A stretch of 46,389 nt of DNA, taken from assembly GCA_000708835.1 (NCBI GenBank), contig DF237603.1, positions 1-46,389 on the forward strand. Direction: 5' to 3'. The translations under genes and the position numbers were made by a program. The stretch's first letter is position 1; the number at the start of each line of letters is the position of its first letter. Shown here piece after piece: positions 1-46,389 of this stretch. This DNA comes from Klebsormidium nitens (taxonomy: Eukaryota; Plantae; Klebsormidiophyceae). The notes below the pieces were generated by a model, which was given only the letters and a program-made list of their open reading frames with translations, had not been told where the DNA came from and did no database searches.

Positions 1-140
1 AGACTGGTTGTTGTGCTGTCAAACTCGCGCCTTTCAGGCGGCGACAGTAGTGGTACCGTCGCTATAAGACCCAGCGGACGGTATGAACCATATAGGACTC
101 GTACGGTACCCGGCAGAGCAACCGGGCAGTCTTTGTGACA

Positions 141-280
141 TTAGGGTTAAGTCATAATGCACTGATGGTGTGTTAGGGTCACGCCACTTACTGTGACGGT
201 TTGTTAGGGTCGCGTCCCTTCCCTGTGACTGCTCTCAGATTAGGGTTCCCACTAACGGTTGAGCACTTATTCTTAGGTTT
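141..280 (+). repeat. Degenerate ~33-bp-period array with TTAGGGT cores
   Basis: TTAGGG at 141, 173, 204, 240 and TTAGGT at 273 (spacings 32, 31, 36, 33). Several units also carry a GTGAC word upstream of the core. Confidence 0.6.
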
Positions 281-472
281 CTAGTGTGGTTAGGATTTCC
301 CGGTTGTTCGTACGGAAAAAACACTGCTCGGAAGGCTTGTTGACATGACCGGCGACAGGAACCGTCCGGGTCCGAAATTTCGAAAGGAGTTCACAAGTTT
401 TGTGCCTCTTGCGCCACTGGCCAGTCTCCAAACGGCGCGCGCATGCTATTAGCGCTGTGCGCGCATGCCGTA

Positions 473-498
473 TAGGGTTTAATTAAACATTAGGGTTT
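473..498 (+). promoter_or_regulatory. Two telo-box-like elements (TAGGGTTT = reverse complement of AAACCCTA) upstream of the USP gene
   Basis: TAGGGTTT at 473-480 and 491-498, about 440 bp upstream of ATG 931. The telo-box is an established plant promoter element; function here is inferred. Confidence 0.4.
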
Positions 499-930
499 GG
501 TACACCGTCCGACCGTCCACGAGGAGGAACTTCGGAACGAGCCCATGCCATCCGACGGTACCGAAGCCGCCGTGAACAGCATCTGACGGCCAAGATGCAG
601 CTTGATTTGGTCGTCTGGTCGAACGGTCAAGATCGTCGCTGTAGGATACCCACTGGTACGTACCGCCTTTTGCAGAGTAATAGGTAAAATGTCAAACAGG
701 GAGAGCCCTTTCAACGGTACGTACCGCCTCTGAAGTGGGCAGCAAAAGGCGCCAATGGCTCGGCCATCCCTCACCTTGGTGGCGTTGTGGCGTCTCCTTG
801 CATGATCTGAAATTCTGGACAAGAGTATTTTCGAGGAGCCTGTGGCGGCATGCAGCCCTGCATCTGAAGAGAATGTAGAAAGGGTTTTGCCAGGCTATCG
901 AAAATTGGAGAAAAGATTGAAAGTTTTAGG

Positions 931-3900
931 ATGGATGTCCACGACAATGACGAGACGTGGGACACCGAAATCAACGACAATATCGTGGGCCGGAGTGTGA
1001 GCGACTCCTCGTCCGAGGAGCTGGATGGGGCCCACACCATACTACCAATCAGGGCGCAAGAGCAGGAGGACGACGAGACGATGGACGTCGAGTTGCCGGA
1101 AGCGTTCCCCCGCTATGAGTACAACATTTTTAAGGATGGGCTGAACAAATACCCCGCATGGACGGTGTTTCCAAACCACCTGGCCAAATGCCTGGGGGCA
1201 GCGGCTGCAATTGTGAAAGCGGGCGAGGAGATGACCAGCCCCGACGTGCAGCGGCTGAAGACGCTGTATCAGCAACTAGCCGTGGATGCGTTCGAGAAGT
1301 GCCTCCAGGAGCGGGCGCTCCGGGAATGGCCAGTCACGGTCCAGGAAAATATCTATGCGGCCATAGAGCAGCTGTTGGACTTGTTGGTCGCCAAGCTGCC
1401 GCAGCTGGAGCTCGAGGGGGGTGGCGCAGAGGAGGATCTGCACCCCCTGCTGCAGTGCCTCTCAATGTCATTTGATCGGCACTGCGAGTACCACCTGAAG
1501 CACAGGTATGACGGCGCCGAGGACTTTCTCAAGAAGAGGAAGTCGAATGCCAGCCTGGGGATGAACGAGGCAAGCACGAGAGCGCAGCCACTTGTGGCGT
1601 CCCCTGAGAAGACGCACAATTATGACTGGTTTTGCCATGCGAGGGCAGACTACGTCACCGAGGTTAACGAGTGCACATGTGCTGCATGCTACCCTGGGGT
1701 GTCGCACGTGCTGCTGGCAACCCTGCTCAACCGGTTTGGGGAGAGCAAGTACGGGGACGGGTATGCAGAGATTCTGAAACTGCTGTGCAAAGCCGCCCAG
1801 CTGCTGCTATCCACAATCGAGCGGCTGCTGGAGCCCCTGGCCCTCGCCGCGGAGTTTTTCACCCAGGGCCTCCTGCAGAAGTTTGCGGAGCCCTGCCGGA
1901 ACCTTCTGGAGTATATTGCGGAGCTGCTAGACCATGATCTGGACACGTTCAGCGACAAGACGAAGCAGGGGTCGTACGCGTCAGTGTCACAGATCCTGCG
2001 CCACCTGCGGGGGGTTTTTGGGATGCTGATGTCGTCGGAGGCGGTGGAGCAGCTTGTGAGCCCGGTGCAGCGGAAGCTGGTGGAGCGCATGTTGGGGTAC
2101 CAGTCGTTCAACAAGCAGCTGAGCGCTGTGCGCGAGATCAGCAAGCTGCTGAGCAGTGCCAGGGCAAGTGCACTGAAGTGAGAGGTTCCCCCTTCCCTCA
2201 CGTGCTTTTGTGTTGGCACCACTGACTCTGAAGTTGATTGGCATAGAGGATCTCCTTCAGATACAAGGGATGCATCAGACATCGTCGAGCACATTTACGA
2301 TATTCTGCAATGGTGGTTGAAAGTTGTGATCCACTTTGTGATCAACTCAAGATTAGGGTTAACCAGGGCGCTTTGTTGATGCGAGTACGCTGCTGGTTAT
2401 GCACACTTTTGGAGTGGTGGAGAAGCGCTTTCTAAATCTGGGAACTCAACGGGGCACTCAGAAGTTGGTCTAGGAAATTGCTTGTGTTTGATCAGGGCTG
2501 GCCCAAGGACGTAAACTTATTTGGTCTAGTGGAGCAATTTGATGCTGGCCTTGGTTTTGCGAACAATTCTCACACTCAACCCAGGGCCACTAATAGCATA
2601 AAGGTTGTCAAGAACTCATGTCCCTTCGTCCATAGGAGAGGAAGGGCTTGGAAAGGTGGTTGCTGAGATGAAGGGGATTGGGTTTATGTTCACCAGATAT
2701 GGTTTTTTTTAAGAACACACTGCAGAGAAGGTTAGGACGCAGGTTGTATGGAAGGTTTTTTCCAGTCAACGTCATTGAGAGTTGGAAGCTGGGGAGGCTC
2801 ATCTGCTGGGCCGTTTAAGTTTCACAGGCAGATTGTGCAATCATTATACCGAGCATCATGAATATTGGTTCCCAAGTCTTTCTATAGTATGCACGTTTGG
2901 GGCAGAATAAGAGACCGGACCTTTTGCAAGTTGTTGCAGTAACACTCTGGGGAGTCGGCGAATGCTGTCAAGAAGCTGACTCTGGAGCATCCTTGCAGGG
3001 ACGGTGCTGAGGCTGTGCACTCCACCATAGACTGGCTGGAGAAGAAGGACGTGCTTCGCGTCATCTTACGAAGCCATCTGCACCACAAGCAGTATGTTGA
3101 CCAGGTTGGTGTGACGCTACGCACCTTCTCTAACGGGGAAAATTGTCAGTGGGGATCTTGACCTCGTGAGATCAGGTGGTGAATGGATGATTGATGAGGC
3201 TTTTTGGCAATCAGGCGGGGCTCATTGAAAATTGGTTCGTTCCTCCTGAAGTTCCTCAAATCATCATTATGGCCGTGCATTTTGAAGCAGACTTTAATTA
3301 GATGAAAAACATCGCTTCGAACATCTGGTGTTGTACCACATGTTTGGAACAGTCCCTGTCTCATACCACCTCATCTGTAAGATCTGTTAACACAAACCAA
3401 TCTGGTCACTTAATCGATTTGCTGCAGGCCCCTACTTCTTCACCCTTGCCTGCTCTTTTGCCTGTTTGTTTCAGCCGGTAGAAGGGCGCTGAGCCTCCAA
3501 CTGACTAAGCCATGACAAAATCCTGGTGTCTTACAGGTGAAGATCATCATGAAGTTCCTGCTGCAAGAGCGGCGACTTTCAGAGGAGCACTTGGACGCAA
3601 TCTGGGCGGCAACTGAGAAGCCAGACCAATTCGAGGCCGTAAGCATATCTTCCTCAAGTGTGCTTACATTTTCAATCTTTCTTGGCCTCCTGCTGTTGTG
3701 TGATGTCAACTGCAGCTCACCTGGCCCGGTCTGATCCCGGTATGATCTCTCAGACTCCAAAAAACTTGTATTCAAATCAGAAGGTCAGGAAAGATTTCCC
3801 GCCAAGCTCCTGCTGAGCACGTGCAGACGACCGTGAAAGAGCAAACCGAATGGTGTTTTGCTTGTTTAGCGCATGAGTAGGCTGCGGCACTCAGAGTCAG

Positions 3901-6900
3901 ATCTTGAAAGGTACATGGTGTACAGGGTTCCCTTGGCGCCGGTTGTCAGCGGTTCTGCTTCCCAGGATTGGGAAGTCCGGCCAGCATGCGAACTTCCTTT
4001 TCTTTCCGTGCAGGTCAAGAGCAACATCTTCGAGCTTCTGGCTGACCTGGCCTGGTCCTTCTCAGACATGCAGCTGGACAGTCTCTTCAACCGCTTTGAG
4101 CGAAGCAAGGTAGTGATCTTGATTCTCTTTTAAGCTAGAGAGGGACGAGAAAGAGATTCAAAGTTCTCTCTTGTCTTCCCGGCTTTGCTTCTTGTTTCCT
4201 TCCCGAAGTTCGGCGGATTGACCGACAAGACCAGACGGGCTGAGTGTCTGCTGAAAGCTGGCCTCACGAATCCTCTGATCTTGGTGTGAGAGCCTTCGAG
4301 TTTCACGATTGCATCTCCTGTCACGGTCCTGCTGCTACCTGGCTTGACTCCTTGTCGTTCTTGCAGGATCGCCCGTCGGATGATGTGTTGAAGGTGCTGC
4401 AGCTCATTAAGAAGCTGGCGCGGAGCGACACCAGGGGTGTCATGGCGCACAAGTAGGTGTTTTAACGTTCTAGCCACCGGCTGGCACTATGGACGAGCCC
4501 GATTTTGACGACTCTACCATACAAGAGTGGTGTTCCGGTCTCATGCAATTTAGAAAGCAGAATTTTGCCTTTTGACACTAGTACAACGATAGCAGATACT
4601 GGGCTTGACACTCCCCCTCTTCTCGTGCAGGCTCCTAGAGCTCCTCTGGAACATGCTTCTGTCTGGGGAGGCCCAGGGCGAGATCCTGGAGTCCAACTCC
4701 TTTGTCGAGATCTTGCAATACTACGACTCAGTCAAGCGTGCCGACAAGCAGGTGAGCTTCCGAGGGTTACGTAGCTTTCCTGCTCCTCGCCTCCAAAGAT
4801 CGCACAGTGTCTAGTTTGCGGAGACTCCGATAGTGTGCTCAGTTCCATCACAACGAAACATAGTTATAACACTGGCCAATGACAGAACTTTGGATGGCTC
4901 TAAAGCGGCAGTCAATGAGTTAATGCCTGTTGTGCTGCTTACAAGCAAACGTTTTGGAAATTGAAGGTCAGACGTCTTGCGTGTCAGGTATCTGCGATTC
5001 TGCCATCGAGAGAACTTATGCAAGTTCTCCGTGCGCAGGTGTACATAAAGCGCTGCCTCTCATCCATCGAGAAGGGCCAGGCCGTCCTCCCCTGCCTTTC
5101 CCTGCTGACGAGTATCTTCTTGCAAGACGACACCAACGTGGCCCTTCAGGTACCTCGTCACGAGAGTTGTTGACAATTTTCGTGCATCAATTCAAGGCAG
5201 GGAAATCTCGGGCTGAGGCGTTTTTGAACGGTCGGCCGAAACCGGTCTTACCGCTTCCTTAGAGAGACGGCCGTCGTGACGAAGAGCCCTTCTGAGCAGA
5301 CTCCTTCTGCTGGCGTAGGCTTCCTCGCTAATATGCCCAGTGGCTTCTCATGAACAGGTCTCGATTGTACTGCCACACGGAACTTGCGTTTGACACCCAT
5401 GTGTTTGACACCCTCTTGCGTCGCTCGCAGGGCCAATCCCAGCACTCTCCTCGAGTACAGCACATCAACGAGCTCGAGAAGCAGCACGGGATGGTCAGCT
5501 TGGTAAGGGATTGCTTCATCATTGTGAACTTCATTTCGTCATCATTGCTTCATGAATGTCCACGTAGGCACCATTGATTGTTTGGAACCTGCCAACTTTT
5601 GACTCGCGAGGAGAGTACCTTGTAACCGCTGGACTCTAGACTGTTGCGGAGGACCGATGCCCGAGGTTGCTTCATTGTTGTCGCTTGAAGGTTTCAAAGG
5701 CGAGCTTGAGTCGTTTCGCTGTTGTTGTCTTCAAGGTGTCAAAAGTTAATCGGCGACTCTGACTCATAATGTTTATAAAGACTCGTTTATTTCTGTGGCC
5801 AGGGGATGCACCTAGCCCCGTGGGTTGATGGAGATATGCTCGTTGCTTGTCAAAGCTTCAGTGGAGGATGCCGCATCTGGAGACATAGCCAAGCGATTCC
5901 TTGCTGCTTTGAATGCAGGTCGCAAAGAGTCTCGAGGTGTACATGGCACACGCTCGCTCGCTCGCCCCGGAGCTTCTTGAGGGCGCCAACGGGTCGAAGC
6001 CGGCCCCCGTGGACGGGCAGAAAACGCACGAGGAGCAGATCATGAGCAGGCTCAACTTCATGTTCTTCATATTGAACGTAAGCTTCCCCGTGCATGTGAG
6101 AAGAGGAACTCGGAAGACAGCAGGTTTTGTGATGTTGAGAAGTCGGTGACGCTTTTTTGTGTCCAATAATCGCGCGAAGGTTTCAGGTCTAGAACCTAGA
6201 TTGCAAGTCTTCTGTAGGCGAGAAGCTGTATGAGCGACTTCAGCAATTTTTGCAGAATTTGGGGGTGCCTCCGAGGAAAGTCAAGTCGAACTGAATTCTG
6301 CATCCGGGAGGTCTTCAAAGCCAAGTCGCTTCAAGTATTTCGACCGTTGTTTGATGAGCAGTAAATATACTCTCCGAGACGAAAGCCATTCGTACTAACC
6401 TGTGGCCATTTGTTGCTTGACACAGCTGGTTGAGAAGTTCTGTTGGATACAGTTGAACAGCGCTGTCAGAACAATTTTGGATTTTAAGAAGTGCGTTATT
6501 CACAATATTCATCTAGCTCGCCTAGCTTTCTGTTCTTGTCCTTCTCAACACTTCCCGTGCTGCTTGCTCTGTTTGCAGTGGAGCCAGCACGATCTTTCCT
6601 GGGACGTCGCGGAGCTTATCTGGGAGTGCCTGGTGGTAAAGGGCGCGTGCAAGTCCGACGCGGATCGAGCCATGACCTGGCTCCACCGCCTGCTGTCCAA
6701 GGGGTCTGCTGTCCTCATCTCCGCCGAGGCGCAGTCGAAGCTGCTGCTGCAGAAGATGTCGCAGATCGACCCGGCGGACCTGTCCATGATCGGTTATCAG
6801 TAAGAGATCGAGCACTGCAAAACTTCTCTCGGTGTCTGATTGTGCCGCCCTTTTGCTGAGATGCTTAGGACTTGGGCAAGGGCTGCGCGATTGTCTTTTG

Positions 6901-9900
6901 CTCATAGGGTCGGCGTCAGTGAGAGTGGTCAAGGAGGGGTTGAGGTTGTTTTGAATCTCACTCACTAATGTCATCCGTACGTTCAATTCTGCCCGCAGAC
7001 TGCTTGTTCTGAGAATCTTTTTTAAGTACCTTTGCTGCAGCTTATTGTGTTCGAGATTCTTGATCATCATTGTAACTTCAGCGCGGGATCTATGGTGACG
7101 CTTTTGCGAGGGAGCCTTTTCACCCCACAAGCCTCCATCTGTGTTCGACAGTTACTTTCACCCCACAAGCCTTCCAACTGTGTTCGACAGTTACTTCAAC
7201 CCATTGGTCCTTTCCTCTGACCGGCGTTCACAATCTCTGCAGGTGCTTCCAGCAGCTGTTCCAGCGCGTTAACGTGATTGAGAAGAAGCTCGTCATCGAG
7301 AGCGAGTGTCTGCTGACGGCCGAGCTGGACCTGAGCGGGCTCCAAATTTTGTGGAACATTGCGCTGCTGTCGAAAGAAGAAGCAATTGCAACGCTGGCCA
7401 TCGACTCATTGCGCATGCTCTTCCTCCACCTGTCCTCGGGTCTGCAGGTGCGTTAATACTGATAGCAGTTCATCTCTTTCTTTTTTGTCAGAAGCTCTTC
7501 CGGTTCTCTCCCTTCAAGGCTTGTCTCGTCTTTAAAGTGCAAGTCCTCGCGTCTCGATACCCAGACTTCATCTGATCTGCTTGTTTGCTCTGCTCGATTC
7601 CCTCAAGTCGGCTGAGCAGATTCGTCTGGATGACAAACAGCCTGTGCGCTTAAATCCGCTTTCGGAGTTTCCCCCCTCTAGAGGCACCAGCTATGTCCTT
7701 GAGGCATCGAAATCCTCAATCATGTTCAGTCTTCTAGGCTTTTGGCAATGTTGTGACTACGGAATCATATCCTCAGCATGGGTTGATTTTTCCTTTCCTC
7801 CCTCTTCCAGTCCCGCACTCTCGAGATCCGGAACTCCTTCACGAGCGAAGTCTTCCGCCGTCTGGAGGGCACTCTCGCCGCCGCCGGAGGCCCCACCTTC
7901 GTTCGGCCGCCGGACGCTGTCCAGCTCAGCGAGGCGTTCGAAACCACCGCCCCCAGCAAGGCCCCCGAGAAGATGGACGAGGACGGCGCCAACGCCGCTG
8001 ACACCAGCGCTGACGCCAGCGCTGACGCCAGCGCTGATGTCAGCATGACGCCAGCCGAGGCCCCCTCCACGGGGGAGGCGGGCGGGAGCGAGGCCTTGCA
8101 GGCGGAGCGGTGCCTGCGGCTGCTGCAGGTGTTCATCGACTCGTGCGAGTCGCGGCGCATGAAGCGGACGCCGGTGCACGGGGCCTTCTTTAAGGGCCTG
8201 CCGCTGGACCTGGAGGTGAGCCCAGTGACGGTGAGCGCAGTTTCCAGGCAGCGGGGCTGCTGGTTCTTCCCTTTCTTTTTGATTTTCTGGCGACAAGTGA
8301 TCTGGTTTTCTGCCTTTTGCTTTTGCTATCACCCTCCTTTGAGAGCGTCATAAGCTCCAGAACGCGTTCACAAGCTTCAACATCTGTCTAGAAACAGCGT
8401 CACAAACCGGTCTTGCAATAGGCAGATTTGCAAAAGTCTCTTAATCTGTTTTGAAGATAGTTGGTGTTTCTTGAAGATGGTCGAATGCTGCAGCAATAGA
8501 TGGCCAAGTGTGAGTTGAGGGCCATGGGCGTCAAAGCTTCAAGGTTGTTGGCACTGGTGAACGAAGTAAATGCCAATCATTGGGACACCATTTAAGCAAC
8601 CCCGTGCTATCCTTGCCGCTGCATTGCCCCGCAAGACGAACCATATTCTTTGGCAATCGGACACGAAATAGGAGCATTCAAAATGCGCATCTGGTAACAC
8701 TGTGATACCCAGTCAACCATTCAACCTAGACGAGTTTGATCAGTTTTTGGAAATCTGGGAGACTTCTCAGTCGACTGCCCTTCTGCCTCTTTGGCCACTT
8801 CCTCAGACATGTCTTGTTCTCCCTGCAGCTCATCACCACCATCAAGAACCAGCGCGGCGTCATCTCGTCCCACACGAACGAGTACATTGGCAACCTGCGC
8901 AGCAGGATTGCAGTCAAAATGAGCCAGACCCCGGCTCGTATCCGCCTACTCTCGCGGGGCCGGGAGCTGGTTCACGACGCGCGCTTGGCCCGCCAGGAGA
9001 ACCTCGTCATGGGCGCGCACATCCAGGTGGCGCCGCGCATGCAGGACGACCGGCCGCTGCCGTTTGAGGAGGAGGAGCTCCCGGGGGTGGTGCTGTCCAA
9101 GAAGGAAGAGGTGGGCTCCGAATCGATGCTTTTGGTTCTAGTTTTCTCGTCTACACAAGCTGGTGCTTATTGAAGTAGGTCAGGCTGCAAAGGTCCGACG
9201 TTCGGAAAGGGGGATCAAACGTTCGGAAAAGGGGAGTCGTCGTTGCCAATGAGGAACACGAAATTCTGTCTGGTTCGGCTCCCCTTCGGATTTGTTGTAC
9301 ACCTTAGAAACGTCAACCTCATGGGGTCCTCTTCTCTGACAAGCTTGCTTCTGAGTAGGTCTCAGGAGCGACGGCAGCCTCCATTGCTTTCCAAATATAC
9401 GATTTTACGGGCGACCAAGTTTGCCCCCTCTCTCGTCCCCAAGTTGCCTGGCCGTTGGTTGGTTTTCGCTTTCAATCAACGGTCCATCGCCTCCCTTCCA
9501 TCGTTTGGCTCTTTAACCCGAGCAGAATACTGTGCTCACGCCATACTCTGATTCTGATCCCCCGTTCGCAGGTGTACGAGGTGCTCTTCAAGCTGTGCGG
9601 CTCGAATGCGGCCAAGGTGCGCGAGGGCGCACAGGAGGTGCTCCAATTGCTACCGACGCACCCTGGCATCCTGGCCGACCTGTACTGGATCCTGGAGGCG
9701 AAAACGGCGGACGAAGTGCACGACCTGCTGGACCAGCTGTTCGGCGCGAAGGAACGGCTGCTCTACACGCTCCAGGTAAGTGTTGGTAGGAGGAAGGTGG
9801 TCGTTGTGAGAAGGATCCACACCCGACTTGCTTTCACTTATAGCTCAGCAGATTGGGAAGGTGGCCGGCTGCTTCACGCGCTCCAGGTTTGAGTCTGGAT

Positions 9901-12900
9901 ACTGTTGCCCGGGACTGGTGATGTGTAGCCGAAATGGTCATGAGTTGGCTGCCTTCAAACTCCATGAATCTGGAATAGCTGCTGAGACGACTTTTGTCTG
10001 ATGCTGATAGGCCCAGCCCTTTTGCGCCTTGACCATTGCGAGATTGTTGATATGGATCGTAGGCTGTTTCTGTCTGCAAATTGCCGCCGCCGCCGCCGTT
10101 GCTGCCTTACTCCCCTTGCAAAGCCAGGCACACGTCCAGCCCGTTTGGTTTGCTAGAAGGATTTGCTAAGAGGATGATTGTCCATCCTGCTTACCAACTA
10201 TCCTTTCCTTCCTGCCAGGTCCTCGACGGTGTGCTCCAGCCCGCCAACCGCAAGCTCGACTCCCGCGCCTTCACGATGCGCCAGAAGCTGCTCGACTTCC
10301 GGTGCGAGAGCTACCTCACCGGCGTCTTCGGCGCCGACGCCCTCCCGACGAACCTCGACGCCGCCGCACGCAAGAGCCTCTACATGTCCGCGCTGCGCAT
10401 CCTCCGGCAACTGCTCATCGTTCACAAGACCACGCCCAATATCCCGACTGAGGAACTAGACGCGGATGCGCGCGCAGGCGCGCTAAAGCGCGCCGAGGAG
10501 CGGGCGCGGGTACGCGCCGGGGCGCCCCGGACGCGGGAGGTGAAGCCGGCCGGAATCAACGACGTGCCAGACCTGGTGGTAAAGATGATGCGGCTGACGT
10601 GGGCGATGGCCGTCGGGCAGCCGGCGTTCGTGGCCTCGGACGCGCCGTTCGACTCGTTTCCGGCACCCCCGCCGCAGGAGCCCGAGACGGAGGAGTCGCA
10701 GTGGGCGCCGCCAGACGCCGAGGAGTTCATTTGCAAGTAAGAAATCGGAATATCTCGTCATTACAAAATCTTTTGGCCATAGGGAACACGCAATACGAAA
10801 ACTTGCAGTTGCATCCTTGACAATGCGAATTCTGATTGTTGAATGTGGTGGTCAGAAGCACGCAGTGTATCAGCTTCTTGTGGTCGAAGTTGGCGGCACG
10901 CCGTGCTTCTCCCGACAGCTTCTACAATTCACTTGAGCTCTTTTGGAGCACAGCTCGGATGCCTTGCACGACAGGTCGCAAGAATATGTTCTCTGGGGCT
11001 TTTATTGATGCAATTTTTTTAAATGTCGATACCTATTTGCCTCATGTTCGTTTTGTCCTGGACAGATGGAAATGGCTCTCAATCAGAACGAAGAAGAGCT
11101 CTTCTCAGGGAACTATCTTTTCTTTCTCGCCCAGGGACGGCCTGGACCTCCTCCAAAAGGCCATCGCGACCAGCGAAGAGTCGTCTGCCGCCTTCTACCA
11201 ATCGCCCAACTTCGCCCGCTTCGCCGTGGACATTGTCCTGCGCGCGCCGAACCCCTACATCCGCCACGAGGGCGGCACCTTCCTCTACGGTTCCATCCAC
11301 GACTCCACCAACGTCGCCAAGCAGCTGCACGCAATGATCAACGCGCGCGCGCTCGCGGACACGCTCCCGCGCCAGAGCAAGGAGTTCTGGAACCTCTTCT
11401 GCCGGCTGCTCCTCAAGTGGCCGGACCAGGAGGTCTCGGTGCAACTGCTGAAGGAGGAACTAGTGTGGCTGCAAAACGCGCCGGCGGTAATGGATGAAGA
11501 CGAGGACGAGGGGCTGGAGGGCCACCTGAACGTGCTGCGAACGCTGGTGAAAGCGTTCCCGCGGTACCGCCTGCTCGGTTTGCCGCTGGGGAAGCCGCAG
11601 GGGCACGCGCTGTGTGAGAAGGTGAGGCGAGGCGGCTGGCTCGGGGCTCCGTGTATTCTGACAGGCATGCTTTTACCTGGAAGGGCTTCCTCTTTCAAAA
11701 GGAAGGGTAGAGCACTGGATCCGTTCCCTTGAGGTGCCAATTTGCCCAGGGGAGGCAGATTGTTCTCGCGACAGGGTGTTTAGCTCCATTACTTCCGCTG
11801 ACAATTGAGACTCTGGATTTCTGGTCTCAATGAATTCCGCATCGACCTGGGACGCTGGATTTCAGAGGCGTCGACGTATCCTTAATTTGACGGGTCTTCG
11901 TGCCAATATCAAACCTCATGCCAGCACAGTACTTCCTCTCTGTCGTATCTCGGTGCTTAGCACGTTTGCATGCAACTCCCGACCCCAGACATTCAAAGGA
12001 TTTTGATGTCTGCAGGACCTCCCTAATATGTCTCGCCGTAAGCTGTGCTAACGGGTTACCTTCTTGCCTCTCTTGCAGTTGATTAAGCAGTTCCTCTTCC
12101 CCGAGGCGGTGCTCCTTCAGGGCGACGACCTCGAAACGCCCCGGAGCGCAACCGGCGCCAGCAAGCCGCTGGAGGAGCTGGTCTTGCAGGAGGCAAAGTG
12201 TGGGACGCAAAAGTCGCGCCAGGCCGCGTTTTCGCTGCTCGAGGAGCTCGCGCACGACTACCTCCCCAACTTCCTGGTCATCAAGGACCTGCTGCTCAGG
12301 TGAGGGCGATGATTTTGCTGTGGGGATGTTTTCTTTCAATGACGAGTTGCTTCTGCTGTAGGGATGTTTGTTGAGTCACGCAGCTGCTCCCGAAGCGTTT
12401 GCAGTGGAGCCTTGCAGGACCTATCGCTGAGGTCATCTGCGGTTATGTTCATTCGCTAGGTTGGTCGGAGTTCTCATTTGCGGGCAGGAAAACGGGCACT
12501 TTGAAAGGGGATTGTTTCATTTGCCTTCTCAATCATTTGTTGGCGACAATAATGCTCAAAGTTTCTAGAAGCTTTACATGCTTTTGTCTCAACGCCGCAA
12601 CAGCACAGGGAGTTTTCTACCATTCAACTTCTCCCTGCTTGTTCATATCCGCTTCTTAGGAACCTTCACGCTTCTCAAGCTCATAAGGTTCTGGTTCCGG
12701 AAATCTCCACTGCCTACTATTCGTACGGAACCAGCCGACACAGCCTGCATCGTCCCTGCGTGACGTCCTTCAGAAGATGGCCCCTCAAAAGTCGAAGCGG
12801 TAGGATCGGAGGCACTGTACATTGTTCATTTGAACACGAACAAAAGCCCGGTCCAAACATGTCGAGCAGAACATAACATTCCTGCCATTGTTTGCCCAGG

Positions 12901-15900
12901 CTGCACTTCCGGACGGATCTGCACGACTGGGAGGCGGCCCCCAGCTACAGCCGCAAGACGGTGGGCAACTTCGTGGGCCTCAAGAACGCGGGCGCCACGT
13001 GCTACATGAACAGCGTCTTCCAGCAGCTCTACATGCAGCCGCAGGTGCGCAGGACCATCCTCGCGGCCGACGAGTGCGAGGACCTGGAGCGCAAGGACTC
13101 GGTCTTCTACCAGGTGAGAAAAGGGGCTTACGCCCCAGCCCGCCTTCGTTCTCGCTCTAGCGGAATCTGCAGTCGTCTTCGCTTTTCTCTTCTATTTCTA
13201 AAACGATGACTTCCAAACGTTGGACTCGGACATGGAGCGCAACGACTCGGTCTTCTACCAGGTGAGAAAAGGGGCTCGCATTGCAGCCCGCCTTCGCCTA
13301 GCTTGCTCCGGTCTTCTGGTCTTGCTGAATCTGCAGTCGCATTCGTTTAAGTTCCCGTTCTTGAAGAAGTCGGTCCTTCAGTGTGAATACAAACCTTGAA
13401 GTTGAGTGGAGGTAGTTCAGACTTCTCCCCTCCTAAGTCACTTCTTTGGGCTGCGGAGCGCACATGATTTGAGGCCAGTCTGCGGCAGGATTGCTGACTA
13501 TCCTCATCGCTGATCAAGCAGGCTCTGATGACAGAGCTACTCAAACCGTGTTCGTCGTCTGTTGGACGTTGTTGGATATGTATCAGCAGGCCTTCAAAAT
13601 GATGCATTGCTACAGTTCAATCATCGTCCTTGCACCGAAAGTAGGAAAGATTTGCACGTATGCCAGTATCCTGACAGTAGCCGCCCGGCCTTCGCAGCTG
13701 CAAGCCATGTTCGGGGCCCTTTTGGCTAGCAGTCTGGACCACTACACCCCGCAGGGCTTTTGGGCGGCTTACCGGGACATTGACGGCCAGCCCATCAACC
13801 TGCGGGAGCACCAGGACGCCTTTGAGTTCTTCAACGTCCTCTTCGACCAGGTAACGTCCTCCGCTTTTGCAGCGCAATTTGCTGGTCCTTCAACGTACTT
13901 TAAACTCAAAGCCAGGGTAGGCTGATCATCTTGACCGCTGATGCAGCCAGGGTGGAGCTTCCATTACTTTCTCGATTGAGATCCGTTGACTGGCTTGCAA
14001 GCGAGTGGAACTTTCTGTATGGCTGATGACCCTTTCTCGCGCAGGTCGACGAGAAGCTCAAGGCGAAGGGCCATAAGCCGACGCTGACCGAAATCTTCGG
14101 GGGAACGTTTGCACAGCAGGCAAGCTTACCTATCGTTAGTTGATGCTTCACACACTACCCTTTACAATCGTGTGCCCTCATAAAGCGACCCTTGCGGCGG
14201 AGTTCACTTCATGCTTCATTTGCGGATATGCACCTCAACGAGACGTTCTAGCGCTTGAAGACGCTCATCAAGACAAGCACGCCTTGTCTTTGAGCAAAAT
14301 TGTGAAGTAATCTTGCCACGTGTTACTTTATGAATCATGCGTCTCAGCTGCCGCTGATCCTGGTCCAGGTTATCTGCCGAGGTTGCCCGCATCGGAGCGA
14401 GCGGGAGGAGGCGTTCAACGCCCTCGGGGTGGAGGTCAAGGGCAAGCGGGACCTCCAGGAAGCGCTGGTGAGTTGGCAGCCCTCGGATAATTACCTTCTT
14501 CTGTGATTCTTTATTCACGGGTTTGAAGTGCGGTTCTTGTCAAAGCCGCTTTGGCTGGCCATCGAAACTTGTTTCGTGACCGCCTGCCTGAATTGTACGG
14601 ACAAGCTCAGATTCGTGGCCAAGTGTGTTCTTTCAAAGGCCATCTGCGATCAAGTACCTAAAGCTCCTACTCCTGAGTTTCCAAAGATTTCTAACGTCTC
14701 CTCAGGCTCTAGTGGTCCTGCATGAGTGGGTACACAAAGCCTGGGATCCACTGGGGTACACTGCGAAAGATGAGCAGTCTGATGGTCGCCTCCTTTGCTC
14801 TGCAGGAGTCGTTTGTGAAGGGCGACCTGCTGGAAGCGGACAACGCGTACGACTGCGCCATCTGCAACAAGAAAGTGGACGCGCTCAAGCGCGTGTGCGT
14901 CAAGACGCTTCCGCACGCGCTCATCGTGCACCTCAAGCGCTTTGACTTCGACTATGAGACCATGCAGCGGCTCAAAGTCAAGGTGGGCACTTGCGGATCA
15001 GCCTGAAGCTCGAGACGCAGAGTTCCTGTTTCGAGCCTGACCCTAAGGATTGCGTTGTGCGATCCCCTCCTCGTTTGGCGGTTCGCTGACGACGAAAAAG
15101 AAGGGCTTTGGTGGGGAGTTCAGCTCGCGCTCACAGTGGGCAGGTAACTCCGTGATGCATTTACTTCTTGAAAAGATGCCGGCAAGACGTCTGTAAGTTT
15201 TGACTGGCCCCTCTCGGTCCTTCTCCAAGCCGAGTTGCCTGGTTTGGTTGGTGGTAACTGGCTGACCTGCTATTTGTTGCTTGTGTACAGGACCGCTTCG
15301 TATTCCCCATGCATTTAGATATGCACCCTTATACTGTAGAGGGCCTCGCAGCTAGGTGAGCTTTTCTGCCAAACCCTAAGTCCTCCATCAGGCTGTTGTG
15401 TCCCTATGTCTTCCATCAAGTTCTTGTTCTCCCAAGCGTCTTCAAGCTTTCCCAGATCAGGTCGATCTGTTGGACACTCGAAAGCGCCCGTTGCACCTGG
15501 CGTAACCGCTCATCTCTGGTTCTCGGAGCCGAGTCTGAGTACTGTGACGTCAAGTCTTTGGTCGTTTCAGAGGAACGTAACGAACATGGTTCTGTTATGT
15601 TGCAAAGTGGTGACTGCAGAAGGCCATTCAAACGTTCTTTGCAAATTGGTGACTGCGGACTGACCCTGCTGTACATTCCCTAACATTGCGAATGAACTTT
15701 TGCAGCGAGAATAACGCGTCGACGAGCGAGGACAACGACGGCGCGAGCACGGTGGTGATGCGTCCGGACGCTTACTACCAGTACGACCTGGTGGGCGTCG
15801 TTGTACATTCTGGGACCGCCTTCGCCGGGCACTACTATTCGTACATAAAGGAGCGGGATGGGGACAAGCCGTTCGGCAACAAGGACCCCAACGCGCATGG

Positions 15901-18900
15901 GTGAGCGCAGCACTTGTGTTGGTTGTGGGAGTTCTTGGGGTAAAAGCGTTGATACTTTCCACAAATTCAGGATCGTGCACTTGCTGTGGAGTCTGGAAGA
16001 ACTCTCGTTATCAGGTAGATTTCTCAAGATCGATGGTAAACGCTTGAAGGGGCGCAGCAGCCACGACATCCAGTTGAAAAGGGGTTCTAATTTGAAGTTA
16101 CCGTGGTTACTATGCCACAAATGGGTTCAGTGTTTCGCTTCCACCGATATGCTTTTCATGTCAAACTCCCAGGCATTCTTGACTTTCATTTTTCCTCAGT
16201 TACTTTTAGTGTCAGCCCATTGTAAAAGTTCGTCGAACAGCGGCCTTATTCTTTTGCCGACATTCTGCTCTATGAGGTCATCTCGAGTCTTCATCGCTGC
16301 CCCGCTTGCAGGTGGATGGTGTTTGACGACAAGCGCGTGGAGCCGTACAACGTTGCGGACCTCGAGAAGGACTGCTTCGGCGGCAAGTTCGTGCCGGAGG
16401 CGTACGACAACGGCCTCAAGCCCATGCAGGAGTTCGACCGCCCCAACAGCGCCTACATGCTGCTGTATGAGCGGTCCACCCCTGTGGAGGTTAGCGAGGT
16501 AAGAAGGTCTGGGGTTTGTTGGGTTTGGGGTTCCAATCGTAGTTGCGATGCGGTGCTGTCAATCAGACATTGTCAACGGTGAGTCTTTTTGGGCCCCAAC
16601 AGCTCCTAAATGCTGCTGTACGAGCGGTCCACCCCCGTGGAGGTTAGCGAGGTGAGATTAGCGAGGTCAACTCGTTTCTAAGAATCGGTACAAGTGACGG
16701 ACCTGCAGCTGCTGGTGGTTGCCGTGTCAAGAACAAGCGTTCCGGCGGTTCGCACTTGCTTGTCAGGGCTTACGCCTGTGCTCCGGGGTTACAATACGAA
16801 AGAGGAAGCGACCGTGTTCGATTAGCAAACGCTGATCCTTTTATGATTTCCAATTGCTGGAATTAGAAGCAAAGTTCGGTTCCCGCCCTTTCGCCTCCCC
16901 TGACGCATCCCCGAGTGCTGATCGGTCTTACTAATCTCAAATGGTTGCAAATCAAGCACGCGTTCGGTCGGATTATCTCTCTCTTCATCCATTCACATTC
17001 TTCTGCCTGCAGCAGTCGTCCCCTGAAGCATCCCCATCGACTGCCGCTGATGGCGATGCGGTCGCTGAGGTCGAGCCGAAGGGAGACCTGAAAAAGCAGC
17101 TGGAGGACGCGGTCAGCAAAACGTCACCGGGCTCAGCGTAAGTACAGTCAAGCCACACTAGGGCCGTTTTCTTCGTTGGCTGATGGCCCTTCTGGAACTG
17201 ACTACACTTAGGATTTGTTGACGCTTCATTTTCGAGTGGTCTCATCAGAGTCGAAGAGTCCCTTTGTCCATGGGCTGTCACTCGGAAATTTCAACGATCT
17301 AGTGATGCTATCGAGGTCGTTGTCGCAGCTCTATGCTCTCTCTCCACATGTATCAGCTATTTCGAGTCATGAATGTGGTTTCGATTTGCCGGGCTCTTCA
17401 GAGTCGTCGTAGGAATCAGTGGGCGCTTCCAATGACTGCAAATCTGTTGTCATTTCTGCGAGGCGTCACTTCTTACGCGGTTGCAAGAGTTCGACCTGTT
17501 GTATTGACGTTGTTCTCATCTGCAGGCGGAGGGGTTCCGTGCACATGCCACCATCTATACACCGGATTGTGTGGCAGGAAAACCTACAGTAAGTGATTCG
17601 CGTCTCGACCTTCCAAGAATTCGCTTCCGAGGATTGTCTGGACGGTTCTGGTTTCCTCCTCCCATTCGAATCTGCAATTTTCGGGCGTAGAGTGCTTTGG
17701 CTCTGAATTTGTGGTCGAAACTCAGCATCCGGGGTCGAAAGACTTTGATCTAGGATCTGGAGTTCGCTATCCGTCGAAGTAGGACTAGCTACTCTTTTCT
17801 TGTTGAGCTTGCATGCATTGGATCAATCCTTCAATGATGGAACCTGTACTCTTGTGACTAAATTGTGTCTCCAAAGGTGTCCTTTCCCTTCTGGTAAGTT
17901 TGCTCTGATCCGTTGCTTTTGATCTGCAGGTCTGTTAGCGAAAGTCATCTCCTAGACAGCGACTACTTCAGCTTCCTGCTGCAGCTGGCGACCTCTTGTC
18001 TTCAGACGTACGAGAAAAGGTACACCCAGATCCCCTTGGGGTTCCCGATAGCAGGACCTCCAAACCTGCTGAAAATTTCACAGCCCTTCTCAAGCCCCTT
18101 CAGAAGCCGTTTGTCCAGCACAAATTTGACTTGCTTTTGAGTCAATACGTGTTTCTTAGGTAGTAAATACTGCACGCAGTGCACTTAGTCAGGTCAAACG
18201 GCCTCGTTCTTTCTGGGGGTCATAAATTTGAGTCAGCTTTGAAGTCTTTGTATCACCCCACACGCTAGTCAGCAGACTTGAATCGATCACACCAGATTTG
18301 AGGGTAGCAACAATGGAAGCAGAAGAGGTTGACTACGCCGACGCACTTGTTATAAAGTATACCCGGTTTGTGCAGGTTGCGTGGGGCGGAGCAGGGCCAG
18401 GAGGAAGGGGTGCAAATCGCCAAGGCGAGCGCCGAGTTGTTCATCGAGTTCCTCATGCGGGTCTATCTGCGCTCGCACAAGGACCTGCGGACAGATCTCC
18501 GGCAGTGGAAGGTGAGCTAAAGGGCTCGCTTGTTATGCACCACTCAATGGGGCGAAGTTTGGGGGGTGTTAACAGGGTTTGAAGCTTCGGCAATGCAAAG
18601 ATTGGTTATCCCCTTTCTTTTGGTTTCTCCCATCAGAAGTTTGCTTACGGGGTGCTCGTTGCAGTTCACAAATTACGGAACGAAGAAGATCAATGCGTTG
18701 GCATTCGTACCCGCAGTGTGTCCGAGCTGTTCAGAACCGTGAGCAAAATTATCCAGGCGGTCTTGCCAAGCTCATGCCTTTCATATCTAGCCTTTCGACG
18801 AGCAGGCACGTAGCAGTAGTCATAACGCCGCTTGACTGCGACTGCACCCGAGTGCATGAGCAAGACGCCCTATGTTCAACGTGATAGCCTAGCACACAAT

Positions 18901-21900
18901 GTAGAGTCAGAAGTCCCAATCCAACATTATAACCTAAAACTCGTGTCCTTCGTTCGCAGGCGGTGATCATGACGTTCCTCCAGAACAGCGCCCACTTCAC
19001 GCACCACTTCCTGTTGCGCCTCCTCGACAACCAGGAGTGGCTGCGGGAGGGACTCCTCTCGTGCAACTCGGACGAGGTCCGGACGGTGAGTCACCACAAG
19101 TCGAAACGTCCTGAAAACTCGAGTACTAATATAGTCGGAAACTTGAATGTTCTATATGTTGGAGACACTTGGTTGGGATGATATGAATGGCAGCTGAGTG
19201 CATCTCCACTCCCAGCACGTTCCCTAAATGCTTGTCTTTCTAAGCGCAGTCCTGAATGAGGGTCAATTTTTTGTTCCCGTTCACAGCGTAGTAAATGTCA
19301 CTGCAACAACTTGCTATCGTGGCAGTTGATTGACGATTGAATAACGTTACCATGAGCAACCCACGACGGACAGCCTCCGGACAATCTCTGCCCGCAAAAA
19401 ATGTCCGCAACTTCCCTGTTACGGTGGTTTGTCTAACCCACCAATTTTTCTTTGTGGCAGGTGATTGGAGACTGGGTGGTGATGGCCATGACGGCGGCCG
19501 CGGAGTACAACAAGGGCCGCAAGGAGGACCCCATGCGGCTGGGCCTGTTCCTCGACATGCTTGCGCACATCGTCAAGGACTGCGGCAGGCTCAAGGCGTA
19601 CGTCAAAGAGGTGAGGCTGCTGCGGATTTCGTGAAAGAGCGAGCGCTTACACCAATTTTGCTTTGTAGCGTTTACAACTGTGAGGCGTGCATCAAAGAGG
19701 TGAGGCTGCTACAGCTTGTTAAAACGTGGCCTCAAGCATTGGTACCTCTTGCAAAGTTCACACCGTTGATCGCCCACTCTGAGTGTTTCTGCGGCCCAAC
19801 TCTGTGAAAGCTTTGAAATGCCTTCGGGTGAGGCGGCCAGGTTCGCCCAGGTGCGCAATATCTGAACTGCAGGATCCTGGCACCTCAAAGTCCTGCCTGT
19901 TGGGTTGCTCCGTTGGGTTCGCTGCTTTGTTCTGCTTGGTGTTCAAGGAAGCAGATTGTCGAGCTCATACTTCTCTGATCGCTGTTGTATGCAAACACGG
20001 GACGCTTTGGAATTTCCGACCTTCTTGACGCGCTCTTTGATGCTAGCACCTCCGTGAAGAGCTGTGCTTACGATCTCGCACGCGTCTTTGTGTCCAGTTG
20101 ATCGACATCCTGACTGCGTATGCCAAGATTGGGACCCGCCAGAAGATGGAGCTGTTGCAGGAGAAGCACGTCTTCCTACCGCAGCTGGTAAGCTGCGGCC
20201 GCCTAAACTCCCGTTGTGCTCCTTTCTGGACAAATCTAGGCATCATTTCGCGGTTGTCCTTGGTATTAAGCTGCTGCGGGAGACATCGCCAGTCTTCCTT
20301 TGATGAGCTCGTCGGGAGCTGTTCTGGGACTTAGGATCTCGGCTAGTGGGATTGACGTCGCCAATCTTTCAAACAAATTTGTCAGGAGTTAGTGCGGAGA
20401 CTCTTTGGGCTTCAAGCCGGGGCAGGTCGTATTGGCCTTCATTTGTTCTGCTGTAAAAGGTCGTCTGCATTTAGAACAGCTATGTCGTGACCTTCCTAGA
20501 ATCGCACCGACTGCTTTCTGCTTCTCGCATGTAGCGCCAGTAGTTCAGCCCTACTCTCAGGAGGGTTCGCCTGGTTTGCATTGTCAGCGTGTCTATTGTT
20601 TTTCAAAGGTGCAAATAGCTTCAAACCAAAGGGACCCACACGGTTCTAGGGGGAAACTCGCTCTGGTCCGCTTAAACTGGCACACCCATCATGATTGTCA
20701 AGCAAGTGCCCCTTCAGTCCTGTTCGTTACGTCGAAATCCCCCTCCGTATGCAGATCTGTCCCTTTCGCTGATTTGTCCAATGAAAAGCTATGCCGGTTC
20801 TGAAGCGTGTCAGCCTTGTTCGCTTGCAGGCTTTCAACGCTCTCCAGGACAAGATCACCGCTTTCAACTCGGAGGAGTGGGAGGCGCTCGTGCGGTGCTT
20901 TGCGGAGCTTCTGCCTTGCTACGACCTGACACCCATCTGCAGTGAGTGCACGCAGACGACTCTAGCTCTTCCTCTTACGACTGTCTCCACGCTTCATGCC
21001 TATCAGCAAGCTCCGTTTCTGCAAAGAGCCTTTTTCTGGTTGTTCTATTCCTCCCTGTTCTTTGAGCAGATTAGGATGGTGAATTGCGTTTGTCATGACT
21101 ATCTGTGCTTTTCTGTCGCATTCGATGACCCCTACAGCCCGAAGTTCTTCTTCTTCCATCGAGGCGTTTAGAGCGGCTTTTTCCGGCCTCGTCAAGTCCA
21201 CTGTCTTGCCTAAGTTTTCAGTCAACCGGGGGCCCTTGATCGTGTTCCGATGCTTTGAGTGCCTCTTTTGCAGAGCAAGGCACCGCCACCAAAGCGGCGA
21301 CGGACAAGTCGCTTGGGCAGCTGAACCCGTACAAGGCCCCCGACTCGCCGCTAGTCCCACTGACCGACCACATGTTGGACTGGGTGATCTACCGGGAAGA
21401 GCTCTGGCAGCTTATGGTAAGGGCTTCTCTTAAGTTGATTCGGATCGTTATTGCCGGGCTACTTTCTATCTTCGTTCGATAGGCCGAAGGAGCAATTGAA
21501 GGAAAGGCTGGCGGTCCTGAAGAGGAGGCAAAAGATCGCCGGGTCTTCGGTAGCCTTTCTGGAGTTATGCTTGGAGCTCAGTTGACCCGGCGTTTTTAAG
21601 CGGCGGTAGGCCTTTAGCGGAGGGTCCTTTCCTGATCACCATTTCAAATATGCTTGCTTGGACTTTTCAGGTTGTCTTTTCAGCTAGATTGGCCTGGTTT
21701 CAGATAGCCGCGGATCTTCTGCTCAAGTGTCCCTCGATATACCGCTCGATCTGCTTGATTGACTAGATCTCTGATCTCGTCCTTGCGTTACGCAGTTTGA
21801 GAAGTGCCACCAGATGCCGGAGCTGGTGCAGCTGATGCAGTTCTGCTCCTGGGAGAACCCCAAGTTCACCGCGGTAAGGGCCGCTCCTTGCAATCCGCTT

Positions 21901-23519
21901 GAACCCGCTTGTTGCGAAAAGCTTTGTATGAAGCAAAAGGCAGACCAACCTCCACGTTGATTCACAAGACCGGGGAGTTGATCACGCTAGTATGGCAAGT
22001 CAATCCTGGTGATCGTACAAACTCTGTACCTCTTCAAGGCCTTGAACGGGTTAAGCAGTGCCACGTTCGTGTCATCGAGGTTTTAGTAACCCAAAATTCG
22101 CGGTTGACGTGGACTCTTGCAGTTGGGAGCCCTTCATAGACAGCACGGTCTTGCAACTTACATGCAGACTGTGTGGGCTTGGTCGGTTGCGTGTAATTAT
22201 TCATTGCTCAATGTCAATCATTCAAATTGGTCGTTGAAAAGGGCCTCTCACGTGCTGTTCTTTGTCCTCCCTGCAGCAATTGCTCGGCCGGCTGCTCAAC
22301 TTCATTGCGGACGCGCTGAGCCGGGACTGCCACATGATGCCCACCATCCTCGCGCGGATCCTCGAGATCAAGGACTCGTACCAGCGGGTGAGTCCTATGA
22401 TTCAAAAAATAAGATATAAAATTCATCAGTCATTCAATATCAGATCTATTGAATATGTAGTAAGTATTACGATTATTCTCGAGCCACGAGTACGTAGTAC
22501 TTTCAACCCCCCGAACCCATGAGAGTTATGGCAAGGGTCACAGGTCTTGTACCAGTATCGATCGTAACAGTACTCGATCAGGTGCTGCATCTTTGATATG
22601 CCCTTTTTCGGTGACTCTGAAGCAGCTTATGCTTCATTCAGTCCTAACTATGCATACATCTCGTTTGTTGGTGCTTGGGATTGTCATGAAACAAGCACGC
22701 TTGACGAGCTGGAGCTGGTCTTTTGTGCATTTTTTGCAGACCCGGCACATGCTGCTGTTCGACGGGGACAACAAGACTGAGTCGCTGACGGATCAGATTC
22801 TGGATGGGGAGGTGGGATCTAACATCCTTCTGCTCATGTGCACTTCTCCTTACCGTCCTTGCCTTGCAGTCCTTCTGCTCACAGCTTTGCCCAATTATAA
22901 TTATTCTCAGCTTGTCGTGGTCTATTTGCTTCTGTGTTTGGTTTAGAAACTGGTCAGCAAAGGATATTCGAAGGCCTATGGTAGGGGCTTGAGCGCAATC
23001 CTGGCTGCATTTGATTCCTGTTCCTTGCGGCTTTTATTCTTATTCTGGCGGGGAGCGAGATACAAAGTACGCCCCTTTGGGTCTAAATTCTTGACATCAC
23101 GTGGCTGCACCAATCTTGCGTCTCCCAAAGCTCGCTACCTTCTTTGATGGCGTGTTTGCTTCTAGTCGACTCTGCCTTCGGCAGACTGCTCCTCGCAACC
23201 GCCAATTTCAAAAAGCCGGGTAGGTGAAAAGTGATAACATTCTGCTTTGTTTCCACAGACGCAAGAAACGAAACGGCGATGGCTCATCCAACTCGTCCTG
23301 AGCCTGCACCGCTTGAGCCCGCTGGTCGGCCGGACGATCCGCCAGAACCGGCTCAACGGGGAAGACGGCTGGGTGCACATCTTGAGTTACATGGAATCCA
23401 GGTGGCTCCCGACCGCGAATGAGAACCAGCGACTCCACGCAGAGCAAACGATAGAGGGGGTGAAGGCGATGCTTACACCGCCCACAAAGAAAGAGGTTGC
23501 TGCACGAGCAGCCTCCTGA
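931..23519 (+). CDS. Ubiquitin carboxyl-terminal hydrolase, USP9X/USP24 (fat facets)-like peptidase C19, 38 coding exons, ~2,453 aa
   Basis: Hand-spliced exons with consistent phases (sum 7,362 nt): 931-2177, 2999-3104, 3537-3638, 4014-4109, 4367-4452, 4631-4751, 5039-5149, 5431-5502, 5919-6077, 6579-6799, 7243-7447, 7811-8215, 8829-9110, 9572-9775, 10219-10736, 11135-11621, 12079-12299, 12900-13113, 13698-13850, 14045-14119, 14369-14467, 14806-14982, 15291-15355, 15706-15900, 16312-16498, 17016-17137, 17526-17588, 17930-18019, 18376-18511, 18960-19085, 19461-19610, 20098-20187, 20830-20941, 21274-21416, 21796-21873, 22277-22387, 22740-22811, 23259-23519. Motifs: Cys box [39 protein letters not shown], His box [30 protein letters not shown]. 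Non-catalytic matches to the USP9X/24 family as I recall it: [30 protein letters not shown]. Confidence 0.93.
7118..7194 (+). repeat. Intronic tandem duplication, 2 x 38-39 bp
   Basis: tttcaccccacaagcctccatctgtgttcgacagttac followed by tttcaccccacaagccttccaactgtgttcgacagttac, in USP intron 10. Confidence 0.9.
7994..8044 (+). repeat. Coding 12-bp tandem repeat (S-A-D-A)n in USP exon 12
   Basis: gccgctgacacc agcgctgacgcc agcgctgacgcc agcgctgatgtc, translating to [16 protein letters not shown]. Confidence 0.85.
8829..9110 (+). other. Probable ubiquitin-like (UBL) domain exon within the USP
   Basis: [55 protein letters not shown] has beta-grasp-like spacing (T-I-x-x-L-R...I; L-x-x-x-G-x-x-L). 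USP9X/24 carry a UBL N-terminal to the catalytic domain. Confidence 0.6.
13081..13296 (+). repeat. Direct duplication of exon 18 end plus donor into the downstream intron
   Basis: 13081-13148 (gacctggagcgcaaggactcggtcttctaccaggtgagaaaaggggct...) is repeated at 13229-13296 (gacatggagcgcaacgactcggtcttctaccaggtgagaaaaggggct...), offset 148. Confidence 0.9.
14120..14368 (+). other. Non-canonical GC-AG intron (USP intron 20)
   Basis: Donor CAG|GCAAGC at 14120 and acceptor GGTCCAG|GTT at 14368 join FGGTFAQQ to VICRGCPH in frame, matching the USP9X-type FGGxFxxQxICxGCPH segment. Confidence 0.85.
16441..16653 (+). repeat. Direct duplication of exon 25 end plus donor into the downstream intron
   Basis: 16441-16500 vs 16594-16653: 56/60 identical, offset 153. 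The copy has TAC changed to TAA. Confidence 0.92.
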
Positions 23520-24390
23520 TTGCTTGTTGGCAGAGTGAGGGGGGATTAGACGGAGGGGTGACGGGTGAGAAAAGGCCCATGTGAGTTGGGCTTGGCTGAC
23601 TGGTATCGTCGGACAGGTAGAACCGCCGCCGGGGTGCCGAGAACCTTCGGCGGGCGTGCCTGTCTGGAGATTGTTTGTCCGGATATTTGAGTATTCGGTT
23701 GTACATCGATAGGTACCATACGTGTACAGAGATAGCAAGCAATAAAGCTTCGGTTACGGCCGTTTTGTTATTCGTGCGAAGATACTACGTATCAATTACC
23801 AGATGTCAATGTGCTCTCAGTGCATTTGTCTACGAACGTGACCTGAAGCCAAAGATGTCTTCGAAGTGCTAGTGACCATCCTGTGTGACACCCACATCCA
23901 AGACAAAGTACAGATGTCCACATTTGCCACACCGAATTGCCGGATTGTTACCGTGGCATCTCGGGGGTAATGAATATTCGAAGTCGCTTGCATAATCATT
24001 CCCTCAGAGGCAGCTCGAGTTACTGACGATCGATCAGAGCATAGCTCTAGGCATTGGGTCCCCGGCATGTGCAAATATGCATGCAAATACATCAGTGGAC
24101 ATGATATGGTGCTAAAAATCCTAGCATTCTTGGTTACCTTAGAGTGGATGATGACGGTCGTCTAAAGTTTTAAGGACTTAGTCCTCGACTTGATCCATGG
24201 TAGTGCAGACGTTCAGACGTGTACTTGCATCAGAACCTTTTGCACAAATGGCGCGGCGCTGGCGTAAGCGCGCATCTAAATATGAGTCGAGGCTCTTCGG
24301 ATATAGTACAATTCCTCCGACATTTCTTCCGGCTGGACTTACCGGACCGCGGCGTTCTAATGCGCAGCAAGGCGCATGCAAACAGTGATC

Positions 24391-24551
24391 NNNNNNNNNN
24401 NNNNNNNNNNNNNNNNNNNNNNNNNNNNNNNNNNNNNNNNNNNNNNNNNNNNNNNNNNNNNNNNNNNNNNNNNNNNNNNNNNNNNNNNNNNNNNNNNNNN
24501 NNNNNNNNNNNNNNNNNNNNNNNNNNNNNNNNNNNNNNNNNNNNNNNNNNN
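24391..24551. other. Assembly gap (161 N)
   Basis: Run of N. Confidence 1.
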
Positions 24552-26061
24552 TTTTTCTAGGTTAGGGTTTTAGTGTTTGGTTTGAGCTTACTATTCCTAC
24601 CTCTTACTATTCCTAAACTGTGCCGTCATATCGTCACCCATGCATGATGAACTTGCGGAAGTGTATCATCATGGGCTCAACGTCAACTTTGCTCAACCAG
24701 GATCAAACTTTGAACTGTTCTTCAAGTTGTTGGCCGGTTTGAAAGTTTGGAGACGGATCGATTCAACGGCCATTGATGCGGACCCTTGCGTTTCAGACTC
24801 TGATGCGCTCTGGTGTGCATTCTGGAAAAGAGCATTATGGAATTACATGACTTAAGAGTAGCTTTAGATGTGACCAATAAATGATCATGGAGATAATTGT
24901 CTTGCTCAGCAGTACCGTTCAGGGCTTCGCCAGGCTTCAGATCAATCACCCGCAACTATCGATGTCTATGAGGTTGGCCCTTCGATTGTCTCAGCCTGTT
25001 CTTAGTTGATTTGACTACTTTAAGAACTACAAAATCATTCGCCAGTACTCTTGCCTACTGCGTAACTGAGTAGTCACATCGCCTTCGCGCAACGGCTTCT
25101 CCCAACGCAAGCTGATTCGCAACCGTTTCGCAAACAAGGCGTCACATCAAGGATTTATCGCGGACTACCTCTCTGCTGACCTGAGAATACGCCATACGGT
25201 TGCGCACAACATTAATTAACAGCTCAAAGCTTGATGCTAGGTATAGAAGGTAAATGGCAAGGGAAGTGTTCACTGAGCAAGGTGTTCACTACCATTCAGA
25301 AGCGCCCGGGCACCTCAACTAACAACCTAAACCCAAAAGGTTACGCGCTCTGCAACCCCTAACCCACCCAACCACCAAAGTAACCCTACCCGTTCCCCAA
25401 GTGTTGAACACTCCGTTTAGCAAGGACTTCCGTTACCGAAGCGTAGAAAGTGAGGCAGTCAGATACCTGTCATCTGTTGGTGTCCGAACTGACGACCGCA
25501 AACCTCAGAGATTGAAATTAGGTGGTATTTAATGATGTCCCGTTTATGGTCATCATGAGATCATGATGCCATTTCATGAGCAGCTGCCCCGACCGTCGAT
25601 CGTTCAGCCCGCGAACTATGGCCCTCAAATCGCTCCGGAAACTGCACCCTAGCGAACGTGGCGGCTCGGACTTGACGGACACCTTGTGAGGTGACAACTG
25701 TTCGGCATCGCACATACTTAACGATAATTGGACTTGCGGAAGCTAAGTGGGAATAAAGTCCTTGCTTCCAAGAGTATGCAGATCTAAGAGTAAGACTAGC
25801 CGATTCCTGGTAAATCAAAAAACTCCAGCTAAGACCCTTTCCTGAGCAGCTGGTTGATCAAACCTCGGGCTTTGAACAAAACGCCGAGACTTCTGCTTAG
25901 GGCGGCACATAGTGCGCTCAAAGAGGGCAACAGCCTTTCCATTCTTGAAGCTCCCTCCAAATATCAGACCTGCCTTTCAACTCCTGATATCCTTATGAGC
26001 AGTAGACATCCAGTCGCAAGATCCAGGGCTGCCTGCACTTCGTTCGCCGCTGGTCAACAGG

Positions 26062-28909
26062 ATGAACGGTCACGGACCCAATTGCAAAGCTCCAAAAGTA
26101 ACCGCCCGCGAGCGAGAGCCAAGATGGACTACCTTCTCCTTCTCGGTATTGTGCTCCCTTGTGATCGCGCTAATGATTGTTCTTACAGTCCAGCTCATCG
26201 TTCTGTCTTCGCGTCAGAATTTCTTCGCAAGCCGCGGGAATTGGCGGCCTAGCGAAAAACGTTTCAACGGAGAGGAAGGAGATTTGGAGAATGAGACGGA
26301 ATTCTTTACCGCAGTGTCAAGCTTGGAGGAGCAGATGGACAGAATTCATGAGATGCTGGCGGAGTTGCAGCTTGACACAAAGGTAAGCAGGCCTGGAGAG
26401 GTAGTTCTTCTTGCGAATCTAGTTGGGTTGCTCTTCTACCCTCAAACTCAACTCTGTTTCGAATCCGAGCGTTAATGGAGCATGAACGCCTTGAACCTTC
26501 AATGCTCACAAGTGCATGGAAGCAAAGAGGAGCTTATTGCAGTGGTTCGATCGGCCTATCTAGCGCTACTGCGCTCTCATTTTTCCGGGCCGTTAGGAAA
26601 TGGTAACACATTGTGCATCTTCGAGCGATCGAGCGATGTGATGTGACCGCCGCTCACCCTATATCTGCTAAAAGTGGTACCTTCAAATAGGCTTATTATT
26701 CTCAAATGCACTTGTTTCTGAAACTGGCAGGATTACCGAAAGTACACAAAGTCGCGCGCAATTTGAGCTCTCTCAAGCAACATACGGACACCAAGGTCCT
26801 ATCGCGCCCCCCACTTGGGCGTTCTTTACTCTTCGACATCAGACAATGACGACCGTTTGCTGAGACCAACCGTTCGCTCACCACTTTCTCTCGTTCTGAT
26901 CGCTCCTTAAAGGGATGCAAGAACTGTTCGTTTATCTGACGTTAGATAAGCACGGACATCCTGGGTAGTAGTAAAGAGTTCTTTGAAAGGACTGATCCGT
27001 TCACCTGATCACGGTCAGTTGATCTTAGCTTTGGAGGAATTTGAGCGATCTGAAAGGCATGTGATCCCACGAACGTGGCGTCGAGGCAGTCCAAACATCC
27101 TAATTTTGAATCAACACGCCGAATAAGGTCCCTTTCATTAGCACGGGAGGTTTTAGCCGTTCTTGAATCCTCTTGTTGCCCCTGCCAACTATTTTCAATG
27201 CTGAAGCCGAGCCGATCGACGAAGATGTTGCCGCAGAAGTGTACATCCATTCAATCATAACGGCAAGATGCACATGGCCAGATCTAAGGCCAAAACCCTC
27301 CAACCGCAGGCCGTCATCGAGCGCTCGCGGCCGCGGCGCGACCTGGAAAGCGCCCTCGAGGGACTGACGGAGGCCCTCCAAACCGACGACCGGTCGGCGA
27401 AAACCAACGTTTACCTGGGCGATGACGTCCTCATGAGCTACATCCCCTTCTTTGACACCCACTTCTTCCTCGACTCCCGGGACCGGGGCGTGACGCCGCA
27501 CTTGTGTCAAGGCACCGTGTGGGAGCAGGGGACCACGGAAGCGGTGCGCGCGCTCGTGCGCCCGGGGCAGAATGTAATTGACGTCGGCGCGTGCGTCGGC
27601 TGGTACACGGCGCTGTTCGCGCGCGCTGTGGGACCCACCGGGCGCGTTCTGGCGGTCGAGGCGAACCCCCGCCTGGCGGGCCTGCTCGCGCGCTCGGTGG
27701 AAGAGTACCGGACGGTGAGTGTCGTGAATAAAGCCGTCGGAAATGAAGACAAGAAGACGGTTTTCGTAAGTGACGATATGACGTGGGCCCCGGGGAATAC
27801 GGTCGGGGCGGCCGCGGGCGCGGGCGCGGTCCCGGTAACTTACGTGAGGCTGGACACGCTGCTACAAGAGGGACAGTGGGCGCGCGCGCGCGTGGACGTG
27901 ATCAAGATAGACGTGGAGGGACACGAATGGCAGGTAGGTTTTGCGTCTTCGTGTCCCTTTCTTTGTCATCATTTTCTGGTTTGTAGGTTGAGGACATTTC
28001 GACAACAAGCAATAGAAGGGTTCAACGAAAGTCGATTCAACTTGTATGTCTCGTCTACTTTCAGACTTTTTTTTAAAAGTTGGACTCACATGGCAGTCGA
28101 CTGTTGCGAGCGCGATGAGTTTGGGGCGACCTCGAACGTTCCCGAAGTTGTGGTCCATATATAGAAATAGAGAAGCAGAAGAAAAAGTCTTGGAGATATC
28201 AGCCAGCAAGGTTCAAATTCAAGCCTTACCCCGCAGGTTTGGCAAGGGATGCAGAAGACAGTAGCGGCGAACCCCAACCTCGAAGTCTTTCTTGAGGTGG
28301 GTATGCATTCCCATCCGCGCTAGTATTGAGGCGACAAAGCCGATAGCACCGTGTGCAATGCTGCCATCCGTGCGTGGCATTCTCATCTGGCACGAAAGAT
28401 GAAGCTGCGACTCAAAGCCAGCCCAGACTTAATGTATCCTCTACTAAGATTACGTTTTCTGTGGGACTCTTCTTCTCGATCTCGCGTTCCAAAGAGACAT
28501 TCCCACAAGTCAATCAACGGCGTCTTTTCCGAGCATGGCTGCCTGCCGTTCTTTGAGAGAGTCTACCTCTGCCTCGGTCCTCGCCACAATTTCGAACGGC
28601 GGAGGCATTCGATGTGATTTGCTGCCTCATCTACCAATACTACCTTGAACAAGTAATGAATAATGATCAAGCCCAAAATAAAAACGCCGTTCGCGTCTTT
28701 TCCTCCAGATTAACGTGCGGCGCGACATCATCAACGGGATTGATCCCATCGAGTTCTACGACGACCTTCAAAGAAAGTTTGAGAACATGTTTACGATTAA
28801 CCCAGACGACGGCCTGCTGGTGCACACGAGCCCGTCCGAGCTGCTTGAAAGTACAGGGAATGTCCTTCTCTATTTGAGCAACCAGCCACTTTCGGGACTT
28901 GACGAATGA
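26062..28909 (+). CDS. FkbM-family (class I SAM-dependent) methyltransferase with N-terminal transmembrane anchor and stem, 4 exons, ~401 aa
   Basis: Exons 26062-26382, 27310-27933, 28237-28296, 28709-28909, all phase 0 and GT-AG; the acceptor at 27310 is the least certain. Motif I VIDVGACVGWYT, VLAVEANP, NKAVG, RLDTLL, VDVIKIDVEGHEWQVWQGM...FLE are typical FkbM motifs. Hydrophobic stretch FSFSVLCSLVIALMIVLTVQLIVLS is followed by a coiled-coil-like VSSLEEQMDRIHEMLAELQL. Confidence 0.88.
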
Positions 28910-30770
28910 AGGCGCTGACACCAGTTTGAAAAAGCTGGCTTAAGATTGTTTGTTGATTCGAATGTTAGGGGTTTACTGTCGTCTTATGATTGCTGACTCG
29001 CCTTCGTCAACAAAACACTCTACGATATGCAGCAAAGTATTCGATAATGCTAGCAGGCGAAGTAGACAGAAACATTATTTTTGCCGCCTCGCTTTGAATA
29101 CAGCTTCGTTTCGTAGACCCATTGTTTGCTGTTACATTGCTCAAAAGCTTTAAATCAGAGCATGTGCGCCGATTTGATAATGACCTGATCTGTGTTAGCG
29201 CAACACGCTATTACAATTCCGTCTGAAAGAAGCAAGTCTAGTGATAATCACGAGAAGGACTTGTCAAACAGCCGCCGCCATACGCGTCGACTGGCATGGC
29301 GCATATTCGTAAATGGATGCATAACATGATACAAGTTCTGCACAAATTGGTGCACGCGCTTTCCTTTCATCTCCGCCTCTGCCAAATCAAAGTGTTCAGC
29401 AAGCAGGCTTTGCGTTTTTTGACTTCGCATATGCACTGATGCCGAAAAGGACGCACGCAGGCGCCAACTCCGAACCTGCTTAAAACCCACATTGAGCTCG
29501 AGACAGGGCAGACAAAATTGCGACTTCTTGGCAAAAAGCGATTTCAAACGCTTGCTTCGAGTTTCGCCCGGCCCTCTTCCTAGCACCGGCCGAAAGTGCA
29601 CGAATTTGCGAGCTCATGACAGATGGTGTTTGTTTCGCATGAAAAAATCGTTGCGTCTGCTCTTGTGTGCGCCTGGTGCAGTGGAAGCGTGCTTGCTCCC
29701 ACTTCGAGCGGCACGCCGCATCTGGCCGTGCGCTGCACTGGCAGGACTGCAGAATCGAAGGATCGGCTTCTTGGTTGTGGGCAGTGATCCTGCTGGTACA
29801 TACATACATCACATAATAAAGCCCGTACCAAGGCATGGGGCTTGATTGAGTACATGTGGTTGGGGACTCGACTCGGTTGCGATCGACCTCTGCCAGAGGG
29901 CCGCGCGGATACGAACGGTCCGCCTAGGCTCGCATGCGTCAAGGCGCTCAAAAATTCCGTATGCTGGATAATAAAGTTAAGTGCGCATTCCGCGTCGCGG
30001 GAACGCTTCACCGGGCTGTAGTGTTGTTCGTGGCGCGCACGGCCAGGCCGCAACCTCAGCTATATGTTCAGCAAGGCCGGGTTTCACGTCGTCATAGAAT
30101 ATCTTCGATACACTAAGCTCAATTTAAGCGGCAGTAGACTTGAGTCGATGCATTTCATTAGCGAGGACGGACGGCCTCACATGGAACACCTTATACGTCA
30201 CTAATTCACTGGTTTGCGGCAGCCGCCCGGCACATTGATCGAGCCTAATACGTAGGCACATCAGGTCTACGACATGGCAGCTTACAGCCCAAAGGTAGCC
30301 TGAGATGAGTGATGTCACCCTCTTCACTGAGCTTCTTAGATTCATGGACCAGTAGGCCCGCCGAAGCGGTTATGCATCATGTATTGCGAGATTTACTGCA
30401 ACAACCCTTCGCTTTTTAGCACAGCCAATCAGAAACGGATTCAGATTAGCTTCTAGATGGTGTGGAACTTCTTTGAACTGACTCTTTGACTTTTACGAAC
30501 TGCCCTGTACCTGTCACCTTTACCGTCCTCTACAAGCTGAAAGATGGGCTATGCTTTGAAGTACAGGAGCTAGCTTTCATTAGCGAGCTACGCCCCGATC
30601 AGGAGTGGGATATGCCCACTTGATTATCATTTGTCTCTACGGCCTTAACAATCACACTCCCGCCAAATTCTATGTACAGGAAAAAGAGCAGCTCGCCCGT
30701 GTCTGTTGCTGCACTTTCCATCACAAAGCTTTCTAAACAGCGTGTCGCTTGAGCGACCAAAAGTGGACCT

Positions 30771-33672
30771 TCAAGCTTCCGACATCTCTGCTAGCCGCTT
30801 TGCTAGTTCCCTAGGATCCGCCCCTTGGAGTTCGCTGACCACCTTGCCGGCTTTGTAGAACCGAAATGTCGGCTGCAACAGGGAGACGCCAAAGCATGTC
30901 TGAGTCGTAGAAAGCGAGCGTGCTTGGCAGCCCACTCCAAGCAGAGCTTTCCACTGTAAAGCTCAGGAAAGAAGCCAAGGTTGTCAACTGGGCACTGTAC
31001 TGCCTAGGATTGAGACCCTGTCGACTGTTTGCAATTCAAACCTCGAAGTAGTAAAACCAAGGGAGCGGGTCCGAGCATGACTTGGCTCACGACTAGACAT
31101 CGGCCAGCCAAGTCTTCCGAAAGACAGGCTTTGACATGGTTTCCAGCATCTGCAGTCAGAGCGTCGCCAAAAGGTCTGATCGGAAACTGATGCGGAGAGC
31201 CAGGATCTTCCGGAATTCCAAGCGGGGAGGAATTGTTAACGTGGGCACATGAGAATAGCGTGCGGTCACTTCAAGGTCAAAGAAGAGCTGACAGATTTTA
31301 GGTTTTGCTTACCACTGCGCTGACTTCGGCATCCCGCACCGTTTTACTCAATTTGGGCTGCAAAGAACATACGTAGAAACGACGAGTAAGCAAAGGGGAG
31401 AGTTGACCAGAGATACACTCAAGGACTAGTCCCGCAAGCCCCAAGTCTGAACGATTATCCTGAGCAATGTTGACACTCAAAAGAAGTTCCGCTTTTCAGC
31501 CCTTCAATGCAATCAAAACCATTGCCTGCACAGCCCGCCAAGTTACAAGCGGCTGGTTATGAGGCTTCCGAAATTTCGTAGCGAGAGATGGCCTTTACAA
31601 TGTACTCTTTTCACACGTTCGTAGCAGTCTAGCATCAGTCTTTCGTCAGCCTGCCTTAAGACTAAGGTAGATCAACCTGGCGCACTCGGTGTGGACAAGC
31701 GGACAGCGATGCTTGAAAGTAACTAGGATGGCGGATACTGACCTCGTCGATGTCGATTTGCAGAATCTTCACGTGCTCGAGGCGCTTGCTCAGCTCGTCC
31801 AAGTAGGGCGCAATCATCCTACCTGTCAGTAAACGGTGAATGGAAAGGTTTTAGGAGTCGTTCTTGCTTGAAAAGTCAGCTTGGTCTGAGACTGGGAACT
31901 TAAACGATCTGCCTGCGGAAGAACGATCTCCAGCGGTGGTACATTGTCATTCCTCAATGACCAGACCAATGTGAACGAAAAGCAGATTCTGCAGAGGTAG
32001 CTTTTGTTCTATCAGCATCAAAACGAGATTCGAGGCGTTCGGATGGTCGTCAAACCTACGAGGTGCTTGCGAAGGATCAACCATTTTTCAGCAAACCGGA
32101 TCTGGGTTACAGAGTCTCGACCAAGAAGAAGCGAGAAGGACTGGTAGTTTCGGATGCTCACATGGACCGCACCACTGGGCTGTGAACTGCGTCAGGACGA
32201 TGGGTGGGGGGCTCCCTGAGTCTGCAAACAAAATACAGGGCATCACGGAGCAAATCTTGAATTCATGCGACTAACAGTTATCCTAGGTAAGACTAGGTAA
32301 GATTATGGGACAGAAATACATCACTGGATCTCGTAACAATTCCACATTGTTGGCCCTAATCATGATGGTACTGTGATGTCAGGTACTTGCGACCAAAAGG
32401 TGGTTGTGACGCGCATCTGCACGAACCTCATGGAATACAAGGGCAGACACACCCTGCTGAGCAAGGCCGACAAACCGTTGCTGACCTGAAAAAGTCGATT
32501 GCCGCTAAAGGAGTGACGGCCAAGCCAGCTGCCGGGAACAGCAGAAATGAAACTGGAAATGTGGATGTTCAAGTGGAGTTGCGCGAACAAGCAGCGAGCT
32601 TTTGGGTCTGAGCAAAGAAGTAGAGGAGCAGGAACGAAGGAGCTAAAGTTAGGTGGGGGCGCATACCTGTGGGAGCCTCCCATGCTCTCTTAAGTTCCTT
32701 CTCATATTCTTCGTCGCTCTTCACAGCGTGTACCTTCGAACCTTCCCCGGCTGGAACAGCTGCAAGTGGAAAAGTTTCCAACAGTCAATTGGAATCTTCT
32801 CGGGTGGATTGCTGCCCGACAACGGTGCGCTGGCGGTCACGAGGAGGGTCAATGTTTGATTGTGCTAAGAGCTGTCGTCTCACTGAAGTCTGAGTCTACA
32901 GTTGACTCACACATTTATGCCTTTCAAAGTGGGCCACATGGTCCAGGCTGCCCGAGAAAAAGAAGAGCAAAGGTCTCCAGAAGACAATTCTTGAGGCACA
33001 AATCCAAAGCATGCATGGATTCAACGGAGACGACGCTCCAAAAATGATCTCTCACTAATCCTCAAAAGTTGGATGAGCCACATCTTCCCTTGTCGTGACT
33101 GCCACATCAACAATTCAAAATGGTCAACCAGGGATCCTTCATCGCATGCACTCTGCTGAAAGATGTACCTCAATTGGAAATGGAAGCACTGTGTATGATA
33201 AAAAGTTGGTAAGCCTGCCTGCCTGCCAAAAGCTCTATTTAACATGCAGCTAGCGGCGCCTCAGCCAGTGGTGCACCAGGAAAGTCCCACTAGTGAAAAG
33301 CAGCATTGTAAGACTACTCAAGTCTCTGCAATGCTTGAAAGATGGTGAACAAGGTTTTCTCCGCTCACCACTAAAAGACCGAGCCCCTACACTTCCTTGC
33401 ATCCAGCATCCAATCTGCATCCTACTGCGAATCATCGCGTCACTTTGCACCACCGCGTCCATCAGAGGCACCAGGCAATCGCTCCCACACCGGAGCACGC
33501 TCTGACCGCTCAGAGACTCCCCTGAGGATTCTGCCAGACCCTGCATCGAGCCGCGCACTGCATTTGATGCTGCCGGGACATGTGATACACGTGAAGCGCA
33601 GCAGTGCCCTTGCAGACGGAAAAGCTGGCTGAGCGTTCGCTGCGCCTGGTGCATGACTTCCCTGCCTGCCAT
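30771..33672 (-). CDS. TRX-o: Thioredoxin, o-type (mitochondrial), ~227 aa (260 aa with optional exon)
   Basis: Minus-strand exons 33672-33369, 32759-32667, (optional 32485-32387), 32221-32162, 31822-31743, 31357-31313, 30872-30771 splice in frame. Product: ...SKVHAVKSDEEYEKELKRAWEAPT...IVLTQFTAQWCGPCRMIAPYLDELSKRLEHVKILQIDIDEPKLSKTVRDAEVSAVPTFRFYKAGKVVSELQGADPRELAKRLAEMSEA*. WCGPC is split by the intron at 32162/31822. The ~100-aa exon 1 ends in RSFS (presequence-cleavage-like). The DIDExxxSxT...AVPT insert resembles plant Trx o. Confidence 0.92.
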
Positions 33673-34019
33673 GTTTCCACCTTCCTTCAGCTCTGGGGTT
33701 CTTCTAAGTGTTCTGCAGCAAGCGGAAGGGGCGCTGCGTGCTCAATGCCAGCCGAGCAGCTTCTTGCACTGATCTTAATTGCTGAAGATTTCAGCGCCTG
33801 GCGTTGCCTGCCCCTCAAGTGACGGAAACGAGAAATATGTTGAGGGTGTGAATAGCCCGTTGAGGAATTTGCAGTCCATGCGGTGTATTCCATGTAGACT
33901 TTTTGAAAGTATTCACATGGGCATTCTCAAGTTTTGTTGGCCTTCATGCTTGGAGTCGCACCTGGTCCTCAATCACGATTCATGGGTTCATTCAACTTGA
34001 TCAACTTGCAGGAAGGGTC

Positions 34020-37000
34020 ATGGCGTCTGATCCTGGCAGGGCGTCCAGTTCTGAGCTGCATGCAACTGGCTGGCCCCAATTGCCAGAAGGGGCAGGGAAC
34101 AGCACGTCCCGGACAGCGCCTCCAGGGTTTTCCACCAATTCATCAGCTGACGGCAACAAGGGTGCAACAAGAGTTGACGGATCAGAATTGGTAGCTGAGG
34201 GGAAAGCTAGGATGGGAGGAAACAGGGAAGGGCCGGGAGCGGGGCCTCCAGGGTTTCACAACCAGCCTGGGTCTGGAAGGGGGAAGCGAGATTATGAGGG
34301 GTCCGCTGCTTCGCAGGGTGGATTGTCAAGTAGGGGGAGGGGAAGCAACAGAGGCGGGGGTTTTCCAGCGGGTGGTGGCATTGCGCGGGAGAATAACCCT
34401 GGCCAAGGCTCTCCCAATGTAAACAGGCCTGGTGTGAACGGGCCTGGTGTGAACGGGCCTGGTGCGAATGACCGCAGCTCAACCAGTACAGGAAGCTCGG
34501 GGAGCATCCTCGGCACACCTGGCATTCAGAGTGGCCAAGGACAGCAAAGAATGGAGAGGCGCAGTGGACTTGGTATCACTGGGTTGGATGCGAACGAGGC
34601 TGGAGGCCAGAATGGTCCGTATGGTCGCGTCGACGACAGCTACGGGAAGAGGCATGGCGCGAACGGCCCTCGACATCAGGAGCCCCGCTTCAATCAGAGC
34701 CACCAGACAGGGTGGGTGGAAAACCCTGCCACTAACGGGCATCCACACGAAAATGCTGACGGAGGTGCTGAGAGTGCGCGTGGGACTGCGCAAGGTTCGG
34801 ATGAAAGCCAGGGTGCGCAGCAGGGGCGGAGAGGCGGCCGAGACCGGCGGCAGGACCGGAGGAACCGTTCGGACGCCAGCGGAGGCAGCGTCCGGAGCGG
34901 CGCCTCGGTCGAACCGTCCGAAGAGCCGCGCGAGACCGGAAGCGGAGGTGGTTTGCAAGCGACGGGGTGGGAGGAAGCGTCGGTCGCAAATGCTAGCGGG
35001 ACCGGTCAAGTCGCCACCACTTTAACCATGCACAAGCCTTCAGAACTGGGTGCGAAAATGGACGAGGGTTCCGATGCACGGCCTACGGGTTGGGGGGGTG
35101 GACCGGAGCAGGCGGCGCTGCCCCCCGTTGCAACGCGTGACGCTCCCGGAGGGTCCGATTCGGGCAGCTCGGTTTCGCTCGCTTTTCGGCAGAAGAAGAG
35201 GGGGGGGCAGGGGGGCCGGCAGCAAGGTGGGCAGCAAAATGCGATTGGGGGCGGAGAGATGAGAAACCAGAGGGACAATGTGAGAGAGCAAGGCAAGCAA
35301 GGCGGTGTTACTGGTGGAGCAGTTTCAGGGAAGCAGGCTGGGGGGGTGTCAAGAGCCACTGGATGGATTGACAACAGTGGGAGGGAGACGGCAGAGGCGA
35401 CGGCTGGGAGTGCAAGATCCGCCACCAAGGGGGGGATGAGAGGTGAGGAAGCAGTAAGGCAGACTTTGGCCCCCCCAAACGTGGAAGACGCGGCGGTGAT
35501 TCGATCGACCGGGTGGAGTGGAGACATTGGGGAGAGTCAGGGGGAACTTTCTGTGGGGAGTGCGAGGCCGATACCGACAGGAGGGGGAAGGGGCGCAAAT
35601 AAAAGAAGGCAGACTGTGCCTCCCCAGGACATACGGAAGGAATCAGCTGGAGAAGGATTACAGAGTGTGGCGCATATGGGGAATGCGCCGACAGGCTGGG
35701 AAACGGATCCCGCAGGCGGTGCATCTCCTGAAGCACAAAAAGATGGTTCAAAGGCGGGAAGGAAGGGCGGGAGGGGACCTACGAAGCAGGTGATGCCGCC
35801 CCAAGACATCCGGAAAGAAGCGGCAGTGCGGCATGGCCCCCCAGGTTTCAACCAAGGTGTCCGGAACGAGGTGCGGGCCCAGGACCCCTCCCCAATTCTG
35901 ACTCGAGATGCACCCCCCCGTTCCGGTGAAGATGGCGCCACCGGATGGACCGAGCAAAGCAGCGGTGCACTTTCTGGACCGTCTGTCAGTGATGCTGACT
36001 CGAAAATGAAGGGGCAGGTGGGGCCGTCTGGTTCAAAGAAGCAGCTTCCAATGGCCCCACAGGACATCAGGAGAGACTCGGCGCATCGGGTTACCCCCCG
36101 AGAGGCGCGAGCGCAGTCGGCCCAGCCCAATCTTGTCCAGGACGTCAGGAAAGAGTCAGCCCAGCCCGTGGCTTCTCGTGATGCAGAGAAAAGAGCGGCG
36201 CAGGCTGCCCCCCTCCAGGACGCGAGGGGAGGAATGGCGCAGGTGGGAGAGAATCAGCCGGTGGCGTCAATTGGACAAGCTCCGGGTTGGGAAGCTCGGA
36301 CACCGCTTGGGGAGCCAGTTTTGCAGACGCCGGTTGGACAGGCGAAGGTCCCGGTCCAAGATGTTCGGACGAGAGGGCCTCAGACGGGGTCGAGCACGCA
36401 TGGTCGGGATCGAGCCCCGCCCGCAAACCGCATGCCTCCGCAGAACGCCGCTCCACAGAAAGACGAAAGGGGCTTCCCGAGAGAACAGCAGCCGCGCTCG
36501 GGAGCTTTTCCGAAGCGAGAGCCGGCTCCAAGGGAGGAGCGAGGTGGGGGGTCAGGAACCGGCGGTCGAAGAGAACCGGCTGCAGCGCTTTTGCCAAGCC
36601 CACAACTCACAAGCACCGGGCTCTCTGTAGGAAGTGAATCGGCCCCACTTTTGCCAAACCCGCAACCAACTGGCTGGACGAACCCCCCAGAAAGTGTGGA
36701 AGGTCCCCATTCACACCAGGCTGCCCCGAGGCGAGGGATCCTAGGCGCAATGCCCCCCTCGAGAGCATCGGGCCGGAGTTCCGACAGCAGCGGACAGAGC
36801 TCGGATGGGAGCACCCCACGTCACCGTCCGAAGGGGGGCAGATCGGAGCGCACGCAAGAGACACAGTCGCACGCTTCTGACGGGCAGGAGAGGAGTTGGG
36901 TTTCTGGGGGTGTGAATCCGACGGCTCCGGTGGGGAGTTCGGGTGGTCCGGGTTCGTCTATGGGGGGTTCGATTGCCGCTGTAGGAGGTTCCGTTTTGTC

Positions 37001-40000
37001 TGGGGCAGGTTCCGTTCCGTCTGGGGCAGGTTCCGTTCACTCTGCGGGGACTTCTGGTGCCTCTGCGGGGGGTTCATCATCCGGGGGGCAACCTTCAGCG
37101 CCCGCTCACAAGCAAACGGAAACCGGGGGCGTGCAGCCCAACCCCCCCAAAGCGTGGCAGGGGGTTTCGCCGGCCAAGTCGCCAGCGAAAGCGAAGCAGG
37201 GGGTGGTGCCTGCCAGGGGGGCGGGGAAAGGGGCGCCCGGAGGGGGGGGAGAGTGGGCCCGTTTGTGCCGTATTTGCCGCAGGACGACGTGGAGGGGGGT
37301 CTGGCTGTGGAGATGTCGAGCGAGGAGCTATTGAAGCTGCTGAAGCTGGGGGCGCAGGAGTTTTGGAAACATGGTGAGGCGGCGCGCTTCGATGTTGGTG
37401 CTGTAAAGTTGCTTCTGTTCCGTCCTTGTCAAAGTTTGCTGCCCTCTTCGTAGTCCCGACTGCTCTGAAGGGCATTTGAGGCGCTGGGAGTGACCGTGAC
37501 GTTTGATTGATCTGTCCCCTCGTATTGCATCGACAGCAATTTCGAAGTCCCGTAAACCCTTCCTCTTTGGTTGTTGCGGTACCGCTTTCTTCATGGATTC
37601 GTACGCAACTCAGACAAGCGACTCCTGCATCTCAACGGCGCCTCCTAAGCCCGCACTTCGGACGCCATTCGGACGTCGTCTCAATCGTTTGCTAGGCACT
37701 GTGGACACCATTCGGACCACACCCCATTCTCCTTCCAGCCAACCCAAAGGCATTCCGGACCCCAGTTTCACACAATTCCTTCTTTGCGTCCGTGCAGTCG
37801 CGCGGGACGACAGCCTGCCCCAATTCCTCAACTTGTACCTCCGCTTCCGCAAGCGGCCCCACGATGTCGAGGGGGATCCCTCTGGGCTCGAGAGGAGCAT
37901 CGCCGACGAGGCGGCCGCCGTGCTGCAAAAGCGGGTCTTCTTGACCCTCTTCAGACTGTAAGTTTTTTAGGCAGAAGTTAGCGATGGCCTCTGTAAGGGT
38001 GCCGTAGTACATAATAGTTTGCGGTTCTGAATCGCAATGTGAGGATTAAGGAGTGTATGTCTCTTAAGGACTCGCGAGAGAGTTTTGGGGAATTTTGATG
38101 ACCTGACTACAAGGACCTGTTTCAAAGGCTTTGTCTTTTTGGCCGCGTCTAGAAAGCGGCAGTGGTCTGCTCCCGACCCGTCTAATATTCTTCTCCGTAG
38201 CTCGTTTCGGCTCCGCTTCTACTAACAAGCTGCCAAGCCCTGGCCGTTTGAAATGCGGTACAAAAGCAAACTGCAATGTATCCCACTGTTAGCGTTGTCT
38301 ATTCCGCTCTGTGCTCTTCGTCAGCCCCTTCGCCTGATGAAAAACCCCTTGCATGGGGACATCCTCCTCAACCTTCGCAGGTTTTGTGTTTCTGTGACGT
38401 TTAATATTTAGACCGCTCCCCTTTGTTTTCCCGGTCTTGCAAAGGACCGGAGAGTAGCTAAGTCTGTCAACGTCCTAGCAGCCCTTAGACTTTCTCTGGA
38501 CGCTCTTATTTCACTGTAACGTCTGAGTGTCCAAACATTCGCGGACTTGTCCTTTCAGGTCTTCGCCTAGAGAGCCGGGCGCCGCATCCGGGGAAGTCCT
38601 GTCCCCTCGAGAGCACACCGAACTGCTGCGGAGAAAGGACCTGCTGGGCGTTCCCCAGTTGATGGACATCGCGGCGATCTACGGTGCGACCAAGCCGGAC
38701 CTGACGAGACGCCTGGTACGCACCTGTTCCCTTTCTTATTCGACAAACGGGCGTTTGTGGCTCTTACTCTCACTTTTGGCACCCGTTGAAAACCTTCGCT
38801 TTTTATTCAATTTCCTGAAGACTGCGACGACGGGCATTTGTGGTTCTCATTCTACTCATGATGAAGGTTTTCGCTTCCACCTTTAAGCTTTTCGCATAAT
38901 TCTGGATGCTTGTATTGCTGTCCGTATAGACGAACATGATGGGACTCATCTTAGGCCAGTTTTCGTCGGGTCCACAGCCCCTATGACGTCAGCACTCCCC
39001 CATGACGTCAGCCCTGACTCCAAATGTACTTCATCGCAGGTCGAAAACGTGTTTGAGAATCAGCCCGGCCACCAGGCCGCCGTGGCTGCGTGCGTGGACC
39101 CCATTCTCAACACGCTCTCTTCGATGCGCGCCCGGAGCGCGGCCGCGGTTGCGGCGCTTGGGGCCCAGCAGCCGGCCAACCAGGACGTGCCACGTGTCAG
39201 GCACAATCTGAATGAGGTCATTGATTACGTCAGCGACGTGGCGGCGACCTTGGGTGCCTTTGTGGGGGTCTACCCGGCGGTCGCAGCGGTGCTTATTCCG
39301 AAGGAGGGCGAGGGAGCAAGGTCAGTCCGTATTTGAGACTTTGGGGTAGTGAAGATAGATGAGATCAAACAGGGTACCTCTGTAAGTTGGGTATCAGGAT
39401 AGAAGTCCGTATGTGACAGCTTTGCTTGGTGCATGCCTGGAAGCATTCACAAGTCTCTCGCTCTTTGCTTCGAGAATTATGTCGTTGCTACGGTGCTTTT
39501 TCTCCGACACGAAGTGATGGGAAGCACGGAGCCATCTTTAGGTTACCTGGCAGAAGAACGTACGGATTGTGAACACGCGGAGCATTTACAGCTTCAGCAC
39601 AGATCTTGGACCACTAACTTTCCACTTGTACCGTCTCCTGACCTGCTTTATCCATCCTTTGCGCAGCCCGAAGGGGTCAAAGGAGGCCTCTTTTCAAATC
39701 CACTATAACTTCACAAGTTGCGCATGCGAAGACTTCAACCACTGATCAGTCCTGAAGTCACTCCCTGTCCACATACTTTTCCGCAGCCCGAAAGGCACGC
39801 TCCTCTCCGCGCTGGCAACCGCCCACGACCGCTTGCTCCCCACCGTCCTTTGGGGCCTCCGTTCCCTGCCCCCCAGCACTGACGTCAGCCCCGACGTCAG
39901 CCTGGCGTCAGCGGCGCTTCGGGCCTCCGAGCAGAGGCGCGCCCAGCACGCGCGTGCACGCATCGCCTCTTTGGCTTGGGCCGTACTCGAAGCCAGGTTC

Positions 40001-42612
40001 TTCGCTGCCGGGGGGGCCGGAAAGGCCGGCGGAGGAGCCCCCCAGAACGAGAGTGGCAGTGCGCTGGTGGAGGCGCTGGGTAGCCTGCGGGGAGGTGAGG
40101 ACGAGACTGAGAATTCGGACGCCGGACGGAGGGGGGCGCTTCTGCGGACGCTGGATCGGAAGAAGGACTTGAGGGGGCTGATGAGGAGGCTACAGGCGAG
40201 CGGTGAGTCGCCGCTGGAGTCATGAGGTTCCCAGCGCGTTGAGCTCTCACCATGTCATTGGGCATATCTGTTGACTGGCGATAGACGCCTTTCTTGTCAT
40301 CCAATTTTGGGATGCTGACAAACGTAGAGAGTATTGGCACCTACTTTCAGAATAAGCGAAACCGACAAAGCTGGAGCAGCAAGCTGCCGAGTGATCAACC
40401 GGTCCCGCTGACCAAAGCTTCCGCCTCTAGAAAGCTATTCATTGTGCTCTGATTTGGAAACCCTGTTATCTTTCTGGCGGGCCAAAAAGAGGAGTCAACA
40501 TTTCGTCCCGGAGAACACGTTTGGCACCAAGAGGTTTCCTCAATCAGCATCCGTCGCTGCCTTTGCAGGCAAGACTAACATCGACAGCGCCCAGCTAGAG
40601 TCCATCGACGCACTCCTGGGGCCCCCCGAAACGAAGCGTTCCGCCAGGCAGACTACCGCGAGTGGTGCATCGGCCGCAAGCGACACGGCGAGCGCAGAGG
40701 AGGAGGCCCTGCAGAAGTCCAAGCTCAGCCAGATCAAGGTACGATTCTGACGCGTGCGAAGCGTAACAAGGCCTCTTACAGCCGGAATCCGCGAGAGGTG
40801 ACTCCTTAATCAGGAGTCATCGACCTGTAGTAGCGCTCTTTTCGATGGCTTTTTTTGAAATCTGTGATCAGGGGTTGCCTCTTGCTATCCTGCTTGCTCT
40901 ACTGTTGTGAAATTCGCCTTATGCCAGAAACCCTGGCCAATTTATGTGAAGAGGCTATGTGCAGGTTGAAAGTGATTGTTCCCTTGACAGCACCTTTCTG
41001 ACTTGCAACGCGGCCCTCTCGTGTTGGTGTGTCCTCATAGACCTACAGTTTAGGTAGGATAGTTCAACGTAGGATATGGTCAGTGCCCGGCTAACGGGTA
41101 GTTTGGTGGTTGGGGTGGGTACGGATGCGGAACAGGTACATTTCCTGATTTAAGTTTTTAGGTTTGTTCTCCCCCGGGAACTATTTTTAATCTACCTAGA
41201 AACTATCCTCTATACTACAGGAGTATTTCATTCCAGCTCTACCACCGCACAGGGTTCAAGGTTGCAATAAGTGTCCTCGCCCCTGTTGTCTAAGCGTCGG
41301 AGTAAACGTTGGCCGTGTCATTATCCCAGCGCTTGTTGAGGTGGTCGCTTATTCCGGAATGTGCCCAATCCTTTCCGCTTACAAAATCGACGATTCTGAT
41401 TAGACCATACTGGGTCGGCTTTACTTTAGAATCTTAGGTTCCGCTGTTCATGAAAGTTGCGTTTTCATTTATTACTAAGCTAATCCGGCTTAACGGCGCT
41501 GCTAACAGGACCTCCTTCCCGACTACGGCGACGGATTTTTGGCCGTCTGTTTGGACGCTTACGACAACGACGCGGAACAGGTCATCGCGCACCTCCTGGA
41601 CGGGAACCTCTCCCCGGCACTCGCGGCACTTGACACCAAAATGATGGAGAAGCCGCGGCCGCAGGCCGAGCCCAAGCTTGGTGTCAAGGATAAAGGCAAG
41701 GCGAAAGTGGTGGAAGAAGCGGCGGAGACGGGCGGGGTTAGCAGCCGGAGTCAAGGGGTTAAGGGAGGGTTTGGCGAAGCAGGTCCGAGCGGCTCGTCGA
41801 CCGCAGGCGCTTCGTCGGTCGTTCCCGGCACTTCGTCGGCTGCCGTGAGCGCTTCGTCCTCTGTCCCGGGCGCTTCGTCGTCGGCGTCGGGCGCTTCCGA
41901 GGCGGCGAAACGCTCGAGCGCGGACCAGTCGGGGCGTTACGTCCGGCGCGACCGGGCGCCGTCGGACGCGGTCGCGCTGCTCGACGCGCGCGGCAAGGGC
42001 GACGAGCGGCTGCGGAAGATGGCGACCGAGTACGAGTACGAGGACGAGTACGACGACTCGTTCGACGAGCTGACGACGTACGGAACGGACGCCGGGGACG
42101 AGGAGGGGCTCGACGCGGCGGTCGCAAAAGTCCGGGGGGGTGCCGCCGTTGCGCCCACCGGGTGGGGGGAGCAGAAGGGGGCGGCGCCGTCCCCCCCGAA
42201 GCGGAACCCGGGTCCCCCAGGGGCGAAGAAGAGCGGGCCGCAGTTTTACGTCAAGGACGGAAAGAACTACAGCTACAAGGTGGCCGGATCGGTGGCGGTG
42301 GAGTCGGTGGAAGCCGCGGCGGTGATGAAAACGGAGCAGGAGGCGCTCATTCACGGCCTGGGCGCGGGGGGCAACGTGCCGCATGTGAATGCGCGCGAGT
42401 CGGAGGAGAGCGGGTCGGAAGAAGAGGGCGAGGGGGAGGGTGGGGAGCCCGGCCCGGGGGGGAGAGGAAGAGGGGGCGGAAGAGGGGGGGGGAGAGGAGG
42501 CGCGGGGAGGGGCTCGTTCGCGCGGAAGGAGCAGAACAAGAGCAGCGTCGCGAATCACCGGAGGAAGGACCGGGCGACCGCGAAGTTCGTCAAGGCCGTC
42601 GGGGGGTTCTGA
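34020..42612 (+). CDS. ASCC2: Activating signal cointegrator 1 complex subunit 2 (ASCC2)-like CUE-domain protein with very long disordered N-terminus, 7 exons, ~1,880 aa (needs +1 nt near 37242-37249)
   Basis: Exons 34020-37373, 37798-37957, 38559-38715, 39040-39320, 39787-40202, 40569-40738, 41509-42612. Conserved blocks: FVPYLPQD...LLKL..QEFWKHVARDDSLPQFLNLYLRFRKRPHD; VFLTLFRLSS; LMDIAAIYG; CUE domain QIKDLLPDYGDGFLAVCLDAYDNDAEQVIAHLLDGNL; YEYEDEYDDSFD; QFYVKDGKNYSYKVAGS; ARKEQNKSSVANHRRKDRATAK. Exon 1 changes frame around the G8 run. Confidence 0.88.
34418..34470 (+). repeat. Coding 15-bp tandem repeat (VNGPG) x ~3
   Basis: gtaaacaggcctggt gtgaacgggcctggt gtgaacgggcctggt gcgaat. Confidence 0.85.
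41509..41640 (+). other. CUE ubiquitin-binding domain of ASCC2
   Basis: DLLPDYGDGFLAVCLDAYDNDAEQVIAHLLDGNL: LP and LL signature positions of CUE, as in ASCC2/Cue3. Confidence 0.88.
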
Positions 42613-44082
42613 GTGAGCCCGTGAATGGCCGCATGAGAGCATGCGAGTGTCCGCTTGGGTCGGATTTCTGATCTTTGTGATGTTGCTCCCATGTTTCGCG
42701 TAGGCCGCCGCAGGCTGTGAGCATAGCTCGGTCACTGTCGAAAACGCGGATTGCAGAGCGGCCAGAGAGTGTGGACTGTCGTACTTTGTGCGCAAAAGAC
42801 GCCTCAGATTGAATGGAGTTTTGATCATACTTGGCTTTCCACTTCAGAGTACGATTTGTAAACCACGCGCCACTTAATTGAGCTGGCAAGGGCGGTGGAA
42901 ATGACGCTGCTGTTTTATCATGTAATGTTGAGATCAGCATCAGATCAATGGTCTGCCACCATGATCCGGTCACCCTATGTGCCAAACGCTCGTCGCATTA
43001 CTGGTAGCTCTGCAGAGCGCAACCAGATTCTTATTAACCTAGAATTGGCCCGGATGCGATAGACCTGCTTGCCGTCCATCAATAGTTCCAAATCTGTACA
43101 TTAGAGTCTCCCGCATGTCCATGTGTCACGCGCAGATATATATCGCCTTATCGATGCGCCTGGCCGTCGATGCCAACTGGATAGCGGCCGGCCAATGAGT
43201 GAACGATAACATCAACATCCCGTTGCAACATTCCGAATTTACCTCCTAAATCATACGGAGAGTCTTATGATTGTCGTGTCTTCCGAGTCGTCCTAGCTAC
43301 ATCACACGTACTGGTCGTCAAAAGAAGGCCTATAGCAAGTATGAATAACCGCAGTTTGTATCGAACCGACCACAGTATGAGACAGCCGCACTGCAGGTAT
43401 ATTCTGCTGGACAGTCCAGCTCGCCTTGTAGAATGCCAATGGCAATCTCAAATACATAGTACGTCTACGTACGTACCTTTGTAAAGCCGGCCTGCGCTGC
43501 CCGCGCTACAGAATTCCACCAGCGAGGCGTGGCGCTTCAGTTCATTTTCTGATCATGCATCGATGCCTCCCTTTCACAACATTGTGACGAAATAAACACG
43601 GGTCTCCGCTGAAGAATGAGGTACACTCCGCCGCCGCCGCCGGCAGTGCACAATTTGCACATCAGCCGAATTCACCGGCACTCTAGGGAGCCTCTCATGT
43701 TGCATCATGCTCAAGGTTACAATATAGTTGGTGAGTGGCCATGAACAAGAAGGATGGCATACCAAGGCGCCTTACTTAACTCAATATCTCTTCCTTGGGT
43801 AAACTGGAATCAGAGTTTGTCATCTCCGACCCATCTCCGAGTTCATGATATTAGCGACGGGGCTGCCTGTCATTCTTATCCGGAGGTTACGATTGTGCAC
43901 GTGAACCGGGCCTACCGATGGGTTTGAAGGGTACGGTTCAAGAGGGCGGCCGCGCCCAGCCGCGCGTACCCGTTCCCCTTGCGGCTAACCCTTCTTATTT
44001 CGTCACAATATTACCAACGCCATTATCACTTTTCACCTGCCTGCGGGTGCTCGCCGCTAAGTCCTCCTCCAAGAAAGGCAGC

Positions 44083-45647
44083 ATGGCAGCTCGGCCTTCC
44101 TCCCCGCTCTCCTGTTTGTTCTAGCACTGACGTGCCGGAGGTCTCTGCACACGTCAGCAGCGCGCATCATCAAGCCTGGAAGCAGCTACCTTCCCAGCCT
44201 CGACGACCAGCTGCCGGTGGAGAAGGCACCAGCTGACGCCACCCCGCCGAACCCGTGCGGCCATTTTGACTCCGATGACCCCCTTGACGCCGGCAACGCG
44301 CATCAGCCGTGCTATGGACCGGATGGGGAGGTTTGGTATTGCTGGTAATTGCGCCATACTACTTTCTCTAGGTGCCTGATCGCTTGACTGGTTGAGTGAT
44401 GCTGCTGTCTCTTCTCTTGTCGGACGTGCTTGATCATTTGTAGAGCTTGACCTTGACTTGGCAAAGGCTGCCATTGGGCCCCTCAACGAATCCTCTTCAG
44501 CTTAATGTATGCAATCCTTTGAATGAGATTGGGAATGTGCACGTAAGTTGATCGAACTTCGCCTGTTCAATCAGTGAACGTTATCCTAGCCCAACTTCCT
44601 TTTAATCAGGATTTTGATCACTGATCAATCAAGATTAATTGATTAGAGTTTTGTTCACTGTTTGAACGAGCGAAATTCGGTCAACTCATGCACATTCCCA
44701 ATTGACCATGACGACGTCCGAGCCTGACTCAGCCTTTGCCATGATCTTAAACAAAGACCAGGATTATCTAGCTCAAGCTTGCTGGCTATTGTGCGAATGA
44801 TCCCCTTCGAAAACTAGCCACAAGGTCACACTGACCTTGCAATGCGCATATAGAATTTGAGCCGGCGCTGAATAGTGGCTCTGTTTCCTGTGCAGCCTTG
44901 CTGGGAGCACCATGTGCTCATGTCCGAAAGCTGTGATTGACCGTGATGCTGCCGCTGAATTTGGCTGCTACAACTACGTAATATCTGGTTGATGCTTTTA
45001 ATGTTACTTCTATCGAGTGTTTTTGATGCTGGCATGGAAGTATAAGACGTAGCGCCTCGAGTTCTCCCGTACGGTCGTTTGAATCAGACAAGTTGCTCAT
45101 GACTTTTGCAGCGACGTTAATGGCAAATAGTCGTCAGTTGTTGACCTCTATGCACGATTCCCCGATCTGTTCATTCTCACTCTTCAGACTCGATAGTTAC
45201 TTGCAAGCACACAGTAGTACAGTCAACCGCCAATGAGCTGACCTTTCACTTGACGGGCTTAACCGCTTGACAGCTCGAGTCCGTGCGCCACTAGCACTGA
45301 CGCAACTAATTGATTTGCCGGTGTTGTAGGTTGCAGACAACTCTCTGAATGCAAACACGGGCGCAGAGTGCGGCTACTTCTTCCCAGAGATCACAGGGTA
45401 CGCTGGCAGGATGCTCGCCGCAAACGCTACGGGCCACGCTTGCCCGCCTCGAGACAGACTCTCGTATCCTCTGGGTCCTGGTTCCACGAGTGGTTGTCCG
45501 ACAAGCGGCACCCTCTTCTGCTCCTATCCAGCTTTGCCGAACGAGAACCCCAACGACTTCTTTTGCAACTATGATGCGAGCACTGGACAGCTGACGCAGG
45601 ATAACGATGCGGGTTACTGCCTCTCCTCGGCTCCTGCGTGCAGCTAA
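44083..45647 (+). CDS. Putative small secreted cysteine-rich protein, 2 exons, ~188 aa; apparent 1-nt frameshift near the start (assembly error or young pseudogene)
   Basis: Exon 1 is 44083-44330. ATG GCA GCT CGG is one base out of frame with an open frame reading FLPALLFVLALTCRRSLHTSAARIIKPGSSYLPSLDDQLPVEKAPADATPPNPCGHFDSDDPLDAGNAHQPCYGPDGE, which ends at a phase-0 GT donor (GAG|gtttgg). Exon 2 is 45330-45647 (gtgttgtag|GTT): VADNSLNANTGAECGYFFPEITGYAGRMLAANATGHACPPRDRLSYPLGPGSTSGCPTSGTLFCSYPALPNENPNDFFCNYDASTGQLTQDNDAGYCLSSAPACS*. Confidence 0.65.
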
Positions 45648-46040
45648 CAAGGGCGTGCTGCGAGCTTAGAAGGCAAGGGCTAAGTTCCAACAACCAAAGT
45701 GCTCATTGGGAAAGCTAAGGTTTGCTACATTTGTCCTAACTTCGAACTAAAAGATCGGGGGTTGTAGCTAAGCGAAAACGCAAGACTGGTTTCGAGGCTC
45801 TGGCTCGATCCATGTAAAAACTAATAGGTTCGAGGCGAATAAGGCTTCTTGGAGCTTACAATCAAACTGAAATGAACCTAAAGCTGTCGCTCAGAAATTT
45901 TAGAGACTCAACATAGTACGCGTGTGCCGGCGGCTTTCGACATCATGGACACTGAAGACGGCCAAATACTTACTAGTAGCTTCCATATAGCATGCGCATC
46001 GGGAAACACACAATCGATTTTTCTCCTCACAGGCAGCTTC

Positions 46041-46159
46041 TTAGGCACGTATCATGCTGCGTTTAGGCTATCTTAGGCATGCCTAACAGTGGCAAACCTG
46101 CCTAATGAACATTAGGCATGCCGAGTGGGTCTTAGGCCGGTCTTAGGCAGGTTTTAGGC
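46041..46159. repeat. Cluster of 9 TTAGGC/GCCTAA hexamers in both orientations, with palindromes
   Basis: TTAGGC at 46041, 46063, 46073, 46112, 46132, 46143, 46154; GCCTAA at 46081, 46100. Perfect palindrome ttaggcatgcctaa at 46073-46086. Hairpin gcctaatg-aa-cattaggc at 46100-46117. Confidence 0.85.
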
Positions 46160-46351
46160 AACTTAGTGCTTTCTCACAGTGATCTATCGTACGAGAACGC
46201 ACGAAACTGCATGAAAGCCTTATGATTACGGGTTGACGTACGATTGCTGCACGCAACTAACGGGGACGGCATATTGCGCCGCAAGCCCGCCGCAAGCCGA
46301 CAAGCCTTGCCATGCCGAGGGCGGTCCGTGCCGGGTAGTGTCCAGATAGCG

Positions 46352-46379
46352 ACACGTGGCGCAGAACGTGCCACGTGGC
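46352..46379. promoter_or_regulatory. Paired G-box/ABRE-like elements
   Basis: ACACGTGGC at 46352-46360 and palindromic GCCACGTGGC at 46370-46379. Confidence 0.45.
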
Positions 46380-46389
46380 GGCGATGGGG

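Follow-up and report, generated by a model that had tools for sequence, protein, structure and literature searches.

A predicted disordered N-terminal arm with repeated TGW and PPGF motifs on ASCC2 of Klebsormidium nitens, a candidate docking scaffold on a ribosome-quality-control factor

Results

A seven-exon ASCC2 gene with a long N-terminal arm

The window analysed here is the whole of contig DF237603.1 of Klebsormidium nitens, 46,389 nucleotides long. Between 34020 and 42612 its forward strand most likely carries a single gene of seven exons, encoding one ASCC2 protein of about 1,880 residues; taken jointly with the docking mechanism discussed below, we give this model an even chance of being right. 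The exons are as follows.

34020..37372, + strand: exon 1, with the start codon, the arm of about 1,078 residues and the first 38 ASCC2 residues (PFVPYLPQDD...FWKH); from the ORF and RNA contigs
37797..37957, + strand: ASCC2 exon 2; GT..AG joints, RNA contigs, four runs
38559..38714, + strand: ASCC2 exon 3; RNA contigs
39039..39320, + strand: ASCC2 exon 4; RNA contigs and translation
39787..40202, + strand: ASCC2 exon 5; starts at a loose end of the RNA, donor inferred
40569..40738, + strand: ASCC2 exon 6; ends deduced from GT/AG sites, reading frame and the related contig L001
41509..42612, + strand: last exon, with most of the CUE domain, the YEYEDEYDDSFD and PQFYVKDGKNYSYKV blocks, an RGG tail and the stop codon

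The initial annotation took 34020-37373 for one exon joined to ASCC2. The arm is indeed transcribed free of introns in spliced RNA contigs from four runs, with the ASCC2 exons at similar depth, but the assembly does not give exon 1 as a single open frame. RNA contigs cover it from 34012/34019 to 37195-37213 and again from 37242-37268 to 37372, showing neither joints nor differences. None from the four runs spans 37214-37241, and one begins exactly at 37242; both the existence of one transcript and the actual number of G in the run described next are therefore inferred rather than seen. RNA depth on the two sides of the break was 53/55, 114/110, 43.5/60.7 and 26.9/41.6 in the four runs.

The frame break at a run of eight G

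37242..37249, + strand: G8 run at which the frame slips from 0 to 2; from three-frame translation and alignment to L001; one added base gives ...GAPGGGG-RVGPFVPYLPQDD

Three-frame translation places the arm ORF in frame 0, with a stop at 37332-37334, and the FVPYLPQDD exon in frame 2. The codon-usage signal for the coding frame changes at 37242-37254, and frame 2 holds no ATG from its upstream stop (just before 36896) to the conserved FVPYLPQD. That ASCC2 is fused to the arm, as first proposed, therefore stands only with a one-base correction at this run; in L001, a related metagenome contig and the sole relative found with an arm, the two form a single uninterrupted ORF, in which a 767-residue arm reads into FVPYLPQDE (...RVGPFVPYLPQDEVEGG). 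L001 stays in frame and lacks a G run at the corresponding place, shares the MA..P.R protein start and has its intron after FWKH at the same place. In the alignment the present genome is 2 nt longer at the G8 run, which calls for +1. Because arm and ASCC2 share one ORF in L001, the frame slip in K. nitens most likely reflects a homopolymer miscounted in the assembly. Errors of this kind are known from assemblies of the 454/Newbler type. Should the contig belong to the NIES-2285 assembly of K. nitens, it derives from 454 and Illumina reads assembled with Newbler (PMC4052687).

Were the break real, the arm would be a separate protein ending at 37334, with ASCC2 made through a -1 frameshift (G GGG GGA) or from a non-AUG start, or else the allele would be broken. 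The given sequence is out of frame, the G run formally matches the slippery pattern X XXY YYZ, the G-rich stretch 37216-37249 reads like a putative quadruplex-forming sequence, and the RNA contigs cannot disprove eight G. We nevertheless consider a real break very improbable, since the relative is in frame, the similar RNA levels on both sides argue against two separate transcripts, and an RQC factor dependent on a rare frameshift is implausible. We also know of no efficient G-only slippery site in eukaryotes. Programmed -1 frameshifting was not supported: the slippery pattern is formal only, in-frame L001 lacks the run, and the 92 nt downstream of the run fold at -27 kcal/mol, no better than shuffled sequences (z = +0.74).

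The downstream exons encode ASCC2

Within the ASC-1/RQT complex, ASCC2 is the subunit that carries the CUE domain, and it reads K63-linked ubiquitin on collided ribosomes; in human ASCC2 the N-terminal helical domain is the ASCC3-binding region. The assignment of the downstream exons to ASCC2 was upheld by their CUE domain, by homologues and by full-length alignment to a land-plant transcript. The last exon alone scores 22.2 bits against the Pfam CUE profile (cut-off 21.1) and matches the human ASCC2 CUE domain (2di0_A) at E 1.3e-9 over 46 residues. Those of the 129 homologues that bear a name are mostly called ASCC2. From residue 2, the spliced core aligns with the land-plant transcript at 43% identity over 165 residues (E 7e-27) and then at 29% over 673 (E 4e-80), so that the N-terminal helical domain is homologous to that of other ASCC2 proteins. 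The post-CUE blocks YEYEDEYDDSFD and PQFYVKDGKNYSYKVAGS show little or no variation across the homologue alignment.

Canonical ASCC2 and yeast Cue3 (Rqt3) thus share with this protein the helical domain from FV.YLPQD, the CUE domain and the YEYEDEYDDSFD and PQFYVKDGKNYSYKV blocks. They differ ahead of the motif: at the land-plant loci examined, FV.YLPQDEA is preceded by 82-115 residues without GW, in keeping with the short N-terminus expected of them, whereas there are 1,078 residues here and 767 in L001. No arm was found at the chlorophyte ASCC2 loci examined, nor at the land-plant ones. Judged from these sequences, the putative docking arm is confined to this lineage.

Repeated tryptophan and proline motifs in a disordered arm

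The arm ORF (34020-37253) translates into 1,078 residues with 12 Trp, ten of them in GW (nine TGW and one PGW). Their codons lie exactly where the initial annotation had put them (34071, 34713, 34968, 35091, 35364, 35514, 35697, 35946, 36288 for PGW, and 36675). With 18.2% G and 4.9% T in the arm, binomial P values are 1.8e-6 (GW) and 7.8e-17 (TGW), and none of 5,000 shuffled arms reached the observed count of either. PPGF, a ligand type of GYF domains, occurs three times against 0.02 expected. The motifs of the arm are listed here.

34065..34073, + strand: TGW motif 1 (HATGWPQL); position conserved in L001
34119..34130, + strand: PPGF motif 1; aligns with a PPGF of L001
34245..34256, + strand: PPGF motif 2; aligns with a PPGF of L001
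34707..34715, + strand: TGW motif 2
34962..34970, + strand: TGW motif 3
35085..35093, + strand: TGW motif 4 (DARPTGWG); DVRPMGWG in L001
35358..35366, + strand: TGW motif 5 (RATGWIDNS); QATGWVDES in L001
35508..35516, + strand: TGW motif 6
35619..36368, + strand: zone of six (P)PQD[IVA]R copies; in L001, two copies immediately ahead of the last TGW
35691..35699, + strand: TGW motif 7
35838..35849, + strand: PPGF motif 3
35940..35948, + strand: TGW motif 8
36282..36290, + strand: PGW motif 9
36669..36677, + strand: TGW motif 10 (QPTGWTNP); EPTGWTEP in L001

The biased composition noted at the outset was borne out, the arm being rich in G, S, A, P, R and Q with 12.7% hydrophobic residues. RGG tracts were likewise found at both ends of the protein, within the arm as well as in the C-terminal tail. 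The arm is net positive (125 K+R against 101 D+E) and its 23 aromatic residues are spread along its length. It is predicted to be intrinsically disordered: AlphaFold2, run on the single sequence, gave a mean pLDDT of 32 and no secondary structure. A Pfam search of the arm returned no family at E up to 0.1. The arm holds no tandem or dispersed DNA repeat and the Thr and Gly codons of TGW vary synonymously between copies, so the motifs did not arise by copying of a DNA repeat.

Conservation of the motifs in L001

All tests of motif conservation rest on L001. Its arm contains eight GW, including seven TGW (P about 5e-13 for TGW), two PPGF and PPQDIR. BLASTP of the two arms aligned only 88 N-terminal and 38 C-terminal residues, and the arm changes rapidly in both length and sequence. 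TGW had been expected to outlast its spacers; it does so in this one relative, where the spacers have diverged beyond BLAST alignment and four TGW copies share further flanking residues with those of K. nitens. Part of the L001 array is a local 22-residue repeat, ATGWNE.GG. Arm GW Trp are 41-214 residues apart here and 18-24 in the L001 cluster, and D or E falls within three residues after Trp in six of the ten copies here and in eight of nine Trp motifs of L001 (eight GW and one MEW; counted by eye).

A further tryptophan motif after the CUE domain

42157..42165, + strand: post-CUE TGW (APTGWGEQ); TATGWEEQ in L001, by alignment

The eleventh motif, PTGWG after the CUE domain, was likewise found, its Trp being encoded at 42163. 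At this position the aligned land-plant sequences show GKSWWEES, GKSWGTET or a shifted PRW, except for one that lacks Trp; many land-plant ASCC2 proteins have GKSW[GEA]TE there, and the partner could therefore be other than Argonaute. At least one linker Trp is present in 97 of the 98 homologues that have both anchor blocks. The copy of SW followed by an acidic residue is kept in only about a third of land-plant sequences, and the near-universal land-plant linker Trp belongs to a different, basic motif, SKW[GN]S[RK]. That many land-plant ASCC2 proteins carry a comparable Trp motif in their C-terminal linker hints at a partner intrinsic to ASCC2 biology.

Discussion

We favour a reading in which the arm is a multivalent docking scaffold of short linear motifs that would couple ribosome rescue to mRNA silencing or decay; it shares the even chance given above to the gene model. 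The scaffold would consist of the ten TGW/PGW motifs of the [AP]TGW type, often with an acidic residue after them, the three PPGF, several PPQDIR and the RGG tracts. The CUE domain would hold ASCC2 on ubiquitin-marked stalled ribosomes, the Trp motifs may bring in partners that have tryptophan pockets, such as Argonaute, the CAF40 subunit of CCR4-NOT, or both, and the PPGF motifs may recruit a translational repressor with a GYF domain, of the GIGYF/EXA1 type. By analogy, then, the arm probably brings mRNA-silencing proteins to stalled ribosomes, and it would then resemble in function, though unrelated to them, the adaptor regions found in GW182/TNRC6 and ZNF598. If so, ribosome rescue would be coupled to the silencing or degradation of the mRNA at fault.

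Known pockets and ligands are consistent with such a scaffold. Trp residues of GW/WG motifs in disordered regions bind Argonaute pockets, including those of plant AGO1 (10.1101/2025.10.18.683247), and CAF40 has tryptophan pockets that are used by GW182 (PMC5303829). PPG-Phi, defined as a GYF-domain ligand that recruits GIGYF-4EHP for ZNF598, TTP and GW182 (PMC6648886), lies within the predicted disordered region of the arm. GIGYF2-4EHP is active at collided ribosomes (10.1101/792994; PMC7381030).

Binding of Argonaute by the arm is plausible by the same analogy, with CAF40, condensate formation and an ASCC2-intrinsic partner as its rivals. That the TGW repeats are Argonaute hooks in particular, tying RISC directly to the RQT complex so that ribosomes stalled against mRNA-bound RISC might be resolved or exploited, seems to us possible but unlikely. 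Several Gly-flanked Trp, as in the hook class, lie spaced in a predicted disordered region, are retained while the spacers diverge (on the one relative) and are often followed by acidic residues; conserved Trp in disorder with negative charge are the criteria proposed for partners of the plant AGO1 pocket. In plants, moreover, AGO-miRNA-SGS3 complexes stall ribosomes (10.1101/2020.09.10.288902). However, a strict Thr-Gly-Trp core is no property of known hooks, CAF40 also offers Trp pockets, and the AGO1 pocket preprint itself warns that aromatics in disordered regions may act through condensation. No paper connecting ASCC2 with Argonaute came up in a full-text literature search. To our knowledge an invariant Thr at -2 is a requirement of neither Argonaute nor CAF40 pockets, and motif density in classical hook regions, GW182 included, seems higher than the roughly 1 per 100 residues of the arm.

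Condensation could also account for the arm with no specific partner, as an RNA-binding or condensate-forming, RGG-rich region whose evenly spread Trp serve as aromatic stickers and so concentrate RQT on stalled polysomes. The G/S/Q/R/P-rich composition, net positive charge, dispersed aromatics, several RGG tracts, full disorder in the model and rapid change in length and sequence would all suit this. Stickers need no fixed three-residue context, yet nine of the ten GW are TGW with context kept in L001, and PPGF and PPQDIR are also conserved as exact strings, which makes such a region fairly improbable as the whole explanation. TGW might instead be an older ASCC2 motif that has been multiplied, with a partner in ASC-1/RQT (ASCC3, TRIP4) or on a ribosomal or ubiquitin-linked surface and the arm adding avidity. 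The alignment of the post-CUE copy with the land-plant motif and the near-constant linker Trp speak for this, but the SW-acidic copy survives in only about one land-plant sequence in three and the widespread land-plant Trp is of the basic kind. We know of no Trp-motif receptor on record in RQT, and we judge this origin distinctly improbable.

The favoured docking scaffold resembles several known systems in part. The Argonaute-binding domain of GW182/TNRC6 is likewise a long disordered region with many Gly-flanked Trp, in a protein that also carries PPG-Phi for GIGYF and a ubiquitin-associated-type domain; GW182 differs in mixing GW, WG and GWG where the arm is strictly TGW. Homology of the arm to GW182/TNRC6 (UBA, PAM2, RRM and silencing domain) was rejected, as Pfam finds nothing, and it is a functional analogue at best. 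In the hook regions of NRPE1, SPT5L, SDE3 and SGS3, too, Trp lie in disordered sequence with acidic residues nearby (here after six of the ten copies), and motifs persist while spacers and copy number evolve fast; these proteins serve RNA-directed DNA methylation or siRNA amplification, and none is a ribosome-quality-control factor. The PPGF/PPGL motifs of ZNF598, TTP and HPat show the same tetrapeptide in several copies in a disordered region, on a collision-pathway factor. ZNF598 is the E3 ligase that writes the ubiquitin mark, whereas here the putative GYF ligand sits on ASCC2, the reader of that mark.

A TGW-rich arm ahead of ASCC2

The open reading frame at 33903-37334 (+ strand) has its first ATG at 34020, and translation of 34020-37253 yields a 1,078-residue arm in which G, S, A, P, R and Q are abundant and hydrophobic residues account for 12.7%. 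Of its 12 tryptophans, 10 occur as GW and nine as TGW, and both these counts and the Trp codon positions claimed in the initial annotation were reproduced exactly. Calculated from the composition of the arm, the excess has a binomial P of 1.8e-6 for GW and 7.8e-17 for TGW, and none of 5,000 shuffles of the arm matched either count. No tandem or dispersed DNA repeat able to explain the TGW array was found in the arm region, and among the copies of the motif all four synonymous codons are used for Thr and for Gly. The recurrence is therefore at the protein level, and a recent DNA repeat is ruled out as its origin. PPGF is present in three copies against 0.02 expected, and PQDIR is also over-represented, with three exact and six looser copies. 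When the arm was modelled by AlphaFold2 as a single sequence without an alignment, the mean pLDDT was 32 and secondary structure was absent, a result that, for input of this kind, fits the disorder anticipated for the region.

In its looser form, (P)PQD[IVA]R[KR][ED], this second motif is seen six times in the arm at 35619-36368, and twice in the related metagenome locus L001; we know of no ligand for it.

Features of the arm and ASCC2 gene (+ strand)
33903-37334, open reading frame, first ATG at 34020
34020-37253, arm, frame 0
37242-37249, run of eight G (G8)
37332-37334, frame 0 stop
G8 crossing, predicted arm-ASCC2 junction in the fused product, read in frame: GAPGGGGRVGPFVPY
37373-37796, 37958-38558 and 38715-39038, introns set by RNA contigs
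39787-40202, 40569-40738 and 41509-42612, modelled exons
42163, Trp codon of the TGW copy after the CUE domain

Conservation of the motifs in a related locus

The last ASCC2 exon has its best homologue, P0001 (59% identity), in the locus L001, on a JGI metagenome contig of 128 kb. The ASCC2 exons of L001 are colinear with those of the window at 68-82% DNA identity, and here a single uninterrupted reading frame runs from an ATG (MAVNPERE...) through a 767-residue arm and ...KAKQGVIPARGAGRGAQGPPRVGPFVPYLPQDEVEGG... to FWKH, where the GT donor is that of the window. BLASTP aligned the two arms over their first 88 residues (40% identity) and last 38 residues (61%) only, the N-terminal stretch including HATGWPQL and two PPGF, and the DNA of the two arms gave no alignment. 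The L001 arm nevertheless has eight of its 10 tryptophans as GW and seven as TGW (P about 5e-13 for TGW), together with two PPGF and PQDVRKQLPPQDIR immediately ahead of the last TGW. Thus in the comparison called for by the initial annotation, made with this one relative, the TGW motif is kept while the spacers have diverged. Since aligners tend to anchor on Trp, we gave weight to shared context rather than to the number of aligned columns; four copies share residues outside the core.

Motif copies with shared context, window and L001
HATGWPQL, identical in both
DARPTGWG in the window, DVRPMGWG in L001
ATGWIDNS in the window, ATGWVDES in L001
PTGWTNP in the window, PTGWTEP in L001

At L001 2570-2850 (arm residues ~410-510) a local repeat of ~22 residues, ATGWNE.GG....Q.K...., carries four TGW and one MEW, which indicates that motif copy number turns over, growing by small duplications. 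In this comparison with one relative, the arm fits what selection on short linear motifs would be expected to leave in a disordered region that evolves fast; it is a clean case of short motifs outlasting a 1,000-residue spacer that has diverged past recognition.

A reading-frame break at the G8 run

The arm is in frame 0 and the start of the ASCC2 core, FVPYLPQDD, is in frame 2, so the proposed fusion of the two is out of register in this assembly, whereas it is a single reading frame in L001. From the upstream stop in frame 2 (just before 36896) to FVPYLPQDD there is no ATG, making an independent ASCC2 start there impossible. A codon-usage scan placed the coding frame in 0 up to ~37230 and in 2 thereafter, with the best change point at 37242-37254, the site of the G8 run. 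At the break L001 reads GCG CAG GGG CCA CCG AGA GTG and the window reads GCGCCCGGAGGGGGGGGAGAGTG, two bases more; one further base would thus mend the frame. Homopolymer miscounts are known from 454-based assemblies, and an unnoticed error of this type can break such a gene apart. For the published K. nitens assembly, 454 and Illumina data were combined in Newbler (PMC4052687). We consider it very probable that the arm and ASCC2 form one fused protein, with a predicted length of about 1,880 residues.

The four runs whose contigs were placed on the window are clearly RNA, as these contigs are spliced. In all four the arm is covered from 34012/34019 to 37195-37213 with no joints and no differences, and the ASCC2 exons are covered from 37242-37268 on, with similar depth either side of the break. 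The arm is an expressed, intronless exon. All four assemblies are interrupted at the G-rich 37214-37241 (G6 C G4 AAA G4 ...), leaving the join itself uncovered, and one contig starts precisely at the first G of G8. Of the suggestion that 34020-37373 is one exon joined to ASCC2, the intronless arm is borne out by RNA; the join is predicted, and the length of the G run is provisional.

Two other ways of restoring the frame were considered. An intron is rejected because the RNA contigs are colinear to 37213 and again from 37242, and the remaining 28 nt are too short; an intron of normal size is excluded by these contigs. A programmed -1 frameshift on G GGG GGA has a formal fit to the sequence only; the predicted fold of the region 3' of the G run is no more stable than that of shuffled versions (z = +0.74) and L001 is in frame without any shift, both of which argue against it, and it was rejected as the main reading.

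On the sense strand, 37214-37249 (G6 C G4 AAA G4 ... G8) resembles a quadruplex-forming sequence, and such a putative structure might hinder reverse transcription or sequencing. The stretch also conceals the site of the frame slip.

The downstream gene and its conserved tryptophans

The three RNA-supported introns are all GT..AG, and the exon after the third begins at 39787; the remaining exons were modelled from frame, splice sites and L001. Searched one by one, the ASCC2 exons gave no Pfam match except for the last, which, read from its correct start, matched CUE above the cut-off; it also matches the human ASCC2 CUE structure 2di0_A (E 1.3e-9). Its 129 homologues, among those with a source name, are mostly labelled ASCC2. 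The 800-residue spliced core aligns full-length to a land-plant ASCC2 transcript, beginning at FVPYLPQD opposite plant residue ~102. By these comparisons the downstream gene is identified as ASCC2.

The eleventh GW motif (PTGWG) reported after the CUE domain is present and aligns with GKSW[GEA]TE of land-plant ASCC2, and 97 of 98 homologues keep at least one Trp in the post-CUE linker. Together these suggest that TGW may be an old feature of ASCC2 with a partner of its own. We know of no function for the conserved linker Trp in land plants.

Among the land-plant ASCC2 homologues (P0002-P0120), the linker from EYDDSFD to PQFYVKDG nearly always keeps [SN]SKW[GN]S[RK] before PQFYVKDG, and about a third additionally keep GKSW[GEA]TE.

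Distribution of the arm

In five land-plant sequences, four of them loci and one a database protein, FV.YLPQDEA is preceded by 82-115 residues without any GW, in agreement with the short N-terminus given for this group in the initial annotation, and the chlorophyte-type loci L019, L022, L023, L026 and L028 have no arm. No further armed relative was found in 22 metagenome and four more loci, a survey confined to land plants (short N-terminus) and chlorophytes (none). A word search, phmmer of 1.84 billion representatives and a word search with residues 1-90 gave no matches to the arm. These blanks are not evidence of absence, since the true orthologue in L001 shares just two local matches with the window arm (50 and 43 bits), and ~50 bits falls below significance at such database sizes; L001 was reached solely through the conserved last exon and was missed by arm-based searches.

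A 552-aa ASCC2 C-terminal fragment on an ENA contig (P0094) has PPGF (TVPPGFTS) and GGW, both C-terminal to the CUE domain. Its source may be a further alga that has motifs of this sort; the contig, 4 kb long, is too short to reach the N-terminus.

Possible roles of the arm

In animals, ribosome collision is linked to silencing through separate proteins, ZNF598 and EDF1 recruiting GIGYF2-4EHP. PPG-Phi is a defined GYF-domain ligand through which ZNF598, TTP and GW182 recruit GIGYF-4EHP (PMC6648886), a repressor active at collided ribosomes (10.1101/792994; PMC7381030). Argonaute pockets, those of plant AGO1 included, bind Gly-flanked Trp in disordered regions, where nearby negative charge matters (10.1101/2025.10.18.683247), as do pockets of CAF40 in CCR4-NOT (PMC5303829). 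In plants, AGO-miRNA-SGS3 complexes stall ribosomes (10.1101/2020.09.10.288902), and siRNA amplification is governed by ribosome stalling beside RISC through a poorly defined mechanism (10.1101/2025.10.18.683247).

The arm of ASCC2 is real and conserved in L001, and its role is putative. Both elements are of known kinds: ASCC2 itself, and an adaptor arm that bears motifs, as in GW182 and ZNF598. Most economically, the arm may be read as a multivalent adaptor: the CUE domain would recognise ubiquitin-marked ribosomes, to which the arm would deliver silencing or decay factors. A more specific proposal, which we regard as unlikely, is a physical connection between the ribosome-rescue complex and RNA silencing in the Klebsormidium lineage: TGW in the arm would bind Argonaute, and PPGF a GIGYF/EXA1-type repressor. 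Collided ribosomes, RISC-blocked ones included, would be split and their mRNA passed to silencing, decay or siRNA amplification. If true, a GW182-like adaptor would have been independently invented on a ribosome quality control factor. An ASCC2 with both kinds of conserved docking motif, Trp and PPGF, on one chain would make a natural one-protein link between collision and silencing, and this putative link sits in an alga whose lineage is related to land plants.

Spaced GW motifs in a disordered region also suit a simple Argonaute hook, for which binding is a prediction only. Several points speak against it: the invariant Thr ahead of Gly-Trp is not among known hook features, motif density seems modest beside classical hook regions, and the post-CUE copy and linker Trp hint at an older ASCC2 feature. 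It is also possible that the region, rich in RGG, forms condensates in which the tryptophans serve as aromatic stickers, a reading that leaves the fixed three-residue context unexplained. Kinesin-light-chain W-acidic and LIR motifs, compared by eye, are both misfit by the Gly before Trp and the residues that follow. A full-text literature search returned no paper joining ASCC2 to Argonaute, and a search on ASCC2 in plant ribosome quality control found nothing related.

Transcripts at the 5' end and a circular path

An upstream coding exon before 34012 was considered on account of one RNA contig with eight unmatched letters and rejected: no matching donor site lies within the window, other RNA contigs are colinear across 33980-34019, and the MA..P.R start of the arm is kept in L001. 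The contig of RNA run X6 that covers the arm begins at 34012, directly after ttgcag, preceded by the eight unmatched letters. In run X3 a single contig is unbroken from before 33400 to 37055, linking the upstream transcript with the arm exon; in the other runs the upstream transcript ends at 33710-33823. The pattern across 33400-34019 points to read-through, to untranslated regions that overlap, or to a minor alternative 5' exon.

A 200-nt contig of X3 covers 37026-37195 and then returns to 37026-37055, which closes a circle of 170 nt in the assembly graph. This could reflect a template-switch artefact beside the G-rich zone, a circular RNA, or a duplication local to this stretch in that sample.

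Follow-up and report, generated by a model that had tools for sequence, protein, structure and literature searches.

The window analysed here is the entire 46,389-bp scaffold DF237603.1 of Klebsormidium nitens NIES-2285, which carries other spliced algal genes such as ASCC2 and, on the + strand, KFL_006540050. GenBank gives this gene a span of 43616–45647 and a product, GAQ90551.1 (P0001; 191 aa), that matches the K. nitens gene in the window exactly; there is no paralogue of it elsewhere in the 46,389 bp. Its real structure, as judged from homologous loci, is very probably one of three coding exons, all on the + strand. Coding exon 1 (44083–44344) opens with an ATG at 44083, encodes an N-terminus resembling a signal peptide and the beginning of a Cys-rich module specific to Klebsormidium, and has a one-base frame break between 44106 and 44107. 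Intron 1 (44345–44895; 551 nt, GTAATT...GTGCAG) has the same splice positions as in the paralogue described below, and contains a MITE-like imperfect inverted repeat (44528–44579 versus 44650–44702) whose arms match at about 85% over 52 nt in a local alignment, with an indel. Coding exon 2 (44896–44977; 82 nt) encodes (C)LAGSTMCSCPKAVIDRDAAAEFGCYNY, the codon of the first Cys being split as tg/c over intron 1 (slashes mark splice junctions throughout), and is followed by the phase-0 intron 2 (44978–45329; 352 nt, GTAATA...TTGTAG). Coding exon 3 (45330–45647; 105 codons and a TAA) contains the end of the N-terminal module, a conserved NAT sequon (45423–45431) and an undescribed C-terminal domain of about 64 residues with four Cys (45435–45632), which is delimited by HMM, alignment and AlphaFold and has no intron inside it. 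The exon includes the stretch CPPRD...LFCSYPALPNENPNDFFCNYDASTGQLTQDNDAGYC, and both this motif and the sequon had been picked out in the initial annotation, made from the DNA alone.

The three-exon model follows the solved structure of the paralogue KFL_000770260, which is E1/GTAAGG...GTGCAG/E2/GTAAGT...TGGCAG/E3. At exactly homologous positions the window reads CTG/GTAATT...GTGCAG/CCTT...AACTAC/GTAATA...TTGTAG/GTT, and the exon 1 donor CTG/GTAATT at 44345 is homologous to CTG/GTAAGG of the paralogue. The KFL_000770260 protein (P0010; 207 aa) contains ...GPDGEVWYCCLSGSSMCSCPTVVIDAPKDYGCYNYVADNTLNANTGAECGYFFPE..., homologous to the exon 2 region, and the window counterpart of this segment runs from exon 1, extended to 44344, into the 82-nt exon. 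The exon 2 peptide also matches, by tblastn, the corresponding exon in L001 (63% identity) and in the Logan contig L002 (70%), and the three-exon product is open throughout, the base at the frame break apart. The deposited protein begins MRQHGSS and joins ...GPDGE to VADN..., its residues 87–191 being 100% identical to the exon 3 translation; the gene span and the MRQHGSS N-terminus together mean that the GenBank model fits only 43616–43620 plus 44078–44330 plus 45330–45647. Its junction 44330/45330, at which the initial annotation had also arrived, is in phase, but is very probably wrong: the donor lies at 44344/GTAATT, and the junction skips the 82-nt exon. The 5-nt Augustus first exon (43616–43620, ATGAG/gt, spliced to 44078) is probably an annotation device that sidesteps the frame break; unlike this model, KFL_000770260 starts at the ATG homologous to 44083.

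A search of the genome for paralogues found two, KFL_000770260 (GAQ81333.1) and KFL_008320010 (a GAQ92196-type entry, P0159), on K. nitens scaffolds of 233 kb and 30 kb. Both have three exons with splice positions identical to those of the window gene, and both encode a signal peptide, an eight-Cys N-terminal module and a C-terminal four-Cys region as it does, with a shared cysteine framework and end-to-end identities to the window product of 59% and 40% respectively. Their start codons are in frame, unlike that of the window gene. Their C-terminal domains are decayed, with FCSYPA and ENPNDF lost or deleted, and the domain HMM that recovers the window gene at E 8.7e-29 (hmmsearch; HMM positions 3–64 of 64) scores KFL_000770260 at 9.7e-14 and misses KFL_008320010. 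Because the canonical motifs are kept only in the window copy, it is the K. nitens paralogue most likely to have retained the ancestral activity. Contig L002 (run SRR23617307) carries a further copy of the gene with the same three exons, and its neighbouring gene is 75–77% identical in nucleotides to the neighbour of KFL_000770260. From these similarities L002 is read as the syntenic, KFL_000770260-orthologous locus in a second Klebsormidium-like organism, recovered in an independent assembly, and the gene family would thus predate the split between the two. The L002 copy looks degenerate: its frame is offset after the ATG, AT stands in place of a GT donor, and domain cysteines are gone.

The start of the window gene requires a closer look. 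Frame 0 of the + strand is open from a TAA at 44058–44060 to a TAA at 44346–44348 without any ATG, as the initial annotation had observed, and encodes a hydrophobic, signal-peptide-like N-terminus and then a stretch with Cys. At 44083 there is an ATG in good context (GGCAGCATGG), one frame off and reaching a TAG at 44122. When exon 1 is aligned as DNA with KFL_000770260 the two ATGs are homologous, and the window lacks exactly one base directly after a CCCC run at 44103–44106 (the paralogue reads TCCCCTGCTCTCCTG and the window TCCCC-GCTCTCCTG); with the gap allowed for, the window N-terminus parallels the paralogue MGRSPSPALLLVVVLAVL. The proposal that one extra base would restore the N-terminus therefore stands as to the single base, although its position after the CCCC run puts the break a few codons beyond the point, immediately after ATG GCA GCT CGG, that was first guessed.

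Homopolymer-length errors are a known weakness of 454 chemistry. We regard the frame break as quite likely an assembly error at the homopolymer, since the rest of the gene is intact and every invariant domain residue is kept, and since the break falls at a CCCC run in a genome that was assembled with Newbler from Roche 454 and Illumina data (PMC4052687). The competing explanation is that the one-base deletion after codon 8 is real and that the gene is a recent pseudogene, from which no secreted protein would be made starting at ATG 44083. The early TAG in the deposited ATG frame and the lack of an ATG in the body frame are what such a pseudogene would present, and it would belong to a decaying family in which the paralogue domains are degenerate and the L002 locus has a similar frame offset together with its lost GT donor and domain cysteines. 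We nonetheless consider it unlikely, because one base aside the three exons are open and have intact splice sites, the mature part keeps its 14 cysteines and the domain its 11 invariant residues, the break sits within a homopolymer of a 454/Newbler assembly, and the annotators' start (43616–43620 spliced to 44078) would likewise yield a signal peptide. No further copy of the 5' end of the gene came up in a metagenome scan that allowed 0–2 extra bases at the C run. Programmed frameshifting, suggested by the like offset in L002, was considered and dropped, as L002 is orthologous to a different paralogue and is otherwise degenerate.

With the missing base restored, the predicted product is a secreted, disulfide-rich protein of about 220 residues, consisting of a signal peptide, an N-terminal module with eight conserved Cys and the C-terminal four-Cys domain, with 14 Cys in the mature part of the three-exon product. 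The hydrophobic N-terminus is homologous to the paralogue signal peptide, while the two Arg in the c-region of the signal peptide count against a secreted product. Database, family and structure searches were run exon by exon, and the joined translation was used only for local Cys counts and for alignment with the paralogues. No relative of the eight-Cys module was found outside Klebsormidium, a metagenome scan included, and the ESM Atlas gave nothing usable for exon 3 or for the paralogue N-terminal module. No transcript-derived protein of KFL_006540050 is present in the protein collection searched, and a word-index search with exon 3 over a length window of 58–184 aa, which leaves out its own 191-aa model, returned nothing. 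At fewer than 300 aa, with 14 Cys and no Pfam match, the protein has the operational attributes of a fungal effector-like small secreted Cys-rich protein, a class label that implies no effector function and is applied here to a protein of an alga.

The C-terminal domain belongs to a sizeable family, which we define from a 25-member alignment (A2). Its consensus of about 64 residues is C-P-x-x-D-x-x-G-F-x-L-G-(8-12)-[LI]-F-C-S-Y-P-A-x-x-G-E-x-P-N-D-F-[FY]-C-x-Y-x-x-x-T-G-x-L-x-x-D-[NH]-D-A-G-[FL]-C, and the pattern given in the initial annotation corresponds to this almost exactly. A phmmer/HMMER pass with exon 3 against 1.84 billion representatives gives 157 proteins at E ≤ 1e-3, including 57 at E ≤ 1e-10, and a profile search with the domain gives 183; with the HMM score of the window gene, these matches are far beyond chance. 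Alignment A2 has 11 invariant columns (C, P, C, Y, P, D, F, C, G, D, C), the four Cys among them, and the window sequence keeps 11/11 of these and 11/13 near-invariant columns, departing only with Y for F at 46 and N for G at 71. Exactly four Cys are present in 123 of 191 full-length domains. The domain is undescribed, in that it occurs in no curated family, solved fold or paper found. At E ≤ 0.1 neither exon 1, exon 3 nor the paralogues match a Pfam-A or NCBIfam family, and no model from either database covers the domain in any of the 25 A2 members even at E ≤ 1; a profile search of PDB sequences gave no match (best E 0.23). AlphaFold2 with alignment A2 produces a confident model (pLDDT >90 for 68 residues, approximately residues 35–105 of exon 3) with three short strands, for which Foldseek found no solved-fold match (best E 3.7) and VIA-align over 48,161 chains no fold match (best Z 3.3). 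No relevant paper came up in literature searches by locus tag, Laccaria protein ID or motif string.

Among eukaryotes the named members outside K. nitens are fungal, and the search of 1.84 billion representatives gave no hit in a named plant, other alga or other eukaryote. They include the Agaricomycetes Tulasnella spp., Jaapia argillacea, Laccaria bicolor, L. amethystina, Mycena spp., Pholiota molesta, Flammula alnicola, Hypholoma sublateritium, Athelia psychrophila and Exidia glandulosa, and the microbotryomycete Phenoliferia psychrophenolica; Leptodontidium, with one partial entry, is the sole named ascomycete. The fungal genes are on large fungal contigs, in tandem arrays and adjoining ordinary fungal genes. 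In the Basidiomycota the proteins form multi-copy families of small secreted proteins (for example Tulasnella FRB94_001814, Jaapia JAAARDRAFT_40205, Laccaria bicolor LACBIDRAFT_295587/295588, Phenoliferia RQP46_008735 and the L. amethystina tandem array K443DRAFT_675193–675197), with the same 64-residue four-Cys domain at 45–59% identity. They differ from the algal protein in that the domain comes straight behind the signal peptide and has a K/R-rich tail after it (in 28 of 34 named proteins), with no counterpart of the algal N-terminal module, and in that the genes, in the four checked, have a phase-0 intron within the domain.

The initial annotation had attributed the module to secreted proteins of Agaricomycetes and not of plants. 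The Agaricomycete members and the lack of any other named plant or alga agree with this, but bacteria, Chloroflexota among them, carry the domain too. Nine bacterial loci are present in GTDB species representatives, all of them MAGs and from at least five phyla: Candidatus Binatia (two loci), Acidimicrobiaceae (a 5.0-Mb chromosome), Actinomycetes, Actinomycetota, Anaerolineales, Caldilineaceae, Alphaproteobacteria and Gammaproteobacteria. The neighbourhoods of three of these loci have nothing in common (a transposase, HerA, a phosphatase, LytR_C). In these bacterial surface proteins the same domain, at 44–56% identity, is an N-terminal head in an extracellular setting, as in the 652-aa ORF with five Big_3_5 repeats of the Acidimicrobiaceae MAG OY969891.1. 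Unlike the algal and fungal proteins they are large and multi-domain, with Big_3_5, PKD, TIG, Calx-beta or DUF7933 stalks and PEP-CTERM or MYXO-CTERM anchors, without introns, and at times with the domain in tandem duplicate. Many metagenomic proteins likewise pair the domain with Big_3_5, PKD, TIG, Calx-beta, DUF7933 or ricin-B and end in PEP-CTERM or MYXO-CTERM tails; Big_3_5, PEP-CTERM and MYXO-CTERM are partners confined to bacteria.

The presence of the domain elsewhere only in mushroom-type fungi and scattered soil bacteria makes it probable that it reached Klebsormidium by horizontal transfer. We suggest that the domain entered the Klebsormidium lineage in this way, was fused to a lineage-specific N-terminal module, and that the fused gene was then duplicated to give at least three paralogues. 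The reading that we prefer overall, to which we assign a probability of about 0.7, is that KFL_006540050 is a native three-exon gene for a secreted, disulfide-rich protein, with a horizontally transferred domain and a frame break due to an assembly error. As to the donor, bacteria are slightly favoured over fungi, and a route from bacteria to the alga, although the leading candidate, would be given a little less than an even chance; what the bacterial, fungal and vertical routes together do not claim goes to some other route or to none that can be singled out.

The trees bearing on this question were built on 68 alignment columns and are largely without resolution. In a 176-row tree the window domain groups weakly with an Acidimicrobiaceae protein and other bacterial-type rows (SH-aLRT 81), and the same Acidimicrobiaceae protein is closest once the long paralogue branch is taken out; when the tree is limited to 63 named rows, Tulasnella, Laccaria, Jaapia and Mycena come closest by path. 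No starred clade holds the window domain in any of the three. By AU tests the two algal copies as one clade are not rejected (p 0.39), a single clade of all eukaryotic rows is rejected (p 0.007), and a single clade of all fungal rows is rejected twice (p 0.003 and 0.018). The last result conflicts with the fungal introns. All four basidiomycete genes checked have a phase-0 intron at the same site within the domain, C-x-Y-x-x/x-[T or D]-G (Laccaria YCKYSA/TTG, Jaapia FCDYSA/TDG, Phenoliferia FCTYND/STG, Tulasnella FCTYDS/STG), which argues for a single fungal ancestor, and the AU rejections of a fungal clade are thus possibly an artefact of the very short alignment. This site is continuous within exon 3 of the window gene and of KFL_000770260, and the intron is absent from three Klebsormidium loci, which mildly favours an intron-less bacterial source, or a transfer predating the fungal intron, over a recent basidiomycete donor.

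The initial annotation had put forward transfer between fungi and the alga or, alternatively, a shared undescribed extracellular domain. The second of these agrees with the lack of any Pfam, NCBIfam or PDB match; the first, in which a basidiomycete small secreted protein gene would be the source of the Klebsormidium domain (or the transfer would have run in the opposite direction), is not the best-supported route, and we think it improbable without dismissing it. Tulasnella has the highest single-domain identity (59% over 68 columns), fungi are nearest by path in the named-row tree, and soil is the habitat of both partners. Set against these are the want of any supported clade of alga and fungi, the placement with the Acidimicrobiaceae protein in the 176-row tree, the in-domain intron present in 4/4 basidiomycete genes and 0/3 Klebsormidium loci, and the fungal proteins' K/R-rich tail in place of the algal N-terminal module.

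Ancient vertical inheritance from a common stock of bacteria and eukaryotes, with loss nearly everywhere and no horizontal transfer, is very improbable. A short domain could go undetected in divergent lineages, and two of the three K. nitens paralogues are indeed hard or impossible for the HMM to find, but dozens of independent eukaryotic losses would be needed, the alga, fungi and bacteria share 45–60% identity in the domain with fungal and bacterial rows interleaved, and the 1.84 billion representatives hold no match in another named plant, alga or other eukaryote. The weakest reading, that the scaffold or the gene is a fungal or bacterial contaminant, draws on the shortness of the scaffold (46 kb) and the fungal or bacterial occurrence of the domain elsewhere, and is effectively refuted by the spliced algal genes on the same scaffold, by GT-AG introns of 551 and 352 nt as against 56–88 nt in the fungi, by the two paralogues on further K. 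nitens scaffolds and the syntenic copy in an independent assembly, and by an N-terminal module confined to Klebsormidium. KFL_006540050 is a native nuclear gene of K. nitens.

Every context in which the domain occurs is extracellular, with signal peptides, surface-protein partner domains and sorting tails. Of 54 long proteins, 36 have it within their first third, and in bacteria it usually comes right after the signal peptide, tipping a stalk of Ig-like repeats that a C-terminal sorting signal anchors; adhesin and receptor heads are arranged in this way. The fungal version is secreted as a small free protein that ends in a basic tail, and in the alga the domain forms the C-terminal half of the 220-residue predicted secreted protein. 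We infer an extracellular role for the domain, as a compact module for ligand binding or adhesion, in which two presumed disulfides would hold the fold and the invariant aromatic and acidic motifs FCSYPA, NPNDF and DNDAG would be exposed for binding; the invariant positions would suit a fixed surface that binds a glycan, a wall polymer or a cation. Excalibur/DxDxDG-type calcium loops, compared here by motif, similarly place an acidic D-x-D-x-G before a conserved Cys in a disulfide-bonded extracellular module. The DNDAG-x-C of the domain lacks the third Asp of DxDxDG, and no family member matched Excalibur or any other Pfam model over the domain even at E ≤ 1, so that this likeness is a resemblance only.

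Foreign genes in streptophyte algae are the subject of much debate, and Klebsormidium is a reference genome for the move of plants onto land. KFL_006540050 offers a clean, intron-bearing and duplicated case of a secreted domain that is shared only with soil bacteria and basidiomycetes. For users of the K. nitens proteome it is also relevant that the deposited model is very probably wrong in two places, the 5-nt first exon and the skipped exon. The domain is multi-copy in the ectomycorrhizal Laccaria and in Tulasnella, Mycena and Pholiota; Tulasnella species are orchid-mycorrhizal fungi, and Mycena and Pholiota are saprotrophs. Describing it would give a name to hundreds of 'hypothetical' secreted proteins. 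The domain is a new, unnamed extracellular one that crosses kingdoms, and its horizontal acquisition by a key streptophyte alga is plausible, its function and the direction of its transfer being those suggested by the sequence comparisons above. More tentatively, a compact disulfide-bonded fold may have moved horizontally among soil bacteria, basidiomycetes and an early-diverging terrestrial streptophyte, serving in each as an extracellular recognition or adhesion head, and Klebsormidium may have acquired and expanded it for life on the land surface or with soil microbes.

The deposited model of the window gene KFL_006540050 (GAQ90551.1) reaches the frame of the gene body by way of a 5 nt initial exon (43616-43620, ATGAG|gt) and a 457 nt intron, with splicing to position 44078. 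This initial exon looks like a gene predictor's workaround for the one-base frame break that follows the ATG at 44083 rather than a real exon.

A syntenic orthologue of the K. nitens paralogue KFL_000770260 is present in a second Klebsormidium-like organism, at coordinates 750-2952 of a contig from Logan run SRR23617307 (L002). This copy looks decayed: the ATG and the gene body lie in different frames, with the same offset as in the window gene, the donor of intron 1 has changed from GT to AT, and in the encoded protein (P0087) the FCSYPA motif and the cysteine framework are replaced. Within the stretch of exon 1 that codes for the signal peptide lies a palindrome, TGACGTCA, both in the paralogue (approximately 4046-4053 of its locus, L001) and in the L002 orthologue (819-826), and at the matching place the window gene has TGACGTGC (44125-44132).

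Intron 1 of the window gene contains a MITE-like element (44528-44702). Its inverted-repeat arms, 52 nt and 50 nt long, are imperfect (~85% complementary, with one 2 nt indel) and flank an AT-rich core of ~70 nt. There is no second copy of the arm within the window. Separately, near the scaffold end, at least six copies of a (C/T)TTAGGC(A) motif lie in both orientations within ~125 nt (46040-46165), examples being tcttaggcatgcctaa, cattaggcatgcc and tcttaggccggtcttaggcaggttttaggc; this cluster could be a transposon end or a protein-binding array.

Among the fungi, Laccaria amethystina KN838560.1 (L014 8001-15196) has at least three domain-family genes arranged in tandem, which encode proteins of 142, 144 and 141 aa and each contain one intron of 56-61 nt. 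The array has an SKN1/KRE6 gene of glucan synthesis on one side and further fungal genes on the other, and is a local expansion of the family in an ectomycorrhizal fungus. In four metagenome or Logan proteins (P0204, P0069, P0088 and P0054) the domain is joined to Dicty_CTDC, GCC2_GCC3/ephrin-receptor-like, Stig1 and ricin-B modules, and the eukaryotic flavour of these partners hints that further soil eukaryotes, such as amoebae, are candidate carriers of the domain.
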